Origin: the human T2T-CHM13v2.0 reference genome, Homo sapiens
Direction: 5' to 3' (one strand)
Assembly: GCF_009914755.1 (NCBI RefSeq)
Contig: NC_060931.1
DNA length: 64,000 bases
Shown here: positions 1 through 64,000 of the stretch, piece by piece
Numbering within the stretch: the first letter of the stretch is position 1
How the letters are laid out: every line of letters begins with the position of its first letter
Translations under genes and position numbers: made by a program
Notes under the pieces: generated by a model
Databases searched by the model: none
What the model was told of the DNA's origin: nothing
The model's input: the letters and a program-made list of their open reading frames with translations, nothing else

Positions 1-869
1 CAAACTTAAAACAATATATTTTTAAAAAATAAAAAGGAATGTGCTGTTCTTGAGGTATTGTTTATTTTCCTTCCAGGAAACTGGTATCCTTGGCAATGTT
101 ATGGTCTATTCCTGTTCTTTTACAAGACTAAAACAGGTTGGACCTAAAATGGTACTCTAAGTTGAATGAAAAGCAGTCTGATCTGAAGTCACTTTCACTG
201 AACACCATGGCATATATAACTCTTGATGGCTCTGTTTCTGTTTCTCATGGCATTTAGCAGCGCTCTCATGTCTCAGCTATTTCAGGGATAGGGGAAATTA
301 TTTATTTTATTTTATCACTTAAATATCTCATTTGTATGTAAGAAATCTGAAGCAGCTGAGATAAACCAATTGATGAAGACAGCATCTCACTGAATATTCC
401 TTTAGCTGGAATGAACTTGATAATTGAATGTTTATTAGAGGTTAAGGGAAAAATCCTTTAGATTAACAGTCCCTACCTTTTAAAAATGTCATATGCTTTC
501 TAATGTGTATCAGGATAAAAGTAGTTCATTGCCTTATTCCTCACATAATGTGTGCCTAGCATAGGGCCTGGTACATAGTAGCATAAAGGTATAGTGTTAT
601 GTGCAGATACCATTCTGCATATTGTACATGTATCTCCCTCAGTCGTCTCTGTTACCACTCAGTTCCCTGAGACTACTTCCAGCTGTCTCAGAGACATTAA
701 TGATTTTAGACTAATTTCTAAAGACCTCTTTCATTTTGATTTTATTATATTTTTGTTACTAAAAAACTTTTTTAGTGGTTCAGAAGCATTAACAAGTCAG
801 AAAAGACAAGTGGAATTTCCTCAGTGGACCAGCAGAGAAAAGACCTAATAAGGAAAAAAAGAGAGATCA

Positions 870-1110
870 GTATTATTTGTAACTAAAGTGCCAGTCCTTC
901 TGCTAGACGCTTTTCATGTAACTACATTTAATCTGCACAATAACTGTATGAAGTAAACAGGATTATCACATACTTACAGCTGAGGAAGCAAAGTCTGAAA
1001 GCCAGAAAGTCTGACTAATTTATCTAAGATCACACCACAGCCAGGTAGTAGAACTGGGGTCAGATCAGTAGTGTCTGCCTGGTTTTGAAGCCTGATTTGA
1101 TTTCTCCATT
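870..1110. mobile_element. MIR fragment in the last MKLN1 intron
   Basis: MIR-like core (tacagctgaggaagca, aagatcacac, gtagtagaactggg). Confidence 0.55.
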
Positions 1111-1114
1111 ATAA

Positions 1115-1318
<204 letters not shown>

Positions 1319-1522
1319 CTGAAGAGTCACTGGACACAGAAATGGAAAACAGGAGTCGATTTTCCGTCTTTTGGATTGCAGCTCCACTGACTGACAGTAA
1401 AGCTGCAGTGATTGAGGACTGCACCAGAGTTCTGAAGGGATCTTAACCATCACAAGTTTTTACCCTCTTCCTTCATGCCTGACCTCAACCCCGCTCTCCT
1501 CATCCTATTCCTAAATTAGGCT

Positions 1523-1528
1523 AATAAA
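1523..1528 (+). terminator. MKLN1: Candidate proximal poly(A) signal of MKLN1
   Basis: AATAAA ~205 nt after the stop, followed by (TA)n and a T-rich tract. Confidence 0.45.
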
Positions 1529-1554
1529 GTGAAATTGGTATACTTTCCAGTTAA

Positions 1555-1571
1555 ATATATATATATATATA
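1555..1571. repeat. (AT)n microsatellite in the MKLN1 3' UTR
   Basis: Directly visible. Confidence 0.9.
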
Positions 1572-4500
1572 TTTTTTCTTACTTTATCTTTTAAGAATTA
1601 ATGAGTATAAAAGAAAAATTAGGCAGTTTACCCTTTTCAGATTTTTATTTCTTTTTTTTTTAATTGGGGGAAATAAGCACTATTAACAGATTCAGCACTA
1701 CAAGTATTTTGAATGTTGTTGCTGTTGGTCATTTGGCCTGCCTTTTCCCTTCCTATTTCACTTTGCCTCCCATCACACAACTGCGTGTAAATGGTGTCAC
1801 TTGTTCACCTCTTTACTTCATTCTTAACAAGTGTATAGTTCTCTAGGACAGTTGATGTATGTTAAGGTGATATCTGTGTCTGTATTGACTTGTCTTGTGT
1901 TACATTAAACAGTAGGCAGAACTGAGGTCTCAAGTTTGCACTCTTGGCCATAGAACTAAAAATGAAACCTGAGATTGACCCAAGCACCTATCTGAGATTG
2001 GTATATAATATTTCTATAATGATATATTTTATAGTAGATATTACAATAGCATCTGACTTTGAGTCACAGAAACCTTAAACTGAGGAGACAATAGTTCAGA
2101 ACCTTTTTAAGAGCCATTCTAAAAGTGACCAGCAGGAGGGATCTAGTAGTGAATAATATCTTAATAGCAATTTTAGGAGAAAATGACTCTTTCGTCCAGA
2201 AGAGCTCTGCAGAACCAGGGCTCCCGTTTATCTTGTGCTATCTCTGTAGTATTTTCATTTGAGAGAGGAGGCTGAGTTTCCAGAGCTTTGCTTTCATTTA
2301 TTTTTATACACATTGTCTCTCTATATCTGCTTGTGGATATTGTTATTTTGAAGAGAAATGGTTTGTGGTTGTCCAGTGGTATACAACTGACAGGCATTTC
2401 ATTAAGCACATAGACCAGACTTTGTGAATGGTTCAGATATTTTTTCATTAAAAAACAAGGTATGGCAGATGGACTTTTCCATGGGTCAAATTTTTTGTGT
2501 GAGAGATAGAGGTACATGTCTTCTGATGATGTGCTGTGGAATGCAATGTGGGAAACCTACATCTGGCTAGTGCTTACATTTGCTCAAAAAGCATGTTGTA
2601 TGAAGCTGACTGCCACCATGCTAAAGCAGATTCATATTAAGAAGTGTCGGTCGATCCAGTGGCTCTTAAGAGTGAATAGCTTTATGGAATCAAGTATGTC
2701 CCTGAGTAGCAAGATTAGGCCTCACCAAAGAAGAAATTAACCTGCACTTTCAAAAAGTACCATGTATAGGAATGAAACATTGAGGTCCCACTTTATTCTG
2801 TCTTTAGTACATGGTTTTACTTATTTTGGGGATGGATAGAAATATATTTTTGCTAGTTCTAGGCTTGAATCATGGGCTCCTTGGCTTTCCTAGCATCCCA
2901 AAGCAGTCAACAGTGATTTCTTAAGCAATTTGATCTGTACCTTTACTTGTGAAAGGTATGCTATATAATTCAGCAAGTACCAACTTGTGTAGCTGCAGAA
3001 TAACCAAGTGGCTATCCAGTCAAGTAAATACAGTTTGCTTACATACTTCAACAGTTTCATAAAACGATTCCCCTGAGTGACACAAGAACATAAAATGTTA
3101 ATATCACTAATATAGCCTGTTAAATCTTTTGTGGAGACAGGTGCAAATCAGAAGATTGACAAGGAAGAACTTGAGCTTGCTAAATAAGACTTCCTAAATT
3201 TAAAAGCTCTAGTTTTGCTTAGTGTGAATTCTGGCACTTTAAAAAGATTAAGCAAGTGAAATTCTGCTGCCCTCCACCATTTATTTTTACAGTGCTTTGT
3301 AATTTTTTTCATCAGTTCCTTAAATGTTATTTGGAGGAAACTAAGTTCTTGACCTCAGTAATTTTATTTTTGTTTTTCCCTAAATGTTTCCCTACTAGTC
3401 TTTTTGGAAAACATGTTTGTTTTAATTTCATCTTCCCTCACTTTATTTAGGTAGAATTTTTCCCCCTTCATTTCTGAAATTTTTTGCTCACCGCCATGTT
3501 TAAATGGGGTTGAATCATAGCGAGCCATTTGCTCTTGCCAAAGTGAGATAGATGTACTGAGGAGATAATTGAAAAGTCAGACTCTGTACTGTGGGGCTTT
3601 AATCGGAGCACTGCTGGAAATGATTGCAGAGAATGTAGTGCTTCATATATCCATGACCAAGATTGACATGTTGCTCACAACATGTCACAATTTAGTGAGG
3701 AGCTACATGTATTTCCAAGAATTCCAGCATAGATTATAATTTAAATAATCGAATTTGGTATTTAGGTACATTGTTTATATAGCCAAGTGTATATGCTTTA
3801 CTACCTAACAATTATTCTAGCCTAGGTGAATCCCTAATTGAAACACCTGGCTAACACTTTAGACACATAAATTAAGTGGGATACAGTTTTCTCATTTGTA
3901 TTATCTCCAGCTTCAACCTCATTTATCCTTTTTCCTAGTATAATACATTGTTTTCAACCAGAAATTAAAGTAGATATCCAACATTATTTTCAGTGCTTGT
4001 ACTTCATGAGAAATAATCTGATTTTCAAGACACCTCTTAAGTGCATTTGCATTTTATTTTGGTAATGGCAGAGACCTCATGTGGCCAGTTTGATTGATTG
4101 AAGAATGTATCACTCTTATTCAAGCAAAGGAATTCAGACTTAAATGCCTACCTCTGTGCTGAAGCTGACAGACAGTATTAACTCTTATCAAGGCCATCTT
4201 TTAGACCTGATTTTCATTTATATGAAAACAGACCTGTCCATGTCTAATAAGTAAAAACTGATAGAATACATTAAAAAGTCACTGGTTTATCATAGAAAAG
4301 TTTGATGGGTTTAGAGCTCAGTGACTTAAGCTTGTAAAACTGCATTCTTGGGCAAAATATTTATATTGTATATAAATGGTTGGCAGCTTATTCCAGTTGA
4401 TCTCTTCACATCTGCCTTAAAAGTGCTATGTAGAGATACATTAACAGAGTTATAATAAAACAGTGTTTTAAAATCTAGCCTATAAACAAAAACTAGTTTG

Positions 4501-4791
4501 AGGCACCCAAGCATTTAGTGAGAGATTGAGAATGATGCTTAATGGATCAAAAAAGCAATTAGGAGTATGTTCCTGATTTTATTCTCTAAATTATACTCAA
4601 TTTCATGGTAATTACATGAAGAAGTTACCTGCAATTATTCTTAACACTACATGGAATTCACTGGGTAATTGTGGGTCATTTATTTCCTGAAAGTCACGTG
4701 AAATCCTTAGCTGGTTGAATGTTGCACAGTATTTGAGAATTACGGTTTGAAGTGATTTCTGTGGGAGGGAATCATTGCAATGTATATTCTA

Positions 4792-4797
4792 AATAAA
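4792..4797 (+). terminator. MKLN1: Candidate intermediate poly(A) signal of MKLN1
   Basis: AATAAA 14 nt before a genomic A10 run (4812-4821); true use versus internal priming is ambiguous. Confidence 0.4.
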
Positions 4798-6039
4798 GTC
4801 ATCTAACTATTAAAAAAAAAACACCCTTCCTAACCCTTCTTTTCTTAAAATTCCACATTCATCCACAATCTCATCCCTTTGTAGAAATTCTTGCCTGAAT
4901 TCTCACCAAGTTTTGAATTCCTAAGGTAGCCCCGATCTAGGATGTGAAGGCTGCCCAGAAAAAGTTTATGGCTGGAGGAGTATCATACAGTGTCTACATA
5001 TGATAGTACTTACAGATTAGGTCTTTGGATGCTTTAACACAAAAGATTTTTGTTATCCTTATTAGTCAAATAACGCTATTCTTTTGTGGTTCTAGACCCT
5101 GGCTTCTATCTCCCTGTGATTTGTTTTAATGCTGAAATGACTTGGCTATCCAAAGCTTCTAGTCTAGAGGTCTGTTGGTTGAAGGCAGACATTTCCAAGT
5201 TTGTTGAAATAATACGAAGCTGACTAGCTTACGTGAATGATGTTGCCCTCATTTGTTTTGGGTGAGGACTCATTACTGCAGTATATTGATCTCTTCACCA
5301 AATGCTTTTTCTTTTTCTGAATAAATGCTGTATTAGAGGTTCTATTTATATATGATTTTTAAAACTTTGGTTTCCTTCTATCCACCAAATACTGTGAATT
5401 GTTTTTCCATTTATTTTTCTTAGCTAATGTAACTTTATTCTTCACTTTTTTTTAGCCCTAGACTTCCTAGATTTTCTGTGGCATTCTGTAGGACATTGTA
5501 TTGCTTGGAAAAAAAAAGATCAAAATCATTCTGGGGCAAATGCTCTATTATCCTTATTTATGACAAGAGAATAATGAAATTCATAAGAAATTAATAACAT
5601 TCAGATATTGCTATAAATGTACTTGAGTCATTTTCATTTGGGGATAGTAATAATGGCTGTGGCAGCTTTAATGGAGAAACCTGTGTTGGCCTCTTTTTCT
5701 GGCATTAGGATCTCTTGTCATAGAACTATTGGTAAAGTACAGGTTTGATAGCAGAGTTCCTGAATTCAGCATATCATCAGAATTTCCATTTACCTTTTGT
5801 CTTTTCTTTTTATTGTATTTTTTAACCTTTTTGTTTCTATTCCTACCTCCCATGAGTAACATTGATTTCTGCTGAAGTTAGAATTTGTGTTAAGAATTGA
5901 CTTTAAATTTCTGAAATAGTTGAATATTAGAAGTGGCTTCAGTTGCCATGAAATGATTGCTTTTCTTTTTCTTTTTTTTTCCTTAAATAAAAATAATGCA
6001 GCCTTATATATGTCTCTTCCCCTCAAGAATGTGAATTTA

Positions 6040-6345
6040 GGCTGGGCATAGTGACTCACGCCTGTAATCCCAGACCTTTGGGAGGCTGACACGGGAAGAT
6101 TGCTTGAGCCCAGGAATTTCAGACCAGCCTGGGCAACACAGGAAGACTCCATCTCTACTTAAAATATTTTTGTTTTTTAGCCAGGTGTGGTGGTATGTGC
6201 CTGTAGTCCCAGCTACTTGGGAGGCTGAGGTGGGAGGATCACTTGAACCCAGGAGTTTGGGGTGCAGTGAGCTATGATTGCGACACTGCACTCCAGCCTG
6301 GGCAACAGAGCAAGACCCTGTCTCAAAAAAAAAAAAAAAAAAAAA
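6040..6345 (+). mobile_element. AluJ in the MKLN1 3' UTR, sense orientation
   Basis: Full dimer with A21 tail; perfect 16-bp TSD aagaatgtgaatttag (6025-6040, 6344-6359). Confidence 0.95.
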
Positions 6346-9300
6346 GAATGTGAATTTAGCTCCAATTCCAAATGACTAACTCTTAGGCCAGTCATAGCCA
6401 ATGAAATCATCTGACGGTAGCTTCTGTAGCCCTTAACCTAAGGAGTCATTAGAGGTTATAGTAAATTAGTTTCTCTAGTGGTGCAGAGAGAAATGCCATC
6501 GGGGAAATTATCACTGTCTTTTTGGCTAAAGTTTTATATTGTGAACTGGATCCCACTTAACAGCTTAAAAACACAAAAATGAAAGGGTAGTCCTAGTTTA
6601 TCTTCTTAATTAGAATCATTATTTGGAAATAAGATTTGCAATGTGCTGTCTATCCCCAAACACTGCTGAGCTTGCTGGAAAACAGAATTTAACATGAATG
6701 TTGTCTGAAAGCTGTAGGATCAATGGCAAAAAAGGGGAAATGTTTGGTAGGGAATTGGACCAGTTCTAAGGTATCACTTTTAATTATAAAATAATGTCTT
6801 CCTTTTTATCTGCTTTTCAGACAGCCTCAGTGAACTATTAAACATTTGTGTGCAAAGTCCTATTTTGCTTATCTAAGGCATTTTGACTTGGAAGTATTAA
6901 ACTTCAGGAACGAGCTAGAGAAGACAATGAGGGTATGTTAGAGAAGGAAAAATAGGAGCTTTTTGCTTATGGATTTTAGAGGTCCACAAATCGAAAGGAA
7001 AAATAAATTTCTTCATTTCTAACCCTAAAATAATTTTGTTAATGAGATGCTGGGAAGAAGACTACCAAAAGGCCTCAAAGCTCATGCTTCTAGAATATTC
7101 AGTAATTCTGAATAGTCTTTGGGAAGTAGCATTTCTTGGGAAGTAGCATTTCCCTTCTCCCAAATAACTGTTTGAGATCTTAAAACAGAAAATCCAGTGT
7201 TAATGGGCTCTAGATCTTAAACTAGGTGAGCAGCTTCTTACATACAACCAGTTCCTTGTTAAGGATCCAGCAGGAAAACCAGCCATAAAACATTTCAACA
7301 TGCAGTTTGGGGGCTCCCTTGCTTATTCACTGAGTTTAAGCTCTTGCTGCAACATAGCTCTGTACCATCTGGGATGCTAGCAGTCACAGCAGTTAGCTCA
7401 GATATCTGAGCTGTCTGCCACACAAAGCCTGAGGAGATCATCATTCTTCAGTTTCATTCATTACTTAATGAATGCCAAATTAATTGGCAGGAAGAAGAAA
7501 CACTGTGTGATATACTGAACAAGCCTGTGTGCATGAATAAGGAGCCACTCAAAAAGCCAATTTTGAGCTTTATTTCTCCGTTGTTAACAAATCTCAAGAA
7601 AGCCTTTGTTACAGTTTAGCTCATGTCATTTGGTTGGTTTTATTTTCTAGCCCTTTAACATAGGAGGAAAATTGTCATTTCATGTATAACTTGTAACACA
7701 GAATTGAACTGATACTAGTTTCCTTGCCTTAAATTAATTATATGTCATCCCAAGGGTCTCTGTTAATTCTGCTTTGCCAAGCAATAATGAGATCTGGGTT
7801 TGGCATTAGAAGTATTTCATAATTTTGGTTTTTTATTTAGGTTTCCTCCACATCTGTAAAGTGATTGATTAAATTAGAGGAGGCGTGTAGAATAAATCCC
7901 AATCCCATTGCAACTGGCAGAGCTTTATAAATCTTTATAAATTCAGTTACAACAAAGGAGAGGATCCTACACCATTAGAGCCATGCCATCAGGTGTTTGC
8001 AAGTGACAGCTGTAGTGTGTTGCCTCAAATAATACCAAGTTATAAATAATACCAAGTAATTATCAACTCACTCCCAAATTTAATAAGATATCAAAGTCCA
8101 AAAGGTTACTTAGGAGTAGTCTTCCGTGGGGGAAGATAAATTTATTAAAGAGTCATGTACTGATCTTTTTCTTGGGATTTTTTTTCCTTTCCCAGAAAAA
8201 AAAATTATTTTGGTGACTGATCAATTGTAAACAATTTTCTTCCTTACTTACAAATCATCCGTTCAGAAAAATAAAAGTGGACTTCCTTTCCTAAGCATTA
8301 CAATTAGCCTGGGCAAGAGGTGTTATGATTGTCTTATTCTTTAAGCCGGCTTACTTTTTGGATTTGTGTGAAATGTCTTTTGAAAAGAAAGTAGATAGTA
8401 TAGTATTAATTAACTACTTTGTATAGTCTTCTGCATAATTTAGAGTTGAAAATAATGTAACATTTTCCTGTGAACAGATTCCTTTATGCGTACATACTTT
8501 ATAAATATACATACATACACATACACATACATTTTTAAAATGCTCTTTTTAAAGAGATTCTTATCTTGCTCCCACTCCAAAAGCTATGTACAGTTGAGTT
8601 ATTAGCCTCAGAGGAAGAGTACAGGAAAGCGAAGATGAGGACCTCCTTTTCTTGTGTTGGTCTTGGGAACAAACAGTATTCCGTCTTTCAAATATGGCAT
8701 ATTTCTAAACAGTTTGGGAAAGATGTTAGAATTTTTTAAAAGTCAGCTCTTTTATAAATTGGAAGTACTCAGTAGTCAGAAATTAAGATCCCCTCTGATA
8801 GAGATAGATTCTCAAAACCAAAATTGGACTGAAAATTAGATTGAGAAGAAAGATACAACTTCCTCCATAGCCAATAAAATCTGTCTTTCCAAGTCTGCTT
8901 ATTAATGCTGTGAATCGCTCCTTCTGTTTGTGAAAACATCTCCTGGACTGGAAATGTGGTGCTGTAACCAGCTGAGCCGAAAGTTGGAGAATGTTAAATA
9001 TCTTATATGGGACTTACGATAAAATGTATTGATGTTAGTGATTGTCAAAATAGGTTTATCATTTAAAAAACTAGGAAATTACTAAGTATAAAGAAGAAAA
9101 ACCAGTATTAATTAAGTGATGAGACCTGTTCATTTTGTTTTCCCTGACTTATTTCCATTACCAAACATAGTAAAGGCCAGAAAAGATTAAAAAAAAAATT
9201 AACACAGCCATTCCATTGTTTTTTACCACATGGAGAAAGGACCAGGCTGGAAGCATATGTCCCCCCACCCTTATTTATATTCCTTTGAGCATTGCCGTTT

Positions 9301-10199
9301 TCTAGACAGACAATCCGAAAATAATTGTGTTGATAGGTCTGTTTAAGCCTGAACTCTGGGTGTAAAATGTTATCCAGAAGCTATAGGGAGCTGCCTTGCT
9401 CAGGTCATTGGAAATTTCAACCCTAAGACTCATTGGAATTTCTAAGTCCGTTATGCACCATTATGGGCATATGGAGCATATTCATACCATGAGGAGGAGT
9501 CTTTGTTTATGATGGACTTTTTAATATGGCCATAATTAAACTCACACTCAAAAAGGATGAGCTATTGTCAAAAGCCAAAAGAAAAACAGACAAAATGAAC
9601 ATGAAGCAAGGAGTCCATAAAACAAGAGTTCTTTACCACGTTTAAGCAAATGTCTCTCAAAAAAAATTGTATTTCTGTGCACATTAGCTGAGATTCACAC
9701 ATTTTGCACCTCAGTAGTATTTCAGATGAGACTCAATGTGTGGAGAAAACCGCTAACTTGTTTGGTTCTACTCTTACCCCCTCTTCTGTGGCAATGTGGG
9801 GTCAGGGCCGTATCCTAAAGTATCCACATGGTCTTAAATGGAAATCATGGGACTCTGGAAAGCTGGCATGAGCTGGTTGGAGCTTTTAAACAGAAGTGCT
9901 TTATGGGTATCAGATCTCTTCTGACATCAATTGTTTCAAATCATTGTTGGGCTCTGTCGTGTTCTGCAATCTTCCCCATTCCCCTCATGATCTCTGGCTT
10001 ATCTTTTATCCAATCTGTATGGACTTTTTAGGATTTTTTTTTTCTTATAGTACAAATAATTTTCAGATCCCAGCTTTGGTAAATGTGTTAATTCTACTTT
10101 GTGAATAAATAAATGAGTGATCTGCTAAAAATGGCAATTGTAGAATTATGTTGTATGTAATGTACATATGGAGAAAGAATGTATTTTGTTCATTTTCTT

Positions 10200-10205
10200 A
10201 ATAAA
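10200..10205 (+). terminator. MKLN1: Distal poly(A) signal of MKLN1
   Basis: AATAAA, five TGTA within ~65 nt upstream, GT-rich element at ~10277-10303. Confidence 0.75.
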
Positions 10206-12067
10206 ATGTTATATATGGATGCTACAAGATATCTCTTGTATTTGCTCAAACTACTTTTGAAGTGAACTTTTAAAATGTTTTTGTACTTTACAGTTGTGTT
10301 TTTTCCCCCAGAAAGGTGAGTTTTATTTAGGCTTCCAAAAGGAAAGTGATACGCTTTCGAAGGGCCTTTGGGTGTTTTCCTTTGAGACGGTGCTCAGATG
10401 AACAAGTACCGGCCATGCTCACAAAGTTTCTGCGGGGAGGCTTCCACTTATTTAAAGACCACTGGTAAATTATTTCATGAAATGTTCTTCTATCTACTGT
10501 TAATGACCACCCTTATTTTATTTGCTTTGTCCACTTGGACTTATGTTCCTCTTTAAAGGGGATATGCTTGTACAGGCTGGAACTAGAAGGAAAGACTGAA
10601 CTGAAATGGAAAATTCACTGTAGAAAAGATAGTAAAGGGAGAGAACCTAGAAGTGTTGCAGTTTGGGAAAATTCTGGATCCCTGTCCCCATTAAAGGGGA
10701 AAGACACTTTATGGGCCAAATCTTGAAAAAACTAAGCTGAGAAATATGCCAGATAAAAGTCCTGGGTCACTGGGGCCGAGTGGTGGGACTCTTAGTAATG
10801 AGATCCCCTCTCTGCCCTTTCCACCTCCTGGTCTGCTTTACATCGTGGCTTTGTGATCATGCATTCTGGAGTGAATTGTCAGCTGATTTTATTCCAAACA
10901 GGGATCATGCTTTCTCAGTTTACAAATTGAATAATCCAAACCTTACTGCAGAGCTTTCATTTCTAGGGTGTCCTTTGAGTGTGGCCCTTAAGTAACGTTT
11001 CTTTGTGTTCTCAAAACAGGAAAGCATGAGGTGCAGTGATAAGGTAAGGAATCGGCCTTTCCTTGGTCAGTCCTCCAGAGAATTAACTCAAAAGGATCAA
11101 AATGCAGGACACTACCCTTGATATATTTGTCACTACCTTCTGGTGGGAAGACAGCAGTAAGTAAAGAAGGCTTGGCCCTAAACACAGATGAGAGCCAGCT
11201 GCTCCCAGGTCAAGCACATGTGGAGACTGTACTACAGAGCTTGGAAGTTGCTGCGTTAGGAGCTTCTGCCGCCAAAGGAAGATGACCGAGCATCTAATAG
11301 GGAAATGGCTGTGTGCCCATGCTCCTGTAACTTCTCATATAAATGACGACTGCAGAGTCCCTAGAAACGGGGAGGGGGGGGGCGTGGGGGGGGTTATTTT
11401 CCCTGTAAATGAAGGCAACATTGGTTTATCACTAACTGTTCAGATTCTGAAGGTATTAATATGACTGGAAAGACCATCTGAGGCTTGTACAGTTCTGGCG
11501 TAAGTCAAAATCCTGGTTGATGACATTCCTTCTTTAGCACCACGTATGCTACATCTTCCTTTGCCTTTTACATTCTTAGAGAAAAGGAAGAGGGGACTGG
11601 AGACTTGGGCTTTCTGGGGCATAGGGCAGTTGGGGCAGCAGAGGATGATGCCACCATCCTTACTCTACAGCTTCACTATTGTCTTACGGGGACTTTTTTC
11701 CTGTGGGCTTTCACCCAGCAAAAGCAGCAGCCGTCAATCATATCCTTGCCAGAGAGATTCTTAATATAGGAGAAACTGTAATAAGGAGAAACTACGTAGA
11801 AGTAGCCTGCCTAGCACTACGTTCGTAAGTTTTAATGGTTGGCAAACCCCGAGAGGTGGTTAGGACCCTTGGCGATGTACATAGCAGCATTGTACAGCTG
11901 CCCTCTAAACTTGGGACATAGAATGGAGAGTCCAGGAGGAATTGGGAATCCTGGCTTTCATTTCCTGATGACCAATGACTTCTGCATAATATTGCACAAC
12001 TTCTCTGCCTCATTTCTTCTGTGAAGTAAATACTGGCAGCAGATCTTGTTGGCTAGGATCCTATTGA

Positions 12068-12358
12068 TTTTCTTTTTAGGACAGGGTCTCACTGTGTCAT
12101 GCAGGCTGGAGTGTAGTGGTGTGATCATAGCTTACTGCAGCCGCCAACTCCTGGGCTCAAGTGATCCTGCCTTAGCATCCTGAGTAGCTAGGACTACAGG
12201 CATGTGCCAGCAAAACTGGCTAATTAAAAAAAAAAAAATGTAAAGATGGGATCTGGCTGTGTTGCCCAGGCTGGCCTCGAATTCCTGAGCTCAAGCTATC
12301 CTCCCACTTTGACCTCCTAAAGTGCTGGGATTAAAGGCATAAGCCACCATTCCCCACC
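12068..12358 (-). mobile_element. AluJ, intergenic
   Basis: Reverse-complement Alu dimer. Confidence 0.9.
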
Positions 12359-13369
12359 AAGGTCTTTGAAAGCAATAGATATCTCAGTGTTTATCACTAG
12401 TGTTAATTATGTAGCCAGTTCTATTCTTTATTTACTTTTTTCCCTTGTGGTACAGAAGAAATCTGTGATTTGGGAGGGAGCTTATAGGGAAGGTTCTGAG
12501 TGACAAATGAGCATAACACATTTAAATTGACAACTGAGCGTGTGTCTTGGTTGGCAGGCAGGGATCAGGGTGAATGACCTACTCAGAAAGAGAATGGGAT
12601 CTTAGGTCTAACTTGTGGCCCACAATAAGCTGTGGGTCACTCTTAGAACAGTGCACCTCGACCATGGCCAGGGTCCTGTGTGAGTTCCTTGTACTTGGAC
12701 TCCTTTCTGTATCCTTGGCACCCTCTCGAAGCTAACCTCAAAATTACCCGGGCCCAACTCTAGACCTCTCTTCAGGGTTTAACTGCTTTTCACAACAACT
12801 TTCATGGAAGGAAAATCATGTTGTAACAGTAGTTGCATTCTAGAAATGTATTTTGCTGTTGTTGGAACTCTGGCATTAACGTGATACTGAGAAAAGAGTG
12901 TAGGACTAAAGAGCAAAAAGAGAATCAAGGCCCATGCTGCCATTTAAATGGTTGTGTGATCAATCTCAAAGAGAATACTTAACTCCTGCATCTAATTTCC
13001 CTAGTGGGGACAATTCCTATAAGATAGGTTTGTAAACCTATAGGTTTCCTATAAAATGGTTTGTAAATGGTAAGATGCTAGGCAAGTAGACAAGATTGTT
13101 GTCTAGCAACTAAGATTATGGACCAGTTCTACCTGACAGTTTCCCTTCTGCAAGTTTGGAATGATGAAGTTTACCCCTTCCGATGAAGAAGCATGCAGCT
13201 GTGGATAATACCACACTAGGAGATGAAGAAAGAATCATCTCCAGTGATTCCTTCCTTAAACCGCTATCTATCTTCACTGCAGACCTGGAGGAGGGATAGG
13301 CAGAAGCCTCTTGTGGCAGTAAACAGATCCTTTTATGGCAGAAACAGGGCCAGAACAGAGCTTTGTTTT

Positions 13370-13370
<1 letters not shown>

Positions 13371-13450
<80 letters not shown>

Positions 13451-13461
13451 GTATATATATA
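13371..13461. repeat. Compound (TA)n(CA)n(TA)n microsatellite between the convergent 3' ends
   Basis: Directly visible. Confidence 0.97.
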
Positions 13462-13877
13462 GTCTCTTTGCCAGTGTTTTCATACCTGATCAATGTTCAG
13501 CAGCCCTCTTGGGGATTTCTGATAGTGGTGATTCACAATGTATCTGAGGCAGAAGTAGAGGGAAGGAAGACAGCGAAACATACAACGTCATCTTAGGGGA
13601 AAGTGAGGTTCTTTAGAGTCACTAGGATAGCTTGAGTAACATAAAGACTCATAACCACCTTTAGGATCCCCCTTTTTTTTTCTTCCGGTTTCTCTCCTTC
13701 TCTTGCCTAATTTCTTTGCCTGCAGAGTTGGACAAGTGTAACTCAGCACGGAGGCTCCTGTGCTACGGGTGTGAGCCGACATTCTCAGGCACTTTGGCGA
13801 TGAGCCTCATACACAAGTGAAGGCTTTAAGAAGTCCGAGGAAACTACTAGAGCTTGAACCAGTTTACACAAAAACAC

Positions 13878-13883
13878 TTTAAT
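13878..13883 (-). terminator. PODXL: PODXL poly(A) signal ATTAAA
   Basis: tttaat on + strand; AT-rich upstream context. Confidence 0.75.
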
Positions 13884-13972
13884 TGACAGTATACAATTTT
13901 CCAAAATATATTTTTGTAAGAAAATGCAATAATTATTAACTATAGTTTTTACAAACAAGTTTCTCAGTAAAT

Positions 13973-13997
13973 TCCAGTGTACTTCAGACCCCTGTCC
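13973..13997 (-). promoter_or_regulatory. miR-199-5p 8mer site with extended 3' complementarity
   Basis: mRNA GGACAGGGGUCUGAAGUACACUGGA contains ACACUGGA; miRNA sequence recalled from memory. Confidence 0.75.
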
Positions 13998-16752
13998 ACT
14001 AAGACATATATGATCCCCCAGTTCCTGGGCAAACTGTTGAACATTCACTGCAGACAAAAAGACCAACACCAAAGAGTCATCTGTGTCCTCCATGCTGTGT
14101 TTGCAGCAGACCTGAGGGATCAGCTAGTGACCGTGACAAAAGCTATGCTACAGTTTTACTCTTGCCCTCTCTGCCTCCCCCATCATGTTTCCTTGGTCCC
14201 TCAGTCCTGTTGGAGTAAGTTCCATATATAAAAGCTCATCCAAAACTTTGTTTCTTGGCAGAAAGAAAGAATTGTTCACTTACATCTTAAACCTAAATGA
14301 TTCAGAGAAAGTGTAGAAGACCAGTTCTTATGTTTGTGTTCATGCCCTCCCTAGCCTTGCTAGGGTAACAACTGGGAAAGGAATTCTGTCCTTTGTGTCA
14401 TTCTGGCACCTTCGAGTAGCAATTCTTAATTTACCGATTATTCCTTCTGAGGCGCACAGTCTGTGGATCCAGGTTTTAATCTTGTTTCTGTCCTGAACCA
14501 TGTGATTTTGAGGAAGTCACTTCATCTTTGTGAGCTTCAGATTATCTTTTTCTCTAGAAAAAGATTGGACTAGATCTTGAAATACCTTTCTCCATGACTA
14601 CAGGGTTGCCTGCCAACCAGAGCATATTGACTCCAACCTTTACTGAAATGGAGCTGTGACTTTGCTGGGGAGGGGGCAGGGTTGCATTTTAAAATTAAAA
14701 AAACAAAACAAAACACCTGATCTACAAGACAAATACTTTATCATAAGTTTGTCTTGTTATATTTCATTTTTTGTTTAAAAAAAAAAATCAAGCAAAAACT
14801 TGTCATTTCCAGTAAGACATTTACATTACTGTCCAGAGAAAAAACTTGGCCATCACTCAGCTAACATAATGCTTTTTCAAAGTATGTTCACTTAAAGCAG
14901 TGCAGGGTAGGTTAACATGGTCACTGTATTTACATTATCAAAAAAATATGTGTATATGTATCAGTTTGAACTTGTTCTTCAAAGTTTCTCCAGTATATTG
15001 TCAAAAAAGATAAAGCTCAAGAAGTGGTTTAAATAAACTTTCTGCTAGCTTTCCTTATCAAGCGGGAAAAAAATCTGGTGCCTAGACTAGATTAAACCCG
15101 TATTCTGTCTTACAACGCAAAGAATATTCTGTACCTCCTTCATAAGCTTTGCTGCCTGTCTCCCCACTGTCATGACAGTAGGCTTCCTAGTCATCATACT
15201 TGTGGTTTCTGGCCTCCTGTGCAGCTTGGGGAAACCACAGTTTACCACTGAAAGAGTTGATGATAAACTGTCTTTGCTACAACCTGTTTAAGTCATGCTG
15301 AGCTTCTAGTGTTCCTCTTACCTCTTCCCAGACCCAATGCTCTCTGAATTATCAGAGAGCATTTAGAACCCAGTAAAGGTGGCAGAAGATGATGACCTTT
15401 ATAGATGCATGGCTGTTTGGCCTGTTGACATAGGTGTCCTGGTGGCAAGAGCAAGGCAAGGTGTCAGATTCTGAAGCTGTCCTAAGCCTAGACTAACACA
15501 GTTTGGACGAATATAAAGCAGTAACCTCTGAATCAGCCCAGAGCCTCTCCGGGTTCTCCTTGGACAGAGCGATGGAGAGTCAGGAGAGTCAGGACCGACC
15601 TGGCCAGGCACTCCTGCTCTCTAGTCCTTGCCAGTCATCATCTGTCTCCAAGAGGCCATAGGGTTGCAGCCTTTGATTGATTTGCAGAGGCCTATTTGCT
15701 GTCTCCGTCAAAAGCCCTGGCTGGTGAAGTGTGACCCAGGATCAGCAAAGGAGGAATAATCCAGTCTGGCCTCTCCCACGGGACCACAACAGAAAACCTA
15801 CTGGGTGGAGAGAACCCAGCGCTGGGCAAGAAGGAAGCAAACACCTCACTCAAGCCTAACAAGATTTCCTGTTTTCCCCCAAACAGGCACTGTTCTCCAT
15901 CCTGCCCACCTCCAAACACTAGAGCATCGGGGCAGATGTTTTTGGAACTTGTTAGCCTCGCATCCCTCTAACTCCTGGGAAACTCGCTGGGGCCCTATGT
16001 GAACCCCTGGCCTTCCTTTTCCCCTAGGATATCAGATGGCTACAGACTGTGAGGAAGGAATTAGGCAGATGGTGCAGGACAGATCTTCCCCAGCCCCTCC
16101 CCCTACCCTTTTAAAAAGTAAGCCATCCCGAGTGGATAGCCTATTTCATCAGAGCTACTACAGCCGGAGCCTGACTCTTAAGACCCTGGAGGTGTGGCGT
16201 TTCACCCGAAAAATGGCAATTTCATTCCCCTAAGCAGTTCTGCCCATTTTCCTACTTGATCCCAGGGAATTTACGCCCAGAACGATGGAGACCATGGCGA
16301 AAGTTCAACATTCCACACAGGATTCCCCCTTCTCAATCAGATGAAACCTCACCATGCCCACTGCTTAGGAGCCTTCTACATGGCAGCTAACTGCCGAGCC
16401 CATAAAAGTCCTATATTGGGGAATAGACATAGCTTTGTGTTCCCCTGAGATGCCACCAGAAACTGCAAGAGAACCGCAGCAGCCCCACTAGGCTCACAGA
16501 GAAGAGGAACAGCAAGGCCTAGCTCCAGGCCAGGACAGTGGGACGTTCCCACAACAGTCTGTCCCCCAGGCTGCCCTTCATGCACCCAGCATGCACTGCG
16601 CTTTCCAGGCCCTCTTTTCCTGTGGCACAGGAGAATCAGAGTGAGTGAGATGAGCTAACTGGACGTCTGCCAACTGTCTGAGCTTTTGGCCTTTGGCAGT
16701 GGAGGGCTGGGTTAGAAAACAACTATAACAAAACTCTCAGCAACTTGAAATG

Positions 16753-16760
16753 TCCCTGAG
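16753..16760 (-). promoter_or_regulatory. miR-125-5p 8mer site (CUCAGGGA) in the PODXL 3' UTR
   Basis: tccctgag on + strand; a second 7mer-m8 lies at 16443-16449. Confidence 0.5.
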
Positions 16761-17902
16761 TTTCCTATGATATACAGGGGAAAGCCTGTCCTTCCTGGCT
16801 GCTTTAATGGATTGTCTCTGAAGACACATCGCTGATGGGGGGCCCCGGGAAGGCCTCTCCTGCAGCCACTGCTCTTTCATACTGGGTCTCAGGGAATCAC
16901 TCCCATCAGCTGAGCAGTGAACAACAAAAGGAACACGCTGCTCTCACTAGCTACAGCAGATTTTAGTCCCTGGTGGAAATGGAAGCCCAAAGAAGATCGT
17001 GGGTGGCCTCTGCAAGGAGTGCCAGGGGCAATGGGCCAGTGTTCCTGCTGACCCCTCATCAGCTGCCCTGAGATACCAGCCTGGACTCGAGTGTCCCCTT
17101 CTCTCCTCACCTGCACGCAGGTCCCCTAAGCAGACCTGGTTCACGCACGGAGACCTGTGTGGGTTAAGCCCCCATCTCACGAAGCAAATGTGAGAAAATC
17201 CGAATCCAGAACAAGGGGTTCAAGGTTATGAATAACCTGTGCTAATCCCAGAGGCCCCAGGACAGAGTAAGTGGGAACAAACACTGAGTGTAGGGAGGGG
17301 TAAGAACATAGAGGGTGGGAAGATGGGTACACGAGGCTGGGGTAGGAGAAGGAAAACTTGGGAGCTGGACTTTCAGGTCGTCAGATCCCACCGAGCCAGG
17401 ATGTAGCCCTGCCCTCCTTTCCAGCCCAGCCACCTGCTGGAGTTTCACCCCTGCCCGGGACTGCTCTGGACGGAAGGCACATGTGAACACAGCAGTGTGG
17501 CATGGTGCAAATGGAATCTTTGTTCTCATCCTGGCTCTGTCACCAAGTGGCTCTGACCTTGGGCAAGTCACTTACCCTCTTCAGGTCTCGGCAATCTCAC
17601 TGCAGAATGAAGGGATTCCACTAGTTCATCTATAAAGTCCCTTACGTGGCTTTTTCTTGATCTCCCTCATCATCCAGCAGCACTGAGCTCAGGCACTAGT
17701 GGGTTATTTTACAAGAGGAATCTGGACAGAATGTGATTTGTTCAGGTTGAAAAGGGAAAAATTAAGGCCCTGGGGGGATTGGGAGGGGACACCCCTCGGA
17801 GTTCACTCTCCCTCCCCAGTCTTTCCCTTCCCCATCCAAACGGCACTTGGGGTGGTTGGTCTGGAGCTCTGTGGTGCTGCTGGAGGCCACCGGCAGACCG
17901 GA

Positions 17903-18100
17903 CTAGAGGTGTGTGTCTTCCTCCTCATCCAGGTCGTCCTTGGTCAGGTTGTCCAGAGGGACGATCCAGCTGTCCCCCAGCTCCCCGTTGAGGCTGACCA
18001 CCTTCTTCTCCTGCATCTCAGAAGAGGTCTCCATCACTTCCAGTGTTGGGTTGTCATGGTAACCATTCTCCACTGTCTGCAGCTCCTCTGTTAGCCGCTG
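17903..18100 (-). CDS. PODXL: Podocalyxin exon 9 coding part, cytoplasmic tail ending in the PDZ-binding DTHL*
   Basis: Acceptor ctctag|CAG; reads [37 protein letters not shown] then TAG at 17905-17903 (CD34-family tail). Confidence 0.96.
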
Positions 18101-18576
18101 CTAGAGTGGGGAAGGTGACCGGTGAGAAGGGGGTTTCAGAGGGCTCTGAGCTTAATACAGCGCATGTACGTACCCCTCCCACTCAGGAGCCCCACTGTAG
18201 CTAAAGCAGGCCCTCATTGCTCGCCTGTGGGGCTGGCTGCTCCTGGTGGTCATTCTGGCTCTCAGCCTGCCCGGAACTAGTTGGGAACAAAGACTTGCCC
18301 CTCACCCTCACCCTGGTGGCAGAACCTGTGAAGTTAGTGGAGATGGACTTTGTTCTCCAGAGTCCTCTAAGCTCTCTCCTCCCCTTCATCCCTTCCCCCA
18401 AAACCTCCTCTCCAGGCACCTACCTCACCTATCATAATGAATGGGAAAAACACTATTAAAAAATGACCTCTCTCGGGCTGGGTGACTGAGCCCTCAAGCC
18501 TGGGCAGGATGGGTACGGTGTCTCTAGAATCATCCCTGCGGCAGACAGCAGCCATCTGGCAGAGGCGCTTTCTGTC

Positions 18577-18736
18577 CCTCTCAAACACAACCTTGAGTGT
18601 ATGCTAGAATCACCTGGGGAGCTTTTAACAACTACACTGATGGACTCAGAGATTGTTTGAATTGGTGTGGGAGGCAGTCAGGCAAGGGAATTTTTCTAAA
18701 GTTCCCCACGGTGTGCAGGCAGGAGTGAGAACCACA
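18577..18736. mobile_element. MER5A-like hAT-Charlie element
   Basis: agaatcacctggggagctttt..gtgagaaccac signature. Confidence 0.65.
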
Positions 18737-18956
18737 GGGTCTGGGTGGCACCATCATGGCGAGAATTCTAGTAAGGTAGGCAGAAGAATTTTTGGTTAGA
18801 CAGAACACCTAGGCCTGCTTCTATCAATGAATCCTCAGACCAGCTCTGCAAGGAGGTTATCCCTGCTGTGCAGATGAGGAACCTGATGCCCAAAGAGCTC
18901 ATCTGACTGACTTCCTCAAGGTCAGGGCCAGGACTAACCAAGTCTCCCTGACTCCA

Positions 18957-19241
18957 GTCCAGGCGTGGTGACTCACACCTGTAATCCCAGCACTTTGGGA
19001 GGCTGAGGCAGGCGGATTGCTTGAGGTCAGGAGTTCGAGACTAGCCTGGCCAACATGGCGAAACCCCATCTCTAGTAAAAATACAAAAATTAGGCGGGCG
19101 TGGTGGTGGGCACCTGTAATCCCAGCTACTGGGGAGGCTGAGGCACAAGAATCACTTGAGGTTGCAGTGGGTGACACCAGCCTGGGTGACAGAGCAAGAC
19201 CCTGTCTGAAAAAAATAATAATAATAAAATAAAAAATAAAT
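18957..19241 (+). mobile_element. AluS with right-arm deletions, inserted in a MIR in PODXL intron 8
   Basis: TSD aagtctccctgactcca / aagtcttcccgactcca (18940-18956, 19242-19258). Confidence 0.92.
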
Positions 19242-19459
19242 AAGTCTTCCCGACTCCAAAGCCCACGCTCTGTCCTCTGCCACGCTGCCTCTGTAATGCT
19301 CTGTGGACTGAGGCGGCTGCCTATCAGGGGTGGCCTCTGCCTGTTAGAAAGGGTCCAGGGCCTGCTCCCTTTCCTCTTCTGCAACTCGGGAATCACGAGG
19401 GGAGGGTTCCTCTGGTGACCTGGGCTGCTTCCCCTGTGTGGCTGCAAACAGCTGCTTAC

Positions 19460-19627
19460 CTGGTCCTTCCTCTGGGAGAGGCGCTGGTGGCAGCAGCCAT
19501 AGAGGGCCGCCACGAGGAGCAGGAATGATGCCATGCAGACGATGGTGATGATGAGGGGCATGCTGAAGCGGTCCTCGGCCTCCTCCGGTGGCCCCTGGTC
19601 CCCTAGCTTCATGTCACTGACCCCTGC
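19460..19627 (-). CDS. PODXL: Podocalyxin exon 8: stalk, transmembrane helix ([23 protein letters not shown]) and juxtamembrane HQRLS
   Basis: Acceptor cccatgcag|GCA, donor CAG|gtaagc, 168 nt. Confidence 0.96.
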
Positions 19628-19851
19628 CTGCATGGGAAGTGGCAGAGAACAGGCTGGGGGCATCCTCTCTCCCTCAGCCCCCGGCTTCACTGTAGAGCCC
19701 CTCCGCTTGCAGTCTGCTAGGGTCCGTGCCGCCGCCCTCTTCTACATGCAGGCACATGACGGGGTTCCTCCCCACAGAGAGAGGGGAGTAACCAGACCTC
19801 CCACAAGGGGCTTCGGAGCCACTCTGTCCCCACACTTGGGGGGCCGCTTAC

Positions 19852-19913
19852 CTCCTTTAGTTCATCCCATTTGTCCTTCAGCCGCTCGTACACATCCTTG
19901 GCAGGGAGCTTAG
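19852..19913 (-). CDS. PODXL: Podocalyxin exon 7 (KLPAKDVYERLKDKWDELKE)
   Basis: Acceptor ctctcccacag|CT, donor GAG|gtaagc, 62 nt. Confidence 0.95.
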
Positions 19914-20170
19914 CTGTGGGAGAGGGAGACGATGCCCAATGGCCCAGCCCAGAGCGAGGCAGTGGGGGACGGGGACTGCGCCCCAAGAGAGGGACGCACC
20001 GTATCTCAGTCTCCTGAGTGTCTCTCGGGTGACCTGGGAGGGGGTGTGGCTTGACAGTTCTTAGGGAACTGAAGGGGCACCACTGTGACCCACCCTCCAA
20101 TGTGGCTTCTGCATGCCCCCCATTCCCACCCATGCAGGCCCCAGCCCAGGCCCCCTTGCCCTCCACTCAC

Positions 20171-20318
20171 TGTGAATAGTGATTTCTTTGACGACCACGG
20201 TCTGACTTCCTGGAACAGATGCCAGCCGTATGCCGCACTTATCTTGGGCCGGGTTGAAGGTGGCTTTGACTGCTCGGCATATCAGTGAGATCAATTTCTC
20301 ATCCGAAGCGCCCCCTGC
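20171..20318 (-). CDS. PODXL: Podocalyxin exon 6 (AGGASDEKLISLICRAVK..KEITIH), Cys-containing globular domain
   Basis: Acceptor ccatag|GCA, donor A|gtgagt, 148 nt. Confidence 0.95.
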
Positions 20319-22010
20319 CTATGGTGGGGAGAGCGCAGGTGACTCCGCGGGGAGCGTGACAGCAGCCTAGGCCTGTGGGGCTGCCCTCCCAGCTAAGGTC
20401 GGGACAGTGCTGTTGCTGTGCTAGAACCTGCCTCCCTCTCTAGCCCCAGCTGGTGCTCCACGCAGGCCTGCCAGGAATCAAGGGTTGCATGCTGTTCTCC
20501 TGGGCCAGTTCCTGCCTCCTCTGTCTCGTTCCCATCAGCCCGTTCTCCGCACTGTGTTTATCTGGTCTACGCTTGCACCTTTCATTCCTTTCACCCTAGT
20601 GCCTCTTTTTTCCCTCCAAGCTGTTTGCGGATTGGGGGTTGTTTTCATCTCCCTCCCTAGAACGGGCTAGAGAGGGGGCACTGCACAGCAACCCTACCCC
20701 ACAGCCCGCAGGGAGACTCCAATTCCCCCTAAACTCCCATTCACCAGCCTTTCATGCCCAGTTCGGAGAAATCAGGTGGGGAGGCTGCAGCTCTCAGCAG
20801 AAGGGTCTCTACCCCCAAAGCTGAAATACATGTGCCCTTGCCCTAGGCAGAGCCTCTGGCTCTGAAGCCACGGACAGGCTGACAGGGAAGGGGCTCCACT
20901 GAGTAGGGGAACAGGTGGGATCTTGAAGCTACCCCTAGGATATCTTGGAGGGGGTCTTATTTAGCTCTAAGAACAAAGATTGTGGCTGACGTGGCTTTAG
21001 AGCTGAGGATGAGGGGAGAAGTGTGGGCAGCATGTATCCAGTCCTCCCATGCCATCTAGGGGCACCCCTCCCTGGGGCTTCTCTGACCTGATTCTGGAAT
21101 AAATGACTAAGACAAAGAAAAGGACTCTAGGGATAGCTTAGCACAGAACCCATACAAACCACCCCTAAGGTTTCTACCAGAATTTCCTTAGGCTTAGTAA
21201 TTCCCCACCCTGACATCAGGAAGGGATCCAGGGTTTTCCATCTTCCTTTTCTAGCAAAGGGGGAAAAAAAAAAAAGTGTCTCACAAACAATCACACAGCC
21301 TACCAAGCTACATCCAAAAAGAGGGTCTGAGGAAAGGCTGGGCGGGCACCTGACTGTCCCCAGAGCCCATATCATGCAATGCCTGCCTTGTCCAATAAGC
21401 CCAGCCCTAGGAGAGCACTGCTCCCTTTTAAAACTCTGGTCTAGATGTAGGCTTTTGTAAAGTTCACTTGGAAAATGCCGGCATAATGGACACCCAAAAG
21501 AAAACAACTGCAGAAAATTCAGGCAGCATTAAAGTGTTGTAAGCCCAAATTCTCCATCCTATCTATAGACACCGTGTTCAGGTCTGTTCTAGTTCTAGTT
21601 CCTAGGGGGTGGCTGCAAAAAACCGGCACTGACCGGGAGAGGGCAGCAGTGAGCCAGCCATCTCCAGCACCCGCCGCGCTCGGCAGTTATTTACTGAGTG
21701 TGCACAGCGCACACTCCCCAGACCAAAGCCTTTGGACCCATGGAGACCGGTGGCCTGAAGGCTGCTCACACACTGCTACCTCCCTCACACAGGTGTGCTC
21801 ACACGCACGCTCACCACCCAGACTGGAGAAATGCTGGCAGTGGCTCCTGCATTCCTGGGCCCTTTTCTCTCCCACCCATCCCATCAGCTCCTCAGGTTAG
21901 AGGGAGAATCTCCCAGCACTGTTCGTCCATCAAGGCTCTCAGATAGTCCACAGACCAGGAAATGTGAAGCCACAGACGATTAAAGCAGACAGACTACACC
22001 TCTCATTTTC

Positions 22011-22150
22011 TCTTGCTTTTCTTTTCTTTCTGTAAAAACAGGGTCTTCCTATGTTTCCCAGGCTGGTCTTGAACTTCTGGCCTCAAGCAAACTTCCTGCC
22101 TCAGCTTCTCAAAGTGTTGGGATTACAGGTGTAAGCCACCACACCTGGCC
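22011..22150 (-). mobile_element. FLAM/Alu left monomer, PODXL intron 5
   Basis: Monomer flanked by TSD cacctctcattttc. Confidence 0.88.
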
Positions 22151-22544
22151 TCACCTCTCATTTTCAATTGAGACATCTGAAACCCAAAGAGATCAACTCA
22201 CCAAAGTCACTCCCAGAGCTAGGGGCAAACAGGAACTAGGATCAGGGTCCCTCAACTCAGCATACTGGAAATAGTCACACAGTGAAAGCCGAGGAAACCG
22301 GGGGGTGGGAGGGGGGGGTTCAGTCCTGTGGGTGTGTCCTGACTTAGAGAAGTCTTAAACCTTGGTCTGTTGCTCTGTAAGATGGGAAAGGACCACTTCC
22401 TACTAGGAAGAAATGAGGGCCGGAAAGCAAATGCACCTTAGAAAGATGTTTAAAAATGCACCTAGAAAGAACATACATTCCCTCTCCCTCCCTCAGCCCT
22501 GCTGTGAGCCTGCACCTGGCGGCTCAGATCAGCAAGCTACTCAC

Positions 22545-22622
22545 ACAGAGGGTGTTTCCTGTGAGGTTCAGGACGAGCTGCTTCTCACTCTGTGTCTGTG
22601 TCTCAAGATCCTCACACTTTGC
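22545..22622 (-). CDS. PODXL: Podocalyxin exon 5 (AKCEDLETQTQSEKQLVLNLTGNTLC)
   Basis: Acceptor cttcttccag|GCA, donor TGT|gtgagt, 78 nt; not in the ORF track, read by hand. Confidence 0.93.
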
Positions 22623-22958
22623 CTGGAAGAAGCCACTGAGATTAAGGTTTGGGCTAATAGTCATGGAATCTTTGACATTTCCCCCCAACTAAGGGGTGAC
22701 CCAGATAGGAAAGAGTTCACGGCAAGCTGGAGGCATGGCTGGACCCATTCCAGAGCCAGGTATGTCCTGGCTGCGTGGCTTGAGGGCAGCTCAAGCCAGG
22801 ACCAGGCTAACCAGGGAGAGGGAGGAGGGAATGGGTAAGTGCTGCTCAAAGCCCCAGCCAGGGGCCCTGCGTTGGAGGAAAGAACAGAAAACCTTGTCTT
22901 AAAGCCTCTTCTACCCGAGTCTGGGTTCTCCTACTTGCCCCACCCCTGCTGGAGTTAC

Positions 22959-23179
22959 CCAGTTACTCTCATGAGCCACAGTGGGAGAAGGTGTTTTGGG
23001 GTATCGGTGGGTAGTTGATGCTGCTGTGGGGCTGGAGCTCATGGTCTCTGGCAGGGTAGGTGTTCTCAATGCCGTTGCCGGGCTCGTGGGCTGCACTGTC
23101 TCCTGGGAGGAAGGGGCCGTAGAGCTGGCTGGCATCTGACTGGAGGTCTGTTGAGTTCTTTGCGAGATAACCGATGACG
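22959..23179 (-). CDS. PODXL: Podocalyxin exon 4 (SSVISQRTQQ..VAHESNW)
   Basis: Acceptor gacag|CG, donor TGG|gtaact, 221 nt. Confidence 0.95.
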
Positions 23180-23713
23180 CTGTCATTGGGAAAACGAGGG
23201 TAATGAGAAAAGATGAGTGCACCCTTGCGAGAAGAGGACAATCTTTTCTTGCTCTAATAGTTTTCCCAGGTTCTTTGGTCTTACCTCCCACAGAGACGGA
23301 AGAAGTGGACTCCTATGACAAGCCAGTGGAATAACCCGGCAAAGTCACAGCAGCCGCAGCAAACGTTCACTGAGCACTTAACTTTGTGCAAGGGACTGGG
23401 TGCCTCAAAGGTACTTTCCTACTGAATCCTCACAATCCTCTGGGGAAGGAATCGGCATCATCCCTATTTCATAAACAAGGAAACTGAGGCTCCGAGGGGC
23501 TCAGTGATTTGCCCGAGTTCCTGTGCCAACAATGGCAGGGCAGGGATTCGAAGCCAGGATTATCTCAGCCGGAGCCCGCACTCCTACTGTGTGGCACCCT
23601 CCTGTGGAGCGGTGGCCTGCTGACTTCAGACCATATGCCTCTGATATGCAGCAACATCACCAGGAGCGCTCAGAAACTCTGGGTCCACAGGTCTGAGATG
23701 GGCCATGATCCTA

Positions 23714-24126
<413 letters not shown>

Positions 24127-24149
24127 GGTATGAAATAGAAACTATTCCC

Positions 24150-24349
24150 CTCTCAGGTTCAAGCAATTCTCCTGCCTCAGCCTCCTGAGTAGCTGGGATT
24201 ACAGGCGCCTGCCACCATACCCAGCTAATGTTTGTATTTTTAGTAGAGACAGGGTTTCGCCATGTTGGCCAGGCTGGTCTCGAACTCCTGACCTCAGGTG
24301 ATCCACCTGTCTCGGCCTCCCAAAGTGCTGGGATTACAAGGCATGAGCC
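24150..24349 (-). mobile_element. Truncated AluS, inverted relative to the exonized Alu
   Basis: Left arm plus part of right arm, ~25 nt from the neighbouring Alu tail. Confidence 0.93.
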
Positions 24350-24417
24350 TTTTCAGAGCCATCACTCCTGGCCCTGAAAAGTTTCTTGGTGCTTGAAGAA
24401 AACCAGGCATTACTTAC

Positions 24418-25023
24418 GTAGGGTGGTGGTCATCCCCGGGCTTGTGAAGGTGTAGCCAGGGATAGCCACAGTGCTTGAACTGCTTGAAATTTTCATAAGA
24501 TGGTCATGTCCCGAGCTTGTTGGGGTGGCCACAGGATGCGTCAAAGTGGGTTGTCGGGGGCTAAGTGGACTTGTAGGGTGAGGGGTCGTCAGATGTTCTG
24601 CCTTAGTGGATGTGAGGTCTGTGGTCACACTGTGGCTGCTTTTCCCCCCAGAGTTTGTTGTATCTTCTGCTCCATTCTGGCTGCTTGTGGTGTTAGGTTT
24701 AGCTGTGGCTGTGGAGGTTGCAACTGTAGTGGTGTCTGCACTTTTTGTGCTCTTGGGGCTCTCGATGGTGGTAGTAGGGTTGCCTGAGCTGCCTCCTCTA
24801 GCCACGGTAGTGTTGACTGGGCCTGAGACTTGCTGAGCCAGGGTTGTAGTCCCCGGTGAGTCACTGGATACACCAAGGGTGGTCGCCTTGACCGAGGCCA
24901 AGATTTCGTTGGCCTTGGAAGTGGGGACTGTGCTCTGCTGGGCTGTATCTGTAGCCATGATGGTGACACTGGATGCTGGAGTCGGTGCTGTTTTGTTAGA
25001 TGAGTCCGTAGTAGTCTGGGTTG
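24418..25023 (-). CDS. PODXL: Podocalyxin exon 2, S/T-rich mucin domain (ATQTTTDSSNKT..PGMTTTL)
   Basis: Acceptor tttacaaacag|CA, donor C|gtaagt, 606 nt, phase 1-1. Confidence 0.96.
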
Positions 25024-25188
25024 CTGTTTGTAAAGATAACAGAGAATGGAGTTAGGGCTGGGAGGCTTCCTCACCACGCTTCTCCAGCTCTTCCCCAGGA
25101 TTCAGAGGCCTTGCTCGCAGCCCTGCTGTCTGCCTTGCTAAAGGCCTGGGTCTTTGGTGAATCCAGAATTTTCGGAGGTTCAAGAAAC

Positions 25189-25345
25189 CTCTTTTTTCTG
25201 TCTTTTTTTTTTCTTCTTCCTTTTTGTGGAGAATGGGGTCTTGCTATATTGCCCAGGCAGGTCTTGAACTCCTGGGCTCAAGCTATCCTCCCGCCTCTGC
25301 CTCCCTCAGAGCTGGGATTACAGGCGTGAGCCACCACGCCTGGCA
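25189..25345 (-). mobile_element. FLAM/Alu left monomer
   Basis: Monomer flanked by gaaacctct. Confidence 0.85.
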
Positions 25346-25589
25346 TGAAACCTCTAAGAGGGCAGCTTGGAGTGCAGCAGGGTCAGAAAAGCAAAATTCT
25401 GCTGAAGGCGAGCCCAGGCCAATGAGGCCCACCACACGTGGAGGCTGTCATGCATGCCCTGCCCTCCCCGTCCAGCCCCACACACATCCCCTTTAAGTTT
25501 CTCAATATGCTACCCCAGAACCAGCTGCCAGGAACACCTCTGTCTCCTCCTCCCCAGCTCCCAGGCACGTGGCCCACAGAAAATTCCAC

Positions 25590-26990
<1,401 letters not shown>

Positions 26991-27294
26991 GAAGGGAGTG
27001 GTGGGAAAGGGGCTGATGGCTGCATCCCGTACTCTGTGCCAGCCAGCACCCATACCATTTCTCTATATTTGGGAGTTCCGCACCCCGTGAGACTTGATGG
27101 CAGCAGAATCTGCCTCCTATGTTGATGCTCCTATGAAAATGCCAGCTCTTTGCCTTGCCAGCCTCCCCTGGGATGAGCATAAGCAGGTGGCAGTGCCACC
27201 ATGAACGTGCAGTCTCATTCCAGCCGTGACGGGCTCTGCAGGCAGGAGTGGTGACATCATGCATGGAGGTGAGGCCAAGCACTCATCCTGGGCC

Positions 27295-27313
27295 GCAGCG
27301 CCACCTAGTGCTT
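27295..27313 (-). promoter_or_regulatory. Candidate CTCF motif
   Basis: Minus strand AAGCACTAGGTGGCGCTG versus consensus CCASYAGRKGGCRS. Confidence 0.55.
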
Positions 27314-27727
27314 GGCATGGGTAAGCAGCGCTGGCCTCCCTGAATCTACAGCCTGGCTTGAGTGAGGTTCAAAGTAGCCCTGCATGTGGCCTCCAGCAAT
27401 CCCAGCTACTCCATACACTGGACAGTATCCCCATATCTTTTACACACACATTTTGCTACTGAAAAGCAGAAATGTTTATCAGGAGTAGCCGCCAGCAGCA
27501 AGACTTCAAGGATTGGTTGTCAGGCCTTACTGGGGACAAAGGGCAGTCAAAATTCTGCAAGTATTAAGGAATACTTGCAAGTGTCCCATGATATCTCAAG
27601 GATAAGCAGTCACATTATCACCTCTAATCTAGAGTGAAGTGCCCAGGAAGTGGCTTTGGTGTGGCCCAGTGGCTGCTGCCAGAGTATGAAAGGCACACTC
27701 ACCAAATGTGTTTTAAAAAGCAATACA

Positions 27728-28013
27728 GGCTGGGTGCGGTGGCTCATGCCTGTAATCCCAGCACTTTGGGAGGCCAAGGCAGGTGGATCACCTGAGGTCA
27801 CCTGAGACCAGCCTGGCCAACATTGTGAAACTTCATCTCTACTAAAAATACAAAAATTAGCCAGGCGTGGTGGCGGGCACCTGTAATCCTAGCTACTCAG
27901 GAGGCTGAGGCAGGAGAATAGCTTGAACCTGGGAGGCGGAGGTGTAGTGAGCCAAGATTGTGCCACTGCACTCCGGCCTGGGTGACAGAGTGAGACACAG
28001 TCTCCAAAAAAAA
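27728..28013 (+). mobile_element. AluS
   Basis: Full dimer. Confidence 0.92.
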
Positions 28014-28190
28014 GTGGGGTGGCGGGGGGAACAGTGCAATGTGAGGGTTTGACAGGCATTTTTTCTTCTTAGTAGTTCATAAAGTAACAGTGCTTCTTAC
28101 TATTGATGGCATCATAGTGTCATCTGGCAAGATACTAGATTGCTAAGGGACTATATCAGCATATTTAGGGAATTAAGAAATTGGTGGGAT

Positions 28191-28503
28191 GATTGTTTTT
28201 TGTTTTGTTTTGTTTGTGAGACAGGATCTTGCTCTGTTGCCCAAGCTGGAGTACAGTGGCACAATCAGGACTCACTACAGCCTTGACCTCCTAGGCTCAA
28301 TCAGTCCTCCCACCTCAGCCTCCGAGTAGCTGAGACCACAAGCACGCACCACCACACCCAGCTAATTTTTTTTTCTAATTTGTAGAGATGAGATCTCACT
28401 ATAATGGCCAGGCTAGTCTCAAACTTCTAGGCTCAAGTGATCCTCCAGCCTCGGCCTCCCAAAGTGCTGGGATTACAGGTGTGAGCCATGGCACCCAGCC
28501 CTG
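28191..28503 (-). mobile_element. AluJ
   Basis: Reverse-complement dimer with (TTTTG)n tail. Confidence 0.9.
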
Positions 28504-28538
28504 GATGGTTGCTTCTTACAGTGGTGAACAGCTTAAAA

Positions 28539-28768
28539 CAGGATTTGTCAACTCTGAAACTATTGGCATTTTGAACTGGATATTTCTTGTTATAGGCAGT
28601 TGTCCTATGCATTATACGCAGAATGCTGAGCAGCATTCCTGGCCTCTGTCTATTAGATGCAAGTAATACACATGCACGCCCCTTTCCAGTTGTAACCATG
28701 AAAAATGTCTCCAGATATTGCCAAATGTCTCCTGAGGGCGACAAAATCACTGCCAGTAAAAACTACTG
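28539..28768 (-). mobile_element. MER20 (hAT-Charlie)
   Basis: aaaaatgtctccagatattgccaaatgtc..caaaatcac matches the MER20 consensus. Confidence 0.85.
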
Positions 28769-28996
28769 GTTTCAAGAAAGAGAACAACAAATTCAAATTC
28801 CTAAACCTCCTATAAAAGCACAGACTGAAAACCAGAGACTTTCCAAGAACACATTCAAGGAGTCTCTTTGTTTGCAGCTGAAGGGCTGAGAGGGCCCTTT
28901 AAAAGACTTTAAAAGCTTAATTCCGTGAGTTGCCGAATTAGGGTGTTAACTTAATTCATAAGCTCACCAGGTCTCTTATGTGAAAATAGGACCTAG

Positions 28997-29361
<365 letters not shown>

Positions 29362-29850
29362 TCAATGGAATTCACTTGCCAGGAAGCTCTACCACTGCTC
29401 TCCTGTAAGATCCTCAATAACCTCACTTCAGCTCATTGGCACCGAAAGCCAAATCTCATCATGATCCCCACTGCTCTTTATTTTCTTCATACCTATAACA
29501 ACAGTCAGATTCCAATATGTCCCAGGAGGAAAAACACAGACTCTGACCTAGGAGAAGGCTCACACACTAAAAATATCTACAAAAAAACTTGCAAATATTT
29601 ATGGATATTTAACATAAGGGTGCTGTATCAAAAGGAGGATGATGATAATTTTACATCAGGCTGAATTACCCAGTATGGGTATGCATAGCATAGGTTTTGG
29701 ATCCAATATGCTGACTCAAGCAGCTACAGGTAGTTCTCATTGCTTTCTTAGTTGGATGACTGAAACCTGGACTCAATGGAAACCTACATTAAATAAAGCT
29801 GAGTTGTCAGAAATTCCCTGGAACAATGTATAGGAAGAAATGAAAGTCTT

Positions 29851-30123
29851 GGCTGGGCACGGTGGCTCACGCCTGTAATCCCAGCAATTTGGGAGGCTGA
29901 GGCAGGCGGATCACAAGGTCGGGAGTTCGAGACCAGCCTGGCCAACATGGTGAAACCCCGTCTCTACTAAAAATACAAAAATTAGCCGGGCGTGTTGGCG
30001 CATGCCTGTAATCCTGGCTACTCAGGAGGCTGAGGCAGGAGAATTGCTTGAACCCAGGAGATAGCACCACTGCACTCCAACCTGGGAGACAGAGAGATAC
30101 TGTGTCTCAGAAGAAAAAAAAAA
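29851..30123 (+). mobile_element. AluS with right-arm deletion
   Basis: TSD aaagtcttgg. Confidence 0.92.
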
Positions 30124-30229
30124 GTCTTGGAGAAACAGAGTGTTTATCATGTATGTCCTGCTCACTCATGCTCTGGTGTGTCATGAGAACTCAAATGACA
30201 CTCCCTTTACAAGGCTTTAAGCAACATAA

Positions 30230-30316
30230 TTCATGACTTCTGAGATTCACATCTTTCCATGTCTCTGAAATGAGAATGTATTATAAATAATTGTGGGTCA
30301 CGCTTTGACTGTGGTG

Positions 30317-30347
<31 letters not shown>

Positions 30348-30685
30348 GAGACAGGGTCTTGCTCCATCACCTAGGTTGTAGTGCAGTGGCATGATACACT
30401 GCAGCATCAACTTCCTGGGCTCAAGTGATCCTTCTGCCTCAGCTTCCCAAGTAGCTGGGAGCACAGGTGTGCACTACGACACCTGAGAAATTTTGTAGAA
30501 ACAGGATCTCCCTATGTTGCCCAGGCTGGTCTCGAACTCCTGTGCTCAAGTGATCCTTCTACCTCAGCCTCCCAAATTGCTGGGATTACAGGTGCAAGCC
30601 ACCATGCTTGGCTTTTTTTCTTAGTGGTTCATAAAATAATAGTGCATCTTATAATTGATAGTGGCTTGGATTTGATTACATTTGG
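30230..30685. mobile_element. MER104/Kanga-like TcMar element split by an AluJ (- strand, ~30318-30613)
   Basis: ttcttagtggttcataaaataatagtgcatcttataattgat terminus; a related terminus lies at ~28060-28130. Confidence 0.55.
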
Positions 30686-31089
30686 GATATTGTTAAGAGG
30701 ACTATTCATATGTTCTGAGAACTCTTGTGGCTGACCTTCACTGGTCAGGTATGTTAATAGGAAATGCTGCTGATTTCAGTGGGGACGGACACCAGGTTCC
30801 TTAGTGTAGAGAAAATAACAGAATTTCGTTTCCAGGAAAAAAGGTGTGTGTGTTTCCACAGTGGGCAGCAAGACCAGCGTAGTGATCGCAATGGTCTAAC
30901 CAAGGCTATTTCGAGCAGCAGCTAACAGCTTGTGTGCTCTTTAGGATCAGAATGGACGGGCAACTCACTGACTTCCTAGGTGTAGGGCCCGCAAACTGGG
31001 AACTGTGTTGACTCACAACGATAGAGAACGCAGCCAGTCAACCAGGTCCCAGAACTCGATGTTTTCACAGACTCAGCGTTCCTTGAATG

Positions 31090-31810
<721 letters not shown>

Positions 31811-33029
31811 TTCGCTCTCCTGATCTGCTCTCCTATATCCTCGTGAAAATACCAGGAGTCTTTCAAACATTCGAAATTAACTCTGTCTGCTTTAAAGAGA
31901 AAGTAATGTATTAAAAAGATAATGCGTTGGCTAATAAAATACTTGAGGTGGCTAAAGAATCAAGCGTAAGTCAGAAACAGTGCTCAAGACCTCTTCTCCT
32001 GAACGGGTCTGGTGAGGTCATCACTTCTACCATCATCGAGCATCAGTTTGCACCACTGGCAACATTAGTATTGGATACTGGCTTTTATTGGGGATGAGAG
32101 TGTTTAAGGATGCTGTCCGTAAGAGGTCTTTCCATTTACTTTTATGACTGGCACCATGGGGAATCCCCTGGGTTCTAGCCATATTCCTTCCTGCTTCATT
32201 ATTTAGCCCCATGTAGGGTTCAGGCTAAGTCTGATAAAATTTAACAGGCCACTTATTCTGCCATAGAGTGAGCTCCTTGGTAAAGCCTATGGTCTGTGGG
32301 GTAATTGTGATGGTGAATAAAGCATCCTGGAAGTCCAGAAACGGCGCCGCTGACAGAAACGTGGCAGCCTGGAGGGCACACGCAGGTCCAGAACGGGCCG
32401 CCCTCCACCACGCCACTTGGTCACAGATCCACAGCGCCATCATTAGGCGATGGAGAAGAAAACTGATACGCTGAAGGGGTCATCTTGCCCATCTGATTAC
32501 CCAGAGCCTTTCTCTAGACGCAGGCAAATATCCTCACACTCCAGACCTATCCCTGTGGGTCCCTCCACAGGCCTGCCTAACCTTCCAAGTCACACTGATT
32601 CTCCATTGCTGTTCCTTCTGAGTTCCCTAGCATTGTTTTAAAAATGATTAGCTCCTGCTGATGAATCTGTTCAGAGCCTCGCCTCAGTGGACCTTTCCTT
32701 CAAAAACAAAAGACCAGGAAATGTATTCTTTAAAGTCCTGGCCACTGGGAGAATTTTCTTTCTACGCCACCCTTCAGGATATAGAGCTTTTCTCCTGTCA
32801 CTGTCCAGTTTGGGCTGGTACTAGCATATTATCCCAAATCATATAAAACCAGGCTTGGTTTTTTCACTCCTCATTCAGCTGATCTCGGGTAACTAATTCT
32901 CTTAGAGACCTTTAGGTATGGGTGGGGGTAGGAACAGGCATTCTGAGGGTGTGAGCCGCGCTCCAATTTCCATTGTCCTCCTTTAAGACCAGCCCAGGCC
33001 TGGTCCTCTATCTACCACCTTCAATCTAA

Positions 33030-34400
33030 CAATAGAAAGCCACAAAACAACCTAAAGAAAAAAATGGAGGAATGAAAGAACAACCAAAGAAATAGAAACC
33101 AAAATACAATAGCACATATCAAAATCAAAAATTGTTTTTTTTAAACAGGCTAATAAAGTGCCAAAAAGTCTTTGGAGAGGTTGATCAAAAGGGGAAAAAA
33201 AAAAATCCAAAGGCATAAGTAAACAATGTGAGGTACAAAAATAGTAATAGTTATTTAAAGCATAATACCTTATGGGCAAATATTTATAAATCTGAAGCAG
33301 ACGAGACAGACAAATTTCTTTCTTTTTTTTATTTTTTTGAGACAGAGTCTCACTCCGTCCCACAGGCTGGAATGCAACAGTGTGATCTTGGCTCATTACA
33401 ATCTCCTGGGGTCAAGCAATCCTCCTACTTCAGCCTCCTGGGTAGCTGGGACTACAGGCATGTACCACCACGCTCAGCTAAAATTTTTGTATTTTTTGTA
33501 GAGATAGGGTTTCACCATGTTGCCCAGGCTGGACTCAAACACCTGGGCTCAAGGGATCCATCTGCCTCAGTCTCCCAAAGTGCTGGGACTACAGATATGA
33601 GACACTGTGCCCTGCCACAAATTTCCTGGGAAAGAAAAAAACTTACCAGAGTGACTCAAGGAAAACGGAAATAATCATTTATCCTATAATCATAAAGAAA
33701 TTGAGCCTTTCCAACTTGGGTGCGGTAAAATGGCTCCTGCGAAGAGGGTGGTGAGAAGAAAGGCCGTTCTACCATCAACGAGGTGGTGACCCGAGAATGC
33801 ACCATCAACAATCCCAAGAGCTTCCTGGAGTGGGCTTCAAGCAGCATGCCCCTCAGGCACTCACAGAGATCCAGAAATTTGCCATGAAAGAGATGGGAAC
33901 TCCAGATGTGCGCATTGATACCAGGCTCATCAAAGCTGTCTGGGCCAAAGGAATAAAGAATGTCCCATACCTATCCCTGTGCGGTTGTCCAGGAAACAGA
34001 ATGAGGATGAAGATTCACCAAACAAGCTCTATACTTTGGTTACCCACGTGCCTGTTATCACTTTCAAAAATCTATAGACAGTCAGTGTGGATGAGAAATA
34101 ACTGCTGACTGTCGAATATGTCAAATAAAGGTATAAAACCACAAAAAAGGGAAAAAAAATAAATTGAATAGGTACTTTTTTCATAAAGAAACTCCAAAAC
34201 AGGATTCAAAGATCAAATCATTCTGGCCTTACATGAACTTTCTGTAGCACAATCTGTTCTGCTCTAATATGTGTCTGTAAAAGGAATTGTTTCATGTACA
34301 ATCGTCCATCAACAAAACATGAAAAGCGCAAACCAAAGAAAAAGACTGATACATTTAGCGTCAAAGTTAAGAATTTGTGTTCATCAAAAGAAACAATAGG
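33030..34400 (+). mobile_element. Old L1M ORF2 remnants hosting an AluJ (- strand, ~33315-33617) and the RPL31 pseudogene
   Basis: A-rich L1 ORF2-like motifs (aaagaaattgaat, tgttcatcaaaagaaacaat). Confidence 0.65.
33705..34156 (+). pseudogene. RPL31P: Full-length processed pseudogene of ribosomal protein L31 (RPL31), antisense within PODXL intron 1
   Basis: 5' UTR cctttccaacttggg; ATG at 33730 (MAPAK..); [44 protein letters not shown]; frameshifts; stop at 34099-34101; AATAAA 34124; A-tail; TSD aaagaaattga (33694-33704) / aaataaattga (34157-34167). Pseudogene number not assigned. Confidence 0.93.
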
Positions 34401-34477
34401 ACTTCCAGTTTCAGCTAATGAGAGCAGAGACTGGAAAGAACTTTGCTCCTACTCTGACTACAAGAAAAAAGCTGAGA

Positions 34478-34765
34478 GGCTGGGCATGGTGGCTCACGCC
34501 TTTAATCCCAGCACTTTGGGAGGCTGAGGCGGGCCGATCACTTGAGGTCAGGAGTTCGAGATAAGTCTGGCCAATATGGCGAAATCCCATCTCTACTAAA
34601 AATACAAAAATTAGCCGGGCGTGGTGGCAGGTGCCTGTAATCCCAGCTACTCAGGAGGCTGAGGCAGGAGATTTACTTGAACCCAGGAGGCAGAGACTAC
34701 ACTGAGCTGAGATTGTGCCACTGCACTCCAGCCTGGGCGACTCCATCTCAAAAAAAAAAAAAAAA
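34478..34765 (+). mobile_element. AluS
   Basis: TSD aaaaaagctgaga. Confidence 0.92.
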
Positions 34766-34930
34766 GCTGAGAAGCCAAAAAGTTAAGACTTTTCTTGAGC
34801 CCTGAGGTCATGAAGAAAACAATGACCCTGAAAAGTGGAGACAGATGGACAACTGCAGGGAGCAATGGGACCCGAGCACACTTGCTTTACCTGGGACATG
34901 GACAAAGTTCGTTAAGAAGATTAAGGTCAA

Positions 34931-35230
34931 TTTTTTTTTTTTTTTTTGAGACGGAGTCTCACTCTGTCACCCAGGCTGGAGTGCAGTGGTGTGATTTCAG
35001 CTCACTGGCTCACTGCAACCTCAGCCTCCAAGGTTCAAGTGATTCTCCGGCCTCAGCCTCCTGAGTGGCTGGGATTATAGGCATGCACCACCACGCCCAG
35101 TTGTATTTTTAGTAGAGAAGGGGTTTCACCATGTTGGTCAGGTTGGTCTCGAACTCCTGACCTCGTGATGGACCCACCTCGGCTTCCCAAAGTGCTGGGA
35201 TTACAGACGTGAGCCACCACACCCAGCTGA
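34931..35230 (-). mobile_element. AluS
   Basis: Reverse-complement dimer. Confidence 0.92.
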
Positions 35231-35764
35231 TTAAAGACAATTTTCAAATGAATTTCTAAAAGCTGTGTATGGGTTAGTATGAAAATGTGAAGCCCTGTGA
35301 GCTGTAGGCATTGTAAGGTCCACAACACAGGGCAGTTTACTCCTGGGAACCCCGCCAGGTGCTCATAGGAAGCCTTGAAAAAGCAAACCCTTGCGGGTGG
35401 GGCTGGCTGGGGAAAGAAAACAGCCGGTGCTGAAACTCCATACCCACCACATTCCCACAGGGCAGGAAAGAAGCCTTTCAGGTGGAGGTCAGTAAAATCT
35501 ACAGCCTGAGGGCACTGGCGGAAACCTCCCGCAGCCAGGGAAGAGAATAGGAAAGATAAAACAGCTCCTTATTCCTGAAGCAAAGCAGAGCTGTGGGCTA
35601 AACCCAGCCCGAACATCTAGGAAGAGGCAGGAATGCCAGTGAAGGCCGCACCCTCAAGCTCAGCTTCCCAGGGCCTGAGTGAGACTTAAACAGAACATCA
35701 GGAAATGGTCCCCTCCCCTGTTCCACAAGGCCAGCAAGTGTGAAGTAAAAAATAACAGTGGAGC

Positions 35765-36049
35765 AGCAGGGCGCAGTGGCTCACGCCTGTAATCCCAGCA
35801 CTTTGGGAGGTCAAGGTGGGTAGATCACCTGAGGTCAGGTGTTCGAGACCAGCCTGGCCAACACAATGAAACCCTGTCTCTACTAAAAATACAAAAAATT
35901 AGCCAGGCTTGGTGGCACATACTGAGTAGTCCCAGCTACCGAGACAGGAGAACCGCTTGAACCCGGGAGGTGGAGGTTGCAGTGGAGCTGAGATTGTGCC
36001 ACAGCACTCCAGCCTGGGCAACATGGCGAGGATGCATCTCAAATAAAAA
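35765..36049 (+). mobile_element. AluS
   Basis: Dimer flanked by aacagtgga. Confidence 0.9.
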
Positions 36050-36279
36050 CAGTGGAATACAGCTGTGGGGAGCTGCAAAAGGCAGACTATTTGAGGAGCA
36101 GCAAACAAGGATGGGCTACAGCCAAGCAGGGACCCACAGAGATATTACTGGAGGACTTTGCAGCCCCGGGTGCACCGAAGGTATTCATAGCAACAACAAA
36201 TTGTGAAGCCCAGCCTAACTCGTGCCTTGATTAACATAAACCTTCGCACTAAAGACACAGCAAAAGAAAAGCCACACAG

Positions 36280-36870
36280 TAGGCAGCCACTAATCTACTT
36301 CTGTCTATGGACTCACCTATTCTAGAGAGTTCATGTAAACGGGATCATACACTACGTGGTCTTCTGTGACTGGCTTCTTTCACTTTGATGTGTTTTCAAG
36401 CTTTTCTCTTTCACTTTTGTTTTCCTGGTTCATCCATGCTAGCATGTGTCTGTTCCTTACTCCTTTGTATTGCTAAATGATATTTCACAGTATGGAGCTT
36501 CCATTTTTGCTCATCCATTAATCGGCTGATGAACATTTGGGTTGTTTTAACCCTTGGGCTATTATGCATAATGCTGCTATGAACATTTGTGCACAGGTTT
36601 TTATGTGGACATGTTTTCAATTTCCCTTGGGTACATACCTAGGATTGGAATTGCTAGGTCATACGGTAACTCTTTATTTAGTATCTGGAGGGACTGCCAA
36701 GCTATTTTCCAAAGTGGCTACCCCATTTTAACATGTCAATCAGCAATTTTTTTGTGAATCCAATTTTTCCAGATCCTTGCCAACAGTTATCATCTTTTCC
36801 ATTATTGCCATTTTAGTAGGCACTAAATAGTATCTCACTGTGGTTTTAATTTTTATTTCCCTAATTACTA
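36280..36870 (-). mobile_element. L1MB/ME-type 3' end
   Basis: ccactaatctactt..gctgctatgaacatttgtgcacaggtttttatgtggacatgttttc. Confidence 0.75.
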
Positions 36871-36996
36871 ATCAAATCCAACACTACATAGAAAGGACAT
36901 AATGACCAAGTGAGGCTCATCATGGACAGTTCAGTATTTGAAAAATCAATCAATGCAATTCAACACATTAAGAAGCAAAATAAGAAAAACCATATG

Positions 36997-37330
<334 letters not shown>

Positions 37331-37389
37331 TCAGCAGACTCCTCAACTCCATACAAGATTATTTTTATATTTGCAGAAAAATCATCTAA

Positions 37390-37719
<330 letters not shown>

Positions 37720-37941
37720 TGATTTAAAACAAAGCAAAACAAAACCTTTCAGCAAACCAGGAATAGTAGAGAACTTCCCTCACCTAATTAGTGACGTCTC
37801 CAAATAAACCTACAGCTAACATCATACTTAATGGGAAGAGATTGAATGCTTTGCTGTGAAGTTTGAGAACAAAGCAAGGATGTCCTCTCTTTCCACTCCT
37901 ATTGAACATTGTACTGTGAGTCCTACTGAGTTCAATAGGAA

Positions 37942-38015
<74 letters not shown>
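37942..38015. repeat. (CA)n(GA)n compound microsatellite inside an old L1
   Basis: Directly visible. Confidence 0.97.
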
Positions 38016-38019
<4 letters not shown>

Positions 38020-38914
38020 CAACAAGGAAAACTCAACAATAAAAACCCAATTTTTTAAAACAGGCAAAAGATCTCCAAGGAAAAATTACCAAAGATATAC
38101 AGATGGCAAATAAGCATATGAAAAGATGCTCCTCATTAGTCATTAGACAAATTCAAATTCAAGCTCCAATGCAGCACCATTACATACCTATTGGAATAGC
38201 TAAAATCAAACAAACTGACGATCCCAAATGCTAAACAGGATCTCTCATACATTGCTGGTCAGAATGCACAATGGTACAGATAATTTGGAAAACAGGTTAG
38301 CAGTTTATTTTAAAGTGAAGCAAACAATTATTATATGACCCAGCAATTCCATTCTTATTTACCTACATGAAATGAAAACCTATAGTCACATAAAAACCTA
38401 CATGCAAATGTTTATAGCAGTTTTATTTACCATCACCCAAAACTGAGAACCACCAAGATATTCTTCAACAAGTGAATGAATATTATATAGCCATATAATG
38501 ACTACTCAGCAATAAAAAGGAATAAACTAGTGATTCATGTGACAATATAGATAAGACTTAAATACATTTTGCTAAGTGAAGGAAGCCAAAAGTCTGCACA
38601 GCATTTGATTCCATTTTGATGTTATGGAAAGGGCAAAATGATAGGGATAGAAAACAGATAGGTAGACACCAGAGGTTGAGGGAACTGGGAGGAGCAGACT
38701 CCTCAACTCCATACAAGATTATTTTTAGGACAGTGAGTGATGCACAAGGATCCACAAGACTCTGCATCTGTTGAAACCCAAAGATTTGCGTACTCCAAGA
38801 ATTAACTTTACTTAATGTCAATTTAGAAAAATAATCATCTCAGATGTCCAGGAAATCCTAGGATGTAATGGAGACTATGAAAATCAATTTAACTATATTA
38901 TAAAGGTATAACAT

Positions 38915-39034
38915 GGCCAGGCGCACTGGTTCACACCTGTAATCCCAGCACTTTGGGAGGCTGAGGCGGACAGATCACCTGAGGTCAGGAGTTCGAGACC
39001 AGCCTGGCCAACATGGCAAAACCTCATCTCTACC

Positions 39035-39069
<35 letters not shown>

Positions 39070-39231
39070 AATTAGCCAGGCATGGTGGTGCGTGCCTGTA
39101 ATCCCAGCTACTCGGGAGGCAGGACCGCTTGAACTGGGAGGCAGAGGTTGTAGTGAGCTGAGATCGTGCCATTGCATTCTAGCCCGGGAGACAAGAGCAA
39201 AACTCCATCTCAAAAAAAAAAACACAAAAAA
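38915..39231 (+). mobile_element. AluS with expanded mid-A run
   Basis: TSD gtataacat. Confidence 0.92.
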
Positions 39232-40348
39232 AGTATAACATAACCTCGCTGAAGAGGGTGGAGAACAAGAGTTGACTCTGGGAAAGTTTTTTTTTAAACT
39301 AGATACTGTAACGAACTGCATATAAACAGTGTATTTTAAGTAGTAAGAATGTTTCTCACAAGGGCATGTCAATTTCAAACCTACTTGACATGTATACTAG
39401 GATTGAACAAATAATTAAATAAATTATAGATAACATAAGCCAGGTTTCTAGCTGTTGGAGAAAGAAGTTACAAATAAGTAAACGGGTGGGGAGGAGGCTA
39501 GCCCTGTGATGCTTGATGAGAGGCAGTGATGTCAGTCAGTCGGAACTCATGTTTCAATAGACAAATAGATGACAGATGAGGAAATGAATACATACTAAAC
39601 AAATGTATATTTCCCAGCTCTGTCCACTCAGAGCATCTGGAAGCAGTGACAAACCAGTAGCATAGGGTACACCCAGGTCCATGTTTGGTTTCTGATACCA
39701 TTCTACAATGAAATGAACCAAGGCTCCTTGGAGAAAGGGCTTGATTTCTAATGCTGATACAAGGAAAATGCAAGATAAGCCTGGAACATCTTGTAATGTC
39801 AGAAAATAAAGAAGTGCTAAAAAAATAAAAATGAAACGAAGAGGAAGGCAAGTTCAGCCTGCAAGACCTGAAAGAGGGTCAACAGGAAAGAGCTCATAAT
39901 GGCCAAACCTGGAACAATTTGAGCAACAAAACAAGAAATACTGGATCGGAACCCCAAGAATAAAATAAATATCCACGAGTCTAATCTGATAAATAAATGA
40001 TTAAATAAATAAAGCATCCTTACAGTGCTTTTCCAAAAAAATTGTAGGTATGCCCCCAAAACTTCTATACTTAAGAAAACAACCCAATAGAAAAAAAATT
40101 AAACATGCATTTTACAGAAAAAAAAAAAAGCACAGCCTAAGAACATCTGAAAATGTTAGTAATTAGGGAAATGCAAAATAAGAATTTTCATTTCATACCC
40201 ATCAGATTGACAAACATTTTAAAGTAGTAAGAAGTGGTAGCAAGAATATGAAGTAGTGTAAATTGGTTGAAACACTTTGGAAAAGAGTGTGGCATTATCA
40301 AAGAAAGTTAGACGTGTACACATATTGTTCAATCCACAACTTCCTTAC

Positions 40349-40654
40349 TCTTTTTTTTTTTTTTTTTTTTTTTTTTGAGACGGAGTCTGTTGCCCAGGCT
40401 GGAGTGCAGTGGCGCGATCTCGGCTCACTATAGCCTCCGCCTCCTGGGTTCAAGCAATTCTCCTGCCTCAGCCTGTATCCGAGTAGCTGGGATTACAGGT
40501 GCCCGTCACCACGGCCGGCTAATTTTTGTATTTTTAGTAGAGATGGGGTTTCACCATGTTGGCCAGGATGGTCTCAAACTCCTGACCTCAAGTGATCCAC
40601 CCATCTTGGCCTCCCAAAGTGCTGGCATTACAGGCGTGAGCCACCACACCTGGC
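40349..40654 (-). mobile_element. AluS
   Basis: TSD ccacaacttc. Confidence 0.92.
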
Positions 40655-41445
40655 CCACAACTTCTAACTGTATCACTAGGCACTTATCCTAGGGAGACAA
40701 GTATGCATCACACTGCATTTACAAAAATGCCCTTAAGAGTAGTTTCACATTGGCCCCATACAGGTAGCAAGAAAACGCAATGTTGATAGTAGTAGAGTAC
40801 AGTTGACAGTACAGCTGACAGTAGTATGGATAAATAAAGTGATAGCATATTCTTCTAGAATGCTCTACAGGACTGAAAATGGGTGGACTACATCTATTAG
40901 CATTAATCTAAAGAATAATATTAGGCAATAAAAGAAGAACAAGAACACTCATACGGTTCTACTTACAAGGCACAAAAATCGGCAATACTAAATGTTTTTA
41001 GGGAAACAGAAGATGTTACTAAAATTTTACAGAGGATTTAACAGTAAGTTTAGAATACTAGTTATCTCTAGGGGGAAACAGGGAGATGCAACAGAAGCTT
41101 CTGCTTTAGATTCACGTTTTAAGGAAGGAGTGGTTGGCTGTGCTGAATGATGAGACTGGCAAAGGGAAGTCCCTGGCAACCACCATGTGCAGTTTCAGTG
41201 GGCACAGTGCAGGTGGAAGCCTGACTCGGGCAGACTGAAGAGTGAATGAATGGTAGGAAAATGAGTTTGCATGTGTGGACAACTCTTTATCAAATGCTAG
41301 GGGACCAGAGACATACAGCAGCAGCTGGAGGGAGCTGGGACAGTCAAGAAACTTGTTTCCTTTTCGAAGGTAGGAGATGCTAGAGCTGGTATGAATGCTT
41401 TCTTTGTGTATGTGTTCTCCTCCTACTGTTTCATAGGGTCCTTAA

Positions 41446-41812
<367 letters not shown>

Positions 41813-42035
41813 AACACTTCCGTCTTTGAAACAGGAGGGAAGAAAATGGATACAGTCATAACTGCAGCTGTATTTTGGTGGTAGAAAAAGTTTACATTTG
41901 ACAGCTTTAATTTTCTCAATGAAGTCTAGATGAAATCAGCTATAGTGATATAGATAGAAAAAAGGAGAAGGGAGTATTTGAGGGAAAAGTGTAAAATACT
42001 CATGTTGGAAATAGGAACGTGAACCTCTTAGAAAA

Positions 42036-42212
42036 GAGGTTCTCAATCTTCAGCAAGCGTCAGAATCACACAGAGGTTGTGAAAACACCAGCAGCTGGAT
42101 CCAGCCCCTGAGTTCCTGATTCAGCAGGCCTGGGATGTGAAATATGCATTTCTAACAAGTTCCCAAAAGATTCTGATGCTTCTGGCCAGAGGACCACACT
42201 TTGAGAACCACT
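42036..42212. mobile_element. MER5A
   Basis: ggttctcaa..tgcatttctaacaagttccca..ggaccacactttgagaaccact. Confidence 0.85.
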
Positions 42213-44039
42213 ATGCTAGAGAAGTAAAATGTGATTGTCAAGTAGTATTTGGTGCCAAATTGAGGCATGGCATCATGAATTTAAAGTTAATGCAATCGGC
42301 CAGATTTTACTGTAGCGATGTTCAGCTGCTTGATGTAGAAAAATGGAGGCAAAGGTTTATCTGAGAATGGGGGTTTTGCTAGGTATGACAGCAGGAGAGG
42401 GTGCAAGGAATTTGGGGATATCTTTGTAACGCAAGGATTCTAATGGTGGATTGTTGACCTAGAGGATGGAGAAAGACAGAAATAAGGCCAGGTAGGGGCT
42501 GACAGGCAATGAGGAAGGTTACTGGACTCTTTGTTAGGTCTTGAGTTCAAGCATCGTGATGTGGGTTTACTTGAGCAGATAAGTTGGAAGGTAGAGAGAC
42601 AGTGATACAAGGAGGAAATGCTGAGATTTCAGAGGTGATACAGTTTGAGGGGCTGATAAAGTTCAGGGGGGGAAATGGGAATGACCCAATGAAGTAGAGA
42701 TGAGAAAATTGAGAAACAGAGGCCAGGGTATTTCATTGTTTACCCAAGTGAGTACTGGAGTCACCAAGAATGATGACACCTATTAAGATGGAGAGGATGG
42801 AGTGAAAGTCTTTGGTGAGTGATGGACAGGGCTGAAGAGGTCAGTACATCACAGCAGGGTAGAAATGACATGACATTCCTGCTGATGTTGAAGCCTGTGT
42901 TGAATGAGTTAACGCAGTGCCAGCTCCCCCGGGGGCCAGGGGGACAGTGGGAGGAGAAGACAGACTTCAGTCTGCTCCCCTGGGGTGGGAAGCCTGCTTC
43001 AATCTTCAAGGAGGGCCTGCTTCCTCTGTTACTGGCTATTTCCAGACCTGGGATTGACTCTTGACTATTAATAGTGGGAAAGGAAACTGGAAAGAATGCT
43101 CCAGGAAGAGGGGTGTGGAAGGAGGCCAGGGAGGAGGTGGGATGAGAGGCTCTGGCCTGGACACCAGTATCGACCTCTCCTTCCTTCTTTATCCCCTGCT
43201 TACCACCCCCAACTCATCTCCACAGAAATAAAAAAAAAAACTTCCAAGGGGAGAGACAGGCAAGATGAGCGGATGTGTTCCTCGATTGGTGTGCCAAAGG
43301 GAAGAGCGCAGGCTGGGAAATGAGAAGGTCTGAACCTTCTCATCCTGCCCCCGCCTTGGACCCTCAGGCCTGGGCAAGCTGTCTGCCCTCTTGAAATGCA
43401 TCTGTGAAAGGTGGGCCAGAAGATTCCTAAGGTCCCTCGGGGTGTGTACGCACTCTCCTGAGCACGACACTGTATACTAGGTAAGCCTGCTTTGGCTGTG
43501 ACAGCAGAGCCATCCTAGCCAGTCATTTCAGAGGGCTTGCGCTGGGCCTCCCTAGGGGTATAGGCGGGGCCTTTCCAAGGGCTGCCCAACCCTAACACTC
43601 ATTTTTCCAACATGTGGTATCTGCTCCACAAGCCTCTTCTTTCCAGGGGGTGCAGGGAGCTGCTAGGACTCGGGAAGGGCCTGGTGTGATGCCATTGCAG
43701 GTTCGGCCAGGTTGAGGTCTACACCCCACCCCCCCACCCCCAGCTCTCCAGGGCACACCTTCTCAGGCTACAAGTCCTGCTGGCCATTGTACACTGGCCT
43801 TTTTATTGCCAGCTGGGCAGGACAGCGAGGCAGGGTGGCATGGGAGAGCCGGATCAGTAAGGGACCTGGGGCTGCTCTCTGTTCACTTGGCCAGGACTCC
43901 TCCCAGCACCAAGGTATCAGGTGCCCTCTCTCGCCCCTGCATGCAGCCCCCTCACTCCCCAGCCTTCCTTGTGAAGGACGTGATGCTCCCCATGTTACGG
44001 TCCCACCTCTGTGTGTCTTGGGTGTTATTAATCAGGTCA

Positions 44040-44647
<608 letters not shown>

Positions 44648-45092
44648 TAAGTCAGTACGCTTAATTCCCTGCCCCAGCGGTCTGGTCATCCCCTTGCCCT
44701 GCTCTTGCTTAGCTGGGCACTCATTTCCTTCCACCAAAAGGCCCTTCTGGATCCCTCCAGCCCAGTGTGGGTCCTGTCCTTGGAGGCTGTTGGCTCTGGT
44801 CTTCTGCTCTGGAATCTTATTAATGCTATATCCAGCCGCTTATAAACAATTGACCTCTGTGGCTTTAAGAAAACCAGTATCTCCCCCTCTCTACCCTGCA
44901 AGGTGCCAACCAGATGTTGATGCCTCCAGGAGGAACCTGACCTGGGATAAGAGCAAGGAGCTTGTCTGCAGAGGACAGCATGGGAAGGCCATCGAGGAAC
45001 TGACTCGCCTCACTCTCGCCAACCAGTGTCGGCTCTCTTCCCCATCTGCATGTGCTCAGGTGAACCTTGGCCCATCTCTGCGCCTCAAGTCC

Positions 45093-46183
<1,091 letters not shown>

Positions 46184-46252
46184 CTAAATGGTCCCCTGCT
46201 TGGGCTCAGGGCCCCAAAAGTGGGATGGCTTGACTTCCCTGGGTATAAGGGG

Positions 46253-46626
46253 TATGACAGACTTGACTGTCTGGGCCCCACATCCAGTGCATATGTGGAA
46301 GCCCCAACCCCCAGCGTGAAGGTCTTAGGAGGCGGTGCCTTGGGAGAGACTTAGGTTTAGATGAGGTCCTGAGGATGGAGCCTCCATGATGGATTAGTGT
46401 CCTTTTAGGAAGAGGAAGAGACAGCAGAACTTCTCTCTGCCCGGTGAGGTCACAGCGTGAAGGCCCTGTCTACAAGCCAGGAAACGCCCTCGCCAGAACC
46501 TGACCATGCCGGAACCCTGATCTGCGACTTTCAGCCCCCAGATCTGTGAGAAATAAATGTCTGTTGCCTAAGCCACCCAGCCGACAGTATTTTGTTATAC
46601 TGTAACAAAAATCAGAGCTAAGACAA
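46253..46626 (+). mobile_element. MLT1A-type MaLR solo LTR
   Basis: ttaggtttagatgaggtc..atgggattagtgtcctt..tgtgagaaataaatgtctgttg..ctaagaca. Confidence 0.85.
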
Positions 46627-48252
46627 GGGGTTCAGGATGGAGATTAATAACGAGAACAGAGACAGCAGGAAGGGCTGCTCCAACTGTCTGGGGCAAGGCC
46701 GGGTCCCCAACGTGCGCCCCTTACCCCCACACAGGCTGAGTGTCAGGTAGATAAGTGCAGCCACAGACTCCAGTCATGCTCCACCCTCCCCGTCCCTTCC
46801 CTGGGACCCTGGCAGGTCTGTTGGCTCTGTGGTCCCCAGGACCCTGGCAGCTGTGAGACTTGGGGCCTCTGGGTAGCAGGACGGCACCTCAGGGGTGGGG
46901 TCGTCAGGCCTGCCTCTCAGCATCACCTCTCCCAGAGGGGCTGAGAGCTGCCCCCTTAGGGGAGATAATTCCGGGCATTCTTCAAATCTGGAATTGTTCT
47001 GCCCTTATCAGCTTGTTTCAGCTGGCCTGCCCGGCACCCGCTGCTCCCTGTAGGGTGGGGCCCGTCTGCCTGCTTCCCTGGGCAGGAGAGGGCTGCCACT
47101 GTCTAGCGTGGAGATGTCCCAGCGATGGGGAAGGGCAGCCTTCGCTTGGGTGCATTTCTCCCTGCAGGGAGGGCACTGTGGCCAGATCACCTGTAAGAAG
47201 CCCTGGTTCACACCACTTCTTCCCAGGGCTGACAAGTCCTCATTCTTTCCTGTCCTCAACACCTGGGAGCAGGGCACAGCACCCAAGGATACTTGGCTCC
47301 CATCTGCCCACATCCCTGCCTCAGAGGTGCCCCTCTGTAACTCCCCACTAAAGCAGTACAGGACAGAGGCTAAGAGCATGTACCAGGGAGCCCGACACCC
47401 GGCTTCCAGTCCACACACAAGCTGTATAACCAGGCAAGAGTCTCGACTTAACATAAATGTCTGAATGCTGTTCCTCAGTTTCCCCATCTGTCAAAATTGG
47501 AGAGCAGGGTAATAAAAGTAACAAACTCTATACCTTTGAGTACTTAGAGCAGTGTGTGCACATAGAAAGTGCCCGATCTATGGCAGCTATAATTATATTC
47601 CTGCTGAGCTGTGCAGGGGGGAAGGAAAGGCACCCCACCTCCCCTTACCCGTTAGAGCCGCGCAGCCCACCTCCTCCTCCACTCCTCCTCCACTCCCTCT
47701 CGAGCCACTCACACCTGCACAGGCCTTGCCAAGGTGAGAGTGGGTGCAGGTCTGCCCAGACCCATGTGGCTCTTCCTTCCCAGTGAGGCATGGCTGATCT
47801 GGGGAGGGGAGAAGATGAGGCACCAGGGCAGCTGTGGTCAAGAGAAGACCCAGATGAGGAGCTGAGCCTGAACCTTCCTGGAGAAGGAAAGGAAACCCAG
47901 GCCTGGGGGACCCCAACTCCAGGAAGTGTTTCCTCACCGGCTCAGAGATGGAGGGAGGGGCTTTCCGGCTGTCAGCCTCAAGTTCTACCCTGATAATGAC
48001 CCCGCACCCCATCCTGGCGGGGCAAGGCCGCCACCTGTGAGAGCTCTATGTGAGGTCAGCTGGGCTCCAGGACCAGTGCCTGGTGTCAGGGCCACAGGGG
48101 TGGCCGGCGGGGGTAGGCAGTAGGGTGGGGTGGGGGTCAGGAGGGGGCTGGAGCTCAGACTTCACTGGCTGTGCCCTTCTCCCTCTTGGGCCTGGCTTTC
48201 CTCCTCAGGGAAATGAAGCTCAATCACTTCTGCCTCCTTCCCTTGTCCATCA

Positions 48253-48661
<409 letters not shown>

Positions 48662-48754
48662 TATATTGACCATCAACGGAGGGCCAGGGTATCTCCTTAA
48701 TTCTCAAAAGGACATGAGATATGTGTTATTATCTCCACTTTGAAAGTGAAGGCA

Positions 48755-48940
48755 GTCTGGAGGGAAGGGAAGGGGAGTTAGCATCTGATGGGTGCAGAGC
48801 TTCAGTGTCGGAGGATGAACATCTTCTGCAGGTGGATGATAGGAGCAGGTGCATGACAGTGTGAAGAAGGTACTTAATGCCACTGAACTGCACCCCTAAA
48901 AATGGTTATTACAGTAAGCTGTACGGTAAGTCAATTGGAC
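48755..48940 (+). mobile_element. L1MB-type 3' end fragment
   Basis: gtacttaatgccactgaactg..taaaaatggtta. Confidence 0.7.
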
Positions 48941-49102
48941 CACACACACACACAAGTGAAGAAAGCGTTCAACACCACAGCAAGTAAACAGGTCAGTTTG
49001 GGACACCAGTCTGACTGGGGGCAGCTTTCTCTCCATGGCCCTGTGTGCAGGAAAGAACACCCTCTCGTGTGTGGAATCACTCTGTGACACAGTATTGTAC
49101 AA

Positions 49103-49330
49103 CAGAGGTCACACACTTTTTCCATAAAAGACCAAAGTAAATATCTTAGGCCTTATAGGGGGCCATACAGTCTCTGCCGCAACTACTCAACTTTGCCGTC
49201 ATGGGCCTGAAGACAACCGCAGAAACAACCTGTACATAAATGGGTTTGACTGTGTTCCAAGAAAACTTTACTGACAAATACAGCTGGCCAAGCAGTCATA
49301 TGCTGACCACTGATGTCTAAGATCCCCCTG
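49103..49330. mobile_element. MER58A
   Basis: gtaaatatcttaggc..gcaactactcaactttgccg..tgtgttccaagaaaacttta. Confidence 0.8.
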
Positions 49331-49342
49331 GGGCTAGGCCTA

Positions 49343-49850
<508 letters not shown>

Positions 49851-50424
49851 TGAAAGTTCCACAATCCAATAATAGATGCCAGGGGAGATGTATGGCATGA
49901 CGGGTCCTTGGAGAGGTGCCCTCCCCTCTGGATGGCTGGTGCTGTCTACTGGTATTGCCACCCCTCAGTGGGCAGATGCTGAGGCTTCTGTGGGAGGGAC
50001 CACGACTGTTTCTCTCATATCCCTGGCACCTGCACAGAACCCAGTCCCAACAAACACCTGATAAGTGTGTTCCAGGATGGTGCTTACACCCTCGGGCCAG
50101 CAGCAGCTGGTGTCAGGGCTGGGGTAGAAGTCAGCCAGCAAAAAAGGCCAGTCCAACACAGCAGGTTAAGGCGCCTAATCTGGCCTTCCCTGCCACTTCT
50201 CCTGGGCCTCTCCCTGCTGGTTCCTGTCCCCAGCGCCCCTCCCCCTGGGAGGCTCACCTGAACTGCCTGTCTGGAGCCTGGTGTTTTCATCCTTCAGTGC
50301 CGCTGCCCCATGCTCACAGTAGGTTCTACTGTGCTCAGTCAGGAGGTTCTCAGAACAGCCCCTTTCCCTATCATTTTTAAAAATGTTTCACTAAAGAATT
50401 ACAGGCATTTAAAAAATGGCACGT

Positions 50425-51650
<1,226 letters not shown>

Positions 51651-52821
51651 ACATCTGTGGCAAGGCTGCACAGGGCCCACTGTGGCCCTGCAGAGTACAG
51701 GAGGGAGATGAACCAGGAGACCAGCTCCTGGCCCCTCCCCTGTGCTCTGACTTAGTTGGGAGGATGACCCCCCCACCCCCAGGCAGACCCTCAGGCTGTT
51801 TCTGTATGGGCTGCCCCACTCCGTTGTGTGTCCCAGACCCATTCTCTGACCGAGCTTCCCATCCCCAAGGCCTGGCAGGGAAGGAGTGGCAGGGGCAGAA
51901 GTGCTCTGCGGGGAGCCAGCCTCATCCTCCATCATGCCCTGGCACAGCAGCTAGTGGGGCTCAGTTTCCTCATAATGCAGGGAGCACAGGGTTCGATGAC
52001 CTCTACAGTCTCACCTGATGAAAATCAGGCCCAGAGTTGGTGACACTGCATCCTCCAGGTGGAGGTCAGAGGGCGGAACCCCACCCCTACCCCCTAACAG
52101 GACCCAGCGCCTCAGCAGGAAGCTTCTAGATACATTCTTTGGAATGACTCATGACTATAATTCTGTGGCTGAAGGCAGAGAGGTAACAGGAGAGCCTGGA
52201 ATTCAATCGACGGTGCCACCCAAGATTCCTGCGTCGCCACTCCCTGGGGCTCAGCCCACCCCTGCCCGCTCTGGTTCCTCTCCCTCTCAACTGCTCCCCA
52301 CTCCCCATCCTGCTCCCCACTCCCGCTCCCACTGTTGTTGCTGTTGCTAACAAGAGAGGCGTCCCCATGCCGAGCCCCTGGAGCTTTGTACGTGGTGTCA
52401 GGCTTTGTCTAGGGACCACCAGCCTGCCCAGAGAAGGGGATGGGTTCTTCCTGAGCTGGAAAGAGCAGACTAACCTCCTTAAAACAATACCCTCCCCAGG
52501 GGCCTCCTAATCCCTTCCCCTGCAGCAGACCATGTGAATCCTGATCTGTCTTCCTGGGCCTTGTGCCCAGGGACAGCCAACACACCAGCCAGCTGGCAGG
52601 CGAGGACGGGGACAGGGCTGATGCCTGGATGCCTTCGCTAACCTCGCCTGCCCAAGATGGGCTCCCAAACAAGTCACCACCACAGGACAGCACCCGGGGG
52701 AGGTGGCAGAGTGGCCACTCGCCCTGCCTTTAAGGTCAGTTTAAATGACCACATCCAAGATGTGATGCAGCCTCCACAGAAAAAGTGAGCTCTGCAAATG
52801 GAGACCTGGATGTCTGTGTGA

Positions 52822-53193
<372 letters not shown>

Positions 53194-53616
53194 TCCCCGA
53201 AATGTAAAAACTTTGAGGAAAATGTTTGAATATTCCAAATCTACAGTATCCTTACTGAGGGCGGGGCTGGAAGAAGGGGCAGCCAGGCTCAGCCAGCCTT
53301 GCCGACCCCCTGCTGTGAGCAGGAGACAGGAACGTCCGTGCCCAGTCTGGGTGCTGCATGTGTCCTGGTACACTCGGGGCAGCTCTGAGACCACGGGGTA
53401 GAGGGGTGGACATGCTGCCTCACTCACATGCTGGAACTTTCTGTAAATCCACCTATTAAATGACACCTCCTAAGAGCAGTTTATCCTCATGACTGTAAAC
53501 TTAATACTGGGCAAATACTGAGGTCTTAGCATATTGGCCAGACTCTGCGCCACGTTCTTCCTGCATATGATCTCATTTGTGTCTCCAGCACCCTCTGAGG
53601 ACACACCTTTAGTACC

Positions 53617-53923
<307 letters not shown>

Positions 53924-54982
53924 TATTATGTACCTCGTTCAGAAAAGGAGAGACAGACTAGCCCAGGGAAGGCCCCACCCCAGGTCAGAGAGCCAGATTC
54001 TAACCCAACTGTCTCGGGGATGAGTGTTCTACCCTGCCCCCGCCCCCCAATACCCATCACACTGGGTCTGCACCGACCCGCACCCTTCGCACCGACCCTC
54101 ACCCTTCTCAACTGGCCCTGTCCCTGCTCCCAGGAGCACCTGCAACCTGTCCCCAGGCACACACACACTTCCAGAGCCAAAGCGCCCGGACATTTGGCAC
54201 ACAACTCTTCCCCTAGCAGTAAGTTCAAAAACAACCTTGGTAAATATTTTTCTGAGGGAGCACGTTGTCTTTCCCACGCCACCTCCGGCCTCCTGCAGCC
54301 GTGAAAATAACCAGATGTGTATGGGTTTCTCAGTGGCCTCTGGAAACCTCCACCAGGGCCGAGTCTCCACTCCTGGCCTAAAACAAACAAGGGCCCCGAG
54401 CCAGAGGGAAGTCCCGCATGCATGGCTGTGGGATAGTCACCTCTGAAACGGAGAGTGCCTCTGGGAAGAGAGGGAGAAAGTTCTGTGAAATGGAGCCTGT
54501 GAATTTCCCAGGGAATGATCTGCTTCCGTCTGGTGGACACTGAAGGTTAAGGCAGCAAGTTCAGCTCTCCAAATTTCTATCCTCTTTGTGTTCTGTCCTG
54601 GCGAGAATTCTCCCCTTCCAGGAATAACACCTGTGTCCTTCTTGCTGCAGAGTAATTCACAGCAGGGCACGTTCCCCAGGCAAAATCCCAGACTAAATCC
54701 GTGCATGCTGGGGTTGGAGCAGGAGCAGGAGCTAAGGCTCTCTGATGGTCACCCGCTTACTCTGCAAAGCAGGGCAAATAAAGCTAAAACTATCACCTAT
54801 CTCTCTCCTTGGCCCAGGAGGTGGAAGAAAAAGCATGGTTACCTCCCACAGAGCACACGATCCGAATTTCTTTGGTGGTTTTTGACAGTGGAGCCTGTAT
54901 CTTTTGGACAGTAGGGAGTGGAGTGGAAGTGGGGTTGGGGGTGACTTGGGGGTGGGAAGGTGTTGCTTAAAAAGAACAAACA

Positions 54983-55265
54983 GGCCAGGCGCAGTGGCTC
55001 ACACCTGTAATCCCAGCACTTTGGGAGGCCGAGGCGGGTGGATCACGAGGTCAGGAGTTCAAGACCAGCCTGGTTAACATGGTGAAACCCCATCTCTACT
55101 AAAAATACAAAAATTAGCCGGGCTTGGTGGTGGGCGTCTCTAATCCCGCTCCTCGGAAGGCTGAGGCAGATAATTGCTCGAACCTGGGAGGCGGAGGTTG
55201 CAGTGAGCCACTGCACTCCAGCCTGGGCAACAGAGCGAGACTCCGTCTCAAAAAAAAAAAAAAAA
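54983..55265 (+). mobile_element. AluS
   Basis: Dimer with A tail. Confidence 0.92.
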
Positions 55266-55883
55266 GACAAACAAACCAAGTAAGTGGATATCATTAAACA
55301 ATTGAGGACTGGCTCCCTTGTCCCCTGCCAGGGCCTGCAGGGAAAGTTAAAGGCCATGTTCCTTTTAAACAAAGCCAAGTCATCATGGCCCTCCCTGTGT
55401 TTGAGACGCTAGAGTTCGTCAAGGAAGCCCGGTTTCCTATGGGCACCGCCTAGGGAAGTGAATCAAGAATCTCAGGGCCAGCCCCAGTTGGAGCCAGGTG
55501 TCCAAACAGCTGAACATTCATCCCCTAAAAGTAGTTTCATGACATCAGAGAGGGGGGACAGAGGCATGACTGAGTACATGCCTCAATGACATACACACAC
55601 ACTCATGCGCACAGCTGTGAACTCACAGCTCTTCTTTTTCCAAGAAACTGGGAGCAAAATATTTCCCTCTGAAGTTTTGCAGGTCAGGAAAGGGGTCAGG
55701 TTTGCTTAGATCACACAAGATTGATTCTGAAGTCAGACTTGGGGCTCCAAAAGGGGTGGAGGAAAGGAAGGCACCGTCTCTTGCCCCCTGGCCCTCAAGG
55801 CTCCATGCCCCGTTCTCTCTCTGCCCTCTCTCTCTGCCCAGTCTGGCTACCCTGCAAGGTGGGTGCAGAGGCCCAGATGTCTA

Positions 55884-56267
<384 letters not shown>

Positions 56268-56687
56268 GTGGAAAGGGGGTACCTGGAGCCTCAAGACGTG
56301 ACTCTAGGTAAAATCACCAGCATCCTCCGCCTTGGATTTCTCGTCTGGAAAGCATGTACAGCGCCAGTTAGAGCCTCCCTCCCTCTAGAGCATGGCAGTA
56401 GTGCAGCTTCTAGGGAGAGGCAGAGCCAGGATCACAGGATCCAGAGATCCTGGTCCGAGGAGCTGTCACCTTTCTTGTTTTCCCTTACAGCCTGGTCTTT
56501 GCTGGCACAAGGTCTAGAGATGCAGAGCACGAGGAGCTGATGCCACCCCTCGGGCTGGACGCAGGGGCCAGGGACAGGCTGGGGCTGAGTTCACGGTGCT
56601 CTGTGACCAGAGGCTGGGATGTTCTCTGCTTTTCTTTTTTGTCATCAGTTCAGCCAAATGTATGTTTTGAAGCCACAGTTTTCTACT

Positions 56688-57099
<412 letters not shown>

Positions 57100-58939
57100 T
57101 GATCTCAGCCCAACAAGTAGAGACGAGCAAGCAGTCAGAGGACCAGGCACCACCACGCCTTCTTTGGCATCTAAGAACCATGTAGTCCCACTCCTAGTGC
57201 AGCTCTCCAATCCTGTGGGGTCTGAGTGCCCACATATACCTGGCTCCAGGTGCTGCACCCCTCTTGGTTGTTGGACAGGGGAAAGGGAGGCATCTGACCT
57301 GCAGTGAGATGAAGAAAGGGCCGAGGCCAGCAAAACACGAAGAGCCCCCAGGACACTACAGGACATGTGTCCATGCCCCCCTTCACATTACCCAGGAATC
57401 CGTGGTGTCACTGCCTGTCCCCAGAAGCCAAATGCATGAGAACAGCCCCCTCCAGCCATTCCCAATGGCTCAGAACATCCACACTGTCCAGCTGGGTTCC
57501 CTCTGCATATGCAGCCACACACACCCATCAGTCCCATGATGCCAGCAGTCCTGGGGCCGAAATCACCCAGCTTTAGACCATGGGAAATACTAAACAGGAA
57601 GGCCCCTGAGAGCCACTGGGCCAGCTCCTCATTCACAGATGAGGAAACTGAGGCCTGCAGGGAGGACACTGGGTTGTGAGTGTCTGGACAGAGGATCTGT
57701 TTCTTTTGCAAACCCACTCCTCAGCTCAACACCCAACTCAGATGGACCCTGCTGGTTTTCTTCACTGTGCCTGCCACCAGCCCTGTGTACATGTGGCGCA
57801 CCCACACAAATACCCAGCGCTTAGCCAACAGGAGACCCCAGGGCCAGTTATAGCTGGCACATGGACATGATTGCCCTAGAGTGCCTGTGGCATTCAGAGA
57901 TGTGATTCTGTGTCAACAGGACCAGACTTCCAGATTCATCCAGGGCTGTAAAGCCAGAGAATTTCCCTGCCCAAGTGTAATCCCCATAGGATGCCGTGGG
58001 TGAACGAAAGGCCAGGACGGCTCCCACCCTGCCCTTCCCCAGAAGCCGATCCACAGCACAAGCTCTCTAGAACCCCAGCCATGGAGAAGCAAAACCCAGG
58101 ATGACCTCAGGATGAGAAGCAACTTTTTGGGCGGTGCTCTCAGGGCCTCCAGATCAGGGAGGCGTGGGCAGGAGTTAGGACAGCACAGGCCTGGGGAGGG
58201 AGCAGCAGGGCCTCCGCACGCACGCCCTGTACTACGCTTGGCAGTGCCCCCGGGGCAGGATGCAGGACTGCATCTGGCTGAACAATGGGCACCCCTCCTC
58301 ATTGTCCCACCTGCGAGTAGTGCCTTAGGTGCTAGCTGCAGCTGGAAAAGCACATGCAAGCTGGTGGCTTAACAAACAAGCACACTACCCCCTCAACCAC
58401 CAACTCCCAGGAACAATGACAGCATGAAGGTGGATGAGACCCATGCACTCAGCAGGCCCTGTTTATCCAGAACTGTCTGTGAGCCACTATGACAGTGCTG
58501 GCTACCAGAACATCCTGGAATCCCCTTCTCCAAGCTCCTGGGGCAGGATGACAGGATGACGGGACACAGGATCTAAAACAGCACCGTGATGCTGTCAGGG
58601 TCAAGGACTCAAAAAGCAGCAGGGGGCAGAGGCACAACAGGAAAGAGCCAGCCACAGGCAACCGGCAAACAATGTCTGCCCCCATCTGGGCAGAAAGATC
58701 AAACATCAAAAACACACACTTCCATAATTCTTTTAACAGAGCCTCCCACTTCTGGCTGAGAAGCAACACCACTGCAAACACTCTTGAGGGGCCACCAGCC
58801 TGGAATGTAACTTGTTCCCAATGGACTCTGGGGCAAGCAGCCTTCAAACTGGCTGCGACCTGCCATGTTGTTTCCTATAAATCCCCTAAGGTCAGAGGGC
58901 CCTCTTCATTTCAGCTAGACACATGTGAGTGTGTTGTTA

Positions 58940-59057
58940 TAGCTAACGCTTTTCCAGCTTGGTCTTTACGCAGGACTGTCTGGGTTTTAGTACTCTAAGT
59001 CCCACATCCCAGGATAACCTGTTTATACTGGGTAATCTGGGACAGTTGGTCACTCTA
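58940..59057. mobile_element. MER81-like hAT-Blackjack element
   Basis: gggttttagtactctaagtccc..ctgggacagttggtcactcta terminus. Confidence 0.65.
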
Positions 59058-60000
59058 TCTTCACATCAGTATTTCCCCCAAAATGTCCTGGGGAAACATG
59101 AGTGTTTCACAAGATGTTAAACACTCTCGTTCTACTAAAGAGAGGAAGCTGTTCCTCTCGATGTTCTACTAAATCTAGATCGATGTTCTACTAAAAAGAG
59201 GAGGCTGAAAAGGAAATGGTCCCATAGTTAAAGTACGTTTGGGGAATGATGGGTTAAACAAAGGTAATAAGTAATCTTCCTTAGAGGATATTTCAAAGCA
59301 TGTAAGATCATAATGTATTTTGACCTTCTAAGAAGGGAAATGTATTCATTTTATTAAATATTCATTGAGAGCATAACTATTAAAATCTTGAGGATTACGA
59401 AATTTTCTTACTGGACACAGTTTGGAACACAGCTTGCTTTATGGAATATAAAAGTAAAATAAAAAACCTCATATGGTGCTAGCCCAGACTTACCATGTGG
59501 GTAAACTGAGGCACAGAGCAATGCCCCCAAGGCAGATCTGTGAGTACTTCCTACCTTCCCTTCCTATCTTCCTCCCACTTTTCGGCCTTGTGAGGAAATA
59601 TTCCTTTCTCTAGTTGTTGGACTGTAGCTCCATGCACCTCCCCCATGCCCTCCCTTTCCTGAGAAGGAAAATGGAGAGCTGGCCATAGAAAGATCAACAT
59701 CGTGTCACTGCCTGCTTCACTGCCTGGCTCGATGGCATCAAGAGGAATTTGGTGCAAGAGAGGGGGTAGGCTCAGGGTTGGATGATCTGAGAAAGGAAAG
59801 TGAAAGGGAGACTGGGATCCCAGGGCTAGAAGGGAGTGTACAGTGGGCGTGTCCAGGAGCTGATTACCCAATCACAAGCGCCATTTATCCAGGTAGAAAG
59901 AGAGCCAAGAGGTGGAAGACTGCATTTAACCACGTTATGGGCTAACCACCTAGGGGGCTGCCAGGATCGGGGTGCAGGTGGCTTCAGAAAGCCTGTTTTG

Positions 60001-60282
60001 GGCCGGGCGCTGTGGCTCACGTCTGTAATTCCAGCACTTTGGGAGGCTGAGGCGGGCGGATCACTTGAGGCCGGGAATTCAAGACCAGCCTGGCCAACAT
60101 GGGGAAACCCCATCTCTACTAAAAATCCCAAAATCAGCTGGGCTTGGGGGCAGGTGCCTGTAATCCCAACTATGGGGGAAGCCGAGGTGAGAGGATCGCT
60201 TGAACTCCTGAGGCGGAGGTTGCAGTGAGTCGAGATCGTGCCACTGCACTCCAGCCTGGGCAACACAGTGAGGCCCTGTCTC

Positions 60283-60308
<26 letters not shown>
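60001..60308 (+). mobile_element. Alu (S/J)
   Basis: TSD aaagcctgttttg/aaagtctgttttg. Confidence 0.92.
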
Positions 60309-60313
<5 letters not shown>

Positions 60314-60340
60314 TTTTGACTCAAAGCCCCAAAGTGAAGG

Positions 60341-60360
60341 GCAGTGCCCCCTAGGGGTGA
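60341..60360 (-). promoter_or_regulatory. Candidate CTCF motif
   Basis: Minus strand CACCCCTAGGGGGCACTG. Confidence 0.5.
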
Positions 60361-60647
60361 GCTGAGGAGCACCAGGCAGGAATAGGAAGGCAGGGGGCGC
60401 CATCTCAGTCGCTTCTTAGCTAAGCCCACCCTGGCCACCTTTATCTAAAACTGCGGTCTCCAACTAACCCTGCCTCCCCGCACTGAGGCCCCCAGCCTGA
60501 GTAATGGGGAAGGGCCTTGAAGAAGAAAACCTGGCCCTGTGAGGTCGCAGAGGATGCTGCTCTAGCATGGCGTTGGGGGTGGGGTAACAGGGTCTGTTGA
60601 CTCACACTGGGCTAGGGCTGACGCCAATACAAGAAATAAAATCAACA

Positions 60648-61008
<361 letters not shown>

Positions 61009-61849
61009 CTATTTAGCCCTTGCTATGGAGGAGGGCACAATACCTATTTTCCCGCTGGAGAAGCCCAGGTCAAGGAACAAGTCTGAGATCACAAGGCTAA
61101 CAAGTGTCGAAGCTGTGGCTAAAATCCAAGCCTCTTAACTGCAGAGTCTAGGGCATCAGCAGAGATTTCCATTTTTCTTCTCTTCACCATCACAGCAAAA
61201 TTTTTTGTCAAAGGAATTCTTACGTAGAGACCTATCATACGGAACAGTTAAAAGTAGGCCTTCATGAAGAGGATGGACGTAAAACTCCCCCCAAATCGGC
61301 CTCCTCTTTATTTTCCTCTCCAGGTATGCACCCCAAGCCCTCAGTGGCCCCCAAGGCAGCTCCACGGAATACCACCCGCAGGTTTCAAAGTCACTGGCCC
61401 CCGGCTGCTGCTGTCACTGAGAGCTCATAGCCAAACCCCTAAGACAGTATTTCCTTGGCCCTGCACTCACCTGCTCTGAGGTGAGAGGGAGAGATGGGGA
61501 GCAGAAACACTTCTTCCCTATCCACAGGCCAGTGGGGGAACCCAGGTCCTTCCCCTCCTACCCTGCCCAAGGCCCAGCTTATGGGGGTCCTGGGACACCT
61601 CGGATCCCTGTTGCAGCTCAAGACCCAATTAGGAAGGAGCCAGGTTTCTTTGTGCATTACCAGAAACTGCCCCTCAGGACCAGAAGGCTACAGCCACATA
61701 ACTGGAGGACTAAGTGGGACCAGGCTTCCTGAGAGCTGTGTTTCCTGAGAGCTGTGTGCAGAGGCGAAGCTGATCTGACCGGCAAGGTGAGGACAGAGGG
61801 CAGCTACAGAGACGTCCAAGGTTTGCAGGGACCAGTTCTGCAGTAGCAT

Positions 61850-62280
61850 TTGCCAGTCACCTACTCCAAATATCCACTCTCTGCTTCCTCCTTGTAACTG
61901 AACCACTGTTTTTTGGGTAGGCACTTGGGTGCCTGAAATAAAAATTACTCTTCCCTAAGTTCTCTTTCCTGCCTGCCTTTCAGCTAGTGTGACCACATGC
62001 TAAGTTCTGTTCAACAAAATGTGACTAGAAGTGTCACATGTGGTTTCTGGGAGGCACACGCTAAAGAGGAGCCACATGCTTCTTGTTCCTTCCTTTTTCC
62101 TGATGGCTGGAACTCCAGCAGCCACCTTGGACCACGAGGCCACGTGTGAATGATGGCAGAACCACTATACCACCCCTCTGAAGTTCTATGATATGAGAGA
62201 GATATAACTGATGCCTGTCTTATTTAATCCACTACTCTTTTTTGTTGCTATGAGCAGCCAAATCAAGTTCTAACAAACAC
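61850..62280 (+). mobile_element. LTR33-like ERVL solo LTR
   Basis: gtgaccacatgctaagttctg..ctccagcagccaccttggaccacgagg..tttaatccacta..gcagccaaatc. Confidence 0.65.
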
Positions 62281-62499
62281 AAGCCCCAATCCTCAGCTGA
62301 AGGATCCTTTGGGTGGGGACAGCACAGGAGACATGGCCCCCTCCTGCTTCCTACCAGGAATCCCTGCTCCTTCCTGCCCATATGCCCCCAGGACCTAGGC
62401 CGGCCCCCACCTGCCACCTCTTTCTTGAATCAGGTAGCCTTGCATTTACAGAGCACAGGCTGGCAGGCAAGTTCTAAGCCAGCCCTGACACCTACTCAC

Positions 62500-62830
62500 T
62501 TACTAACTCATTCATTCAACCTATATTTATGGAACAGCTACTTTGAGCTAAGTGCTATTCTAGGTGCTGTGGCTACAGCACAATGGAAGTCCCTGCCCTC
62601 ATGGAACTTACAGTCTAACGGGGAAGAGACAGACAAACAAACAAACCAATGAACACATATCAGGTGACGAGTGCTATGGAGAAAATAAAGGCGAGTAGGA
62701 GGAAAAGAGTGTGCTGGGGGGGAGGGGTTTCTAAGCAGAGCAGCCCCGGTAGGCCTCTTTGAGAAAGTGGCATTCATGGGGAGAGCTGAAGGAAGTGAGG
62801 GAGTGAACCACGTACATATTGGGAGAAGAG
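62500..62830. mobile_element. L2 3' end
   Basis: cattcattcaac..gtgctattctaggtgctg..ccctgccctcatggaacttacagtcta. Confidence 0.75.
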
Positions 62831-63935
62831 CTGGTTGTATGATCTACTGCAAGTCCTTGCATCTGTGCCTCAGTTTCTCCTCTCTGGAATGGTCTGTGAG
62901 ATAAAGGTCATGCAAAGGCAGGCTACCCCAGCTGGAGGGCTCTGTGGTTCCAATCAGTGTGTTGGGAGTAGGTTGGCATGGGAACCTGGCTGGATGGAGA
63001 CCAAAGGGACTCAGTCCTCAGGCAGAGCTCCATGAATTTCAGGTAAGAAGGAGCTGTGGCTTCAGCCTCACACACAGCCAGTATGTTCAAAAATTACAGA
63101 GTGCCCTCCTCACCGGCTTGCTTAACTGCCGTCCCTTCTACTCTGATCAGGGTCAGGTAGCTGGAAGGTTAAGAAATCAGACAGCGTAGACCCCAGGTCA
63201 GTCCACACATCCCTAGGGGCCTGGCTCTGGGAGGTCCCTGCACCCCAATCCAGGGCCAGATAGCAAGCCTCTCTCAGCCGCTCCTTAGAATTCTCTTCCC
63301 CCTGAGTGGAGGCACATACATAGCCTTCTGGCCATGACAATTGGTGGACGAGGTGCCACCCTACACCCTGGTCCTCGGAAGTGTGAGGTGGCTTATTCCC
63401 AAGGGGAATAAGGCTACAAAAGAAGAGAGGGTGGTGGTGATATATGTCGGGGAAGGGGGTGGGGATGGTTGGAGGTGGCCCAGGGGCCAACCTTAGCTGG
63501 GGGACCCTCTTAGCTGAGGGTCTGTGCTTGCTGCTGCTCCAGCGATTCAGGGCAGGGCCAGGACTCAGAGACAATGCAAGAGCTTGGGATGCGGGAGATG
63601 TGGGCAAGGGCCACTGATGAATCTGCAGCTGAACGCTGCATTTTGTGCAGCCAATTATCCCGCAAACATTTCTTAACCACCTATTTGGCTAGAGGCTGTG
63701 GAAATGACAGGGGGTCCTCAGCCAGTGGGCCAGTGGCAAACACCGACATATTTAGGCACAATGCATGGTGGCCAGTGCTATGGCACAGTATTCCAGGCAC
63801 CCTTAGGAGTCTAACTCTTAAATAGCAACATGGCCCCAAGCCTCAATTTACCCTTATGGTAGAGGGGTAGGGAAAGAGATGTGGGCACAGTATAGGTTTG
63901 TCACCATCCTAAAGTCCTTTTTAAAGAGGTTTTTC

Positions 63936-64000
63936 GCCAGGCATGATGGCTCATGCCTGTAATCCTAGCACTGGGAGGCTGAGGTGGGCAGATCACTCAA
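63936..64000 (+). mobile_element. Alu 5' end, truncated by the window edge
   Basis: gccaggcatgatggctcatgcctgtaatcc. Confidence 0.88.

What the first reader, a model, noticed from the sequence alone, without database searches (positions are those of the whole stretch)
13973..13997. PODXL 3' UTR site pairs with nearly all of miR-199a-5p: candidate TDMD trigger rather than an ordinary seed site
Seen: the + strand reads tCCAGTGT-act-TCAGAC-c-CCTGT-cc, so the mRNA reads GGACAGGGGUCUGAAGUACACUGGA, 90 nt upstream of the ATTAAA. Recalled from memory: miR-199a-5p is CCCAGUGUUCAGACUACCUGUUC, and PODXL is a reported miR-199-5p target. Aligning the two gives A opposite nt 1 and Watson-Crick pairs at nt 2-8. 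A 3-nt target bulge follows, then Watson-Crick at nt 9-14, G:U at 15, a bulged A16, Watson-Crick at 17-21, G:U at 22 and Watson-Crick at 23. Seed plus bulge plus pairing through the miRNA 3' end is the architecture of ZSWIM8-dependent triggers such as Cyrano/miR-7 and NREP/miR-29b. Inference: abundant PODXL mRNA (podocytes, endothelium, pluripotent cells) could destroy miR-199a-5p, forming a mutual-repression switch. The fit to miR-199b-5p is weaker (two extra wobbles), predicting paralog selectivity. I do not know of this being described.
Basis: partly seen in the sequence, partly recalled or inferred. Interest (0 to 1): 0.85.

Follow-up and report, generated by a model that had tools for sequence, protein, structure and literature searches.

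The report
Known miR-199a-5p site in PODXL UTR
The end of the PODXL 3' UTR does hold a nearly full match to miR-199a-5p, but a 2022 study already listed it as a candidate microRNA-destroying site, and the knockout data read here show no sign that it destroys the microRNA.

Summary
**Observation: confirmed.** Window 13973-13997 (minus strand, PODXL 3' UTR positions 3906-3930) pairs with miR-199a-5p exactly as described. There is an A opposite nt 1 and pairs at nt 2-8, followed by a 3-nt target bulge. Nt 9-15 then pair, A16 is bulged and nt 17-23 pair. The duplex energy is -30.7 kcal/mol, against -25.7 for miR-199b-5p.

**Not new.** TDMDfinder (Simeone 2022, Tables S1 and S4) lists this exact site as one of 606 "high-confidence" predicted TDMD pairs. 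It scores the 3'-pairing region as conserved.

**No functional support found.**
- That study found no tumour type with a target-miRNA anticorrelation (mean rho +0.14).
- It annotates no CLASH, CLEAR-CLIP or TarBase support.
- Its mouse sheet has no Podxl row for miR-199a-5p.
- In Zswim8-knockout mouse embryos, miR-199a-5p does not rise in any of 12 tissues, and it tracks its 3p strand.
- Predicted pairing leaves no miRNA nucleotide unpaired at positions 9-10, unlike typical validated triggers.

**Best reading.** This is a high-affinity repressive miR-199-5p site in a published target. It is only a candidate trigger and has never been tested in human PODXL-high cells. I put the chance that it is a physiological trigger at about 0.12.

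The parts
13973..13980 (-). 8mer match to miR-199-5p: A opposite nt 1 plus Watson-Crick pairs to nt 2-8. This is 3' UTR position 3923-3930.
   Evidence: The UTR coordinates are the same as the TDMDfinder row hsa-miR-199a-5p_PODXL_3923_3930.
13981..13983 (-). 3-nt bulge on the target side only. No miRNA nucleotide is left unpaired opposite it.
   Evidence: RNAduplex and cofold structure. TDMDfinder gives bulge_ext = 3.
13984..13997 (-). 3'-pairing region. It pairs with miRNA nt 9-15 (six Watson-Crick pairs plus G:U at nt 15) and nt 17-23 (five Watson-Crick pairs, G:U at nt 22, then Watson-Crick at nt 23). A16 of the miRNA is bulged.
   Evidence: -19.7 kcal/mol for nt 9-23 and -15.1 for nt 11-23. 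TDMDfinder 3C type '3C_n6+', PhyloP-based score on the 3C region 4.26, conserved 'YES'.
13878..13883 (-). Terminal ATTAAA polyadenylation signal, 21 nt before the transcript end at 13863 and 90 nt from the 3' end of the site.
   Evidence: 3P-seq affected-isoform ratio 97.7 % for the segment holding the site (Simeone Table S4).
13863..17902 (-). PODXL 3' UTR (4040 nt, 47.5 % G+C) that carries the site near its distal end. Further AUUAAA signals lie at 14475-14480 and 16803-16808. There is no AAUAAA.
   Evidence: Hub annotation.
17036..17042 (-). Second, ordinary 7mer-m8 match to miR-199-5p in the same UTR. Its 3' pairing is weak (duplex -21.9 kcal/mol).

Best explanation
The stretch is a single-copy, high-affinity miR-199-5p response element at the distal end of the PODXL 3' UTR. 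AGO loaded with miR-199a-5p docks on the 8mer. Pairing beyond the seed adds affinity and favours 199a over 199b. The outcome is ordinary repression of PODXL mRNA, which several papers report.

The near-complete complementarity also gives the site the outline of a TDMD trigger, and TDMDfinder listed it as such in 2022. That role is untested, and the ZSWIM8-loss data I could read give it no support.

- **Shown:** the sequence, the pairing and its energies, the place in the UTR, and the published listing.
- **Taken from cited literature:** repression of PODXL by miR-199a/b-5p, and conservation of the region.
- **Inferred:** that the 3' pairing adds affinity, and that the site does not cause physiologically meaningful miRNA decay.
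For: **Site quality.**
- 8mer with A at t1 and a full duplex of -30.7 kcal/mol.
- It lies 110 nt from the UTR end, with 77 % A+U in the 30 nt downstream and an ordinary opening energy (7.9 against a median of 7.6 kcal/mol).
- The site is included in 97.7 % of 3P-seq isoforms.
- It sits in TDMDfinder's sheet of conserved TargetScan sites.

**PODXL as a target.**
- miR-199a/b-5p lowers PODXL in cornea (PMC5824028 passages).

**Against miRNA destruction, mouse Zswim8 knockout.**
- In Shi 2023 Table S1, miR-199a-5p occurs only in the CPM sheet, not in the sensitive, secondarily sensitive or false-positive sheets.
- log2(KO/het) runs from -0.56 to +0.10 across 12 tissues (kidney -0.19, lung -0.09).
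- It differs from the 3p strand by at most 0.13.
- In Jones 2023, logFC is -0.158 (FDR 0.96 and 1) in the 2 of 8 tissue tables shown to me, and tailed and trimmed fractions are alike in both genotypes.

**Against miRNA destruction, human data.**
- Simeone Table S4 records 0 tumour types in the miRNA-expression test, mean rho +0.143, support class 'no'.
- The main text of the EMBO J 2026 study of ZSWIM8 knockdown in 8 breast-cancer lines holds 0 mentions of miR-199 or PODXL.
Against: - The complementarity goes far beyond what repression needs, and only 2.2e-4 of random flanks match it.
- TDMDfinder scores the 3'-pairing region as phylogenetically conserved (4.26; NREP scores 6.44). That fits selection on more than the seed.
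- The site meets TDMDfinder's high-confidence rules, which were tuned on assays where 17 of 37 predictions lowered the miRNA on overexpression.
- The mouse knockout data are bulk tissue. A rise confined to podocytes or endothelium could be hidden by stromal miR-199a.
- The mouse site may itself lack the pairing, since there is no Podxl row among the 5 mmu-miR-199a-5p rows of the mouse sheet.
- No ZSWIM8-loss data from human PODXL-high cells were available to me.
- One paper claims target-driven loss of miR-199a-5p by ApoE mRNA, so the miRNA may be degradable in this way. That paper reports no ZSWIM8 test in the passages I read.
Confidence: 0.75

Rival explanations
1. The site is a true ZSWIM8-dependent TDMD trigger, active only in cell types where PODXL mRNA is very abundant (podocytes, endothelium, pluripotent cells). 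[quoted passage not shown] The bulge lets the duplex bend, ZSWIM8-CUL3 ubiquitylates AGO, and miR-199a-5p is lost. The result is a double-negative loop that spares miR-199b-5p.
For: - 8mer, 3-nt bulge and pairing through nt 23.
- 3' pairing energy of -15.1 kcal/mol, within the range of validated triggers.
- TDMDfinder high-confidence listing with an MFE ratio of 0.93 and a conserved 3C region.
- UTR location and 97.7 % isoform inclusion.
- Weaker pairing to 199b (-25.7 overall, -12.3 for nt 11-23).
- Features that ZSWIM8 reads, an empty PAZ pocket and a bent duplex, are plausible for this pairing. This last point is inference.
Against: - miR-199a-5p is not ZSWIM8-sensitive in any of 12 mouse embryonic tissues, and it is absent from the sheets that also carry the MEF and iNeuron columns.
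- It is not significant in the 2 Jones 2023 tables I saw.
- There is no anticorrelation in any tumour type tested.
- TDMDfinder annotates no CLASH, CLEAR-CLIP or TarBase support.
- There is no mouse Podxl row for miR-199a-5p.
- Predicted pairing at nt 9-10 is unlike the loops of validated triggers, and scanMiR's rule fails.
- The supplementary region, nt 13-16, is weak: a wobble at 15 and a bulge at 16.
- Predictions validate poorly at endogenous level. Of three TDMDfinder targets for miR-29b-3p, only NREP was bound in miR-eCLIP.
Confidence: 0.12
2. The site works as a plain 8mer. The extra complementarity is a fortuitous or lineage-specific by-product with no effect of its own, and the conservation of the neighbouring bases reflects other constraints near the 3' end of the UTR.
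For: - At 2.2e-4 per 8mer site, thousands of equally good matches are expected among the roughly 14.5 million TargetScan pairs (my extrapolation).
- TDMDfinder's predicted class is 0.8 % of all interactions.
- The mouse sheet lacks Podxl.
- miR-199b-5p, with weaker 3' pairing, is also reported to target PODXL (title of Favreau 2012, seen only as a reference).
Against: The 3C conservation score is 4.26, flagged 'YES'. I could not see the alignment itself, so I cannot say which bases carry that score.
Confidence: 0.1
3. AGO2 slices PODXL mRNA at this site, because miRNA nt 9-15 are paired.
For: Contiguous predicted pairing of miRNA nt 2-15 on the guide side.
Against: The 3-nt target bulge sits directly beside the central region. 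The review states that loops disrupting this region prevent cleavage. Nothing I read reports cleavage.
Confidence: 0.02

Closest known systems
TDMDfinder high-confidence predicted TDMD pairs (Simeone et al., Nucleic Acids Res 2022, PMC8887481)
   Same: It is literally one of them. The row is hsa-miR-199a-5p_PODXL_3923_3930: 8mer, RNAhybrid MFE -35.7, ratio 0.927, bulge 3, 3C type n6+, HC, 3C score 4.26 and conserved.
   Different: Nothing differs; this is the same site. The pair id occurs 7 times in the supplement. I saw two of those rows (Table S1 and the first sheet of Table S4). By my count the other five also lie in Table S4 and none in the validation table S3, so I infer it was not among the tested pairs. 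It did not reach 'pan-cancer supported'.
Validated ZSWIM8-dependent triggers (CYRANO:miR-7, NREP:miR-29b, SERPINE1:miR-30b/c, BCL2L11:miR-221/222)
   Same: Strong seed site, an unpaired stretch on the target, pairing that reaches the miRNA 3' end, a 3' pairing energy in range, and a 3' UTR location.
   Different: - In validated triggers the loop disrupts pairing at miRNA nt 9-10. Here only the target bulges, and nt 9-15 are predicted paired.
- The distal helix is broken by a bulged A16 and holds two G:U pairs.
- Their miRNAs rise on ZSWIM8 loss. miR-199a-5p does not in the datasets read.
- I did not compute the pairing diagrams of these triggers myself. I rely on the review's text.
Canonical conserved 8mer site with extended 3' pairing
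   Same: 8mer with A at t1, near the UTR end, A+U-rich downstream, target repression reported.
   Different: 14 further pairs beyond the seed, against the 3-5 bp typical of supplementary pairing.
ApoE coding sequence as claimed trigger of miR-199a-5p (PMC10909902)
   Same: The same miRNA, and the same argument from pairing to its 3' end.
   Different: The sites there lie in a coding sequence and are several. The evidence is overexpression of untranslatable mRNA, and no ZSWIM8 test appears in the passages read. For PODXL there is a single UTR site and no experiment at all.

Membership tests
ZSWIM8-dependent TDMD trigger | Seed match to the miRNA | tested here: met
   8mer at 13973-13980.
ZSWIM8-dependent TDMD trigger | Unpaired central region (3-11 nt) that disrupts pairing at miRNA nt 9-10 and lets the duplex bend | tested here: inconclusive
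   A 3-nt target bulge is present, but miRNA nt 9 and 10 are predicted paired. scanMiR's rule 'miRNA bulge of at least 2' is not met, while TDMDfinder's 'bulge 2-8' is met. Whether nt 9-12 pair inside AGO cannot be computed here.
ZSWIM8-dependent TDMD trigger | At least 6 contiguous pairs to the miRNA 3' region, with hybridisation energy near -9.6 to -17.1 kcal/mol | tested here: met
   Six Watson-Crick pairs (nt 9-14), five (nt 17-21), and seven with G:U in each block. -15.1 kcal/mol for nt 11-23 with ViennaRNA. The reference range comes from RNAstructure as quoted, so the comparison is approximate.
ZSWIM8-dependent TDMD trigger | Site in non-coding sequence of an expressed transcript isoform | tested here: met
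   3' UTR position 3906-3930 of 4040. AIR 97.7 % in Simeone Table S4.
ZSWIM8-dependent TDMD trigger | The miRNA rises on loss of ZSWIM8 without a rise of its opposite strand | tested here: not met
   From published tables, mouse only. 12 E18.5 tissues give log2 changes of -0.56 to +0.10, within 0.13 of the 3p strand. The miRNA is absent from the sensitive lists, which include MEF and iNeuron columns. 2 of 8 Jones tables were seen, both non-significant. Human PODXL-high cells were not available.
ZSWIM8-dependent TDMD trigger | Mutating the endogenous site raises the miRNA | not testable with these tools
   Searches for PODXL+TDMD (0 papers), ZSWIM8+miR-199 and miR-199a-5p+'target-directed miRNA degradation' found no such experiment.
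ZSWIM8-dependent TDMD trigger | Conservation of the 3'-pairing bases | not tested
   No other vertebrate genome is on hand. The published score is 4.26, 'conserved', yet no Podxl row exists among mouse miR-199a-5p predictions.
Canonical repressive miRNA site | 7-8mer seed match in a 3' UTR, with reported repression of the target | tested here: met
   The sequence was tested here. Repression is taken from passages of PMC3877122 and PMC5824028. The original reports, Cheung 2011 and Favreau 2012, were not seen (not held).

The most novel reading that the evidence does not exclude
In human cells where PODXL mRNA is very abundant, this one site is a cell-type-restricted, ZSWIM8-dependent trigger. 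It removes miR-199a-5p while sparing miR-199b-5p and miR-199a-3p, and so locks in a PODXL-high, miR-199a-low state. Its architecture would be unusual for a trigger: a bulge on the target side only and a bulged guide nucleotide in the distal helix.
Probability: 0.1. Interest if true: 0.6.

Novelty: already known. Interest (0 to 1): 0.25.

Why it matters
If the site did destroy miR-199a-5p, it would add a paralog-selective trigger to a still short list of validated mammalian triggers. It would also link podocalyxin, a marker of podocytes, endothelium and pluripotent cells, to control of a major mesenchymal miRNA.

As things stand, the value of this check is negative. The pairing is real, but the idea is already in a public prediction table. 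The knockout and tumour data that exist do not back it. Only an experiment in human cells that co-express both RNAs would be worth doing.

Tried and rejected

- Shi 2020, Han 2020 and Favreau 2012 are not held.

**Conservation.** No other vertebrate genome is reachable, so I could not align the site across mammals. I rely on TDMDfinder's PhyloP-based score.

**Comparison with validated triggers.** I did not recompute known triggers such as CYRANO and NREP with the same energy model. Finding them would have needed patterns pieced together from miRNA sequence.

**Supplements.**
- Six of the eight Jones 2023 tissue tables were not seen.
- The datasets of the EMBO J 2026 breast-cancer study, the CLASHub tables and the Li 2021 CLASH tables were not seen either. 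Any of these may bear on the claim.

**Checks that gave nothing.**
- An Rfam scan of 13400-14600 found nothing at the site. It gave only sub-threshold hits on a microsatellite.
- A genome-wide search showed the stretch is not a repeat.
- The Mayaro virus paper that pairs the words ZSWIM8 and miR-199 is unrelated.

**Reruns and rejected readings.**
- I rejected the slicing reading for lack of any support.

Full report
**The sequence.** The minus strand, which is the PODXL mRNA sense, reads GGACAGGGGTCTGAAGTACACTGGA. The site occupies positions 3906-3930 of a 4040-nt 3' UTR. Its 3' end lies 90 nt before the terminal ATTAAA (13883-13878) and 110 nt before the transcript end. A genome-wide search finds the 201 bases around it only once, so it is not part of a repeat family.

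**The miRNA.** I did not use the remembered sequence. The window's genome holds three Rfam mir-199 hairpins above the gathering score, on C1, C9 and C19. I read the 5p arms as L001:1548-1570:- and L002:1548-1570:-. The C19 hairpin holds the same 23-mer as C1. Both mature sequences agree with those printed in PMC3877122 (passage).

**The pairing.**
- Nt 1 is unpaired opposite an A, and nt 2-15 pair.
- A16 is bulged, and nt 17-23 pair.
- Three target bases bulge out between the partners of nt 8 and nt 9.
- The duplex energy is -30.7 kcal/mol. A perfect complement gives -43.9, and an "optimal TDMD" duplex mismatched at nt 9-11 gives -34.3.
- miR-199b-5p differs at nt 10 and 17, both C to U opposite G, and drops to -25.7.
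- The 3' part alone (nt 11-23) gives -15.1 kcal/mol for 199a and -12.3 for 199b.

**Chance.**
- Behind the same 8mer, 13 of 60,000 flanks drawn from a first-order model of this UTR reach -30.7 or lower (2.2e-4).
- Of 45 seed matches (6mer or better) on both strands of the window, the next best duplex is -23.8.
- So the match stands out locally.
- Simeone et al. start from 257,466 conserved and 14.28 million non-conserved human TargetScan interactions.
- Scaled to those numbers, that frequency predicts tens to thousands of equally good matches by chance. This is my extrapolation from one miRNA.
- Pairing alone therefore does not single the site out transcriptome-wide.

**Already in print.**
- Supplementary Table S1 of Simeone et al. 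2022 (PMC8887481), sheet PREDICTED_TDMD_HUMAN_CS, holds the row hsa-miR-199a-5p_PODXL_3923_3930.
- The row reads: 8mer, RNAhybrid MFE -35.7, ratio 0.927, bulge 3, seven consecutive 3' pairs (six without G:U), type 3C_n6+, "Predicted", "HC".
- It also reads: CLASH NO, CLEAR NO, TarBase NO, score on the 3C region 4.256, conserved YES.
- The UTR coordinates equal mine.
- It is one of 606 high-confidence pairs.
- The human sheet has no 199b-5p:PODXL row; 199b-5p is listed only with ETS1 and RB1.
- No main text in the library holds both PODXL and TDMD. Searches for ZSWIM8 with miR-199 and for miR-199a-5p with "target-directed miRNA degradation" bring up only the ApoE claim and reviews.

**What that study found for the pair** (Table S4, header, row).
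- The site is included in 97.7 % of 3P-seq isoforms, and both RNAs count as expressed.
- 0 tumour types are significant in both tests, and the support class is "no".
- 0 tumour types show a negative target-miRNA correlation (mean rho +0.143, median +0.086).
- 3 tumour types are significant in the activity test (mean rho +0.127).
- The pair id occurs seven times in the whole supplement. I saw two of those rows. By my count one lies in S1 and six in S4, which leaves none for the validation table S3, so I infer the pair was not among the 37 tested, of which 17 validated.
- The mouse sheet lists five mmu-miR-199a-5p pairs (Atxn7, Bcam, Ets1, Ipo8, Scamp1) and no Podxl.

**Loss of ZSWIM8.**
- Shi et al. 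2023 (PMC10620050) sequenced small RNAs from 12 E18.5 tissues, kidney and lung included.
- In their Table S1, miR-199a-5p occurs once, in the CPM sheet. It is therefore absent from the sheets of sensitive, secondarily sensitive and suspected false-positive miRNAs, which also carry MEF and iNeuron columns.
- From the CPM values, log2(KO/het) runs from -0.56 (eye) to +0.10 (stomach). Kidney is -0.19 and lung -0.09.
- The difference from miR-199a/b-3p is at most 0.13 in any tissue.
- Jones et al. 2023 (PMC10499020) covered eight tissues. The two tables shown to me give logFC -0.158 with FDR 0.96 and 1. Tailed and trimmed fractions are alike in both genotypes.
- The 2026 EMBO J study from the TDMDfinder laboratory knocked down ZSWIM8 in eight breast-cancer lines. 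Its main text does not mention miR-199 or PODXL. Its datasets were not readable.

**Limits of those negatives.** The mouse data are bulk tissue, and the mouse site may lack the pairing. No data come from human cells rich in PODXL. Shi 2020 and Han 2020 are not held.

**Fit to the known mechanism.**
- A 2024 review states that validated triggers have a seed match and usually at least 6 contiguous 3' pairs.
- It gives their 3' pairing energy as -9.6 to -17.1 kcal/mol.
- It describes 3-11 unpaired nucleotides that disrupt pairing at miRNA nt 9-10, because the central cleft of AGO holds only an unpaired guide in the TDMD conformation.
- The 2026 structure paper shows that ZSWIM8 reads the shifted PAZ domain, the emptied PAZ pocket and the trajectory of a duplex bent at the internal loop. 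It also shows that loop length matters.
- The PODXL site meets the seed, 3' pairing, energy and location features.
- Its centre is different. The bulge is on the target only, and nt 9-15 are predicted to pair.
- scanMiR's rule of at least two unpaired miRNA nucleotides therefore fails, while TDMDfinder's bulge rule passes.
- The supplementary region, nt 13-16, is weak: a wobble at 15 and a bulge at 16.
- Inside AGO the central pairs may simply not form. That would leave a 7/4-nt internal loop, which is plausible but is my inference.

**Verdict.**
- The best-supported reading is a high-affinity repressive miR-199-5p site in a gene that several papers call a direct target (passages; the original reports were not seen).
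- I put the chance of a physiological, ZSWIM8-dependent trigger role in some human cell type at about 0.12. I would expect a positive overexpression assay with roughly the 17-in-37 rate of TDMDfinder's own tests.

Noticed in passing
window 17036-17042 (-): A second match to miR-199-5p in the PODXL 3' UTR: a 7mer-m8 at UTR 861-867 with weak 3' pairing (duplex -21.9 kcal/mol).
   Followed up: partly
window 13878-13883, 14475-14480, 16803-16808 (-): The 4-kb PODXL 3' UTR holds three AUUAAA signals and no AAUAAA. Published 3P-seq data put 97.7 % of isoforms beyond the segment that holds the site.
   Followed up: partly
window 13380-13460: A (TA)n(CA)n microsatellite about 400 nt downstream of the PODXL transcript end. 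It draws sub-threshold Rfam hits (mir-297, 36.4 bits against a gathering score of 90).
   Followed up: yes
L002 1711-1796 (-): A mir-3154 hairpin (115.5 bits) lies about 130 nt upstream of the MIR199B hairpin on the same strand of C9.
   Followed up: no
L004-L006 (antisense strands of the three mir-199 hairpins): The opposite strand of each mir-199 hairpin also matches the Rfam model at 41-43 bits, below the cut-off of 60. This is expected for a near-palindromic hairpin.
   Followed up: no
PMC10899785 compared with PMC8887481: The review says 20 of 37 TDMDfinder predictions validated. The original paper and its Table S3 sheet say 17 of 37.
   Followed up: yes
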